Source: Hydrolagus affinis
Lineage: Eukaryota
Length of the DNA stretch: 64,000 nucleotides
Assembly: GCA_012026655.1 (NCBI GenBank)
Contig: JAAILG010001332.1
Span: 1 to 64,000 of the forward strand
Reading direction: 5' to 3'
Shown in pieces: positions 1 to 64,000 of this stretch. Every line of letters starts with the position of its first letter. The first letter of the stretch is position 1. The position numbers and the translations under genes are program-made. The notes beneath the pieces are model-generated. The model had not been told where the DNA came from and ran no database searches. It worked only from the letters and a program-made list of their open reading frames with translations.

Positions 1-187
1 CCCTCCCTGGCCTCCTTCAAGTCTCGCCTCAAGACTCTCCTCTTCGATGGTTCCATTGGTGACTCCTCCCCCCCCCCCCCAACCCCCACCGTCCTTATCT
101 CGGGTCTGAAGCAGTGACCTGTCCAGCGCCTTGGGACGTCCTCCCAATGTGAAAGGTGCTATACAAATGGAATTTTGTTGTTGTTGT
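1..187 (+). mobile_element. L2-clade LINE 3' end fragment
   Basis: Encodes SLASFKSRLKTLLF like the C-terminus of the 15675-17456 ORF, followed by the family 3' hairpin (cagcgccttgggacgtcctcc..tgtgaaaggtgc) and a (TGT)n tail. Confidence 0.9.
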
Positions 188-783
188 GGCATTCCAAATG
201 AGCATTGTGTTGTAAATCAGCGTTGTGTTCCAAGGATGCATTGTCTGCCAAACGAGAATTGTGTTCTGAACATGCATTGCGTTCCAAACGAGCATTGGGT
301 TCCAAACAAGCATTACGTTCTAAACGAGCATTCTGTTCTCAACGGTTGTTGTGTTCTTAATCATCGTGTTCTGAATCCGCATTGTGTTCCAACATAGCAT
401 TGTGTTCCAAACAAGCATTACATTCTAAACTGGTATTGTGTTCTAAACGGATGTTGTGTTCCAAACACACACTGTGTTCTGAATCCGCATTGTGGGACCT
501 GAAACGTTGACTCACTTTCCTTTCTCCATGGATGCTGCCTGACCTATTCTAAACTAATATTCTGTTCTAAACAAGAGTTGTGTTCCAAACGTGTATTGTT
601 TTCTACAGAGGTATTGTGTTCTAATTCAGCATTGTGTTCTAAATGACTATGGTGTTCTAAACGAGCATTGTATTCCAAATGAGTATTGTGTTATAAACTA
701 GCGTCGTGTTCTAAATCAGCATTGTGTTCGAAACAAGCATCATGTTCTAAACTAGCATTGCATTCCCAAAGAGCATTGTATTG
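188..783. repeat. Degenerate 18-bp minisatellite (consensus ~GCATTGTGTTCYAAACGA), about 30 units
   Basis: Successive 18-mers gcattgtgttgtaaatca, gcgttgtgttccaaggat, gcattgtctgccaaacga, gaattgtgttctgaacat, gcattgcgttccaaacga. The 6-aa periodicity is visible in ORF 131..397. Confidence 0.92.
495..546 (+). mobile_element. 52-bp internal fragment of the Penelope-like/hammerhead element inside the minisatellite
   Basis: ggacctgaaacgttgactcactttcctttctccatggatgctgcctgacct closely matches 23758-23807 and the reverse complement of 15469-15520. Confidence 0.88.
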
Positions 784-983
784 CAATCACAGTCCCATCG
801 CCTCATTCCATCCCTTGCTTCCTTCAAGGCATGTCTCAGGACCCTTCTGATTGAACATGCCTTTAGTCACACCCATACCCTGCTGATCCCAACCCCTGCT
901 CGGGTCCAAATCCCTGACTCTCTAGTGCCTTGGGATGTCCTCTTGATGTGCAAAGCGCTATATAAATGTAATTTGCTATTGTT
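784..983 (+). mobile_element. L2 LINE 3' end fragment (diverged)
   Basis: Translates as SLASFKACLRTLLIEHAF, then the family hairpin and tail. Confidence 0.85.
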
Positions 984-1098
984 AAAACAGTCATGTAGTT
1001 TTGTAAGCCTTAATATGAATCAGAAAAATTTAAATAAATCACTTTGCAAGGATAGTTAAAGTCTAAATAATGAAGACTAATTTTTCTGCAAGATTTCT

Positions 1099-1910
1099 GA
1101 AATAGGATGAATAACTCCACAACTGAAGGTGCTTGGTTACTTATGAATAGCAACCGAGTAGTTGGCTTCAAGAGTGGTATTTAAAGCACATTCCACTATT
1201 TGGTCATAACATACTATGTACATTGCATAGATTTTCCTTGGACATTTATTTTTTAGAAAACTGCAGCTGTGGAGATTTAATTTTTTTTCAAAGTGTTTTT
1301 ATGACTAGAGAAATTGGTTAACTTTATATGGAGTAAATAGAGCTACATAGCTTTAAATAAATAACAAAAGTTAATTGGCGTATACTGGAACCTTTGTAAA
1401 ATGTGTCTCTAAATGTGTAAGATTTACATTTGGATATCGGATAGGTTGATAGGTTAACCCAATTAAATGCCGGTTAAACTGTTGTGATATCCTGAACATT
1501 AAAATCAGACGTGTATAAAGTTCTGGTGATCATGTAGCTAAAATAACTTTGAAGAAAGAAAAGGAATGCTTTGGGAGGTAGAAATATCTTGAGTAGTAAA
1601 ACAGGCAGACATTAGCTTTGTTTTACAGGTACAGTCCATTTTCCACCGGTATATCACATACAAATTAACATTCATTTCATCTGCTATGGAATTGCTCAGT
1701 TTGCTCTCATAAAACACTTTCAAAAAATTGCAAATCAAGCACAGCTGAAGTTTTGCAGAAAGGAATACAGTACTTTTCCAAATAAATATCTACAAGGCAC
1801 TAAGTTATGGCCAAGTAAAATGTACTTTAAAAAACCATTGAAGCTGACTACTCGGTTGTTATTGATGAGTTACCATGCATCTTGAGTTGCGGAGTGATTC
1901 ATCCTATTTC
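1099..1910. mobile_element. Old foldback element / non-autonomous DNA transposon with long inverted arms
   Basis: 1099-1171 matches the reverse complement of 1838-1910 at 62/73 positions by hand count. Gapped inverted similarity continues inward to about 1340 versus 1675. Confidence 0.8.
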
Positions 1911-4008
1911 CCTGCTTACCATGATGTATCCTTTATTTGTCTTCCTATGACACAGGCAAAGTAATCTCAGAAAGATTAATAGGTATCTGTCACTCTCCGC
2001 AAACTCACACCGAGTGCTGAGATTATCACTTGGCCACCATCAGCCAGTCCCCAGCTAGGAGCTCTCTGAATTGCAAAGCTGTCCGCTTCCACTTCCTCTG
2101 AGAAAGACTCCAGTTCCATATCAAAACATGTCATTTTCACCTTCATGGTCAGAGGCAGCAGAGTTTCCATTTCCTCTAGATTGAATTTGCTGGAAACCTA
2201 ACCAGTGCTGATTTTACCCTTCACAGGTCATGTACATTAAGCATATCACAAGATTAACAGCAGCAAGTAACTGAGACAACAGAAATGACATAAGGCTATG
2301 CATCTGCCTCATTTGGCCTGTCTTTTGGGTTCATGCTCAGGATACATTCAAAACAGTTTCATCTCTCCTGTATTACTGCTGAGAACAAACTCCTGAAAAT
2401 CTGTTTATTCTCTTTAATGTAGCCTGTTTCCACTATAAGGCATGTGTCCAAACAGTTTTCCTTTGTGGTCTCAAGCACTTGGGCATGCAACAGAGCCCAT
2501 CCATGATGTCCAAATCCAAGGAATTACATAGGTTTGTGGTAAGCAGGGTAAGAGGCTGAAGGGAGGGAATGAGTATTCTGGCCCACATTGGTCTGTTGAT
2601 GAGCAATATTAATGTTTACTTTTAGTACTTAATGGTACACAATATTTCGACACAAAAAGTAATACAAGCTCTTTGGATTGGAGACAAAATATGGGCAATT
2701 GGAGGTTTATGAACGAACAAAAGAGAGAAGAGAACAGAGGGGTATGAGAGTGGGCTCAAGGCCTGTGTGGAGTACAAACAGTGACTGAATAACCAGTTTC
2801 ATGCTCCATCATTCCATGTAACCCTATGAAATTCTTCATGAGCGGCACTTAGGCTGTCACACGTACTTCATTCTAAAAATCAACACAGCTCAAAAAACAC
2901 TTAAAGATGACACTAAAGAAGAGCATTTGCTTTCACTCTGGCTTTGAGTGTTAACGCTATCGAATAACTAAGTTACTCCAGTTTATGTTATACACTACAG
3001 TTGTGTTAATGGCTCTTTTTCCTGACTGAATATTGGATGTGATTTGCTGTCTTCTCGCACTGAGTTGAATTTCTTTTTGTGGCTAAGGCTTTTCAGGTTG
3101 TCCTATGTGTTTTTGAAAATACATACATAAAGAAAAAGGACTTAAAAAAAAACAAATTGCATTTATATAGCATTTTTAATGTCGGGAAGATGTCCAAAAA
3201 TGTGGAACAAAGCAATTCCACTACATCCAAGTTGTTGTTACATCCAAGTCTCTTGAAGAGAATGTAGTTATTGTGAGAGGATTACATAATAGCCATGAAA
3301 TAACAGGAGGATAAATGGAGCTGTGGTCCCAGAAATTGTAGTCAGCACAGCATTATGTCTATTAATGAAGTAATGAGATTAAAACCTAAAGGGAAATACA
3401 AAAGATAGAACCTTGCAGACTACTGTCTCCTTCCAATCACTATATCACACAATACTCCAAAACAGTTCAATTGAATTCCAGCAGTGGCCGGATAAAAACT
3501 GACAACACAATGTGATAAGAAATTCTAATGTCCATATTAATCATATTTATGGCAATCCACTGACTGATGTGTCATTTTAAATCCCTAAGCAAATTATTCA
3601 TTTTTTTTTTTCTCTTCTACATTTCTGAGGCTGGGGTTTGAATTGTGAACCATTTTTAACCGGTGCAATAAATTTCTGCAAAGCAACTTTTTTTGCCCTT
3701 CTGTACTGTGACTACCGGATGGTAACAAGGCATAAACATATTCAAGCAGTCAATAGTTTGCAATCGCAACAGAAATATTGTAGATACAATGTAAATCACA
3801 TTGATGAGCGCTACTGTAGTGAGAGACTGATCTCTTGTACTATGGGTATGCATTAAACACATGTTGCCTACACACTCCTGCTCTAATACTAACAATTTTG
3901 ATACAGCACCGTATCGTGTCAAGAAAACATCTCAAAACATGCTTCATAGGATTTACTGTGTCTCGTGACTCAGTTTTGTGGGTCAACAGCTATAGCACAA
4001 TAGCTCTT

Positions 4009-4260
4009 GTGGTTTCATGAGCTATTTTTGGAAATCAGATTTACTGCATTAATTACAAATTCTGGCAATTTGCAAATCCCAAGACGTTAAATTTTCAAAC
4101 AGGTTGGAAAGTAGTTTGTCATTTTGCTTGCTCACCTTTTATTTGACTAATGCTGTCTTGAAATTCCCAGTTTGCAGGCTGCAAATTTCGCCACAAATCC
4201 TGCAAGTTGAAACTTTTTCTTGACCATAAATCTGATTTCTGAACATCAACAGGTAAACCA
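4009..4260. mobile_element. Degenerate MITE-like inverted repeat
   Basis: Perfect 13-bp inverted pair gaaatcagattta (4031-4043) / taaatctgatttc (4227-4239), with weaker outer pairing (tggttt..aaacca). Confidence 0.5.
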
Positions 4261-4993
4261 TAGTAATTCTAGACATTGCATTTTCTTGTTTTATTTTTTT
4301 CTTTGATTATTTCCCCTTACCCCCTTGAAGCTGTTGACTTATTCCGCTCCGTGGTTTCACGGTAATGCTCAGCTACCTTGTCCAAGGGCACTATTCACCT
4401 GCGAGCTTTGACAATGAGTGTCAGCAGGTTATTCAACCAAGGAGGACTATCTCAGCACCTTGTCCTCCCAATGTGAAAGGTGCTATAAATGCTATTTGTT
4501 GTTGTTGTAGGACATTAAAGTCAAAATCCTGTCTTTGTCCAACATTCACACATGCATTTACACCTTCTTGCAGGTGCCTTTGAATGGTCATGAGAGGCAG
4601 AAATCCGTGCTAATTTTTTTTCTCTGACTATTAGTCAATGGTCACTGAATCCGGTTGAAAGATTTATTCCAACATCAGTAAATGTAAGTTCCTGTTCTAA
4701 GTTATGTTGAGAAATCCCTGGAGAAGAGTACAGTAATGTAGAAATTATTTGATAGGAAAGCTTTACACATAACAATGGGAATACCATGTATTTTTCATGA
4801 AAAAATGCTGAAGAGCTAGAATTTCATATTGAAGCCAGAGATCCAATGTTGATACTGCTGTACATAAATTGATTGTTGTATTATCTTGCAAAATACCGTC
4901 AATATGCTTTACAGCAAATCTATGAAGTACCTTTAGGTATCTTCCTGATATGAATGGCACTATGTCAAATGTAAGATTTAATATTCTAGATGT

Positions 4994-5157
4994 TATAATA
5001 ATAATAATAATCCTTGCATTTGATATAGCACTTTTAGACGTCTCAAAGCGCTTCACAGAATATACTGTAAAATGAATTGACTGTACATTTTGTGGAAGAA
5101 ACACGGCAGCCAATTGCATACAGCAGTGTCCCACAAACAGTCATGCATTGAGTGCCA
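4994..5157 (-). mobile_element. 5'-truncated tRNA-Deu-L2 SINE
   Basis: Reverse complement of the core, hairpin and (ATT)n tail of the copy at 27841-28168. Confidence 0.9.
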
Positions 5158-5807
5158 CGGCTGGCTCAATGATCGCCTCAGCCAGCTTTGGCCCAAACCA
5201 TTTGATCCAAACCAAGGGTTGGGATAACAAGTACCTGCAGTCACTTTATGAATTACATCTTCTGCAGGAGCTGAATATCCCACAGTTTTACAATTATCAT
5301 CAATTAGAATGATTGTATCACATTACCCACAAAGTACTGAATATCAAGATTACTATCTTACATTGTATTTATTTTATATTGATGCATTACATTAAAAAAG
5401 TTATAAAATATTTGCCCAGAAATCAAAAACACATAATAAAACTGGTAATATAGCTCCTCCAACTGACTATTCCAGGGATGGTTTTGTTTATTTGAAATAT
5501 CAATTTTTTTTAATGAATTTGAATAAAGAAGGAACATTGGCTGAAATACATAGAATTGCATAGAAAATTACAGCATACAAACAGGCCATTGATCCCAACG
5601 AGTCAGTGCTGGGATTTTGCTCCACATGGGTCTCTGCCTCTCCCAATTCCTTCTCCTCTAGCCTCAAGATGTTTTGTAGGTTTCCTCTTTGAAGCAATCC
5701 ACCAAAGCAGGTAAGCGCCATACCCAGTACTGTACCAGCTTGGATTTTGAACCTGGAATCTTCAACTTTTCAGTGACCCGGAGAAGACAGCACTCTTGTC
5801 ACTACAG

Positions 5808-6277
5808 AGTCCTGTAGCTATGAAGGCCTGTAGCAAATTGGTTAGAACACTTGCCTCACAAATGAGAGACCTGGGTTCAATTTCTGGCAGGGCAAAACGT
5901 TGTGCAAGTTTCCTTACTCCATACTCAACAACGATAACAACAAAATTATACTTATATAGACACTTTCACGTCACTCCTCTGTTTATCTAGCAGTAAGTAG
6001 GAACCCGCTTGTTAGTCAATTGATGGATCGCTTTTCCATCTCTGTATCAGTATCTGAAGTAATAATCTCTTCAATAAAAAAGAAAAAAATTGAAAAATCT
6101 TGGTCACTCAACCCAAGACTGTTTGTGGGACACTGCTGTGCTCAATTGGCTGCCGTGTTTTGTCCACAAAATATACAGTGAATTCATGTTACACTACAGT
6201 ATATTCTGTGAAGTTCTTTGAGACATCTGGAAGACATGATAAGGCGCTACATCAAATGCAAGGATTATTATTATTAC
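5808..6277 (+). mobile_element. tRNA-derived SINE, long-body variant, with a short antisense L2 tail inserted at ~5926-5972
   Basis: tRNA-like head, extra block ctctgtttatctagcagtaagt..gatcgcttttcc, Deu-like core and (ATT)n tail. The insert reads aacaacgataacaacaaaattatacttatatagacactttcacgtc. Confidence 0.85.
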
Positions 6278-6559
6278 GAGTGCACTGATTGGAGTCAATT
6301 TAGTAGTACCTCTACATTAGTACATTTGATAGTCATGAGAAATGACAAGAGAGAAATGCATGAAGAAAGCATCATGCTTTTTGATCTAATATTATCATTA
6401 TACCGACCCTACCGACCAACAACAATAACAACAACAAAAGTCACAACATCTCACACATATCATCCTCCAAGTGGGGTTCCATCTCAGAGAGCTTTATATT
6501 TCAGCATTGATCTATCAAGTTATTTCTTTCTTTTCAGATGTGTTGGAGGCAAATCTTTT

Positions 6560-7260
6560 ACCATTCGCTCCTTCCGTGCAACTCAATTCTGCTCAATAAA
6601 AAGTTAATATTAAGCTAACCAGATGTTCAATACTTCAGATCCAACTTGGGAGGTGTGATTTTGGAGACAATGTTGGGGTCCATTTCCAACTCTCCAGGTA
6701 CATGCTGTGTTCTGAAAATCAAGCGTAATGATTACTTGAACCTATTGTTACAATCAAACGGAATCATACCTCACCTGAGCATTAAAATCTGATTGCCTCA
6801 ATATTGATTGGCTCAGTATTAGCCCTGAGCAATGGTACAACATTCAGCTGATGGTACAATGCTAAGCATGTCACAAAGCTTCAGGGGTATGGAGATCAGG
6901 ATCGAGGAAAGGTATGGGAAAGAAAGGAGAAACACCAAGAGTGTGCAAAGAGCCATGAGAAAGGTTAGTCTTGGCAGGTCTCTCGGCAGATCTACGTGTT
7001 GTGATGTCAGTGTATTCACTCAGGCAAGAACTGCAAACAGTGCAGTATCTGAAGCAGATAAAAGCTACTCTAAAATGTACGTGATATATAAAAGTCTTGA
7101 AGATATGAGTGAATAATGACTATAGTGCCATGGTAAATGAGACCTTCATTAGAAGATTAATGAATTTGACCTTGAGTCACGTATTTCAGATGATCAGCCT
7201 GTCCATGGGTTGGCAAGACGTCCTTATTTCATTGAGCTGTCTCTTGCATTGCTCCCTCAC
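6560..7260 (-). mobile_element. Heavily decayed LINE RT remnant (L2-like)
   Basis: Minus-strand fragments SDTALFAVL (cf. STETALVKV) and TIAQGLILS (cf. GVPQGSVLG) occur in the expected order, with many stops. Confidence 0.4.
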
Positions 7261-7619
7261 AAGGAACATAAGCTAGTAAAGATATTCCTCTACAGCTCAG
7301 AGCCTGTCTCATGCTTATCTCCATTAAGTGCTGCATGACATTGCTGTTGGAGCAGTTTGGGGGACACAAAGATACCATCCACTGGCTTCTCCTCATCTTA
7401 TCTACACTTATGTGTTACATGACACAATGTCCTGCTGCTTGGAGCTTAGAATGACCCTGATTCTATTTCTGAAATATCCCTGAGTGACAAGGAAAGAAGG
7501 AACAAGAGTGCCACATTTTATTGCTTTCATCTGCCTTCTAAAGCCTGCATTCTTGTACAGTAATTCAAATGAATGCTTTTCAATGTTGTAAGACTATTAG
7601 AGATAGTAGAGAATGCATT

Positions 7620-8300
7620 TCAAAATTTTAGAACTTCATAAATTTCCTTTCCTTGTCTGTCCAAATGATCAGTATTAACTTATGTTGCTATTCCACATAG
7701 TCACTATGCAGTACTAAAAATATCTGCTTAGGCCTAATTTTTCAGTTTTAAATCCATCTCCTCTAGTTCTATGCATACAGATTGTTATTAGTGTCAGCAA
7801 GGTTATTCATGTCTTTCAGCATTTTCAAAATCTTGATTGTAACCCTCAAACAACTGTCTTCTTTCTAATGAGTTTAATCAATCTTAATTTATTAATCTCT
7901 ACTTCATTCAATCGCTAACTAAACACCACTATTGTAATTATTCTTTTATGGGCAAGGCACCAAATTTACATTGAGGTAGCCTAACCAGGGCATTACATTA
8001 TATGAAAAGCACAGGTGCTTGTTATCAAAATGCATTTTAATATTCAAATATTATTTGTAACAACAATCAACTCAATGGTTCAGTGAATGCTCAAATAATC
8101 CCACACAAATCCTTTCCACATTTACCCCTACTAAGGTGTAGCTGATGTATACCAAATTCCTGTTTCAATTTGTAATACCTTTTGTTGTTTCACATTAAAT
8201 TCAATTTTGGGCTTGGTATATTGATATAATTTGTTCAGATATTGTTGAATTCTGTTGACCTCCTAGGCATAATATGTTGTGATATTTTTGGACCCAGCAA
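7620..8300 (-). mobile_element. Decayed CR1 LINE ORF2 3' region
   Basis: Minus strand contains remnants of the CR1 motifs EFNVKQ (FNVxKC), KDLCG (ERDLG) and NALVRLP (KALVRPHLE), followed by CR1-like 3' sequence. Confidence 0.55.
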
Positions 8301-8661
8301 CATGGTAACCGACTTGAGTAATTGTGCACAAAGCGTTCCATTGTGAAAACATCTTAAATTGGCTAAAAGACTGTGTCTTCTTACATCCTAATTTCTCTCC
8401 CTGGACAAATAAAAGAATATATTGAGATATAATGTGGTTTAGTCAGCCAAAGAGTTAACCAGACTTTAGAGTGTAATTTTTAATATCATTGCCTGCTTTA
8501 TGTTGTGCTAGCTAGTCACTCAACAAAGCACTTGCAGTGTAATTTAGGATCGCTTTTAAATGCAGCAAAGCACAGTGGGCTCCAAAAAGTGGAGGAGTAC
8601 ATCAGTTGTCTCTTACATGAGTAATCTTCTCAGGAATAAGATGTTCCATTTTATAATGAAA

Positions 8662-8932
8662 ACGATAATAATCCTTGCATTTGATACAGTTCCTTCCATG
8701 TCAGGAGGACATCTCAAAACACTTTACAGGGTGTTTCATAAAGAGGAATTTCTGTATTTTGCAGTTGAACACAGTAGCCAATTTACAAACAGCAACATCG
8801 CACAAACAGCCACTGAGTGAGTGACCAATTTTATTGATGGCCAGGACACCCTTCTCTTTTCAAATCATGCCATGGGATCTTTAACATCCAACTTAACCAC
8901 ACAAACATGCCTTGATTTAACATCTTATCAGA
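8662..8932 (-). mobile_element. SacSINE1-like DeuSINE remnant
   Basis: Reverse complement has gatgttaaagatcccatggca..gaaaagagaagggtgtcctggcca, the Deu-like core and an L2-like tail. Confidence 0.75.
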
Positions 8933-11900
8933 TTGTTTGTTTATAGAATAGAGGTTTAACTCAATAAAAATATATCAGATTTAAATCAGTTTCTTGAAAA
9001 ACAGCAAATCCAACTAGTGATCCTGGATTTAGCCTAAATAGATGGTTCTCTCATGGTTCCCCATTTGTTGGAGATAATCGTTTGAACTGATGTTACAATT
9101 GCTTACCCCTGGCTCTGTTACGGAGAATAACAGATGTCTGGACGTGGGTTAGAAGACTGTAACATAATCAATGAGCTCAGATGATAACAAAAACTCCAAG
9201 AGCAGATCTGGAGGAGTTTATTAGTGTCATCTGAACCATGACATATTAGTGTTGAATACACCCACAACTAGCTATTATTCATCTATATGCAATGTGATTC
9301 ATTGTTTAAATAAAACATATGACTGTTAGCTTACTGAAGTATCTTCCATTGGGATTTTCAGGTCATGTGAAAGGAAGGAGGAGGTTGTGAGGAGCATTGT
9401 GTGATACAAGCAGTCTCAATGATACCAGCATCATATAACAAAAAGGGGAGTGTGCTACAAGAATTTGTACCATCGCATTAAATACGGTTTCCTATAGTAA
9501 CAGCATTACTAAGATCTCTTATTTTTGTTATTGATTTGTCAGCTTATAGTATCCTTTTTTCAAGACATGTTTGTAATGTTCTGGCAGACTCGCACAGCAA
9601 GGTTTAAAGATCTTAGACAACATTGAGCCTGACCAAGCAATGCAATAGTTAGTCTGAAAACAATGAGGCTATCAAAAAAGTTCACATTTTAGAATTGGAG
9701 CTGAAGAAAATCTCTAAGATTTGACATACAATAATATATGTGGAAACATGGTGTCTCAAATGGTTTTAATTCTGTCATCATTTTATAATAGAACCAACTG
9801 AACGAGTGTTGTCTTTCTATTTATTCACCACTCAATTCAATGCAGAGTCCTGGGAGTACTGACAATTGACGACATTATTGGGTATAATTACTAACTGAAG
9901 ACTGAAAGATGTGCCCAAGTTACATTCCTGAGCTTTGCTAATAACACTTAAGTACAAAGTGGGGTCAGTGATAGTCATCAACACCTCCTACTCAGAAACT
10001 GCTTGAACACTTCAACAAAACACTTAGGCAATGTTCCTTCTGAACTCGCCTCTTCAAAACACACTGCCAATCCTTCCAACACATAATGACAGATGTTTGT
10101 TAAGATTTATTATTTTCTGCTAGCAGTTCACAAATGTCAGTTTTGGTTTTGTTCAGTTATTGCTTTGCACTGTGTGTTTTGGTGTAATTTCAGATCAAGG
10201 ATTCTGTTCTGGAATGATACATTTTTGCCCAGAGCAGTTTTGGCACTGCCTGAATGGCTGTTCTCTCTCAGCACAGAAGCACCGAGTACTTCAGCTTCAT
10301 TTAGAATGACTGCGTTATCATAAATCTCCTTGATGTGCCTGTTTAATTAGAGGAGTCATAAGTGTTCTGGTGTGGTATATAAAGGAGCATGTCATAAATA
10401 AAACACTAAAGCAAACTAATTTGAGTCAAAAAGTACTTTGTGCTCTCTCAATCTCAATCTTTTCACAAAACAGAACATGAGGCTTCAACCGTCTACCTGA
10501 GACAATCTTTTTCCTGATGATCATATATGTGTAAAGGTGAAAAGCAGTGATTTACTTTCTTGAATTATGAAGATTCAAGTTTCAGTAGATTCTGCTTTCC
10601 TTCTCAAGGCTGGAACTACTCACCTCCTTCGTTGCTATGTTTTATTGTTTCAATTGTCCAATTCACAGCATTGTTATACTATACACATCTGAGTATCACC
10701 GGGAAGAGAAATCCTATTTGGGCTGCAGATACCCTGTTTGTAGATACAGGAGTTAATTTGAAGTGAACTTATTGAGTAAAGAGGGGCCCAAACCACAAGA
10801 AAAAAGTTTTTGAAAACACATTTTGTAGAGGAAGATTTTTTCCTCCGAGTTATCACAATTAACACAGAAATCGTACAATAATGCGTTTTTACATGACATG
10901 TGTAACTTTGGCGGGCTTCATTTGATAAAATTTCAAAAAAGCTGACCATGTAAAGTTACTAAACTCACATAAAATTTTAGCTTCTTAAATAATATTATTC
11001 AGAGCAACCCTATTACAAAGTGACAGTCCAGGTCCATAACTTCAGACCCCTGCAATAACACAATGCACAAAATAATGGCTCACAGACGTCACTTCCTTCA
11101 TGCTGCAACTTGCACAAGAAGCACTGCTGACATCATTTCCTTCACAAAGTGACCTCAGTTTCCTGATCATAGAGCACAGGAAGTGACACTCCAGAAAGTA
11201 TTAGGCCCATTATGCTTCCTGGGCATTGCGATCGTCTATATAGCATGCAGGAAATGACAGCAGTGGTGACCTGATGACCTCAAGTATTTTAGAATGGGAA
11301 GCCAGCTGTTCCAGGGTGAGAATGCACCGCTAAAAGGAAGCCCGTATTCTAGTGAGGCACTAAAAAACTGGGTCATCCTGTAGGTGTAAAATTGTTTCAG
11401 TTATTTATAAGCGCTAATGAACAAATTTGTAGAACTTGCCAAACAAAGCAGAATAGCACTTTGTTACCCACAAACAAAAAATTCACCATATACAGAGCAG
11501 TATGACTGCCAATTATTGGATGATTGGAATTAAATGAATAAATTGTATGGAACAAATTTAATGCAATATTTGATGTTATGCATTTAAAGTTGATCTAAGC
11601 CACAAATAGGCTCCGAAACACAGAGATCTGATGGCTGGCATATTCAACAACAGCAGCAAAATTACATTTATAGCGCACCTTTCAAGTCGGAAGGACGTCC
11701 CAAGGCACTAAACAGTTCGGGCGGGAAAGACATCACCAGTTAGGTTAAGGTTTTGCCAAAGTCTGGAAGGGGCTCAACAGTCCTCAATTGGGAGACCGCC
11801 AAGAGTGGAAAACCCAACAATGTGGCCTCAAATGCTTGCACATAATTATGGAAAAATGTTAAATACAGCCTTAATTTTTAAAAGCTGTTGAAATCTGCAT

Positions 11901-12599
11901 CCAAATTAAAACTGAATTCAAGAATTTTTCACAATTCTGCACAATTTTACATTCTAATTGGTTAAACATGCTAAGACTAGGATGAAATTTGGGCCTGATA
12001 TGTTTATTAAAACCAGTGGTAACTATAACAATAGAGAAAATTTATATCACACGTTTCACATCAGGAGGACATCCCAAGATGGTTAAACCATTAAACATCA
12101 TATGTTTCACCCTCTGCTAAACATATTTTCAAAAAAACAGGAACCCCAGGTCTGCAGAACCTCAGAAAGCAGATGGGTCAATTGCTTGTTTTGGTCAGCT
12201 GGGTGTCTGACACATGCAAAAACCCAACACCATGCTTGAGAATATTCTAATCACATTAAGAGTTCCATACATCCCATCTACACATGTAAATTCCATATAA
12301 TGGAGTGAAATCTCACTAGAAGGATGAATCGTGCTACCTAATTCCAGAGAATATTAGACACAGGCTGGCAAGAGCCAAGGCTTGGGGAAGCTAGATTGTG
12401 GGTTGGGAGCCTAATTAGCTAAAACCATATATGTACTTTGTTATTGAAAGCACTTCCTGGCAAGCTTTCCCACTGTTTGGCCAGTTGGGATCACCCTATT
12501 CATTATGGCATCGGCTTGCAGGGTTAACAGGAGCTGAGTGAGAAGAATCCCTGCCACCAATGATTGCTCTGCTCGTCCAACTACTGCCATCGAATCTTG

Positions 12600-13295
12600 A
12601 ATGAAAATGAAGCCAACATTTTTCTGTTCACTACTTTTAAAATAGAATGTGCATAAACAGGGATGAAATGTTAGGAGATCATTTTTGTTTGCCACTTGTC
12701 CTGGCATTCCTATACTTCCAAACTGGCATACTAACACTTACAGAAAATGGGGCAAAGAGCCCAAATTAGCTTATTAGGATCTTGTTAAAGCTCATTAAGG
12801 AAAATCTCTTACAGCACTGCGCGGCTGGGAAAGTCAGTAACAAGGGAATAATTAACGCCAGGTCAAAGCTGGCGTTTGAGAATTTAATGACGGGAAAAAG
12901 TCACTTAGCAAGGTGGGAGATGTCAATGCTGGGGAGTGTAACAGTCATTTACACAGTTATTCATGCAGTGTCAGAATTAAGTGCTGTCAGCACAACAATG
13001 GTCAGATGCCAAGTGAAGCTCCTTCCACTTTATCCCCAGAACTGCTTCAACCTAAACTCAGAGGAACGATCCAAAATGACTCCTCAAAGTTTCACAGATT
13101 TTGATTTCCCAAACTCAGTTTCATATATTGACACATAAGACCAACTCTTGAATGTCTTTGGCAAACCACTAGGGTCTGCATTAATTTGGATCAAAACCAT
13201 TTCACAGAGATCCCTTATAGTAAATAATAAGCAGAAATTTTGACCTTGATTTAAACCAAGTTGAAAATGTTGTGTTCCAATCCAGTGCAGCAATC
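12600..13295 (-). mobile_element. Decayed L2 ORF2 remnant
   Basis: Minus strand LLHWIGTQHFQL (cf. IESWTRDNFLQLN) and SVKL*GVILD (cf. PVRNLGITFD) are colinear with the young L2. Confidence 0.5.
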
Positions 13296-13704
13296 AATTT
13301 CCCACTGTAGCTATTTCAAATATGATTTTTTTAAATCAAGGGTTAGCTTTATTTTTGCTGTGTGCTGATGTTTATATTTTAAAATCTATGACATTTTGAA
13401 TGGTTATAATATGAGGTGCTTCTAGAAGAAAACTTCACTGAAATCAGCCAATGAGACTACGCATTGAATTCAGCAAACTGTGCATTCAAACTGCATTGAA
13501 TTCAGGCAATGAAACTACACACACTCATCCATCTCTTCAGAAGTATACCGTAGTCTTCCTCACATGTATGGTATATATTGACATCCTTATTGGCCAGTGT
13601 GACTGACACGTTGAGAATCTTACACTTTCCTCTCGGTGCAACTAGTTATCAGGAATTTACAGCATTATTATATTTGCTTGACATAACGTAATAGATTTTG
13701 AAGC

Positions 13705-14015
13705 CCCGTAGTGTAGTGGTTAGTGCGCTCACCTCACAAGTGAGAGGACCCAGATTCAACTCCCAAACTGGGCAAAATCTTGTGAAAGTTTCCTTATTCC
13801 ACACTCCTCTATTTACCTAATAGGAAAGTACAAACCCTAGTTGATGCATCGCTTTTCCAGGGATAATAATTCCTCCCTTCCCACCAAATTGTGGTTACTT
13901 AATCCACAGCTGTTTGTGGATCACTTCTATGTGCAATTCGCTGCCATATTTCGCATGCAAAATACTCAGTCACTAAACTTTACAATGTATTCTGTGAGCG
14001 CTATGAGAATAATAA
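13705..14015 (+). mobile_element. tRNA-derived SINE, long-body variant (diverged)
   Basis: Head gtagtgtagtggttagtgcgctcacctcacaagtgagagg, the same extra body block as the 5808 and 42985 copies, and a Deu-like core. Confidence 0.8.
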
Positions 14016-14029
14016 TACCATAAACACAG

Positions 14030-14290
14030 TCACTGCACTCTGGCTCCAGCCTCCTGCTTGTTTCTGATGCCCTCCATTCCATCATCAGCACTTTTAGCCC
14101 ATAACTTTTCCCCTGTCCCTCCGCCTTACTTTCTCTTTCCTCATTTTTAGGTTGTGCTTGAAGACCTTCCTATTTGGCCATGCCTATAGTCAGCACCCTC
14201 CCGGTTCAACGTCAAGCTCCTTCATTGACAAGCGATCTGGGATAGTACTCTGCATGAGGGGCACTATAGAAATCCAAGTTGCTGTTTACA
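14030..14290 (+). mobile_element. L2 LINE 3' end fragment (diverged)
   Basis: Translates as CLKTFLFGHAYS, with a degenerate 3' hairpin and tail. Confidence 0.7.
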
Positions 14291-14739
14291 GTACTGTATA
14301 TAATGTGAAACCTTCTGAGACATCCACCAGGTAAGAAAAATATTATTAATTATAAGTTATGCCCCTCCTTTCGATATTTTCTTCTTTTCTCAATTTCATG
14401 AACTGAGTTCATTTAGCACATTATGAGGAGAGATTGTAAAGACAAGTCACGCTCTGATTCTGTGCAGCACAATGATAAGATTTTCATTTTTAAAAATTCC
14501 TATCATATCGAAAAGTACCCAATTCTTCCAACAATAATTTAAACTTGTATGGGTGCCTTTCACTTTAAAGAATATCACTTCAATACATGTTTTTCTGTGT
14601 GTGATTTATCTGTTTTTAAAAAAAAAGTGGTAAAGTCATCTTTAGTGCTGGGAAAGGTTTTAAGTGCAGAGGCAGCAGACGTAAGTAATATAAATGATTA
14701 GGAAAGGTCCCCCCACTTGGGATTAGCAGGAAGATCCCA

Positions 14740-15310
14740 ACATCCTGGTGTTCCTCCCTGCTGCTTGATAACATAAGGCATGTGCTGAAGTGTGGTGGGA
14801 GGGAGGATAAATGAGCTGTCCTGGTGAGTGGTCAGGTGTGGGGGTGGAGGGGGGAAGCTCTTATCAGCAGACAGAGGAGTTGCTCTGCAAGAATGAAAAG
14901 CAATTAATGTAATCATCAGACTGGAGCCTGCTCTACATGCCTTTGATAGCAGGGTTCACATACTGAAGTGGGACTGCACCTCCAGGTCACACTCAGACCT
15001 GTGATACTCAGCAACATTGCTCTGAGGGATGTGCTCAGAACTTCTGTTCAAGCAATCCAGACCTAGAGTACTGTATATTCTTTTGGGTGCACATGCTAAT
15101 GTGCATTTTAATGTTCAACTTGCCAAGGGGAAAGCTGAAAGAGATCTAGGGGTGTTAGTTAAGTAGTCTCTCACTATATCAAAACAGTGTGAGACAGCAA
15201 TAAACTAGACAGACAGGATGCTGGCTGTATTGTTAAATCAGTTGAGTTCAGATCCAAGGACATCATACTCAGGCTGTACAGGTCTCTGGTTAAACAACAC
15301 CTAGAGCTTT
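14740..15310 (+). mobile_element. Decayed CR1 LINE: possible ORF1 esterase remnant (14740-15000) plus ORF2 RT C-terminal remnant (15100-15310)
   Basis: ERDLGVLV..SKQCETAIN*TDRML..EFRSKDIILRLYRSLVKQHLE is typical CR1 ORF2. Upstream LVFLPAA / VIIRLEP / VGLHL weakly resemble CR1 ORF1 VCCLPGA / VISGLLP / DGLHL. Confidence 0.6.
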
Positions 15311-15398
15311 AGGACTTCCTCCAGACACGAAATGTGTTTTACAAATGTAATTTTGTTGTTGTAGAATACAGATAAACGCTAGCTAGTCAGATTAATGA

Positions 15399-15554
15399 GA
15401 CAAAAACGCAAAATACTGCAGATGCTGGAAATCTTGAAACAAAAACAGAAGTCGCAGGGAACACTCAGCAGATCAGGCAGCATCTATGGAGAAAGGAAAG
15501 TGAGTCAACGTTTCAGGTCCACGGATTTGCATTCTGACAAAGGGTCACTGAAAT
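15399..15554 (-). mobile_element. Penelope-like element terminus with inverted 5' piece
   Basis: 15399-15524 is the reverse complement of 23755-23876. It is followed at once by plus-strand ttctgacaaagggtcactgaaat (15532-15554), the missing 5' half of the hammerhead-like motif. Confidence 0.8.
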
Positions 15555-15674
15555 GCATTCATGCCTTCATCAGTCAATTGTCCTCACATTCAAAGCCCTC
15601 CATGGCCTCGCCCTATCTCTGCAACCTCCTAACTCCAACAACAACAACAACAAATTGTACTTATAGAGCTCCTT

Positions 15675-17456
15675 TCACGTCAGGAGGACGTCCCAAGGCG
15701 CTGCACAGGAGGTGTGTGACCCGAGCTGGGAGGGGAGTGTTCGGGAGGGGGTAAGAAACGTAGGGGAGGTCGAAGAATTAGGGGGGGAACAGAAGGCATG
15801 GTCGAAAAGGAAAGTCTTCAAACCGGCCTTGAAAGAGGAAAGGGAGGAAACAAGGCGGAGGGATTGGGGGATGGAATTCCAAAGGGTGGGAGTGGAAAAA
15901 CTGAAGGCCCGACCTCCGATGGTGGGGCGGTTCGGGCGGGGGGCTTGGAGCAAGCCAAGTCCTGCTGAACGGAGGGTCCAGGTGGGCTTGTAGGGGGAGA
16001 GTAGGTCGGAAAGATAGGGCGGGGCAAGGCTGTGTAAGGCCTTGAAGGTGAGGACGAGGATCTTGAACTCGATCCTCTGGGGGATGGGGAGCCAATGGAG
16101 ACGGGCGAGGGTGGGGGTTATGTGGTCGCGGAGGCGGGTGCGGGATACTACACAGGCTGCAGAGTTTTGGATGATCTGCAGCCTGTGAATGGAGGAGCTG
16201 GGGAGGCCGACAAGGAGAGAGTTTCCATAGTCCAGCCGTGAGGTGATGTACGCGTGCACGAGTGTTTCGGCAGCGTGGGGAGTGAGATAGTTGCGGAGCC
16301 TGGCAATGTTGCGCAGGTGGAAATAGGCAGTGCCGGTCAAGGCGCGGATGTGGGGGAGGAAGGAGAGTTTGGGGTCGAACGTGATGCCGAGGTTCCTGAC
16401 TGGCTTTGTGGGTTGGAGAGTACAGCCTTGGATGTTGATGCTGGCAGCGCCCGATGTGCGGAGGCGCTGGCTTGAGCCAATCAGGAGGGCCTCGGTCTTG
16501 CTTACGTTCAATTGGAGGAAATTGTCCCTCGTCCAGGACTCGATGTCGGACAAACATGCTGTCAGAACATCGATGGTCTGGGGGTTGAGGGATGAGGCGG
16601 AGAGGTACTGCTGGGTGTCGTCTGCATACATGTGGAAGTTTACACCATGTTTGCGGATGACATTGCCCAGAGGGAGCATGTATATGGTGAAAAGGAGGGG
16701 GCCAAGGACAGAGCCTTGGGGAACGCCATGAGAGACTATACGGTGGTTTGAGGAAAAGCTATTGGAGGATATGAAATGTAGGCGGTGGGTTAGGTAGGAG
16801 TGGAACCATTCAAGGACTGTGCCTTGAAGGTTGAGGTGGGAAGAAAGGCGTTGGAGGAGGATAGTGTGATCGACTGTGTCGAACGCAGCAGACAAATCAA
16901 GGAGGACGAGGAGGTAGAGGGAACCCTGGTCACAGGCGGTTAGGATGTCATTAGTAACCTTGACCAGGGCAGTTTCCGTGCTGTGAGCAGGGCGGAAACC
17001 TGATTGGAGGGGTTCAAGGAGTGAGTGAGTTGAGAGGAAAGAGCGGAGCTGGGAGGCAACCACTCTTTCAAGGACCTTAGAAAGGAACGGGAGGTTGGAG
17101 ATGNNNNNNNNNNNNNNNNNNNNNNNNNNNNNNNNNNNNNNNNNNNNNNNNNNNNNNNNNNNNNNNNNNNNNNNNNNNNNNNNNNNNNNNNNNNNNNNNN
17201 NNNCAGAGATGAACGGGGCCAGGAGGTGGAGCTGGGTGCGGAGGAGGGGGGTGGGGATGGGGTCCAGTGAACACGTGGTGGGTTTCATGGAAGTGATTGT
17301 TCTTGTGACTGAGGACGGGGAGGTGGGGGTGAAAGTGTAAAAAGGAGGGTGGGTGGGGGGTGGAGTAACGGATGGAAGGGCGGAGGTGGGGGAAAGATGG
17401 GGGGAGGAAACCGCAGAATGGATTCTCTCGATTTTGGACTCGAGGAAGTCCAGCAT
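15675..17456 (-). CDS. Partial ORF2 of L2 LINE: reverse transcriptase domain and C-terminal region; endonuclease absent
   Basis: Non-LTR RT motifs ISNLPFLSKVLE, QSGFRPAHSTETAL, LLDLSAAFDTVDH, GVPQGSVLGPLLF, YADD and RNLG. L2-type C-terminus SRLDY..HITPTLARLHWLP..RAFS..LWN. The ORF spans a 100-N gap and its Met start is not the true start. Confidence 0.93.
   Translation of the reverse strand: MLDFLESKIERIHSAVSSPHLSPTSALPSVTPPPTHPPFYTFTPTSPSSVTRTITSMKPTTCSLDPIPTPLLRTQLHLLAPFISXXXXXXXXXXXXXXXXXXXXXXXXXXXXXXXXXXISNLPFLSKVLERVVASQLRSFLSTHSLLEPLQSGFRPAHSTETALVKVTNDILTACDQGSLYLLVLLDLSAAFDTVDHTILLQRLSSHLNLQGTVLEWFHSYLTHRLHFISSNSFSSNHRIVSHGVPQGSVLGPLLFTIYMLPLGNVIRKHGVNFHMYADDTQQYLSASSLNPQTIDVLTACLSDIESWTRDNFLQLNVSKTEALLIGSSQRLRTSGAASINIQGCTLQPTKPVRNLGITFDPKLSFLPHIRALTGTAYFHLRNIARLRNYLTPHAAETLVHAYITSRLDYGNSLLVGLPSSSIHRLQIIQNSAACVVSRTRLRDHITPTLARLHWLPIPQRIEFKILVLTFKALHSLAPPYLSDLLSPYKPTWTLRSAGLGLLQAPRPNRPTIGGRAFSFSTPTLWNSIPQSLRLVSSLSSFKAGLKTFLFDHAFCSPPNSSTSPTFLTPSRTLPSQLGSHTSCAAPWDVLLT
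17104..17203. other. Assembly gap (100 N)
   Basis: Run of N. Confidence 1.
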
Positions 17457-18164
17457 CTCCTCACAACGTGCATTAGAGGAGAGGATCTGCGAAGCGAGGC
17501 GGGGGAGGGGGTGGGGGGGCGGAGGAGCTGGTTGCTCCCTACAAACATGCCCGCTACTTCTGCTCCCAAGGCCTGTTCCATGTCTCCCGACCCACCCACC
17601 CCACCATCGGTGTTCGAGCCTTCAGCCACTCTGCCCCTAACCTCTGGAATTGCATCCCGAATCCCTGCAACTCACCCACTCCCTGGCCTCCTTCTAGTGC
17701 CACCTCAAGACTCTCCTCTTCGACGGTCCCATCGGCCACCAAAAATCCTGTCATTTCACTCCACTCTCCCCGATTCCGACCCCAGCTCAGATCTAAAACA
17801 TTGAGTGTCTAGCGCCTTGGGATGTCCTCCTGACTGAAAGGCACCATCTAAATGTAATTTGGTGGTGGTGCATGTGTTAATGGGTCTATATTACACCAAT
17901 TCACTCTGACATTAGAATGGAAATTCACATTGAATTCTTTTATTTTGGTCAGCTGGGTGTATGACCCATGCGGAAACCCACAAGAAGCTGTAGAGTATCC
18001 AAGCCAAAATGGGAGACTCATGCATCCCACCAATACATAAAACCTCCCAAAATAATTAAAGTCAATGAATTATTCACATTTTCCTTTATTTTGGTGACCA
18101 ATGAGATAGATCCAATTGTCATTATTCATATGTTTACTATACAAATGAATAGCAAACGTGAAGA

Positions 18165-18480
18165 CCTGTAGCTCAGTGGTTAGAGCACTCGCCTTACAAG
18201 CGTGGGACCTGTGTTCGAATCTAGGCAGGGAGAATCCATGGGCAAGATTCCTTACTCTACATGTCTAATAATAATCCCTCAAATAAAATAATAATAAATT
18301 GGTCATTTTAATCCACGACTGTTTGTGGGACACTGCTGTGCACAATTGGCTGCTGCGTTTCGTCCACAAATATACAGCCAATTCTCTTTACAGTATATTC
18401 TGTGAAGTGCTTTGAGACATCTAGAAGACATGAAAAGCACAATATCAAATGCAACTATTGTTATATATTATTATTATTAC
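18165..18480 (+). mobile_element. Full-length tRNA-Deu-L2 SINE
   Basis: Pol III A box tagctcagtgg, B box gttcgaatc, Deu-like core gctgtgcacaattggctgctgcgtttc, 3' hairpin and (ATT)n tail. Confidence 0.93.
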
Positions 18481-18640
18481 AAATGTACTTTGTTGTATTA
18501 TTATTACAAATGTACTTTGTTGTTATTGTTATTGTTATTCAGATAAGTATGAATCCTTGTACAGTATGTATAACTGTTGCTATTTGCATACTGTAATGTT
18601 TCTGAGTATATGAATGTTTGGGAGTAACTTTACTATTATG

Positions 18641-18926
18641 TTGTAGCTCAGTGGTTGGAGCACTCGCCTTATAAGCGTGAGACCTGTGTTCAAATCTAGG
18701 CAGGTCAGGGCAAAATCATGGGCAAGTTTCCTTACTCCACATGCCTAATAATAATCCCTCAAAAAAAAACTCACAATAATAACTGCTGTGCACAATTGGC
18801 TACCGCGTTTCACCCACAAATATACAGTCAATTCACTTAATTCACATACGTAAATTCTGTGAAGCACTTTGCGATGTCTAGAAGACGTGAAAAGTGATAT
18901 ATCAAATGCAAGGATTATTATTTATT
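18641..18926 (+). mobile_element. tRNA-Deu-L2 SINE (second copy in tandem, small internal deletion)
   Basis: Same head, core and tail as the 18165 copy. Confidence 0.92.
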
Positions 18927-19481
18927 GACTTTTCAACCATCCTGATAAAAAATATTTTAAAATGATATATTTTAAACAGTTAGAGACATAAAATGTTTTC
19001 TTTATACAGAACTAATCTCTCGATGTTCTCAGGAATTACAATGTCTGATAATTTTGTGTTGCTAATAATTTTTAGTGTAATTAAATCTGGTTCCTCTCAC
19101 ATATTGATAGTAATGTATTGCCCTAGTTTGCTTACAAATACAAAAATTTAAAAAACACTTCTCGGAAGCTTTGTGAAGTGCTTTGAGTCATTCTTAATGT
19201 TACCGGTACTATGTCAAATACAAAAATGACTATTAAAAATATATAAACTTGCAGTTGCAGACAAAAAGACATTGGTGTACTACATCTTTTTCATCAAAAT
19301 AAAAGGCAAGTTGCTGAGTGTTTATAATTTCAGGAAGTACTAAACAATTAATTGTAACATTAGCATTTAAGTAATCTCATAAGACCTTTAGAGAAAACAG
19401 CTTTTATAAAGTGACATGTACAACCACTCCCTGTGTTGAGTGCCACCACTGTTGTAGATGTGAGCAACACATCTATTTGTG

Positions 19482-19890
19482 CCCTGTGTAACACTCTCAT
19501 CTCTGAGTAAGTGGGTTCAAGCTCCACATCAGGGCGTAATTCACATTGTCTAACCTGACACTCAAGTACAGTGTCGGGGTTGTGCAGCATTGTTGGAGGT
19601 GCCATGCTTCAGGTGAGATGTTAAACCAAAGCCCTGTCTACCTGTTCAGGTGAATGTTAAAGATCCCATGAAACTTCCAAAAGAGAAGAGAGTTTCTCCC
19701 AGTGATCTAGCTAAACAATCCCCCAAATAAAATTGGTCATTCACTTCCTGGCTGTGTATGGCACAATGCTGTGCACAAATTGGCTGCTGCGTTTGTCCAC
19801 AAATATATTTTACAGTAGATCTTGTGAAGCAATTTGGGAAGTCTTCTTGATGTGATAGATGCTATACCAACTATAAGGATGATAATTATT
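19482..19890 (+). mobile_element. SacSINE1-like DeuSINE
   Basis: Contains acactctcatctctgagt..gggttcaagc, gttggaggtgcc..gatgttaaacc..gttaaagatcccatg, a Deu core and an L2-like tail. Confidence 0.82.
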
Positions 19891-20033
19891 ATGCACCAAT
19901 ATAAATCTTTGTGCTGACCATACATTTATGTCTTTCTAATGGTTGGGTATCCTTGCTACACAAACATGTTAGCCATGAATGATATAATCAATAGGCTGTG
20001 CTACATAGCATCATGTGTATCATTTCAATATTA

Positions 20034-20784
20034 CCGTAAATACCCGCGTATAAGGCGCACTCGCGTATAAGGCGCACCCCCCACTTTTGACCTTTTCTTG
20101 GTGAAAAAAAACGGAAGCATTTTTGATGATATTGCCTGCAGAAGGGAGGGAGGCAGGAGAGACAGATAGGGAGGGAGAGAGGGAGGCAGGCAGGCAGGCA
20201 GGGAGGGAGGGAGAGAGAGAGGGAGGCAGGCAGGCAGGCAGCCAGGGAGGGAGAGGGNNNNNNNNNNNNNNNNNNNNNNNNNNNNNNNNNNNNNNNNNNN
20301 NNNNNNNNNNNNNNNNNNNNNNNNNNNNNNNNNNNNNNNNNNNNNNNNNNNNNNNNNNNNNNNNNNNNNNNNNNNNNNNNNNNNNNNNNNNNNNNNNNNN
20401 NNNNNNNNNNNNNNNNNNNNNNNNNNNNNNNNNNNNNNNNNNNNNNNNNNNNNNNNNNNNNNNNNNNNNNNNNNNNNNNNNNNNNNNNNNNNNNNNNNNN
20501 NNNNNNNNNNNNNNNNNNNNNNNNNAGGCAGGCAGCAGGCACGGCACTGAAGTCTGCTGCTGCTGCCGTTGCCCAGGCGGCCGAGGCCGAAGCCCCATCA
20601 CCCACTCCCCCCAACCCCCGCCGGACACAGTGACCAAACCCCGGCTGACAGCGCGCCGCCCGCCCCTCCTGTTTACTGTATTTCCGAGGCTCAAAATTTC
20701 TTGTACCTGCGTATAGGGCGCACCCCCAACTTTCGAGATCTTCCGACGTGAAAAAAAGTGCGCCTTATACGCGGAGATTTACGG
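20034..20784. mobile_element. Non-autonomous Tc1/mariner-superfamily (Tc2/pogo-like) DNA transposon
   Basis: 28-bp TIRs ccgtaaatacccgcgtataaggcgcact / agtgcgccttatacgcggagatttacgg (2 mismatches). TA duplication at 20032-33 and 20785-86. CCGTA termini are characteristic of the Tc2 group. Confidence 0.92.
20143..20535. repeat. Purine-rich (GGCA/GGGA/GAGA)n tract inside the Tc2-like element, containing assembly gap 20258-20525
   Basis: gggaggcaggcaggcagggagggaggga reiterations flank the N run. Confidence 0.9.
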
Positions 20785-21198
20785 TAATTGAAATCTAAAT
20801 TTAAAACAGCCCAACCATAAATAAAGCAATGACCACCCAAGTATTTTGTCCTTCATCTCTCCTGCTGGGCAACAATAATGGATGATCAGTGCAAAGTGGA
20901 GTCAGCAAACGAACACAAAACCTTGACAGTTTTACTACTGAGCATTTGTCGTAAAGTGTGGGTCAGTTCTTCGGATGTTTCTGTGTGATTGTCCATTGGT
21001 GTCTCACAACAAATGGATTCAGCTGAATCTGCATTTCAAATCATAGAAAGAGGAACATAAATGAGCCTACCAGACTCTAGTTTCTGTTTAACAAATATTT
21101 ACTCAGATAGAACAGGGTTCACAAACAACAGATATTTGTATAGCAGCAAATGGGATTAACTCACTAAAGAGTTGTGCTCAAATGTTAAAACTCTTGTG

Positions 21199-21563
21199 TC
21201 AGCCTGGCTCAGTTGGAAGCACTCTCACCTCTAAATCAGAAGGTTTAGGGTTCAAATCGCTTGTTGGTACTTTGAGTTCATACAGTCATCATATTGTATG
21301 TGCAGTGCTGGGGGAGGTGTCAACTTTGGATAAATTGGTAAACCAAGGTCCTGTCTGCCAATTCAGATGAACATTAAACATCCCACAGGACTATTGAAAG
21401 AGAAGGAAATTTCTCCTGTATACTAGCCAACAGATAATGTACTTCATGACATTGCTATACACTTGCTGCATTTGCCTATAAATACACCACACTTTACAGT
21501 AAAGTGCTTTGAGGTGTTTTAATGATATGATAAGACACTGTATCAAATGCAAAGATTATTACT
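21199..21563 (+). mobile_element. SacSINE1-like DeuSINE
   Basis: tRNA head tggctcagttggaagcactctcacctct..gggttcaaatc, with body and tail as in the 19482 copy. Confidence 0.8.
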
Positions 21564-22804
21564 GTTTCATTATTGCTTCACAGAATCAACAGATCCACAT
21601 ATTGTCTTATGTTTTTCCATTTTTACTGCATTAAATAGGCAACGACCATTAGCTTCCAATTCTGACTCACTCTTTCCTCCAGATTCAAGAGTGTGGAAAT
21701 CCTTCCAATTCTCCCACAATCTACAGGCTCTTAAACCCCATGGTTGACTCATCTTCTTAACTTATCTCATTGTTTCTCCTTCTCTGTCATCTCTGGTTGT
21801 GCTTTGCCATATGGGACTTGGCCCTGCACCCATGTTCCTCAGTAAAAATAGGATGATACCCAGCTTGGCCATGCAGGTGTCACAAAACTTTTCAAATCAT
21901 TTATCCCCCGTGGCTATTTTATATGATATATATAAACAGTTGTACACAATTTAGATTATACGATTTCACAAAAACATGTATAATTATTTGTAAAAGTAAT
22001 AATGTTTTGTTGGTATATTTTTGCAAATTAGCTCCTTCCGCAAGATACAATGATACTGCATAACCTGCAAAGCAATGAGCAGCAGAATCATTGGTGTACC
22101 ACTATAATAATTTCCAATGGAAAATAAAGTGATGCAATGTATTATTATATATCTGAGAACAAATATGTCAGCTCTGACATTAGGAGATACAGTTTTAAGA
22201 CTCATTCTGAATACTGTATGTTGTAAACTGCACATAATGGAAGATTTTAGTCACAGGAGATAATTCAAACAGTGTCTTCATTTATTATATCTGTGCCCTA
22301 ATGATTGGCTCCACTGACAGATTTGGAGAATGTGTGGAACAATATTCCTGCTCAAATAAACAGAGGACGATGATTCAGATGGGGAAATCCAGCCAAAATC
22401 CAGATTTCCACCCAACTTTCCATTTCCTTCTGGCAGGAAACAAGTGGAGACTTTGCACAGATTGGAAGATTCCTCTTTCTAAATTATCCTAATTGTGGGT
22501 TTCAAAAGACTCAAGAGATAATCGAGAATTCTGCCAGTGATTTTTGATATTCTGGATGCAGTTTGATTTTACAGATGTTAAAAGTGAATGTTAAAACCAT
22601 CCAGATTGAAGCAGGGAGTAGAACATGACTAAACTCAGCATGAGATGTAGTGCACAAGGCCAGTGAGGATTAGACAGGAACAGAAGATATGAGAAAACCA
22701 AAGAAAATGTATTGCAAGTGCAACGGATTGCTCTTAAAGGAAATGTAATCAAAGGTAGAGAAGACAGAATACGGCAAACTTGCCAAAACATGACTAGTAA
22801 TAAA

Positions 22805-23086
22805 GTTATAGAATCATACAATTTTAGCATTATACAGCATAGGCTGTATAATTTGGCTTATCAAACCCTTTGAAAGAGCTATCCAAATTAATCCCACTCG
22901 CCCGCTCTTTCCCTATAGCGTTGCAAATTTATTCTCCTGAAATATCTATTCATTTCTCTCTTGAAAGTTGTGCTTCCACCACCCTTTCAGGCAGTGCACT
23001 ACAGATCGAAACATCTCGCTGTGCACAACTAATTTCTCCTCATGTCTTGGTTCACTTGTTTCTTTTGACAACTATCTTGAATTTGT
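22805..23086 (-). mobile_element. CR1 LINE 3' end
   Basis: Antisense CR1 terminal sequence (gagctatccaaattaatcccactc..ttccaccaccctttcaggcagtgc). Homologous to sense copies at 26430-26535, 35900-36080 and 50230-50485. Confidence 0.8.
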
Positions 23087-23371
23087 GGAGTCCTGTAGTT
23101 CAGTGGTTAGAGTACTCACCTTACAATCGAGAGACCTGGGTTCGAATCTAGGCTGGTTGAAAACTTGGGCAAGTTTATTTACTCCACTCGCTTGATAATA
23201 ATCCCTAAAACAAAATTGGGTAATTTCACTCCAAAACTGTTTGTGGGACACTGCTGTGCGCAATTGGCTGCTGCGTTTCAGCCACATATAAACAGCCAAT
23301 TCACTTTTAGTTTTGTTTAAACCCACCCCTTTTTGTTTCACCTTTTGTATTACCTCTTTAATGGAACACTA

Positions 23372-23612
23372 TGGAACTCCATCCCGCAATCCCTTCACCT
23401 CACCTCCTCCTATTCCTCCTTCAAGGCCCTTCTCAAGACCTTCCTCTTCGACCGTGCCTTCTGCTCCCCTCCTAACTCTTCCCCCTCTCCTATTCCCCTT
23501 CCCCCTACTCTGACCATCCCGCTGCTCAGGTCCCGACCTGATTGTTCAGCGCCTTGGGATGTTCTCCCGACATGAAAGGTGCTCTAGAAATGTAATTTTG
23601 TTGTTGTTGTTT
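23372..23612 (+). mobile_element. L2 LINE 3' end inserted in the Penelope-like element
   Basis: Translates as WNSIPQSLHLTSSYSSFKALLKTFLFDRAFCSPPNSS, close to the young L2 C-terminus, with hairpin and (TGT)n. Confidence 0.92.
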
Positions 23613-23738
23613 AACCCATCAATTAACACATTTTCTCCTTTGTCTTCTTTTTCTGTCTTCTTTGTCTCCTATATCTTCCTTGTTCTGCCTCCCCATCTCT
23701 AACTTGTCCTTAAAAACCTCTCCCTCCCAACATGCCCC

Positions 23739-23774
23739 AGTTCTGACGAAGCTCATGCACCCGAAACGTTGACT
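23739..23774 (+). ncRNA. Minimal type-I hammerhead ribozyme motif (stem II degenerate in this copy)
   Basis: AGTT-CTGACGA-a-gctcatgcaccc-GAAA-CG-T-T-GACT: catalytic boxes CUGANGA and GAAA, stem I AGUU/GACU, and palindromic ACGU stem III. Confidence 0.65.
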
Positions 23775-23935
23775 CACTTTCCTTTCTCCATGGATGCTGT
23801 CTGACCTGCTGAGTTTTCCCAGCAACTTCTGTTTTTGTTTCAGATTTCCAGCATCTGCAGTATTTTGTGTTTTGTCACTTTACAGTATATTCTGTGAAGC
23901 ATCTAGAAGACGTGAAAGCGCTGTATCAAATGCAA

Positions 23936-24111
23936 AAACAACAAAATTACATGTATAGTGCGCCTTTCACATCGGGAGGACGTCTGAAAGCGCTGAACAG
24001 TCAGAGGTCCCTACCAACCTGCCCACTCCCTCTGTTCAGCAGGCTCCGGTCTGCTCCGGTCTGCTCCATGTCTCCCGCCCGACTCGCCCTACCATCGGTG
24101 GCCAGGCTTTC
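23936..24111 (-). mobile_element. Short L2 insertion with 5' inversion
   Basis: 23936-24007 is an antisense L2 tail and hairpin. 24008-24111 is sense upstream L2 sequence (PYQP..LHVSRPTRPTIGGQAF). Confidence 0.8.
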
Positions 24112-25339
24112 ATTATTGTTATTATTATTATTATTTCAAACAAACAAAGCTGCTGATGTGAAGTGACAACTGTCCATCTGTCCCATCCCGGATAAATTGT
24201 TCTTTTCTACCTTGCCCATTGTATGTTCCAGGCTTTCAAATTTCAATAACAACACCATATGAGGTCCGTTAAGCGTCAGTGCTACTTTTAATGGTCAGCC
24301 TTTTGAAGAGAGAATTCAAGCAAAATGTGCTTAAAGGTGGTACGCAAACTAAATTTGATTACATGTGTATGGCTATAAACCATAATTTAATTGTGTAGAA
24401 ACATTTAGGGATCTAAAATGAAAGATTTATTTTGCAACATTTGCAAGAGAATGTGCAAAAAATGAATTAAAATATATATTTTAAATTTGGTATAACAGCC
24501 TTCACATTTCAAAATGTTTCACAGAATATACTGTGCAGTATATGTGTACTGTGTAGCAGCAGCCACAGCAATTTCCTACAAACATCCATAAAGGAAATTT
24601 TAGTTCTCTGAAATTTGTTGTTGGAAAGATAAATGCATTGACGAAAATATTCTTTGTAATAATGTAATATTTCCTGTCCACATTTCCAACCTAGATTTGG
24701 CACATGGAATTAGGGCAAAGTATTATCAGTTACATCAGATGCATGTCAGCTGGTCCAAATCACATGTTTCTGTGCTACAGAGATCTATGCCTTCAATGAA
24801 CCTACATTCCTCCAATCTTATATAGTAATACCCCTTGCAATAGGAAGAGATCACAGGTAAACTGCATAATATTCTGGGTTTAAAACACTGCCAAAGTTAC
24901 AGGAATTTGCAGTGCTGTGTTCATCAGTTTTTTTTAAAACAATTCACATGATTCCTTCAATGGCTTGGAGAGGAAAAGGACCATCTAGAACGGTTAGACT
25001 AGTCGAATCCCAGACTGTAAAATGATCTGACAAAGGGGAGCAAGTAAAATTATGCCATTGGCTTTACTGCTGCAGAGTAAGCTCAGGAAAGATGTCAATC
25101 AGATGTCATGGAAATGTCCTACTCCTAACTGCTCTCCAATTGATATGAAAAATGTTATTGTTTATTTTGAAAGTTTATTTAAACCTTTGCTGAACCAACA
25201 CTGAAAGGCTGGAACTTATGCAGCGGCTGATTCAGAGGAGCAAACATATCGACTCAATATTATAGACCAACTTTGGAATAAACCATTTTTGAATGAAGTG
25301 GGAACAAGTGTTTACCTATAGCCATTATCAAATGGGACA

Positions 25340-25593
25340 TTCGCAGAATATTCTGTAAAGTGAATTGACTGGATATATGTAGGCGAAACGCGGCAGCCAA
25401 TTGCATACAGCAATGTTCCACAGACAGTCGTGGATTGAAAATGACCAATTTTTATTATTGTGTGTTTTTTTGGACGGATTATTATCAGGCATGTGGTGTA
25501 AGAAAACTTGCCCAAGGTTTCTCCCTGATCTGTTTGGATTCGAACACAGTTCTCACACTTGTAAGGCAAGTGCTCTAACCACCGAGCTACAGG
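25340..25593 (-). mobile_element. tRNA-Deu SINE lacking the 3' tail
   Basis: Reverse complement has tagctcggtggttagagc, gttcgaatcc and the Deu-like core. Confidence 0.9.
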
Positions 25594-26034
25594 ATTTCTT
25601 CAAACTTTTATTTTAGAATTTACTTTCTGATAGAGGGAATGCAAAATCCACCCAATTCAAGGTTTCCACATTGTCTAGGCCACTCGTTCTTATGTTCTTT
25701 TGTAATACATTGAGAATCAAAGTAAAAATCAAATCAATATAACCATATCTTTCAAACCAGAAAGCAACTCAGCATACACACTTGACTGGTCAACAATCCC
25801 CCAGAAGAAAATTGACTTCATGGCAGTTTGGGATACATTAGAGTGTACAAATTGCCTGCCATATTCACCATCAAATAAATTTTCTACAGTATATCCTGTG
25901 AAGCAATGTTGAGATATCCTTTCTAATGGCTAATGTTAATTATCCTTGCATTCAATGGGATATCTCAATGTGTTTCATAGGATACAATGTAAAGTGTAGT
26001 GTAGTGCTGTGAACCAATTAGCTTATAATTAACA

Positions 26035-26340
26035 CCAATAATAAATAATCGTTGCATTTGATATACATCAGAAGGATATCTCACATCACTTAACAGGATT
26101 TTGTGTAAAGTGCAGTGACTGTTTAATTTTTGTAGGTGAATACAGCAGCCAATTTGCCCATACATGTTCCATAACAGCCAGGAAGTGAATGAGAAACCAA
26201 ACTGGCAAACGGGACTGAGAAATGTTTAACATCTCATTCAAATGATGGCACTTCTGACAATACAGCGCTTTCCCAGCAATATATTGGAATATCAGCCTAA
26301 AATTAGATCAGCTGAGGGTGTGAGCTGAGCTGACAGCCTA
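26035..26340 (-). mobile_element. SacSINE1-like DeuSINE remnant
   Basis: Antisense tail, core and gtcagaagtgccatc..gagatgttaaac block. Confidence 0.7.
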
Positions 26341-27840
26341 TATCTTTTAAACCAGAAAACAAGCTAAGGTGTACACTTGGCACGATCGAGCCCATCACTA
26401 CTGAGCCCAGTTTAGCATATGGGAAGACAAATTTGCAAAACTATAGGGAGAGAATGGGGGAGTGGGGTAATTTGGATTGTTCGGGCATGATGGGCCAAAT
26501 GGCCCCCTTCTGCACTATAATTCTATGATTCTACATCTGAAATCCTCTTCCTTTGTTCCCCTTACACTCACCAGTTGACTGCCCCTTTAATTGGAAGACA
26601 AATGTACCAATTAAGAAACCATTTGCACCGATGGAGCGTGATCAAGTGACTTTCCCAAATGCTTCAGCCCTGCTGTGAAGCAAATCCAGGCAATGCTCAG
26701 CTCAGTCCCAGCCAACTGCCAACGCGTAATGAGTTCTCATTCTGACTTAATGTTGTTTACGTTTCTGCACGCAGCATCTCGACACTGCTCGCCAATCCAT
26801 TTTAATTACTTTGATTCTTAGCAGTGCTGAACCCAGGGCAGGACCTGAACACAATCGAGTGTTTTTCTGTTTGTTTGTTGAATGTCCTGGACAATGGACA
26901 CTGTGGGGCAACATGCTGCACACTGCCCGGCCAAGGAATGCCATCTCAAGTGTATTTCAAACAACTAAACAAAGCCTGCTGATGTGGATTGACAGCTGTG
27001 TCACTGTGCCAGCTGTCAAGGTATTTTCAAAAAGTGTGTTTGATGACAAACTGCGGTCTGTTGATTTTACTGAATAAATAATTTACTCACATTGAGTTTA
27101 AAGGCAAGGGCCTGAAGAAAGTGCTTTACAAAGGCTGTTGTGAATTGTACCAGACAACTGGTTCGTCAACAACTTGCATTTGTATTGATATAGCACTCTT
27201 CATGTGGGGCAGTGCCCCGGAGGGTGCAAATAGTCATGAATGCTAAATTAATAATAATCCTTGCATTTGATATAGTGCTTCTCACTTAGAGAGGATATCT
27301 ATATGAGAAATAATATATTTCACCTTTAGCCATTTGGCCTGGAATAAGAAGCATTGACATTTTAAATGTGAAATTGAATAACTCTGAACTACATTTATTC
27401 CAGCCTTTGTCAGCTTGTACAAACAGGAAACAATGGTTAGAACAAGAAAGTGGGTTCACAATACAGCAAATATGAGAAACATCACTTTTTCACCTTATAA
27501 CATTATTCATTAAATGATTGACTGGCAAATAGTTGCAACCGATTTTCAAATGGACAAAACACAATTGTATTTGAGTTGTATTGTATTGTATTATTTGTAT
27601 TGTAGTTGGAGCGAGTCTGTGGAGGGCTTTAAATGTGAGGACCAGGATCTTGAATTTTGAATAAAAATATTCTATGCATTTCAAATAATCTAATCATGTC
27701 ATCAAGACATCTCAAAATTCTTCATAGGATTTTACTGCGAACAGGCACTTTGTAGATGAATACAGCAGCTAATTTGTGCCTGGCAAATGTCCCACAAAGA
27801 GCAATGAAGTGAGTGTATTTTAACCAGCTTACAGTCTGTG

Positions 27841-28168
27841 GAGCTCCTGTGGTTCAGTGGTTAGAGCACTTGTCTTGCAAGCTGGGGAGACCCGTGTTCG
27901 AATCCAGGCAGGTCAGGGCGAAACCTTGGGCAAGTTTCCTTACTCCACACGCCTAATAATAATCCCTCCAAAAAAACCACGATAATAAAATTGGTCATTT
28001 CAATCCACGATTGTGTGTGGGACACTGCTGTGCGCCATTGGCTGCCGCGATTCGCCCACAAATATATACAGTCAATTCACTTTACAGTATATTCTGTGAA
28101 GTGCTATGGGACGTCGATAAAATGTGAAAAGCGCTATATCAAATTCAAGGATTATTATTATTATTATT
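27841..28168 (+). mobile_element. Full-length tRNA-Deu-L2 SINE (well-preserved copy)
   Basis: A box tggttcagtgg, B box gttcgaatcc, A-rich linker, Deu-like core, hairpin and (ATT)n. CpGs are retained. Confidence 0.94.
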
Positions 28169-30389
28169 AGTCTAGATCTATGTTTCGAATGCTGGAGTTC
28201 ATGTCACTTCACCCCCAGCAGTACAGCACTGTGTAGCCAGAACCCCCAACCCTCCTTCTCTGTGGTGGTTTCAGTGGTGACTGAAAAGCACCAAACTATG
28301 ATTGTGGGATTATATTTTTTAACTGCATTTAAGAATTAAGCATCGAAATGCATATTTCTTTGTAATTCTATGCAAACTCTAATCCAGCAGTTCCTAATTA
28401 TATACAGATGAGGTACATTTATCTAAATTCATTGATCTCAGGGGTTTATTAATGAGATGGTTCCACCAGCAACTCTTTAGTAATAATAAAAGCATTGGCT
28501 GGTGGAGTGAAGGGGAATTTACAACACTTCATTAGAAATGTGTTTAACTATCATGTGTTTAACTGTTATGAAACAGAGGGAACAATTAGCGACTGTTTTC
28601 AGATCTGAGCACTCCTGCACCTCTGGCAGAATGGTTTGGCGAACGCTTTTGAAATGTTTTTGGCTGCCATCAAAGTCCAGAGCAAAGAAAACGATATTTT
28701 TGTTGACTCAGAGGCAGCAATTGAAGCTGCTGTAAAGGATCCCGACTGATTTAAACTGACATCCTGTTTTTGGATGATCAAATCTGCTGTTCTCCACAAA
28801 GATCTTCAGTATTTCCAGCAAAGACAAGAGCCAAATATCTTCAAACGGATGTTACAGAGCAGACCATCATGCTGCAGCTACAGCTGTTGGGTTTTTAGAC
28901 CCCAAACCGGTCAATAATTGTCGTTTGAATTATGCTGTTTCATATCAATGTGATAATTATCATATCAAATCTCAATTATTTTCTGAAATGTTACAAATGT
29001 TAAATTCTCAGAATCAGCCACACACAGCAATGCAAGGGCAGAGATACGCAGCAGTGCAGTGACGGTTACAAGGAAACAGACCAAAGAACTTTTCAGGTCA
29101 ATCCTGCTCTTTAGATGGATCCTGACACAGAGCAGAGAGAAGCTTCTGGTGTGGAATAAGCCTAACACACGCTTATGCTCTGTCAGCTCAGAGAGCGGCA
29201 TTGGCAGCAGCTGTGAGAAGCCTAAATGCCAGACAGCTCGGCCCTCCTGCAACAAATAGCGGTGACTGGAGGGAGCAATGGGGGAGGCAGAATCTAAGTG
29301 AAAAGGTATTGGTGTTCACTAGGAAATGAATCAAGACTGCTAAAATGCAGTTCCCCAGTAAGCTTTAACAGCTGTTAGAGTAAGAAGCATTGCACAAAGA
29401 AGTGTCTTAGTACAGTGTTAATCGTCTGTTCCCAAATCTCCCTATTGAACTGAGGTGGGATATCATAGCACATCAGTGGGAGGGTCTCCTTTTCTGTTGT
29501 GCATGTTATTCTATTAGCAAGAAATCCCATATCACCTGAAATCACAGTGACTCCCATTTCTGCTGCCTCCTTACCAACCATTATTCAAATTACCCTGTTA
29601 ATCCCTTGTCAGACTTTGCTTGTTTTTCCAGGGACTTTGGGAACAATGTGGGGAAAATTATGCCCTCAGAGCCTCTTCCTAAAGCAAAAGGGGGAAAAAG
29701 GGAAATTATGGAATTGCAAACCATATAGTGGAACAGGATCAATGGGCTGAATGGCTTCCTCCTGTTACTTTTTTTTAATCTATCCTTTATTTAATCCAGG
29801 GATAGTTAAGGAATCCTTTATCACCTTACACAGATTTCACAATAAAATCCCGTGAAGTGCTTTGTGACATCTCAGCAACATAATTCCAAATGCAAGCATT
29901 ATTACTATTAGTAACTTATTTTCCTCCTCCCCACCACCCCTTTTCCTGGATAATATTTCTCCCTGTAGCTATTCACATTACAAATAGCGACTGTGTTTTC
30001 TTTACTTAGAAACCACCCAAAACATCCATTCCGAAAGACTGGAACTGAATTGCCAACTTCTCATTTTAATTTGAGATTAATTTTAAAGACTGGTGTAGCG
30101 AAGAAGAGTTAAATTGTTGCTCCCGGAGAATGGCATTGAAAGTTTTTGTGATTCAACGCTAAAGATCTGGTTGTCTTGCACTGCACTTTTGAGAATGGCC
30201 TTGGGGTTTCCTCCTCTGGGACATTCAATGAAATAAACAGAACATGGACCACAAATTTGACCCATTTGTTCACTGAAGGCAAAGATTACTGGGCTTTCAT
30301 TGACAATGACAGGGAATAATACCCAAACACACTGAAACATTTTGTTTGCAGACTACAATTTACAAATTACATTTTGTTTGGAGACTACA

Positions 30390-30590
30390 GTAACAAATTA
30401 CATTTGTATCGCACTCTTCACGTCGGAAAAATGTACCAAGCTGCTAGACAATCAGGGATTTCGACCCGAGCTGGGGGATGGCAACAAAGAGGGGTGGAGG
30501 ACAGGGAGAATAGGGGTAGGAATGTAACCAAAGGCACGGTCAAAGAGGAGGGTCTTGAGACGGGCCTTGAAGGAGGCGAGGGCGGGGTCG
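30390..30590 (-). mobile_element. L2 LINE 3' end fragment
   Basis: Antisense ctcgcctccttcaaggcccgtctcaagaccctcctctttgacc plus tail. Confidence 0.88.
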
Positions 30591-30692
30591 ACACAAAACA
30601 TTTACAGTAATGATGGACACAAATCCTATTTGTGCCAATGCTGATGTTTGGCCTGTAGATACTGTACATTTATTTTCTGGAAGCATAAAGTG

Positions 30693-30711
30693 CAGCGCCA
30701 TCTACTGCACA
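30693..30711 (-). promoter_or_regulatory. Candidate CTCF motif
   Basis: Reverse complement GTGCAGTAGATGGCGCTG resembles the CTCF core CCASYAGRKGGCRS. Confidence 0.4.
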
Positions 30712-32744
30712 CACCAATCAGGAAATTCACACAGAAAGGAGCTGCGTTTTCTGGAACACATTTTTTGCATCAGAGTAGTTGGCCAAGAACACAAAAAATG
30801 CTTTGTATCATGGCTGTCGGATCTAAATGTCAGAAAAATGAGTTACTGGTAATTTTTCACATTTTTAAAACAGATTCTTTTTGTAGAGGTAGAAAGGGGT
30901 TCAGTGGCTTCTGGAGGCCGACCCAATAGGATTTCAGTGTAAGCTCAGATGGGTCAGGACTTATGGTTGAGTTCAATGATGGATGCATCATGGGAGACAG
31001 CAGTCAACATAAATGGATCATATCTTAAGACAGTGCTGTCTGTGCAAACTAAGATCAGTTTCCTTTTTGGTTGTCTTTTCTTGGTACAATAAGAGGAGAC
31101 AGACAACGTAAGCAATGGCTCTATTGGCGAACACTAACCATCTGACATGCATCAGTGAATCCTGAGGCATTGCTGACAAGTCTGCAGGCTGATCGTTTTA
31201 ACTCTGCCAGTTTCAAAATCTCACTAAAACACCCCATCAACCAAGAGAGGTTTTCACATTTCGATCTGGAAAGCACAACTTTAACGATTTGGCAGAAAAT
31301 GAAAATCCTGGCAGGAAATTACAGGGGAAAAAAAAGCCTGAATGGAACGTGGCCACACATCTGAAGAAGTGTTTGCAAGGAACTCTATTATATCAGTAAT
31401 TAAAGAACCAAAGAGTGTTAAATAAAGACATCCTGCTGTCAGAGTACATGCAAAAATTCAGCATACGATTATAATCAAAACAAGAGACTTTCAGTTCTAC
31501 AGATGCACAGTTTCTCTTGCAAATATTGTGGGATTTTAAGACCAAGAGAGGGAGAGGGTCTTATGGGAGATGCATTACGCAAAGGCTTTTTATAGAATTT
31601 GTTCTCATACGTTGCTTGTCTGAAGTTTTCATTCTCTGCTATAATGCTTCAGCTGGATGTCTGAGCTGCCTTCCAAGTGTTTCTCTACCGGACAGCGGGG
31701 GGCAGTTGATGAAAAAAAGAGTTGATTTGTTTGCTAATGGACTCTAAACATGTGTTGAGGTGTCGGAAGAAGCTGAACCTAACTCTTTTGCAAGGTTCAG
31801 TGAAAAAGGAACGAAATAAGGAATATGTGAGAAGCAAAGTCGCATGTGACTGGAACAGCCCAATGATTCCTTGTGGGTGAAAGTTTGACTCCCAGGAGAA
31901 TGCTATGAAGTCAATTACTAGGGTGACTTGTTCCTTCCTTTTACTATCAATAGAGTTTCGTCATTCTTTAGTAGGGAGCCCAAAGTTATTGGAATTGGCC
32001 CTGTCCAATGCCAAAGATATCAATATAACCTGAGCAACTTGAAATCAAATTAACCTGTTAATGTTTAAAACATCCGCAGTGGCCTGAAATTCCACCAAGT
32101 TTTATCCTGCAAGAAGAACATTTTATTTTAAAATTTAACATGGCACAGAATTGTGGAAGCCTCAAATTCAACGGTAGTTTTGCAGCTCGTTTTCCACAGT
32201 TCTTCTGTAGTTTAAGACAAAATTGTCTTCCAGTCTAGGATGAGATTAAATAACAAGTCATATTGGTATGAATTCCATTGTTACCTTTTTCTCATTGCTA
32301 AATTACCCGCAATTATGGTCAACTGACAACTGAAGTCGCAGTTACGGATCATCAAGTAAATTTTGCTTGTTTTCTTATCCTGGACGAACAATTTACTTCT
32401 GGTGGTCTAGTGAAAAGAGAGATATATAGCCTTCTGTTGGTGGTGAATCCCTCTGCTGGAAACTTTCCACACATCTGAGCAATTTCATATTTAACATAAA
32501 CTAGTATTAACCTGTACAAAGTACACATTCATGAGTCCTGCTGCATTTCACCCACACATACACAGTCAATTCACTTTACAGTATATTCTGTGAAGCGCTT
32601 TGAGATATCTGGAAATATGAGAAGTACTATATCAATTCAAGGAGTATTATTATATATTTCAACTACATGGTAAGGCTCTATATTAAATAACTATATCAAA
32701 TGCAAGGTTTATTATTATTATCACTTTTGCGTCTGTTTCTAGAA

Positions 32745-33155
32745 CATTGTGTGTTTAAACCCATGTGGGGACTCTGCACTCATAGTCTAACCTGACACAA
32801 GATTGAGGCACCATCAATGCAGTGGTGGCGGTCATGCCTCTTTATTGGAGATGTCGTTCTTCAGATGGGACATTAAACCAAGGTCCCATTTGCCTGTTAA
32901 GGTTGATATTAAAGATCTTGTTGTCTAATAAGAAGCGAGTGTTTCTTCCAATGTGTGCTGGCCAACAATTCCCAAATAAAATTGGTCATTCACATCAAGT
33001 CTATTTGTGGAACATTGCTGTGTGAAAGCTGGCTTCCACATTTGGCGACAAATACCCAGTCATTCCACTTCTAGGGTAAAGTCCTATGAAGGCTTTGAAA
33101 CATGTCAACGACATGATAAAGTGCTATATCAAATGCAATGAATTTAGGATTATTA
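32745..33155 (+). mobile_element. SacSINE1-like DeuSINE
   Basis: ttggagatgtcgttcttcagatgggacattaaaccaagg..ttaaagatc, plus Deu core and tail. Confidence 0.75.
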
Positions 33156-33639
33156 TATCTGACCTCTAATATGGGTGTGGAAATGACACTTTCCAGTTAG
33201 TAGTATCTGTTGGAGCAATGCCACAGGTTAGAGAGCATACAGACTCGAAGACTTGTATACCTGTATGCATAACATAGAGAAGTGGGTAAGTGTATAGAAT
33301 CTTCTGGTTGCATGTTTTCCTCTGAATGTGAGCCTACAGACCTCCTGAATTTACATCTAAACAATGGATATTATTCCAGATTTTGGAGGGATATATGTGT
33401 GTGTGGATATGTGTGTGTGTGCGCGTGTGTCTATGTGACTATATCCTGACCTAATTGTTCAGTGCCTTGGTACGTCCTCATGACGTGAAAGGCGCTCTAT
33501 GAATGTAATTTTGTTGTTGTATATCTAACAGCATTGGTACAGTCAGTATGTAACAGTATAATGTAGCTGTGGAATGTAACCAAAGGTGGTCTAATATTGG
33601 ACAACACCTTACATCTGATCCTGATCTCTAGTAGCTACT

Positions 33640-34145
33640 AATGGGTGATGTAGATATTGGGGTCTGGAAATCCCAGCAGGATTTTATGCCTTTGATGACA
33701 GCACAGGGGAGATTTACAAGGATGATACCAGGGATGAATTGTCAGCACCGTGGAATATCCCCCCGACATGAAAGGTGCTAATGTAATTTTGTTGCTGTTA
33801 TTGTATGGGCTATGATTAGAGCTTGGAGGAGCAAGCCTATTTTCCCTGGAATAGAGAGGATTGAGTGGTGATTTGATGGAGGTCTTTAAAATTGTGAGAC
33901 ATTTTGATGGAGTCAATAGAAAGAAATTATTTCCACTGGTTAGTGAGTCAATGACTGGAAGGCATCTATGTAAATGGGAGATGAGGAATTTGTGTGCAAG
34001 GAAATATTAGGAATGCCCTGCAGTGGTGCAGTGGTTAAGACAGTTAGCTATTAATGGGGAACTAAATAGATATCTAGGAAAAAGTAATTTGCAGGGCTAT
34101 GGGGTAAAGGCAGGTAAATGGGATGAACTGACTGCTCTTTCAAAA
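33640..34145 (+). mobile_element. CR1 LINE 3' fragment with a short L2 tail inserted at ~33738-33803
   Basis: Translates as AQGRFTRMIPGM..LFSLE*RGLSGDLMEVFKIVRHFDGVNRKKLFPL, typical of the CR1 ORF2 C-terminus. Confidence 0.85.
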
Positions 34146-35141
34146 AAAGAATGCTTTTCAAAGAAAAAATGCTCTACTAGCGTTAGTCTTAAAACAATAT
34201 TATTGTGAAGCGCTTTGAGATGTCCAAAAGCTTTGAAAAGCAAATATATCAAATGCAAGGATTATTATTTATTATTGTTTCTATTAAGTGTAAGGCTGTG
34301 CTTAGTTTAGAAGATAGTATTTCTGATGCTTTTGAAAATAAAAAATGAGCACTAAATTTTCAAAGATTGTGCACAACTTTAAATTTGAAAAGAAAATTGT
34401 TTTATAGGGTAAGATTAGGTGCCATTTTTGGGCTGGGGGTATTTAAGAGAGAAAAGGGGATTAATTTGTGAAGCATTCAGGGTCATTTTAAAGTGGATAA
34501 TGAAGTATACATGAAAGGCCCTATAAATGTAATTTGTTGTTATTTGCTGTTGTTGTATACTATGATTGGTGTTCTGGAAGGATAACATCAAGTGAACCAA
34601 AGCATCTGGTTCATTCAAAGTGTCAACCTGAATCAAATCCAGGCACCCATCACTGTTTCTCAGTTATTTTGGGGTAGTGTAAGCACTCTGAGACACCGTC
34701 CGGCATTGAGGGCGCTATATAAATCGAAGTTGTTGTTATTGTTGTTTATCAACCCTGTTTTAGTCTCAAAATTAGTATTCGTGCACTTCACAGTACTGTG
34801 CACCACACTTCACAGTACTGTATATCCTCTGAAACCCTTTGGGATGTCCTATGATGTGAAAAGTACTATACTTTTTATATACAGGGTTATTATTATTTTA
34901 GACCCCAAAGATTACAAAAATAAATAATTTGTTTCTAAATATACAGTACGGTATTTTAAATGTTTTTTCTTTTACCTTTTTTAAAAAGCTGCTGAAACAT
35001 TATACTTAATAATATTAATTTTTAACCCACGCATCAGTATTAAGCTCTTGTCACTCGTGTATTAATCCAAGTGAAACGCATGATAAGACTCTCACTTTGA
35101 TTGTCACTCCCACCCGCCCCAACAGTGCACCTCTGCCACAA

Positions 35142-35160
35142 GAGCGCCCTCTACTGCACC
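35142..35160 (-). promoter_or_regulatory. Candidate CTCF motif with nearby GC box
   Basis: Reverse complement GTGCAGTAGAGGGCGCTC. cccacccgcccc lies at about 35109-35120. Confidence 0.45.
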
Positions 35161-37502
35161 CAGTTTCTTAAGCACTCTGTTCTTGGTTTCTCAGAGAGGC
35201 CAACAGTTTCTTGTATTCTTAACCATAAGCCTCCCTATTTTAAAATTTACGATGGTGAAAATTTAAAATTCAGCCTTAATTTGGAAGCTGTTTTGCTACA
35301 GTACCCCAAAATAGCTGTGGAAAGCCAGCTTCCGAATTACAACAACAACAACAACAAAATTAAGACTGAATTTAAGACTGCTTTTGAAAATTCTGGGCCA
35401 TCTTAACTTTTAATACCGTAGTCTTAAGCCTGAGGAAATTAGATGTTTTGGTCCCTAGATTCGCTTAAAAAAAATTGGGTTGGTTGCTTTAGTAATCTTA
35501 TATCTACTGGGAAGTGAAATCCACAGTCTCATTTAACTTGATTGCTGTCAGTTTGAGCAGCTGATTGAACTTAAATTACAGAAAGTACGCTAGTTCTGTA
35601 ACATCATTTTACAGCAAAGCTGTATTTATTTTCCAGTGTATAATAGTTAGAGTCAGGTGTCACCTTGGTTGAGTTTGTAGCATTCGTCTCTCTAGTTCAG
35701 AACATTGTAGGTTCAAGCTCCTGATTGGATTTTGTACTCAGACTAACATTGCTGCCCAGTACTGTGAGAATCTGCATCAGCAGAGCCATCCTTTGGATGA
35801 GGTGATAAATTGAGGACCAGTCCAGGAAGATGTTAAAGATTCTATGACACTAATCATAACAGGAAGGAGTTCTACATGGTATTTTTACTTGATTCCTTCT
35901 AGAAACAGTGATTGAAGTAGAATCCATACTAGTTTAAAAGGGTGTTAGACAAATACTTGAAAAAGATCATTATGGAGAAACAGCAGGGGAGCGGGAGTGA
36001 AAAAACAGCTCTTTAGAGAGAGCTGGAAAAGGCATAATGGGCTGACCAACTATCTCTTATGTTGCCAAATTCTATGTTTTTCCTGTTGCCCTGCCCAACC
36101 ATCTTCCAAATTATTTGTTCATTCATATTGTGTCTGTCTGTGGGACTACACTGTGCTATGTTTGCCTAAAAATAAACAATCACAACACTTGACAATAATT
36201 ACTGTAATGCAATTTGTGATATTTAGGCATTTAAAAGCTATAAAAATTAAGTTTTTTTCATCCATGCCAGTCTGGAAGTGATATTACATATCACATAGGC
36301 CTCCCGACTATGGCAATTGCTGTAGTGGTGGATTAAGATTCATGAAGTCATTAGTTGTAGTCTAAGAATGTCCATCCTTAAACTCAGGCAATAGAAACTG
36401 CTGATTTTATAAGGCCAACACTGCTGTGCTCTTGGAAAGATATCTGTCTAGCCTGAGCCGACTGCCTGTACAATACAATATTCCCCCAGTGTCAATTAAA
36501 TGAATGTTGCTTTAAGATTTTCAGATTTAAGATGGGAGATTTGACAATAAAGTCATACAACAGACAATATTATGGTGTCATCACTCACCTGATGCCATTC
36601 ACACAGGCATTGTGGCTACAAGGCAGGATCAGATGATTTGCAAGACATCTATCTCTTTGTGTGGCCACAGCAGCCTTTTTAAGCAGCAAATCAATAAATA
36701 AATAATGAAGTATGAATGTTACAGTACCTGTTGCTATTATATAAAATACATAGACAAAAAGTATTCTAGGAACAAAACTGAATGATAAGAAAACAATAGA
36801 GACAATGCAGCTGCATATTGAGGAAGTTTGATGTTGGATATTTTTCCTGGAATGGTCTGACCTGTATATTTACGTGATTCTACTGTAACCCAGGAAATAC
36901 CTCTTTGCAGCTTTCAAAACATATACGTATCTTTCATCATAAAACAGCTGCAAAAGTACATGCCTGTCAACTTAAACAGTGAGAACTCCGCCTGAAGAAC
37001 CAAGAAATGTTCAGCTTTACAACCAGTAAAATAACAATTTCCGAAATCGGAATATCGTCTTTATTTTCTTTTTTCCAGCAAAACTGGCCTCAAAGGTTCA
37101 CAGAATTCCACTGGAGTTACACGCTCGAAATTCCCTCACTTTAGCACAACCCTCAGGCCTTGGTTCTCATATAATCATAAAACACTGGGGTGAAATCTAT
37201 TATGTGACATTATTTAATAGGAAGCACAGTTATTTCTTCTCAAACCAGGCTGTCATAGGAACATAGGTACATGTTTGGCGATTCAGCTCCTCAAGCCTGT
37301 CGCATCTTTCCCTCTGACTTAACTTCTGTGTGAAAATGTGTCTTGTCCTTTTCTTGCTACAGTCCCAGAACAATTCTGCTCAGACCAAAAATTGGTGCAC
37401 TGGCAGAAATGAACCTTCATCCCACAACTCAAGGCACTGCTGTGGCACCTGAGGAACTCTGCCCTGTCCATCAGGATAGCCTGACTGACAGTACTTTGCC
37501 AA

Positions 37503-37620
37503 TGATAATAATAAATAGACATCCTTGCATTTGATATAGCGCTTTTCACGTCTTCTAGACATCTCAAAGCGCTTCACAGGATATACTATAAAGTGAATTG
37601 ACTTATACCTGTAGGCAAAA
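37503..37620 (-). mobile_element. SINE 3' end with intact hairpin
   Basis: Reverse complement gaagcgctttgagatgtctagaagacgtgaaaagcgctatatcaaatgcaagg. Confidence 0.9.
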
Positions 37621-39090
37621 TGGTGGGTTCAAATATTTCACAGAATTTACTGTGAAGACTTGTCGGACTGTACTGTATCGATACCTGATGTGATAATTAT
37701 CAGGTACGTGATGTGATAATTATTATGTGTATGTGATGTGATTATTAGCAAGTGCCAACTGATAGGTAATAACAGGAGTGAATATCATGGATAATTATTG
37801 CAATGTGTTATTTTTTTTTTAAATGAAGTTACATTGGAAAGGTTTACGACAGATAAAACATTCCAAATGGCAGCACCGGTGGGGGGATTTTCAGCAGGTT
37901 GTCCCTCGACACCCCAGGAACCAGGCAGGCCTGAAAACAGAGATCCCGAAACACTGGCCCTTCTATTCATTTTGTACAACAGGGTCCAAGTCAAAACATT
38001 TTGAACAGAACTGCATTTCCTCTCCGCCATCTGATAGAAATGACGAATTAAAATGTATGTTTTCATTTGTCATGTTATTGCTGCCATGGATATTAAAACC
38101 AGAAAGGATTCATTATGATTCTGAGTGTTGACGGACACTTATTTGCAATGTATAGAAAAGAAACTTTGGCCCATCAGTGTGACAGTCTGCAGTTCCGTGG
38201 TATGCTTTGTTTGTTTTATCTCTGACCCTATTTCTTCAATACTCTGTCTTTTCCTTTTCCTGACCAGCAGAAACAAGCAGCTCAACTCACCAAAGGCACT
38301 AAAGAACATAAACAGAATTTCAGCAGAATCTTTTCCTCCCCAAAAAACTTCCTGAACTGAAAGAGGAAGAAAAAGGCAAATAAACAGGCGAGGGGAATTT
38401 GAACAGAACGGCACAGAGTTAGGAGATTTGTCCAAAATGATCATAGGGGTTTCTTTATTCCAGAGCACCAACTATGGCTGATGGAAAACCAGATGTCAGT
38501 CAGATTTAACTACAGCAACTTTTTTCCCCTTTTATCTTAAAAAGCGCCAAAAACCATCTGCCGATTCAGATAATATTAATCCCATGGCACTATTTGAAAA
38601 GAGAAGGGAATTTGGTCCGGTGTCCTGGCTAACAATCCTTCAGATTGTTTGTGGGACATTGCTGTGCGCAAGTTGGCTATCGTTTATCTATAAAATATGG
38701 AGTCAATAGATCCTGTGAAACATTTTGAGGCATCCTTGTAACATAAAGAAGACATGAAAAGTGCTATATCAAATTCAAGGATTATTATTATTCTGTCTTT
38801 ATGAATGCGGAATGGAACAGCCTCATTAAAATGAAAAAAAGTGTTCATTTGTAATTGGTTATTAGATAGGTGTTTGTGTGTGTGTGTGTTTGTGTTTTAA
38901 CCATTTCTTAGCATAAATTGGAACACAAATTATTTCCATTGTACAGTAATAAATTAAGATAGAATTCAGATTAAAACTTGCTTTACCTATGCCATTAGAT
39001 TTGAATTGGCAAAATAAGTAGTTTAAAGCACTTGGATTTCTAATCAGTTATTCAACACAAACAATGATTATGCTAAATTATGAACTTGCA

Positions 39091-39124
39091 TATATATATA
39101 TATATATTATATATATATATATAT
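39091..39124. repeat. (TA)n microsatellite
   Basis: Direct reading; one interruption. Confidence 0.95.
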
Positions 39125-39274
39125 TACTCTGTCTAAGGACCAGGAATGATTCAACCTCAAGTACCATTCTATACGTTCTTCCCAGTACATCTGCAACTGT
39201 GATCACCCGGAATACCTATTTCCAGATTTAAGATAACTTGCAATAAGTTGATAGCTCCACTGAGCTACATGGAA

Positions 39275-39615
39275 TCCTGTAACTCAGTGGTTAGAACACT
39301 TGTCTTACAAGTGAGACACCTGGGTTCGATTCCAGGCAGGGCAAAACTTTGAGCCAGTTTCCTTCCTCCACACACCTGGTAATAATCCCTCAAGGAAAGA
39401 AGACAATAATAAATTGGTCTTTTCAATCCACAACTGTTTGCGGAAAACTTCTGTGCGCAATTGGGGACTGCATTTTGCCCACAAAATATACAGTAAATTC
39501 ACTTCACTGTTTGTTCTGTAAGATGGTTTGAGATGTCTACAAGACGTGAAAATATGCAGGGATTATTACTATCATATAAACTATCATATGCAGGGATTAT
39601 TACTATTATTATTAT
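39275..39615 (+). mobile_element. Full-length tRNA-Deu-L2 SINE with duplicated tail
   Basis: A and B boxes and core are present. atatgcagggattattactat occurs twice at the 3' end. Confidence 0.9.
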
Positions 39616-40380
39616 AAAAGGTTCTACAGTAATACAAGGAATATTATTCATAATAATAGTATGCTTTCATATCATCACATTTAATATTCTAAAAGATGTG
39701 TACAGAAATGTTTTCTTAAAGGTTTTAAGAATGTTTTATGTTGCTGATCTATGCAATCTGATTTCTTATATAAAAAAATATTTTTTTTCTGGACAATTTT
39801 TATCTCCTGCATTGTCACCCATTTCCCGTTGCCACTATTCATCAAAAGCACAATGTCAGCCCACTGGGGGTTTTGTCAGTTGCTGCAAGTGAAACCCCAG
39901 CTGATATTGTGCTTCTCGGAGCTACACCAGCAGAGATAACTATTGTATCCCTATTGCTGCCATCAGGTAACTCAAGATATATAATAATATAACAATAATA
40001 ATAATCCTGCATTTGATATAGAGCTTTTCACGTTTTCTAGACATCTCAAAGCGCTTCACAGAATATACTATAAAATGAATTGACTGTATATTTGTGGGCG
40101 AAACGATAGACTGGGATTCGAACATATGAAGTACTGTTTGGGTGACACAGTGCTTGCTGGACAGTGATCTACCCTCTCCCACCTTGCATTGGCACATTGT
40201 ATTACCACATTGTTACCCTGGTCGTCTTCAAGTTGATCACGACCAAATTCAATTCCCAAAATGTAGCAGCGTTTGGTTCATAAATGTTATCTTCAAAATA
40301 AACCAAAACTTCAAATCTTTTGTAACCTTTGAGAACAAAAACTTGGATTTATATTGCACCCTTCTTCCAGGTTATTTTAA

Positions 40381-40492
40381 ACACAATAATAAAATTGGTC
40401 ATTTCAATCCATGACTGTTTGTGGGATACTGCTGTGCACAATTGGCTGCCGCGTTTCGCCCACAAATATACAGTCAATTCACTTTACATGAC

Positions 40493-40551
<59 letters not shown>

Positions 40552-40912
40552 ACCTTTATATATCGCCTTTCACATCGGGAGGACGTCCCTAGGCGCTGAA
40601 CAGACAGGTAGGGATCAGAGCAGCGGTGGGAGGGGTCAGGGGAAGGAGAGTAGGAAAATTGACTGTATATTTATGGGCGAAACTCGGCAGCCAAATTGCG
40701 CACAGCAGTGTCCCACAAACAGTCATGGAAGTGAGGTTAGGGGAGAAAGGGGGGAAAGATGGCAAGGGGAGAGTTCGGGATAGGGGGAAGGAGAGCTGGA
40801 AAACCGACTGTATATTTGTGGGTGAAACTCGGCAGCCAAACTATGAAGTGCTTTGAGACGTCTAGAAGATATGAAAAAGCGCTATTTCAAATGCAACTAT
40901 TACTATTATTAT
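40381..40912 (+). mobile_element. 5'-truncated SINE interrupted at 40489-40840 by an antisense chimeric element
   Basis: Core at 40381-40488 resumes at 40841 with ctatgaagtgctttgagacgtctagaag and the tail. Confidence 0.88.
40489..40840 (-). mobile_element. Chimeric retroelement: two (Deu core + pyrimidine linker) units, an L2 3' hairpin and a (TTGA)n tail
   Basis: (TCAA)n at 40495-40548, antisense L2 hairpin at 40560-40600, antisense Deu-core pieces at 40657-40733 and 40803-40840. Confidence 0.8.
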
Positions 40913-42984
40913 CCAGCATCACTCTGCTTGGTTCTTGCTCTTCTACCCGTCCAAGCTTTTCATAAATTAACTGTAGAAAACCTCACCAGGAGTCAAGCTC
41001 ACAGTCAAAGCAGTGCTGGGAGAAGCTATTCTTCAGGTGAAACATTAAAAGCTCCATGTGCTTGAACAGGTGAACATTAAAGATCGCATGCCACTATTCA
41101 AGAAGGGAAGGGAGTTTCTCCTGATGTCCTGCCAAGCAATCTCCTGAATACAACTGTGGCAATTTGTTGTGCACAAAATGCAAATGAATGCTCTCAAAGC
41201 AGCCATGATATTTAACAGTAAATACTTTAAAACCATTATGAAATATTTTGACATGATGAAGAGCTATATGAAAAAAAAGCAAGGTCTCTCTTAGATCTAA
41301 TTCTATTTATAGTGTTTGGGAATCCTGTGAGAAAACCACAGTAGAAATAGCACGTCAAGTCCTGCAGTCAGATGCAGCACATTTAGCCTGATGAATGACT
41401 GGAGCTGATGACTTCAGCAGGCATTTCATTCAGGACCAGCTATACGCTCAATTGTCATCTCTAATCATCCATGTAAATAGTTACCCACAGACCTCATTAA
41501 TAAACAACGTACTCAACGTTGAAAATAAACACAGCCTGTTAACACTGGACTGTGACTTTTTAATAAACGAGAAGCAAGGTGGAAAGGTCTGAACGCTTCA
41601 GATCAGTTTCCTCAGTAAAAAAAAGTTCCTGCTTACAAAGAACAGTTAGTTCTTAATACCAGTGAACCCGCACACTGCATTATAAATCAGAACAGTGCCT
41701 ATAACAAGTCAAGCTGCCCCAGCACATGCTAGGCCATTGCCTCTGATCATAAATGTAGGCATGTTTGCATTCAGACATGTACAAATTAGAATGACTATTT
41801 TATATGAAAATAATACTTAGATTGATGGCTGTTTTCTCTGTGTTTCCTCAAAGAGCAAATCACTGAACCAAACTTTGCTGGAAATATCTGTTGTGATAAA
41901 AATGATACAAAACATATTTCCTGTTAAATTTTAGCAATAAAAGTACTGAACGTCAGGTGTTATTTTCTACGTATAAAACTAGCTCAGTGCCATACTACTA
42001 AAATATACTGCTTTTTTAAAAACAATTTAAAATAAACATAAAACATTTAAAAACTTTACTTTTGCTCTGCCTTTTTTTTACGTTCTCTATTTAATTTCTT
42101 CCCTATTCTTTCTCTCCTTCATATTTTACTACTTTAACTTTGATTTTGCATGGTTTATTATTGAAATTCTCCATTTTAGCATTCATTTTGCTCTTGATTC
42201 ATTCATTTTAAGTCTGAATCATCATGCTAACCATTATCGATTCTATACCTTCTCCATAGATGGCTCAGTGATGTTATGCCTTCTATGGTATCCCCAGCAC
42301 ACAAGGAATCATGCAATATTAAGCCTTCACCAAATTAGCTAAAGTTAGCTTGGATTCAAAGACAATTTATTTGCTGTGTACCATCCTTGTGTTGGTGTTT
42401 TATTAAGAAGTTGCAAAGACTTACAGTTTTTACACTACCACAGTTGGAAAGAATGGAAAGCCATATCAATCAAGCAACAGTAGTTATGCAACCTGAAGCT
42501 TGAATTTTTAAACTCTGCAGATTCTAGGAAGCAACATTGAGGGAGTTAAGAGTTTTAACTCTCTTGAAATCCTGTGAATGAATGTTAAGAGTAGAAGTGC
42601 AATGAATTGTTATTTGAACACAGTAAGGATGCAGGGAGGCAGAAGATAGCGTAACATTAGCTTCTGAAAGTTAGCTTCCATTGGGACTTGTACCATAAGG
42701 TCACACGTCGTATCTATTTTAAGTGAAATATACTGAATCAATACCAGATACAGTAAGACCTGTTTTCGGTCTTACTGTACTCAGGAGACTGAATCAATGT
42801 GACCTATACGTAAGGGTGGCCTCGGAGAAAGGGTTTGTTGGTGTGTTTAAAATTTTTAAATATACATGTATAGAAAAATGGAGTGCACATACAAACCCAT
42901 AAATCAAACTAGTTTTAATATACAACAGATAAAATAAAAAGAGAATGTAATGCCACAAACATTTCAAATCGTGGTTGGATGCAT

Positions 42985-43347
42985 ATTAATCCTTGTATTT
43001 GATATAGTTAATGTCTTCTAGACATCTCATTGCACTTCACAGAATATACTGTAAAGTGAATTAACTGTATATTTGTGAGCGAAACATGGCAGCCAATTGT
43101 GCACAGCAATGTCCCACAAACAGTCATGGATTGAGTGACCAAATTTTTATTAGTACAGTTTTTTTTAAGGGATTATTAACCCCAGAAAAGCGATCTGCCA
43201 ATCGACTAACAACCAGGATCCCACTTACTGCTAAGTAAACAGAGGAATGCGGAGTAAGGAAACTTGACCAACGTTTTGCCCTAGCCAGGAATCAAACCCA
43301 GGTCCTCTCTCTTGCAAGGTGAGTGCACTAACCACTAAGCTACAGAG
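42985..43347 (-). mobile_element. Full-length tRNA-derived SINE, long-body variant
   Basis: Reverse complement: ctgtagcttagtggttagtgcactcaccttgcaag..cctgggtttgattcc, the extra body block, Deu core and tail. Confidence 0.9.
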
Positions 43348-44398
43348 CTAAATAATAAAACCTCAAGACGAACAATGGATTAATGTTTAAAAAGAATGTA
43401 ATTATGGAGACTGTATCCAGGAATCACCAAAGTACCACAATACGCCCTTTTTTTTTACAATCACTCAAAATGAAGATGGCAGTATTCAAGAGATTTCAGG
43501 CAGGCACTGTTCCTGTTAAAATATTGCCACGTTGGTCTCTGGGACAATATGAGATGCTGTGTCAACTTCTTTCACAGTGTGCTTTTTAATTGTTTTTCTC
43601 TAGATTTTTTTGTTGTGGACTTGTAGTGGTGGACACAATGGTGCAATTTAGCCATAAATTCTATCATTACCAATCCTCTGTTTAGGACCTTAATACAGTG
43701 TGGTGGCAGACCACAATAGCCATTTATCGTTAGATAATGAGCTGTTCCAGGTCTTTGGTGAGACAAGGTTTGTGGCTTCCATTTTTCAGGCAAGAGAGGG
43801 AAAAAAAATCAATCACAGTTCCAGCATCTGCTTGCTGTCCAGGGACTCCTGTTGAACAGTGTATGTGCTGATGCTTGGCGAGGATTGAAATAATCTCAGG
43901 GGTGATACAACTCATAATTATATCTCCTATATCTCACTGTCGAGGCTCACGTATGAGCAATGGTAACTCACAGCTCCCCCATGGCTCATTTCACACCACT
44001 GCAAAATAGTTACACGGAGTACAGAGCAGGAAGGTTATAGGTTTCTTTACTAATGTGTGCTGAGTTCACTAATCACAAGATTCATTTGAATGAAGAACAT
44101 CCTCAGACCTCCTGATTTTATTCTTTCAGATCAACTTGTGAGACATGTTGGTAGACAAGATAAGATTGGTTTCAGATGCCCTGCACCTTGGGACGTCCTC
44201 CTGACATGAAAGGCGTTTTATAAATGTAATGTTGTTGTTGTTGCTAAGGAAGAAATAAACAGGCAGGGTTTCCACTCGAGGCGGTCGTCTTGGAAAGTGG
44301 GCAGGTTTGAACATGCAGGAAAAATATCGTGATATTGAAGAAATGACATGAACATTATACTTCTAAATTGTTGTTTATCTTTCAAACTGCTTTAATTA

Positions 44399-45310
44399 AC
44401 AGCACTCTCACCTCTGAGTCAGAAGATTCAGGGTTCAAGCTCTACGTCGGGACCTCATTACGTCCAGGCTCGACTATGCCAATGCCCTGCTTGTCAGCCT
44501 CCCCAATTCCTCCCTCCATAGGCTGCAGATAATCCAGAACTCTGCAGCCCATGTGCCCCCCACACCAGGCTCTGCAACCCTATTACCCCAATTCTCGCCA
44601 GACTCCACTGGCTTCCCATCACTCAGAGGATTCAATTCAAAATCCTAGTCCTCACCTTCAAAGTCCTCCATGGACTTGCCCCACCCTACCTTTGCGATCT
44701 CCTAACCCCCTACCAACCTGTCTGCTCCCTCTGCTCAGCAGGCTCTGGCCTGCTCCATGTCCCCCGACCCACCCGCCCCGCAATCGGCGGGTGAGTCTTC
44801 AGCCACTCTGCACCCAACCTTTGGAATTCTATCCCACAATCCCTCCGCCTCACCCCACCCTGCCTCTTTCAAGTCCTGCCTCAAGACCCTCCTCTTCGAC
44901 CTTGCCATTGGTCACCCTCTTCCCCCGCTTCCCTCCACCCTCCCGATTCCAACCCCAGCTCAGGTCCAAAACATTGACTGTCCAGCGCCTTGGAACATCC
45001 TCCTGACATAAAAGATTCTATACAAATGTAATTTTTGATATTGTTGTTGTCAGACCTCATAGTCAGTGGACAATACCGGGGGAGTACTACAATATTGGAG
45101 GTGCCGTCCTTTTGATGAGACATTAAACCAAAGTCTTGTTTGCCTGTTCAGATGGATGTTATAGATCCCTTGGCACTATTTCGAAGGAGAAGGGAGTTTC
45201 TCCCAGTGTTCTGGTCAACAATAATTAATCATGGCTGTTTTGGGGACAATGCTGTGCAAATTGGCTGTCAGGTTCACCTACAAAATGCAGTCACTTCACA
45301 TCACAGTTGT
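44399..45310 (+). mobile_element. SacSINE1-like DeuSINE split by an L2 insertion
   Basis: Head agcactctcacctctgagtcagaag..gggttcaagc. The body resumes at 45061 (attggaggtgccgtcc..agatcccttggcactatttcgaag). Confidence 0.85.
44459..45052 (+). mobile_element. 5'-truncated L2 LINE (~590 bp) with 8-bp target site duplication
   Basis: Translates as TSRLDYANALLVSLP..LHWLPITQRIQFKILVLTFK..LWNSIPQ, with frameshifts. gacctcat occurs at 44451-44458 and 45053-45060. Confidence 0.92.
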
Positions 45311-45631
45311 TAAACATTTACTGCATTTCCTGAAAAGTAACTTGTGTTTCATAAGTAATTTAAGTAAAAATAGCTTGATTGTAAATACTGGTGAAGTGTC
45401 TTGAGATGTTTCAAAATGATAACACACGGTAAAAATGCAAGTGCCTTCATCATTTACATTGTGCAGTTACAGCATTTGTTAAAAATGTCATTGACATCCA
45501 ATACACTAGTTTACTGCCAGATTGTGGCAGTGACAAAGTGTTATGATAGTGCTCACCTGAGCATCCTCCACTCCCATAAATTTTCATGTTGGTAAATGCT
45601 TTTGGTTCGGCTGGATGTCTAACATATGTGG

Positions 45632-45995
45632 CAACAACAACAACAACTTGTATTTATATAGCACCCTCCACGCCAGGCAGCATCTCAGGGTGCTGCACAA
45701 TGCAGAGCCCGAGGGCAAGTCAGGGGGAGGGGGAAAGTGATCGTCAATTCACGGTTGAAGAGAAAGGTCTTCAGGCGCGACCTGAAGATGCGAAAGGAGG
45801 GAGTGAGGAGAAGCATGTTGAGGGAAGGAGTTCCAAACTTTTGGGGCATAGTGGCTGAAAGCACGGCCACGGATAGTGGAGCGGAGGATTCGGGGGACAA
45901 GGAGGAGGCAGGACTCAGTAGAGCGGAGGCAGTCTTATTGCTGTGAGGAGCGAGGAGGTTAGAAAGATATGGGGTGTGAGGAGGGATTTAAGTAC
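45632..45995 (-). mobile_element. L2 LINE 3' fragment of a divergent subfamily
   Basis: (AAC)n, antisense hairpin variant, and FRSRLKTFLF on the minus strand. Confidence 0.82.
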
Positions 45996-48400
45996 ATTAT
46001 ACCATAGGTAAGAAGTATCCAAACTAGACTGAGAGGTCCCAGCAACCCGTGTAGAAACGGAAATTGTAATCTAATAATAATTATCCTTGCATTTATTGTC
46101 ATATTGTCAAAATATCTCAAAGTGCTTCACACATTTTCATTGTGTGTTTGTAGGCCAATGCGACAGCCAATTTCCACACAACAATGTCCCACAACAGCCA
46201 TTAAGTGAATGAATTTTATTTGGGGGATTGAAGTTCCTTTGTTTAAAATGGAATGCTCACCCTTGCTTAACCAATTCTAAAGAGTATTAGGCAAAATCAC
46301 GCCTGGCTCAGGAAGCAGACTATTGAAGCAGACACAGAGGATAACTTGATTCCATTTTATTGTTAAAAATGTCACCTCAAACCTCAAAGTTCAGCACCAA
46401 GGAGACCACACTTGCCCCAAAGAAGGACAGTCACTAGTTGATCATTGATAGTGAAAAAAAAGTGTTTTCTTACAGCTTAAAAAAAAATCTCTACGTTGTG
46501 AAATTCTCTTTTACTGGCTTTGGCTGCTGTTTTCCTAACATTCTTGAATAAAACAATTGATTTAACCTGGATACAACCTGAGCAATGGAAATAGGGCCCC
46601 ATTCTGCTTGGTTCTTTGAAGGAGCTGGTACTCCAGGGTAGTGTGTAGAGTCTGGAAAGCATTTAGAAGAATTCCTGAGGAGGAGGCAGGAGGTGGTGAG
46701 GTACTGGTCATTAACTTCTGTTGACAAGCTCTAAACCCGTCCTTTAACACATGTGTTCTCTTTGGCTATTCATCAACCTGAATCAGATCTTTTGTTCAAA
46801 CACAAAGGTAAGCACGGATCCTGAAATGTGGCAGGCATTGCTGGTACTCTCCTGGTTACAGGTCAGAACAGTGGCAACATTGCTAATAATCTTCTCATTG
46901 GTACACACTTTTTATCCAGAACAGTGTTTATTTTTTATCTATGACCAATATTTCTTTCTCTTAAACTCAACACCACCACTCACAGCACAAGCACCTCCTG
47001 ACAAAACACAGTTTACTGATAAGCTCACGAATAAAGGCAAAGCATTCACTGATCATTGCTGCCTCAGATAGTAGATCTATAGTAGTTCAAGGTAACCCGA
47101 ATAAAAGGCTCGGTTTGTAGGCATATCGTTGTAATCCTTTCCTTGCTGGCATTAGCATGAGTTGATGTCTCAGAAAGATTTTAAAAACAGGTGCAGAACA
47201 AACAGCAAAATTAGGGTGTCGTAGCCTGAAAGACCAATTTCTCTTAAAATTAACGATTGCACAGAATTTTTGAAAATTCTAAACTTGGAAGCCAGTTCAT
47301 TTTAAGAACTAGAGAAAACTGCAAATTAAACTGGCCCGGATGATTAAGTGAGTGCAAAATCTATGCTTGTGTCCTATGATAATTTCTGTGGTAAATATGT
47401 TTTCTGAATCATCCTATCGTTTATTTGACCATACCTTCAGTCATCTTACCCCTCCCCATCCCACTCTCTGTGGACCCCACTCCTCCCGATCCAACACCTA
47501 GCTCATGTGCAAACCTTCAACTGTCCAGCGCATTGAGATGTCCTTCCTATGGAAAGGCGCTATATAATTGCAATTTGTTGTTGTTGTTGCTGTAGCTCAT
47601 CTGGTTAATGAGAATCATTGGTCAGTGGTAAAAAGCAACTCCAGTGTACGGAATAAAGAAAGTCTCAGCTACCTCTATTTTCAAATAACTTTAATACCAC
47701 ATGAAGGGTTTCTGATGCTACATTTGTTGTGAGTTCATTGCTCTCAGAAATAGTGCCCACTCGCTACTATGAATGCTAGCCAGGGACTCAGCAAGGGAAG
47801 ACTTGCATTTCACAGTGCCTTATAACTAATTATGTTTGCCAATAAAACACAGTCCTCCACTTTACAGTAAGTCAAGTGAAGCATTTTGAGATATTCTCCC
47901 TACATGAAAGACGCAGGACCAAATGTAAAGATTATCATTACAGAGTAATCACTTCATGGCTATTTGTAGGACATTGCTAGGTGCAAATTGGCTACTGCAA
48001 ATGCTGACAAATACTCAGTCACAGTAAAAACTTGTGAAGTGATTTAAGTCTCGGAAATGTGATAAACTGAAGGATTATTATTATAATTGTTGCCAAGTAT
48101 GCTGAGTGTTATAGTGGAAATGCAGCAGTCATTTGACCGCCAAGGATGCACAAAAATACAACCGTATTTTTTTTTACCACAATTATGTTAAGTTACTCCT
48201 TTTGAAATTCATGCCAATGTATCCATCTAGTCCTGCAGAAACTCACCACCCTTCTCTCCCTGCTGGAAGACCATCAGCCACAGCAGAAATTTACTGACTA
48301 TCGCAATAACTGACTGGTAATGAATACACAATTCACCATCAATGAACCTATAACTTCCTGGACATCATTTTCAAGGCATTAACATGCTTGCTGGATAATC

Positions 48401-48500
48401 NNNNNNNNNNNNNNNNNNNNNNNNNNNNNNNNNNNNNNNNNNNNNNNNNNNNNNNNNNNNNNNNNNNNNNNNNNNNNNNNNNNNNNNNNNNNNNNNNNNN
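48401..48500. other. Assembly gap (100 N)
   Basis: Run of N. Confidence 1.
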
Positions 48501-48666
48501 ACCAATTTTATTATTGTGTTTTTTTGGAGGGATTATTATTAGGCGTGTGGAGTAAGGAAACTTGCCCAAGGTTTCGCCCTGACCTGCCTGGATTCGAACA
48601 CAGGTCTCCCCAGCTTGGTTTCCCCAGCTTGCAAGACAAGTGCTCTAACCACTGAGCCACAGGAGC
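48501..48666 (-). mobile_element. tRNA-Deu-L2 SINE 5' half (the rest falls in the gap)
   Basis: Nearly identical to 27841-27995 on the opposite strand, with an internal duplication of tccccagcttg. Confidence 0.92.
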
Positions 48667-48841
48667 ACTAATCAAGTGGCATTTGCACAGAAAACTCACC
48701 CTTGTGTTGAACCAAATCAACAAATGCTAAAATAATAGACTCCTACTACAAGCAACAAGGAACAAAAGAATAGAGCAGGAGAAAAAAACACAGTAGAGTA
48801 ACATTTAAATGTAATGAATCTTCGAATGAAGTAAAGCTAAT

Positions 48842-49455
48842 GGAGTCCTGTAGCTCAGTGGTTAGAGCACTCGCCTTACAAGCGTGAGACCTGTGTTCGG
48901 ATCTAGGCAGGTCAGGGAGAAACCTTGGACGTGTTTCCTTACTTCACACACCTAATAATAATCCCTCCCAAAAAAATTTGGTTATTTTCAATCCACGACC
49001 ATTTGTGGGATATTGCTGTGCTCAATTGGCTGGCGCGTTTTGTCCACAAGTACACAGTCAATTCACTTTACAGTATATTCTGTGAAGTGCTTTGAGACCT
49101 CTAGAACAGTGGTTCTCAACCTTTTTCAGTAATGTTAATTTTCAACATTATCGTGTACTCCCACCCAACCACATACACACACACCAACCCCCTTATTCCC
49201 GTTGCATTTTATGACCAAGCTTTTCTTATATAACAAAATAACTAGCACATATAAAACAAGGGGAACAATTAAATATACAATTTGGAGGGCTATAAAACAC
49301 TAAATAAGAGAGCTAAATAAATCAATGTACTGCCACCTGTACCCCCTGGAAGTAATTTTGTTCCCCCTGGGGTACATGTATCCCTGGTTGAGAACCGCTG
49401 GTCTAGAAGACGTGAAAAGTGCTACATTAAATGCAAGGACAATTATTTATTATTT
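48842..49455 (+). mobile_element. Full-length tRNA-Deu-L2 SINE interrupted by a hAT MITE
   Basis: A and B boxes and core. The 3' hairpin is split at tctagaa and resumes at 49401. Confidence 0.93.
49107..49400. mobile_element. hAT-Charlie-like MITE (294 bp)
   Basis: 15-bp TIRs cagtggttctcaacc / ggttgagaaccgctg (1 mismatch). The 8-bp duplication ctctagaa / gtctagaa fits the NTCTAGAN Charlie target. Confidence 0.93.
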
Positions 49456-49683
49456 TCATAATGGGCGTCAAACCCGTTCCTTGTCCAAAACCTTTGACTG
49501 CAGAGGAAACACCATCATGTGACTTTCTCCACCTGTATTTCAGGCTGCTTGCACTGCACAAGTTACACTGCACTCCCAGCATCTGCTGCTTTCATTGTGT
49601 TTTGCTGCAAATTGAAAAACATTGGAGTTTTTTTTCAAGCTCAAATGAAGTAAAGACTGTTAGAAATCCTCTTTAAACTGACC

Positions 49684-49714
49684 CTTATCCAAACAGGAAA
49701 TTGACCTTTGACCC
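49684..49714. promoter_or_regulatory. Candidate enhancer motif cluster: GATA, FOX:ETS-like and nuclear-receptor DR1
   Basis: CTTATC (49684-89), AAACAGGAAAT (49691-49701) and TGACCT-t-TGACCC (49702-14). Confidence 0.4.
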
Positions 49715-50229
49715 CCAGAGATGTAAGAGTACACCGATGGAAATTTCATTATCCCTGCGTTGGCTCTAGCGAGTGAAATTTAATTGTGTAATTATCTGGG
49801 TGACTGAATGTATAAAACTTTATGATGTGTCAGTTAAACGAAGCAGTGTGTTGGTGAGCTACGTGCGAGTTGTTATATGATTTAGTGCTCAGAAGTGCAT
49901 TGTTACAAAGACACCCAAAGAACTTTGGAATGGGGGAAAAACATGTGTTAGAACAAATGGTAAACAGAAGAAGTCAACGGTATGATGATTATTTTTTTAA
50001 CCTCCTATTCAGACTTGCCGGCTACCTGCCATGATGAGCCTTTAAATTCTGTTGTTACCAGATCCCACAAAGTTACCTGGCATCAGAAAAAACATCTGAA
50101 CATTTAATGTTTGCACTACAATCACTGTGAGCATTAAGTTATATCAGTACCGATGAACACTGTAGATAATTTGCATTGCAGGGATCCAGCTAACCCTTCC
50201 AACTATGTCCAAATATAAGGTAATCCTGA

Positions 50230-50485
50230 ACTATCCCAGATCCGAGGTGAGTGGGGGAGGAGGTAGGAAATTTATTTTCACACACAGAGCGTTTGCAATG
50301 CCTGACCAGAATCCATTTTAGCTTTAAAGAGGGAATTGAATAAATATCTGAAAAGGAGAAATTGAAACGTGTTTGAGGGAAAAGGCAGGAAAATGAAACG
50401 AGAAAGGATAGCTCTCTGAGTGAGTCAGTACACACACAAGGGGCTGAATTGTCTCTTTCTGTGCTGTAAAGTTCTATGATTCTAA
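50230..50485 (+). mobile_element. CR1 LINE 3' end
   Basis: ggaggaggtaggaaatttattttcacacacagag..tttaaagagggaattgaataaatatctg..gctgaattgtctctttctgtgctgtaaagttctatgattcta. Confidence 0.82.
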
Positions 50486-53400
50486 ACTCAACAACCTTCC
50501 TCCCAACTGCGGAAGTATTATATTTCCCATATCAGCCATTGTTAGGACCTTTCTGAGAAAGACTGAGCAGCAAGTGACAAATTATGACCATTTCTTTTTA
50601 AATTAACTCAGACCCGCTGGGAACCGAGTGGAAACTGGTCCAAGTCTTGAAACTGGCAACGATTAACAGTTCTTCAAATCCCCAGTTCATTTCTGCACAG
50701 CTTGCAATATCGTTAAGGAAGTTGTTGGATACTCTTTGAGAATAAATTGACAATACACAGTCATACAAAATTGGTTTTGAAGAGGGATTGTGTCTCCATG
50801 CCCCCCCTATAATGTTTTCTGAGTTAAAGAACTGTACCTATTGGATACACTGAGCGGATAATCAGTCAACTTTTAGTCACTTGTTCCCTTCATAAACATG
50901 TATCAAAATGTTTGCTAGGGTTTGCACACAGTACATAATTGACAAAAATACAATAATAATGATAGTTATCTATGCACTTGATATAGCTCCTTATCGTGTC
51001 TTTGAGATGTCTCAAAGCTCTTCACAGAATACACTCTAATGTGAATTGATTTTATTTGATGTGGGTGAAACTCAAATGCATTTCTCCAGGATTTAAAAAA
51101 ATATAGGACGGCCCACTCTCCTTCTCCTTTTAACATAGATTTGGAAAGAGGTGTATAATGCTTACTGTGGAGTGAAATTTGTGGCATGTCTTTGAATATA
51201 CAATTAAGCATTAGACCCATGCAATGGAAAGGATGAATGTATTATTTAAAAAACTGCAGATTTTGAAGCATTCCTAAAGAATCAAGGAATACTAAAAGAA
51301 TCTCTCACTCTGCAGAATGGTCTCCCTGTTGGTCTGTCGTTATTTCATCAGGACCATTGGACCTTTCATAGCGATTCAAGGAAGATTTTTCTAATTTAAG
51401 GTTTTATACTATTTTATACTGGCTCCTTACAAAGTTTCAGTTCAGAACTAGTGTGCTGTATTAAACCGTACAAATTCACCACTCTGGCTGCTACCAGGTT
51501 TTTAGGGAAGAAACTCATCCTGAGTCTAGATTTAAACATTTATTTCTGTAGTGCTTTAGAACATCCAGAATTTAGTAAATGGCTGAATTCAGTCCTAACT
51601 TTGCAGATGGCCGGTAGATCTGTAGTTTGTAAAATAACTTACAGAAAAATAGTTTCAGAGTTAAGGTGGTATTAAGTATTTGCTAAAGTATTTGCTAAAT
51701 TCTAGTCACTCTAAAATGTTACATCAATAGATCCAGGTGGAATTTTCTCCCCTCAAATTGTTTGTTATTTGTTTTTTCTCCAAAAAGTTAGAGCAAGTAT
51801 ACGGTATATGAAGCTGTAATAACACAAAGCTAGTGAAATTCCAGTTAAGCCTGGAGTCTAATTTAGAAAGCAGTTTCAGTGAGCAAAACATAAAGCGGGG
51901 AGGGCACCTCAGATAAGAGAGGCAATGCAGTCAGGAGTAACAAGACTGTTGCCTAATATCAGCAAGATGAGAGTTGAGAATAATTTGATAATCTAGGCAT
52001 CTCTGGCCTTATGTGAGGAGGTATAAGATACTCAGGGATGAGAGGAGTTAATTGAAAAGTCCATGATCGGCATGAGTGGTTTGATCAGGGTCAGTGAATT
52101 TGGCGATGCATCAAAGGCCAGATGGCAAAATGGAAGCTGGTCTTTTCCTCTTCAGACTATCTTTAGCCTTTAGCAGCGATTAGCACTCTCCCAGCCTTTT
52201 CCACTGTATCACAAATCGTATCCCAATATACATTCTAAATGAGATCATTCTGTTATCACTGCACATTGAAGGTCCCCTTCGGATTTCTCAGCGCTTTACA
52301 CTCTTCCCTGAAGAGGTTCCAACAGTATACAATTCTGCATTCTTGTCCCCATTTCCCAGCTGTGTTATCGGGGGCTAAAACATACCCCAGCTGTAGTTAT
52401 TAACTGCTGAATATATCTGGTACTGGACTCTTTAAGAAGCATCTACTGCCGTGGAGACCAGCAACTTCATACTAAAGTGGTTACTCGTTTTCTTTACAAA
52501 AGGCTGCTTGGAACATGAATCACATCTATGGTCTGAATACCATAGAAACCAATAATTACATTTGCCAAGAAAACAATCATAAGATCAAAAGCTCTCAATG
52601 GTTTACTTTAGTCTATACAGGCTCAGGTTCGTGCATTAAGAAAATCCCAGTAAAGCGAAGATTAGTGGTGAGTTTTTAAATAAATAATAATAATCGTTGC
52701 ATTTGATATTGCGCCTTATCGCGTCTTCTAGACGTGTCAAAGTGCTTCACAGAATATATTATAAAGTAAATTCTATATTTTTTTGTGAGTGAAGTAACGA
52801 GGAATAATGACACCTGGAGCAAGGTTTGTATTTCTAGCAAAGAAAAGGAAAGAGCTGGGGGGAAAATGAGAAGCTCTTCGAATCCATTTCTGAAATAATC
52901 TCCCCAAATTCACCTTCCCCATGCTCCCCCATATTCATCTCTAATGTTGCTGGCCCCTCAACCAGGGGAGAAAAAGATACAGGGAAAAAAACATTGGGGA
53001 CGTAGTCTCCCTGGAAATAATAATATAATAATATTCCTGACATTTGATGTAGCACTGTATCACATTGTTGAAATGTCTGAAAGTGCTTCACAGTATTTAG
53101 TGTAATGACCGTGTATTTGTAGGTGAACACAGTATACAGTAATGACTCCCAAATAGCCATGAAGGAATCTTTCCTCAGGCCAACTCCCCAGTTCAGTTGT
53201 ACCATCATACCTCAGTTCTCCATCCCCTCCGCCCTCAGCTCAGACTCCCAGTTAGTTGTGTAAATGGTTTGAGACATCTTCCTCTGAAGGTAAATGACAT
53301 ATCCTTCTGATTAAGATGAATTATGTATTTAATTATCAAAGCTTAAAAGGAAATGAGAAAATGGGTTCACTTTTAGCACTAACAGGTCAGTTATATTCGT

Positions 53401-54902
53401 GTGCGAGCAGGCTTGATTACATCTCTTCTCAGTTTAAATGTATAACTCCCATAGCAATGTGGTTTTCATATCATCGCATCAACCTCATGACAACATTCTC
53501 AGCTTTAACAAGACTTACCTTAAACCCAATCTGTTAGTTTAGTTACATACATTGTGTGGTGCTACATATATCTAGCTCTTTGTGACATCCTCCTGAAGTG
53601 AAAAGCACAATATAAATGTAAATTGGATAGCATGTGTAGGCCACATCCAGAGATTAGTTTGGGAGCAAGCTCACACAGAGTCTCATAATTGAACAAACAG
53701 AGGCAGCAGAGACAGAAACCCACCAGCATTGTGGCAAAATTGCTCTGCACACTTTGAAATGTTCATTTATGCTTTATATCTGCAACTTTTCTAGGGTTTA
53801 AACAACTTGGTATTATCATACTTTGTTACAACAATGATGGCACACAAACAAACATCCAGTGTAAATAATTTGGGACAAAATTCACAGATGGGGAATCGAG
53901 AAAAAAGGCACGGAGAAAGAAATGGCCAGGAAGCAGCCAGTCTTACTAGATTTTGCTCACCACCCTTTCCCGGAGTTTGTTTAGTTGGGATTTGTGATTG
54001 CCCGATTTGGCTGCAGGTTTAGCAGCTGGGAAATCGCAACCCAGAACTTGCAAATTCCCCCACAGAATCCGGTTTACAGAAGTCACACATTAGGTCCGCA
54101 AAATGTGTGCAATCGCTTCATATCTAGCAACATCGGTGGAGGACCACCCACCCTGGAAGAGTGGTCTCAGGAGAAGAGCAATGAGAGAGCAGCATCCTCA
54201 GGCAATGTGGATTTGAGAGCATTTTTACACTCAGCGTCACACACACCTGCATATTTATGGAAAAGGACCATTTCCTATTCTGAAAGATGTCCTCATTATG
54301 GGCATCTCGGCTATGAAGAACATATGTGCAATCGGCTGGCCTCAGGACATTTCAAACACCCCCTTAACACAAGTCTGACCTGCTGCTACTGCTGCTGTTA
54401 CTGCTGTTGCTGCTGCTGTCTGTGATAGGCAGATATAAGATCCTTTGCTCCTGGTAAGATCACCAGTCACCTCAGTTGTAGAGCGTGGCATCGGTCTCTG
54501 GCTGATGTTAGCTATCACACTGCAGTCACCCTGAAATGAGCAAGGGTTTTCTTTTAAAAATCCGTATTATAATAACATATACGTGCACAGGCAAAGCAAA
54601 AGCAATTCATTTCACCCAACTTTATTTTGTGACCTCTCTGTTAAGATCCCATTCCCTACTTTAAGTGGCAGGCAGACATGCTGCTATGGGTGCCCTGGGG
54701 ATTTGGTTGAGTTGACCACAAACAACAACAACAACAACTTGCACTTATACAGCACTCGCACGCAGGGTAGCATCTCAGAGAGCTCAGATGTGTGGTATCA
54801 GTGCATGTGTGTGTGTTTTGGAGTGGGTGTGTTTGTGGGAGTGCATGTATGTGTGTTTGTGTGCAAAACTCAACTATAACTGGCAAAAGATCGTTTTATC
54901 TC

Positions 54903-55005
54903 AATCAATTACTGTATTTAGTGAAACTCATATTTTAGTCATTTGACAGTGAAATTTCACCAAGTGTGACCAAAATATCAGTTTTATTAAATACAGTAAT
55001 TGATT
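54903..55005. repeat. 103-bp near-perfect palindrome (MITE-like hairpin)
   Basis: Outer 39-bp arms match at 35/39 positions. The centre is gtgaaatttcac. Confidence 0.88.
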
Positions 55006-55499
55006 AGACAGAAATGTGGGGAGTTCTCATTTTGGGTTTTAATTTAAAAGATTTCCTTTTAACAATTGCAGAAAACCATCTGAATTTGAAAAATTCCAGG
55101 ATATTATCTTAAATTTTAAGATAAAATTGTCCACATGCTGAGACAAGATGACATTTCAGACCTCAGCAATCAATTTGCAAGTCATTATTTTGCCACTAAA
55201 GGTTTAATATGTCAAATGAACAACTTAGGCACTTTCCCAGCACTGCAATATGAAAATAAAGTTATTTAGCGTTCACATGAGGAGGATATCTCAAAGTACT
55301 TCACAGGATTCACTGGAAAGTGTAGTAACTGTATATTTGTAGGTAAATGTGGCAGCCAGATTGCACACAGCAATGTCCCTCAAACAGCTATGAAGCAAAT
55401 TATCAATTTTATCCGGGGATTGTTGGCCAGGGCAATTTTTTGAATAATGTTATGTACTGTATTTGGGAAAACAAAACTGCTCACCATGATCTTACTGAT

Positions 55500-55650
55500 A
55501 CAACAACAACAAAATTACACTTGTATAGCGCCTTTCACTTCAGGAGGATATCTCAAGGCGCTGGACAGTTATTGTTTCAGACCCAAGCTGGGGACAGGGA
55601 AGGTGGAGGGAAAGGTGGGGAATTTGGAGTGACCGATGGCGTTGGAAATA
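55500..55650 (-). mobile_element. L2 LINE 3' end fragment
   Basis: (AAC)n followed by the antisense hairpin agcgcctttcacttcaggaggatatctcaaggcgctgg. Confidence 0.88.
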
Positions 55651-58600
55651 TCCTCCTGTAAACAGCAATATAAGTGAACTTGATGCTTTGCAGAAAAAAT
55701 TTCCTTGCAAATAAAATCCAATTGGCAATTCAAAGTGGCAGAAAATCAGATAAAACCCTGGATTTCCACCCATTATACAACTTCCTGCCTGGCAGCAAAA
55801 TGACGGAGATTTCTCTGACCCTTGGAACATCCCTCATAAGCCATTAAGGCTTTAAGGATTCTAATTATGATATACAGATTCTTTAAAGCTAATACTTAGA
55901 AGTTAACAAAAAGCCTCACACCACAACTCGTGAGGCTGATGTTTGGGGATGATGGCCATCTGTGCAAAGTATAGAATTCACATTCTTTTACTGGGGCTAC
56001 CGAAACTTTTTGGATAAAGAGATTAAAAACTGGCAACATGGATGAAATTCCTAGCTAGTCCTAGTTTTGTCTTCACTCAGTCACTATGGGAGTAAAAGTC
56101 AATGAGGAATATCTTACCTTTTCATTATTTATTTATATGATTCTTTTCTAAACAGATTTTAAAAATCTGTTTATAGCACTAATATATTTATGAGAACAAG
56201 AGAGTTTTGGGGACACAATTTTAATGATAAATCTGCCTGCTACTTCATTCTAACATCAAACACTTGGGACATTTTACTACATCAAGATGCACATTGTTTC
56301 TGTTAGTCATTTGATGGTGGGATAGATTTGATGTTGAACACATTGATGTGCCTGGTTGTGCATGTTGGCCACTGCTCCCAATGCTTTTCTCACCAATGAT
56401 GTCCGTAATGCCAGATCCATAGAATTGAATATCCAGCTTGCAAATGTGGGATACAATAACAACTTGCATTTATATAGCGCCCTATATAGCATGAGATAGC
56501 ATCCTGGGGTGCTCATATGTCGTATTGCTTGTTACCAAACAAAAGATATGGAATCCCACAAACCAGCAATCAAAACCTACAAGCATGAGCCGGATGCCGA
56601 ATGTTTTACCGACTTTACCATGAGTGAAAGGGGTCATCTCTTAGTCTCTTTTATATTTAGGTACATTCATTGTGCTAAATATCAAACTAACAATCTCGGT
56701 TTGCCCAATTGACTCTAAATCAAAAAAGCTACTTCTCGCTCATCAATTTACATTTGATTTTTTAGCTAGTTTATCTCAATTGCCAAGAGTCTTATTTGGT
56801 TCACTTTCTGGCTCTGGTTGATTTTTGTTTGATGACTTATGTAAAACCATTGGAATGCTCCAATATCAGTTCTTAAAAGCCCATTTCCCAAGAGTAATAT
56901 CAAAGCTGGCGGCCAGGCCACCAAATGTAATTATTCTATATGACTTGTCAGAAATTCTAATAACGTGACAGGGAGAAGAAAAGACTGATTGTTCTTAAAA
57001 GGTGAAATTCATTTGCATTCATTTTTCTTCTTCTTGAAAAAAAAGTGTAAAATAACCCAGCAGCTCAGCTAAAAATAAGCCACTGAGAATCAGAACTTTT
57101 TAAACTAAACAACCCTTGATTGAAGCAGAGAAACCTAAGCCAGCACAGGGAATTCTTTCACTTGTTATCCCACTTTCATCCCACACATCTGAGGAAGTAG
57201 AATGAAAATTTCCTGGCATCCTGGGGCAATAAAATAATCCGAATCTTGTGAAACCACATTAATGCTGAGTTTCAACAGAGGCCCTTTGAGAAATGGGAGT
57301 GCTGTCTTTCCCAGGCAAGGGCAGGATTCAGATCATTCTGACATGTGGAAGAAACCACAATAATAAAATATAAGTGGAGATAACCTGACTGGATGATGCT
57401 AAATCTGTAACGTGTGCAACGCTTAGCGTGCAAACCACTACAGCATTCCGGAGAAATCCAATTTGTTCAAAGCTTTGTCCTTAATTGTACTATATGTTCA
57501 AAGAGTTGTCCTTAATTGTATTTATGTTTCCAATTTTAAAGCCAAATGTTCTTCCAAGCGTCAAAGAACCAAAATGAAACAACAAACTTACTGTTCCTTC
57601 TTTTTGTTATTTTATCGATGACTATAGTTTTGTTGCTGTAGTTACTATCATTTACTGGTGGATGTGTTAATCAGCTATGCTTGGTCTCATTTGTGTTCAG
57701 ATGATTAAATTAACAATTAAGGATATTCACTTAGCATACAAAGAATTGCAAGCTGATGTTATTAATCCCTCTAGCTCTTCAGTGAGAAAGCCATTGACAG
57801 CAAAGTATTTTATATTTTGTTTCTTTAAAGCTAAAATGTTAAATGGTTTGAAGGAGGGAGAATTTAAAATATAAAGCATTGACAAAATCTAATAAAATAA
57901 TGGAGTTGACTTGACAGGCTGAATGGCCTACACTTGTGCTTCTTCATCTGTGTTCCTGTGGGAGCAGTACATCAACAATGGCAGTTGTGTGTAATTCAGC
58001 AGGTTCCTTGATTGCCAGTTTCTGCTTTCTTTCAGTGAGAGGCAAAGAGCCGAGTAGAGAGGTAGAGGGAAATGGTAGTATGAATTGCCCCTTGGATACT
58101 ATTTTGCCATCCTCTTCACAGCAAGTTCAGAACCAGACCAGAGTCTGAAAGTAGGTCATGTGCGCATTCCTTCAGCCACCTGAGGAAAATAGCCTGCTTG
58201 GAGCAAAGAAAAAGGTTTCTGAGGGCAACTTGACCCAAAATTTGATCACAGTTTTTGTAGACGTAAACAAGGAAATGCAAAAACAAGGGGCAACCAGAGC
58301 ATCATGGCAGCTGCTCCTATGAATGGAATTCCTGAACATCCAAGGCTATCGGGGAAGTGAAGACAAGCCAGACGGTGAGTAAATTTTGGGCCTTTCTCGC
58401 ACGTCTTTCAGCAGTCAGCTCAAGATCAACAAGTAGGTCAGAGGCATGGACTCAGGCTGACCACATACCTTCTTGGCCTTGAAGCTTCTGGCTGCAGGAG
58501 TTATAAATATAATTTACACGAAGTAACATTCACATCAGGAGGATGTCTCAAAGCGTTGACAATGATGGATGGGTGGGGAACCAAGGGAGTTGAGAGGAAG

Positions 58601-59544
58601 AGTAAATCTACAGGGGAGTTAAAATCCACCAGCTATGACTATAGCTTTAAGTAAACTCAAATTCTGCTATATGTGTGCTGTCATGGTTAACTTATAGAAA
58701 TCTAAGAATCTGTGCACTATTGGCTGCCACATTTCACCCACATAATATACAATCAGTTAACTTTACAGTATATTCTGTGAAGCACGTTGAGACATTGCGA
58801 AGACTTGATAAGGCGCTATATCAAATGCAAGGATTATTAATATTATTTCTATTATAAGTACACCATTAACAGAGGAGTTGTCCTTTAGCTGAGATGCTTT
58901 GGGTCTAACCTGTTTTCAGGTAGATGTTAAAGATCTAAGTTCATGATTTGATGAGTAAAGGTGGGTTTTTCCCAGTCTCCATCAAATTGACCAAATAACT
59001 GAATATTCAAGAAATAGCTTGCTATAATGTGAAATGGAAGAATGAGATCAAATGAGCCTAGAGGAACCTTCTTCATCTGAACCTCTCTTATGATAATATT
59101 TTGCTAAGGCAGATTGCTGTTTGAAAGAATGAGACAGGGTGTAATTTAAATGATAGTAAAATTGTGTTATAAACTACAGCAGTATGTCAGCTGGATGTAA
59201 GGCTCAGTACTGTACAAGGAACTTGCATGCTAATATTAAAGATGTTCTTAGAGAAATGTTTGAAACAGCACAAGCAGTTTTTTTCAATCCATTAAAATAA
59301 AATAATTCCTGCATTTGATATTGGGCTTTTTACGTCTTCTAGACGTCACATTACATTCATTCGATATGTTAAATAAATATATTCAGCCATTGCTGAATAA
59401 GAAACAAGCTTCAGCCTTTAGATATGATTTTTTTTAAGGAAACATACTATCATAAAATAAATGTCACACAATGCAGTTAACTGATTAAAATAATATTTTG
59501 TTAAAACAAAGTATTAGACAGCTTTGTGAGACTTTGGCATAATC

Positions 59545-59560
59545 CTCCACTAGGGGGCTT
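59545..59560 (+). promoter_or_regulatory. Candidate CTCF motif
   Basis: CCACTAGGGGGC at 59547-59558 matches the CTCF core. Confidence 0.5.
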
Positions 59561-59984
59561 TCGGAAGCCAGTCTTTTAGGGAGTAAGCAGCTTTCACTAT
59601 GTAGTTAGCAGCTACTATATATTGAATGTCCATTTGTGAGGTTTGAAATATGAAGAGTTTTAAAAATAATCATATAATAATCCTTTCATTTGATTAAACA
59701 AACCCACCCACAGAACCATCACTGAGAAGCCTTGTCCATCTATCAGTTATATTCTCTTGAAAGCTGCGTCTTTATGGGTCAACTGAGTTGCTATTGTAGT
59801 AAACTCTCCCCCTGATGATTTTAATGCCAGCCTGAAGGCGAGTAAACCTTAAATTCCTTGATCACTGAGGATCATTATAATCACACATCTAGTTCCCAAA
59901 CAGAAACTAAATTTTAGAATTTTCCACAATTCTGCACAATCTTACAACTTAAGACAAAATGCTCTTAATGATCTAAGCAAGGAG

Positions 59985-60210
59985 TCAGTCTGGCTCAAGG
60001 TGGCACACTCTCACTTCTGAGCCAGAAGATTCAAGCCACACATTGGGACTTTGAGCCCATAGGTGACACTTCAACTTGGTGTTGAGAAAGTGCTGCATTG
60101 TTGTAGGTACCACCATTCAAGTGGTATACCTTAATTCAATTAAGGTGGAGATTAAAAGGTACTATTTGAAAAAAAAGGGAATTTCTCTCAATGTTCTGAC
60201 CACCAGTCCT
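59985..60210 (+). mobile_element. SacSINE1-like SINE 5' part
   Basis: tggctcaaggtggcacactctcacttctgagccagaag..gggactttgagc..gctgcattgttgtaggtacc. Confidence 0.72.
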
Positions 60211-62069
60211 CCAGATCAACTTTGTTTATATCATATGCACATCTTATTTTTCAACAATAAGATGAAAGTTTGAGCCTAATGTCACAAATAATGAATCCAG
60301 CTGATAACCTCCCCAATCCTATGTTATTCCTTGTCTCACTCAAGTAGTGACCAAATAATGGGATGGTGAATCGTAAATAGCGCATACCTCATTGTCTGAT
60401 GTTAATATTTGTGTTGGTCAAAACAATTGTTTATTTCTCGTTATTTTACATTTAAAGCCACAGATATTAAATTTATGAGAGAAAACTTTTTTAAAAAGTA
60501 TTAAATGTTTCAGAAAGAAGTAAGTGCTGTTTGGTACCTTATCACGGTGTGGTTTCAATGCCAATCGTATTCTCAGAGCTACATCAGACATTCCATCTTA
60601 TGTGACAATATCTTGAGACACATGAGAGCCTTTTGGCAAAACAATTAGCCACCCAGACTGTTTCCCACCAACCCTGAATCCAGCATTTCTCTGCCAGGAA
60701 AAATAGCCAGTATTTGAAACACACACAAGTTTCAAGACCAGATCCAGATAGCATTATTCACAGAACAATATGCCTTACTGCAAAAGCAGGGATCAGCCAG
60801 GCCATCCAGCCCCAGGCTATTTTTGAAAGAGAAGAATTTCATCTACTGTCCACAAGTGCAGTCTCAGAGGTGCTCAGGGTTAACATGCCATGCTAGCCAC
60901 GGTGTCACCACTGTGTGTATTCTTTGCATTGAAAATATTTAACCTTTGTCATGCCACACAGGGTTTTTATTATAAATATTAAAAAATACATTAAATAACA
61001 TGCCAAATTAACTGTAGCGGTGTAGAAAGTTTAAACGTTCACGTCCCCTGTGGTGAGCAGAAAAATATTCCTCGGGCCTATAGAGCGAAGCGGGAATGAA
61101 AAGTTATGAAAAATGTTATCTGAGATGGTTGATACTGTAATTATTCCCCGTTTGTCCATAGTGTTCACTAAGTGTTATTACTGTATCACACTGTTTATGC
61201 AGATGTAAAAACTTTAAGGAGGTTATTTGAGCCACAAGTGGAACCTCTGTAATAACCCCACTGGTTACCTTAGCTATACACGGCGGTAGACAGCTAAGTC
61301 GGCAGGAGGGGAAATGTGTAAAAGATGCAAGCAGGCAGCCTGGTGTCACTGATGCTCCTGATGGGAATGAACTCTGCCTATGGCCCTCACTTGATAGACA
61401 GTAAGTAATTATTAAATAGTCCATGGCATCAATTCGTATTAGCACAAACTAGTCCAGTGCCATATGTGCAGGGTAAGGCTATTCCAAGGAGACTTTGATA
61501 AGCCATGACATTCCTGAGCCACAGGTTCAATGGAATTTGGTCCATTTAACTCCATGGGCCTAATAGCACAGAAGTGAATTTTATATTTATGATTTCTAAC
61601 TGATACAATGGAAATGTGCTTTGTTTGACTCTGTACCTGTTGACTAAGTGTGTTTAATATTTTGTTTATATGTGTTTATATGTTTTCTTTATGTCTGCTT
61701 TCCCTTTTCATTTAACATGATGAGGCATATAGGTGATGAATAAATAAGCAATTTATTCACCCTAGTTTGGGAGCTTTCTCTTGGCTGAGATAAGGTCTGA
61801 AAAGAAAATGTTAACCACAATTTATCGTCAATATAATGTTACTTGTGAGTTATTTCTTTACTGTCAAAATCCATATGCCAACTAAAGATCACCAAGTGAA
61901 AAGCCAACCACAAAACGCCTTTTGCCAGCCTTCACGTCACAATGAATCACAATTTATTTAAATCAATTTGCTATCAATTTCATGCGCAATTTCAGGAGTC
62001 AATTCCGAATTAGTGCTGGAACTCATGGTTTGGAACGCTGCTGTCTCAATCCCCAACATAGGGTAGGAA

Positions 62070-62157
62070 CCCAGGTAGCAAGCCCATATGGGCCCCATAT
62101 GGGACAAATTGGGTTGATCCCTGCCCATATGGGCCCCACATGGGCTTGCTACCTGGG
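62070..62157. mobile_element. 88-bp foldback MITE with CCCAG termini (possibly CACTA/EnSpm-related)
   Basis: 34-bp inverted arms with 2 mismatches and a 20-bp spacer. aa lies on both flanks (62068-69, 62158-59) as a possible 2-bp duplication. Confidence 0.85.
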
Positions 62158-64000
62158 AAGGTATTCAACATGAACCCCAAACGCAGGACTAGAAGACAGT
62201 TGTACAAAATTAATGAGCCTTAAGGAATTTGTACAGATTAAAAGAGTATTTTGTATCTCAGTGTAGTATTGGGTATGTAAAAACAAATTCCAGCCATAGA
62301 GAGGAAATGCTACATAATAGAACATCTTTCATAGCAGGAGATGGAAGTTACAATTGGGGCATCAAATCATTTTAGCCATGTCACGTATTAGATCCCAATG
62401 CAACTACTGTGCTTGAATGAAAACTTATGCAGTGAACTGGTTTCCAAGGTATCAGCTGAAGTTGGATATTCTCATATGGATTCCACCCCCAAAATAAACC
62501 ACGTGACCCAGGTTGAATAGACAATAAAGTAAGTAAATACTTTCTGAGGTCAGAAAGAAAACTCTAGAATAATAATAAACAGAACATGTTATTAGTTAAA
62601 AACAAAGTTACACTGTTACAAATAGGAGCAAGAGAGAAAGTGAGGAAACAGGAAGGCAGCAAAAACAAAAGTTAAATGTTTAACTGTTTTTATTTCTGGG
62701 ATTTTAAGTGTTTATTTTTAAGTTTAGTATTTCAGTAAAATAACCATTCTTGACATTTGAATGGCCATTACTGTAATCTTAATGTTTTTTCAGTGTTGTA
62801 GTATATGAAGTGAAAATGTAGGTAAAAATGATTGGAATTTCCCTTCACTCCTTTTGGAAGTGTTAAAAACATTTTCAAAATGAATTACTTTTTCCTGCAA
62901 TTCTACCACAAAGTTAATCAGCATCTAAATGATATACAGTACATTTCAAATTGATTGAAATATTCTAATAGCCAGTAAATAGTATTTTATTATGGTTAAT
63001 TTTAAGAGTAATGTACAAACATTCTGTGCAATTAAGCTCTCAAAACCCTACTAAGTGTGAAGGGCGCTTGTTGCTTGTTGCTGCAACAACTTATTGCTGT
63101 TGATTGATTGAAAATAGTGGGAAAGGCTCTTTAATTGCATTTGAAGAGTAATTAATCTCTTCAAATGCAAAGAAGTTACTGTAATCTGCAGTCAAATACT
63201 GCATCAGCAAAACACTACAATATCTACTTAAACAACTGCACTATTACGATTAAAGATAAAGCTAAAGCCTTTGTTTAAAAGTTCATTAGCATAGTTGTTT
63301 AGGAGATTAATTTTGCATGATTAGTATTTGTTTGGCTTGTCTGTCTGAGGAAATCTGTTGTCTGCCTGGGTTCTGTCAGATCATTCCCATTGCAGGTGCT
63401 TAGCTGTGATGTCTTGAACCCACCCACCAAGCCATTATTCTCCCTCTTAAATGTCCCTTCGCAACGTCCCTGGTGACAGATGATCATAACCATTGTTGGC
63501 CTCTATCACAGCCCACATGGTGACGGATTTATGTAAACCCAGGGACAGGCACGGGTTAACAAGGGTATTTGGATCCAAACGGTCAGTTAGAGAATGAGTC
63601 ACAGTGACAATTAGAAAAGTTAAATAACCCAATGACAGCCCTGTTGACAGCAGCCAGTAAAACTCTACATAGATGAAATGAGTAAATGGTGAGGCCTAAT
63701 ATACACTGTTCATATCAGAGCAGTTTTCAAAATGCAAACTCAACACGTCCTCTTACTTGAACAGATTTAAAAGTAGGACCTTCAGCATATCAGAAATCAG
63801 AGAGATTCATGGGTAGCACTCATATCTAGGCCTCACAAAGTTTTTGTGTAATAAAGCTGCCCTAATTCATGATAAACACACAGTCAGCCCCACCTCACAG
63901 TATATTCTGTGAAACACTTTGAGACATCCACATAACATGAATTGTCTTTATAAAATACAAGGATGATTATTATTATTTGCAACTCCAACCTCATATCAAG

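Follow-up and report, generated by a model that had tools for sequence, protein, structure and literature searches.

The insert that splits a tRNA-derived SINE at positions 23308–23874 of the window (the whole 64,000-nucleotide stretch of Hydrolagus affinis DNA analysed here) is best explained, and with considerable confidence, as what a 5' truncation has left of an endonuclease-bearing Penelope-like element (PLE), likely a Neptune, namely its end with 3' UTR, minimal hammerhead and tail. It landed in the SINE and was later broken by an L2-like piece, its ribozyme is predicted to be dead, and the explanation taken as a whole includes an inferred mechanism of insertion. The window copy itself is ordinary. 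The statistics of its family are more informative, and the family's fixed starts, stops and landing sites likely record how PLEs insert.

The insert, its host and its parent element

The 5' part of the host SINE, a repeat with many copies in the window, lies on the forward strand at 23089–23307, its tRNA-like head (23089–23160) scoring 27.9 bits against the Rfam tRNA model, slightly below the gathering score. It ends in the heptamer TCACTTT (23301–23307), which returns at 23875–23881 as the opening of the segment holding the 3' part of the SINE (23875–23937, forward). Since unbroken SINE copies in the window, such as that at 18333–18454, hold the heptamer once, the repeat is a true 7-bp target duplication, in line with the initial annotation, and corresponds to the first half of the 14-nt duplication usual at this SINE site. 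This SINE is very dense in the window, occupying about 26 places, and its 3' part is near-palindromic around the insertion hot spot described below.

Within the insert, all of it on the forward strand, a 5'-truncated piece of PLE 3' UTR or pseudo-LTR (23308–23361) aligns to the family majority, and the same sequence lies 3' of the GIY-YIG open reading frame (ORF) in longer copies. It is interrupted at 23362–23609 by a later nested insertion of 248 bp, the 3' piece of an abundant repeat flanked by duplicated TTTAA (23357–23361 and 23610–23614); the nesting had been annotated correctly, and its L2 label is kept as a presumption in calling the piece L2-like. The sequence of events is therefore SINE, then PLE insert, then L2-like piece. 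Elsewhere, a G-rich region at 16001–18000 (53% G+C, strongly skewed) probably represents a long stretch of L2-like sequence in minus orientation. Beyond the nested piece the insert resumes as pyrimidine-rich 3' UTR or pseudo-LTR (23610–23738), whose genomic copies are 88–94% identical, and continues with a minimal type-I hammerhead (23739–23774) and a predicted hairpin (GGATGCTG...CAGCATCT, 23792–23856). By its fold the hairpin spans the first family 3' end (about 23841) and is a candidate protein-binding or reverse transcription (RT) start signal, and an optional tail of ~33 nt (23842–23874) terminates at the second family 3' end. Without the nested piece the insert measures 314 bp rather than the ~325 bp first given, and it is ORF-less as claimed, the longest ATG-started frame being 45 aa. 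Recurrence of its 3' part was also borne out, by a second fragment of the family at 497–545 (forward) and a third at 15393–15521 (minus), the latter accompanied by a 16-nt oppositely oriented hammerhead piece at 15532–15547. The second fragment is contained in an 18-bp satellite (192–779) that has about 32 copies and a higher-order period of 105 bp.

Comparison with the 29 best other copies revealed a sharp 3' end and an upstream homology staggered from 38 to 707 nt, the longest reaching coding sequence. Three successive upstream searches led through the GIY-YIG, RT and N-terminal regions and, in front of these, back to the terminal sequence. Of 30 GIY-YIG-region loci (one being the query, two duplicates, and one stopping at a contig edge), 28 carry the terminal sequence of the window insert downstream in the same orientation, 26 of them within 200 bp. 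The insert thus comes from an autonomous-type PLE, whose truncated end it is; in longer copies it is continuous with an RT and GIY-YIG ORF, so that the linked ORF which the initial annotation had proposed to look for was found and the Penelope-like origin it had suggested is upheld. Candidates from first-look searches, which are not copy numbers, drop from 3' to 5' (4319, 2099, 424 and 108).

One locus, L121, is arranged as repeat fragment, ORF, and UTR with hammerhead, its period being 3.07 kb; L123 and L128 show a co-linear arrangement, and in L121, L127 and L128 the pseudo-LTR also occurs upstream of the ORF, as a partial tandem. A 487-aa open stretch in L121 matches the Pfam RVT_1 model with an E-value of 1.5e-6 at 28.6 bits (cut-off 29.6), and contains DKG (in an adjacent frame), YIDD, a CX4CX2C linker and the GIY-YIG region, CCHH accompanying the linker in family translations. 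An N-terminal stretch of 325 aa had no Pfam match, the family's own GIY-YIG piece had none at E<=0.1, and a PDB sequence search returned no match; a homologue at 41% identity does lie above the Pfam GIY-YIG cut-off. The best named protein relatives come from rays, a skate and a shark. All copies examined are decayed, none with an unbroken ORF. According to the accessible text of PMC8557442, a CX2-5CxxC linker and CCHH are common to Neptune and Nematis and absent from Poseidon and Hydra. The family fits Neptune or Nematis by its DKG, CX4CX2C linker and CCHH, a placement by motifs, and probably belongs to Neptune, which is favoured over Nematis because Neptune and Poseidon are the only clades found in vertebrates in the accessible part of bioRxiv 10.64898/2026.07.22.740005. 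In polyA single-cell reads from one sample, a library that cannot show starts, cuts or circles, coverage of the terminal piece is deep on both strands and that of the ORF thin. About 80% of reads over the terminal piece continue into unlike sequence, with no pile-up of molecule beginnings or ends; one query used in this mapping, L002, has a stem II deletion of its own.

The hammerhead in the window copy and in the family

The window hammerhead includes the boxes CTGACGA (23743–23749) and GAAA (23763–23766), and its predicted cut after 23770 agrees with that annotated at first. Both catalytic boxes at exact spacing have 3,208 genomic matches, compared with none for a reversed control, and the intact 32-mer has 313 matches (control, none), so that the motif is not a chance occurrence. 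The family majority keeps the CUGAnGA and GAAA cores, helices I and II and a palindromic stem III, bearing out the assignment as a minimal type-I hammerhead. An Rfam scan of the 64-kb window gave no match to hammerhead families at E<=5; as this leaves the window motif itself unmatched, Rfam does not test the minimal form.

While the cores, stem I and the palindromic AACGTT are intact in the window copy, stem II, a perfect 5 bp in the family majority, is broken by one deletion and three substitutions (four changes in 13 nt). Given these changes and a weak predicted fold (−1.8 versus −10.8 kcal/mol for the family majority), the ribozyme of this copy is likely inactive, as had been surmised. The 13-nt stem II (23750–23762) holds four of the nine differences from the family majority over the 267 nt compared, a clustered damage that is possibly one event. 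Among 61 copies spanning this region, all five stem II pairs are kept in 25, and CG is kept as well in 14. Two stem II subfamilies, GGGTC-GTG-GACCC and GGGTT-GTA-GACCC, are each linked to the ORF and, judged by eye in the first 100 of the 3,208 matches, differ by C-G to U-G only.

Copy ends, target sites and a proposed course of insertion

Copy ends were mapped with a 34-mer that lies 3' of the ribozyme; of its 692 exact matches the first 100 were taken, leaving 93 arms after exclusion of seven rows present in earlier sets. The 5' starts of 59 arms fall between −7 and +1 of CTGA (37 of them at −5 to −3), with 15 further upstream and 19 inside, and the same 5' edge appeared in a separate set of 30 copies chosen by intact core. 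A minor second cluster at −14/−15 (four of the 93: L165, L169, L184, L243) is possibly a second start. None of the 93 starts exactly at the cut site (+29), and the copies do not look derived from ribozyme-cut RNA; one inverted arm begins exactly at +29 and four arms at +26/+27, and there may be a small class of cut-derived copies. The hammerhead is kept in the family, yet it seems to leave little or no mark on the copies. At the 5' edge the sequence CCAGTTC resembles an initiator, and some copies repeat their first few bases there, as would be expected if RT ran off the RNA end and then jumped.

In the same 93 arms the 3' ends lie at two places, near +100 and +133, the intervening stretch of about 33 nt being the optional tail; a likely ATG follows about 40 nt past it. 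Adjacent inverted pairs number 35 among these copies, and in 32 of the 35 one arm is short and the other tailed (p 2e-7 versus free choice). The resolved target duplications (41, in a search covering lengths of 11–18 bp) measure 14 bp in 21 cases, 13 bp in nine, 15 bp in six and 16 bp in five, with an A+T content of 72% versus 60% in the flanks. Outside the nicks, a motif [AC]AA, chosen after the profile had been viewed, occupies 30 of 76 half-sites from 38 non-SINE events (19 left, 11 right) versus a background of 14%.

The SINE is a preferred landing site. One 17-nt stretch of it hosts the ends of eight of the 93 arms, where 0.64 would be expected from SINE density in the window, and exact SINE–PLE junctions number 55 forward and 15 reverse genome-wide, versus none at a control site (a SINE 13-mer equally frequent in the window), the forward count being aided by a 3-nt overlap of element and target. 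In 20 of the forward junctions, examined with their flanks, the 5' ends vary, and the left half of the SINE stops at positions 235–238 in 13; in 12 of the reverse junctions it stops at position 222 in five, the remainder of both samples being shorter or without resolvable ends. These two sets of SINE-half ends indicate that the same two nicks, about 14–15 nt apart, serve both orientations. That the junction is one amplified chimera was considered and dropped, as 5' ends and orientations vary. The window copy sits in this hot spot, its 7-bp duplication being half the family mode of 14 bp.

By the mechanism that we consider likely, the element protein would nick the two strands of a loosely symmetric site at a distance of about 14 nt, and reverse transcription would begin within element RNA left uncut, at either of two positions that lie about 100 and 133 nt from the hammerhead start. 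Priming from both nicks, with one start at each position, would produce a head-to-head pair. With the transcript 5' end at the first bases of hammerhead stem I, RT copying the upstream repeat of the RNA would run off that end and yield stubs, which is likely why most copies measure about 100–135 nt. Longer copies would originate from the downstream repeat and then truncate; the window copy, reaching about 180 nt beyond the stubs in the upstream direction, is likely one of these, its synthesis having broken off early. A more far-reaching reading, somewhat less likely than not, takes the copies as a fossil record of PLE insertion. In it, transcription would start at the very first base of stem I, the cutting agent would be a protein dimer that opens a symmetric site with the stagger fixed at 14 nt, and each nick would be passed to a different RT start on uncut RNA.

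The fixed 5' edge might instead reflect RNA processing (a splice acceptor or other cut) or an RT stop rather than the start of transcription, a reading that we consider unlikely while taking it seriously. An AG does occupy −4/−3 after a long pyrimidine tract, and helix I marks the end of an intron in D. virilis (PMC4209133, accessible text), whereas in L195, L217, L228, L236 and L237 the target duplication adjoins the start directly, with no shared first exon, and a stop caused by structure would be expected on the 3' side of the hammerhead.

It is quite improbable that the stubs of 100–135 nt, hammerhead plus hairpin, form a SINE-like non-autonomous family with an internal promoter, mobilized in trans by PLE protein. 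Both ends are common to most copies, stubs far outnumber ORF-bearing copies, and trans action is possible for PLE terminal repeats (PMC3846280, as far as its accessible text goes); the subfamily marks, however, including both stem II variants, are common to stubs and ORF-linked copies, the ORF-bearing L104, L106 and L112 begin at the same 5' edge as the stubs, so that one full-length transcript explains both, and the window copy is not a stub. The separate short non-coding, retrozyme-like family envisaged by the initial annotation gives way likewise, its 5' ends being truncations, its sequence continuous with the ORF, and the tandem copies it had proposed to look for being absent from 120 loci. 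A non-LTR retrozyme, in which paired hammerheads cut tandem units into circular RNA for reverse transcription and insertion, can hardly account for the family: although the palindromic stem III permits a predicted dimer (cofold −28.3 kcal/mol) and two same-strand hammerheads lie 1.12 kb (L125) and 0.75 kb (L126) apart, such a pair occurs within a locus in only one of the 120 loci (927 bp apart, from separate insertions), starts at the cut site are missing as described above, two-hammerhead loci differ in their junctions and include pieces of the ORF, the hammerhead is of the minimal and not of the canonical type given for retrozymes in the accessible text of PMC7229834, and the window copy is solo.

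Some insertions are composite, with hammerhead, tail, the first 0.5–1 kb of the ORF and a second hammerhead (L125 386–1606; L126 606–1491; L101, L105, L107, L113), and with their spacing of 0.75–1.1 kb they are candidates for dimer cleavage. Their origin as spliced derivatives was dropped because the junctions vary. Loci L104, L106, L109 and L110 have a common upstream flank and are therefore not independent; as the 14-bp duplication of L125 (the same locus as L104) shows insertion into another repeat, a single insertion was later multiplied together with its host.

Relation to known systems and significance

Much of what the window copy displays is already in print. The accessible text of PMC4209133, PMC8557442 and PMC3846280 describes hammerheads of the minimal form in PLE repeats as well as solo fragments, pairs in inverted orientation and tails, and the under-described system first supposed here is not one, as minimal hammerheads in PLE terminal repeats and dispersed solo fragments have been published since 2014 (PMC4209133). 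The minimal hammerheads of metazoan PLE pseudo-LTRs (Cervera & De la Pena 2014, PMC4209133), as far as the available portion of that paper describes them, share with the present family a 4-bp helix I, an extra base before helix II, a G-C closing pair, a palindromic 15.2–16.2 without loop 3, thousands of solo copies linked to truncated PLEs, and close opposite-strand pairs. They differ in helix II, which has 5 bp and a 3-nt loop here and is longer, at 7–8 bp, in Schistosoma, and the pile-up of copy starts at helix I found here is not reported in that portion. Canonical endonuclease-bearing PLEs of the Neptune and Nematis clades (Craig et al. 2021, PMC8557442; Arkhipova et al. 2013, PMC3846280; accessible parts of both) are alike in their C-terminal GIY-YIG with CCHH, CX2-5CxxC linker and DKG, and in partial tandems, an inverted 5'-truncated copy and a 30–40-bp tail on one arm. 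Their duplications, in contrast, measure 8–10 bp in the Adineta examples versus a peak at 14 bp here, and they target microsatellites, whereas the present family uses a loosely symmetric site and a SINE.

A mechanistic counterpart in these sources is PAc, a Poseidon element of Anolis, for which the accessible text of Frangieh et al. 2024 (PMC11167929) reports cutting of both strands in vitro, two internal RT starts that bound the tail, uncut RNA as the main template and absence of reads ending at the ribozyme cut. The Hydrolagus family would be alike in two RT starts bounding the tail, two-strand cutting and an uncut template, and none of its 93 measured copies starts at the cut. It differs in that the PAc start codon lies inside the hammerhead, while here the likely ATG is past the tail, and in the linker finger, present in the ORF here and absent from Poseidon (PMC11167929, PMC8557442). 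Non-LTR retrozymes, reported in one chondrichthyan in the available parts of PMC7229834 and bioRxiv 10.64898/2026.07.22.740005, are alike in their origin from PLE terminal repeats and in a unit near 300 bp; they are defined there by tandem units with at least two complete hammerheads and by circular RNA, in contrast to the solo, truncated and broken window insert. A literature search found no paper on the family, its fixed start or its SINE hot spot, although Repbase, subscription papers or supplements may name the family, and a search for hammerhead and Penelope in shark or Callorhinchus gave nothing relevant.

What PLE hammerheads do, and how insertions combining an inverted repeat with a tail arise, is called unclear in the accessible text of PMC8557442 and PMC11167929, and to these questions the family supplies exact, testable coordinates for the 5' start, the two RT starts and the stagger of 14 nt, together with a natural target that is defined. 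A retrotransposon that cuts both strands predictably would, if this is confirmed, also be of interest to builders of insertion tools. If the more far-reaching reading of the insertion record is true, this PLE preys on one SINE because it finds a near-ideal site there, and the hammerhead would act as a structure at the 5' terminus or as a switch at a later stage, and would not be what makes the template.
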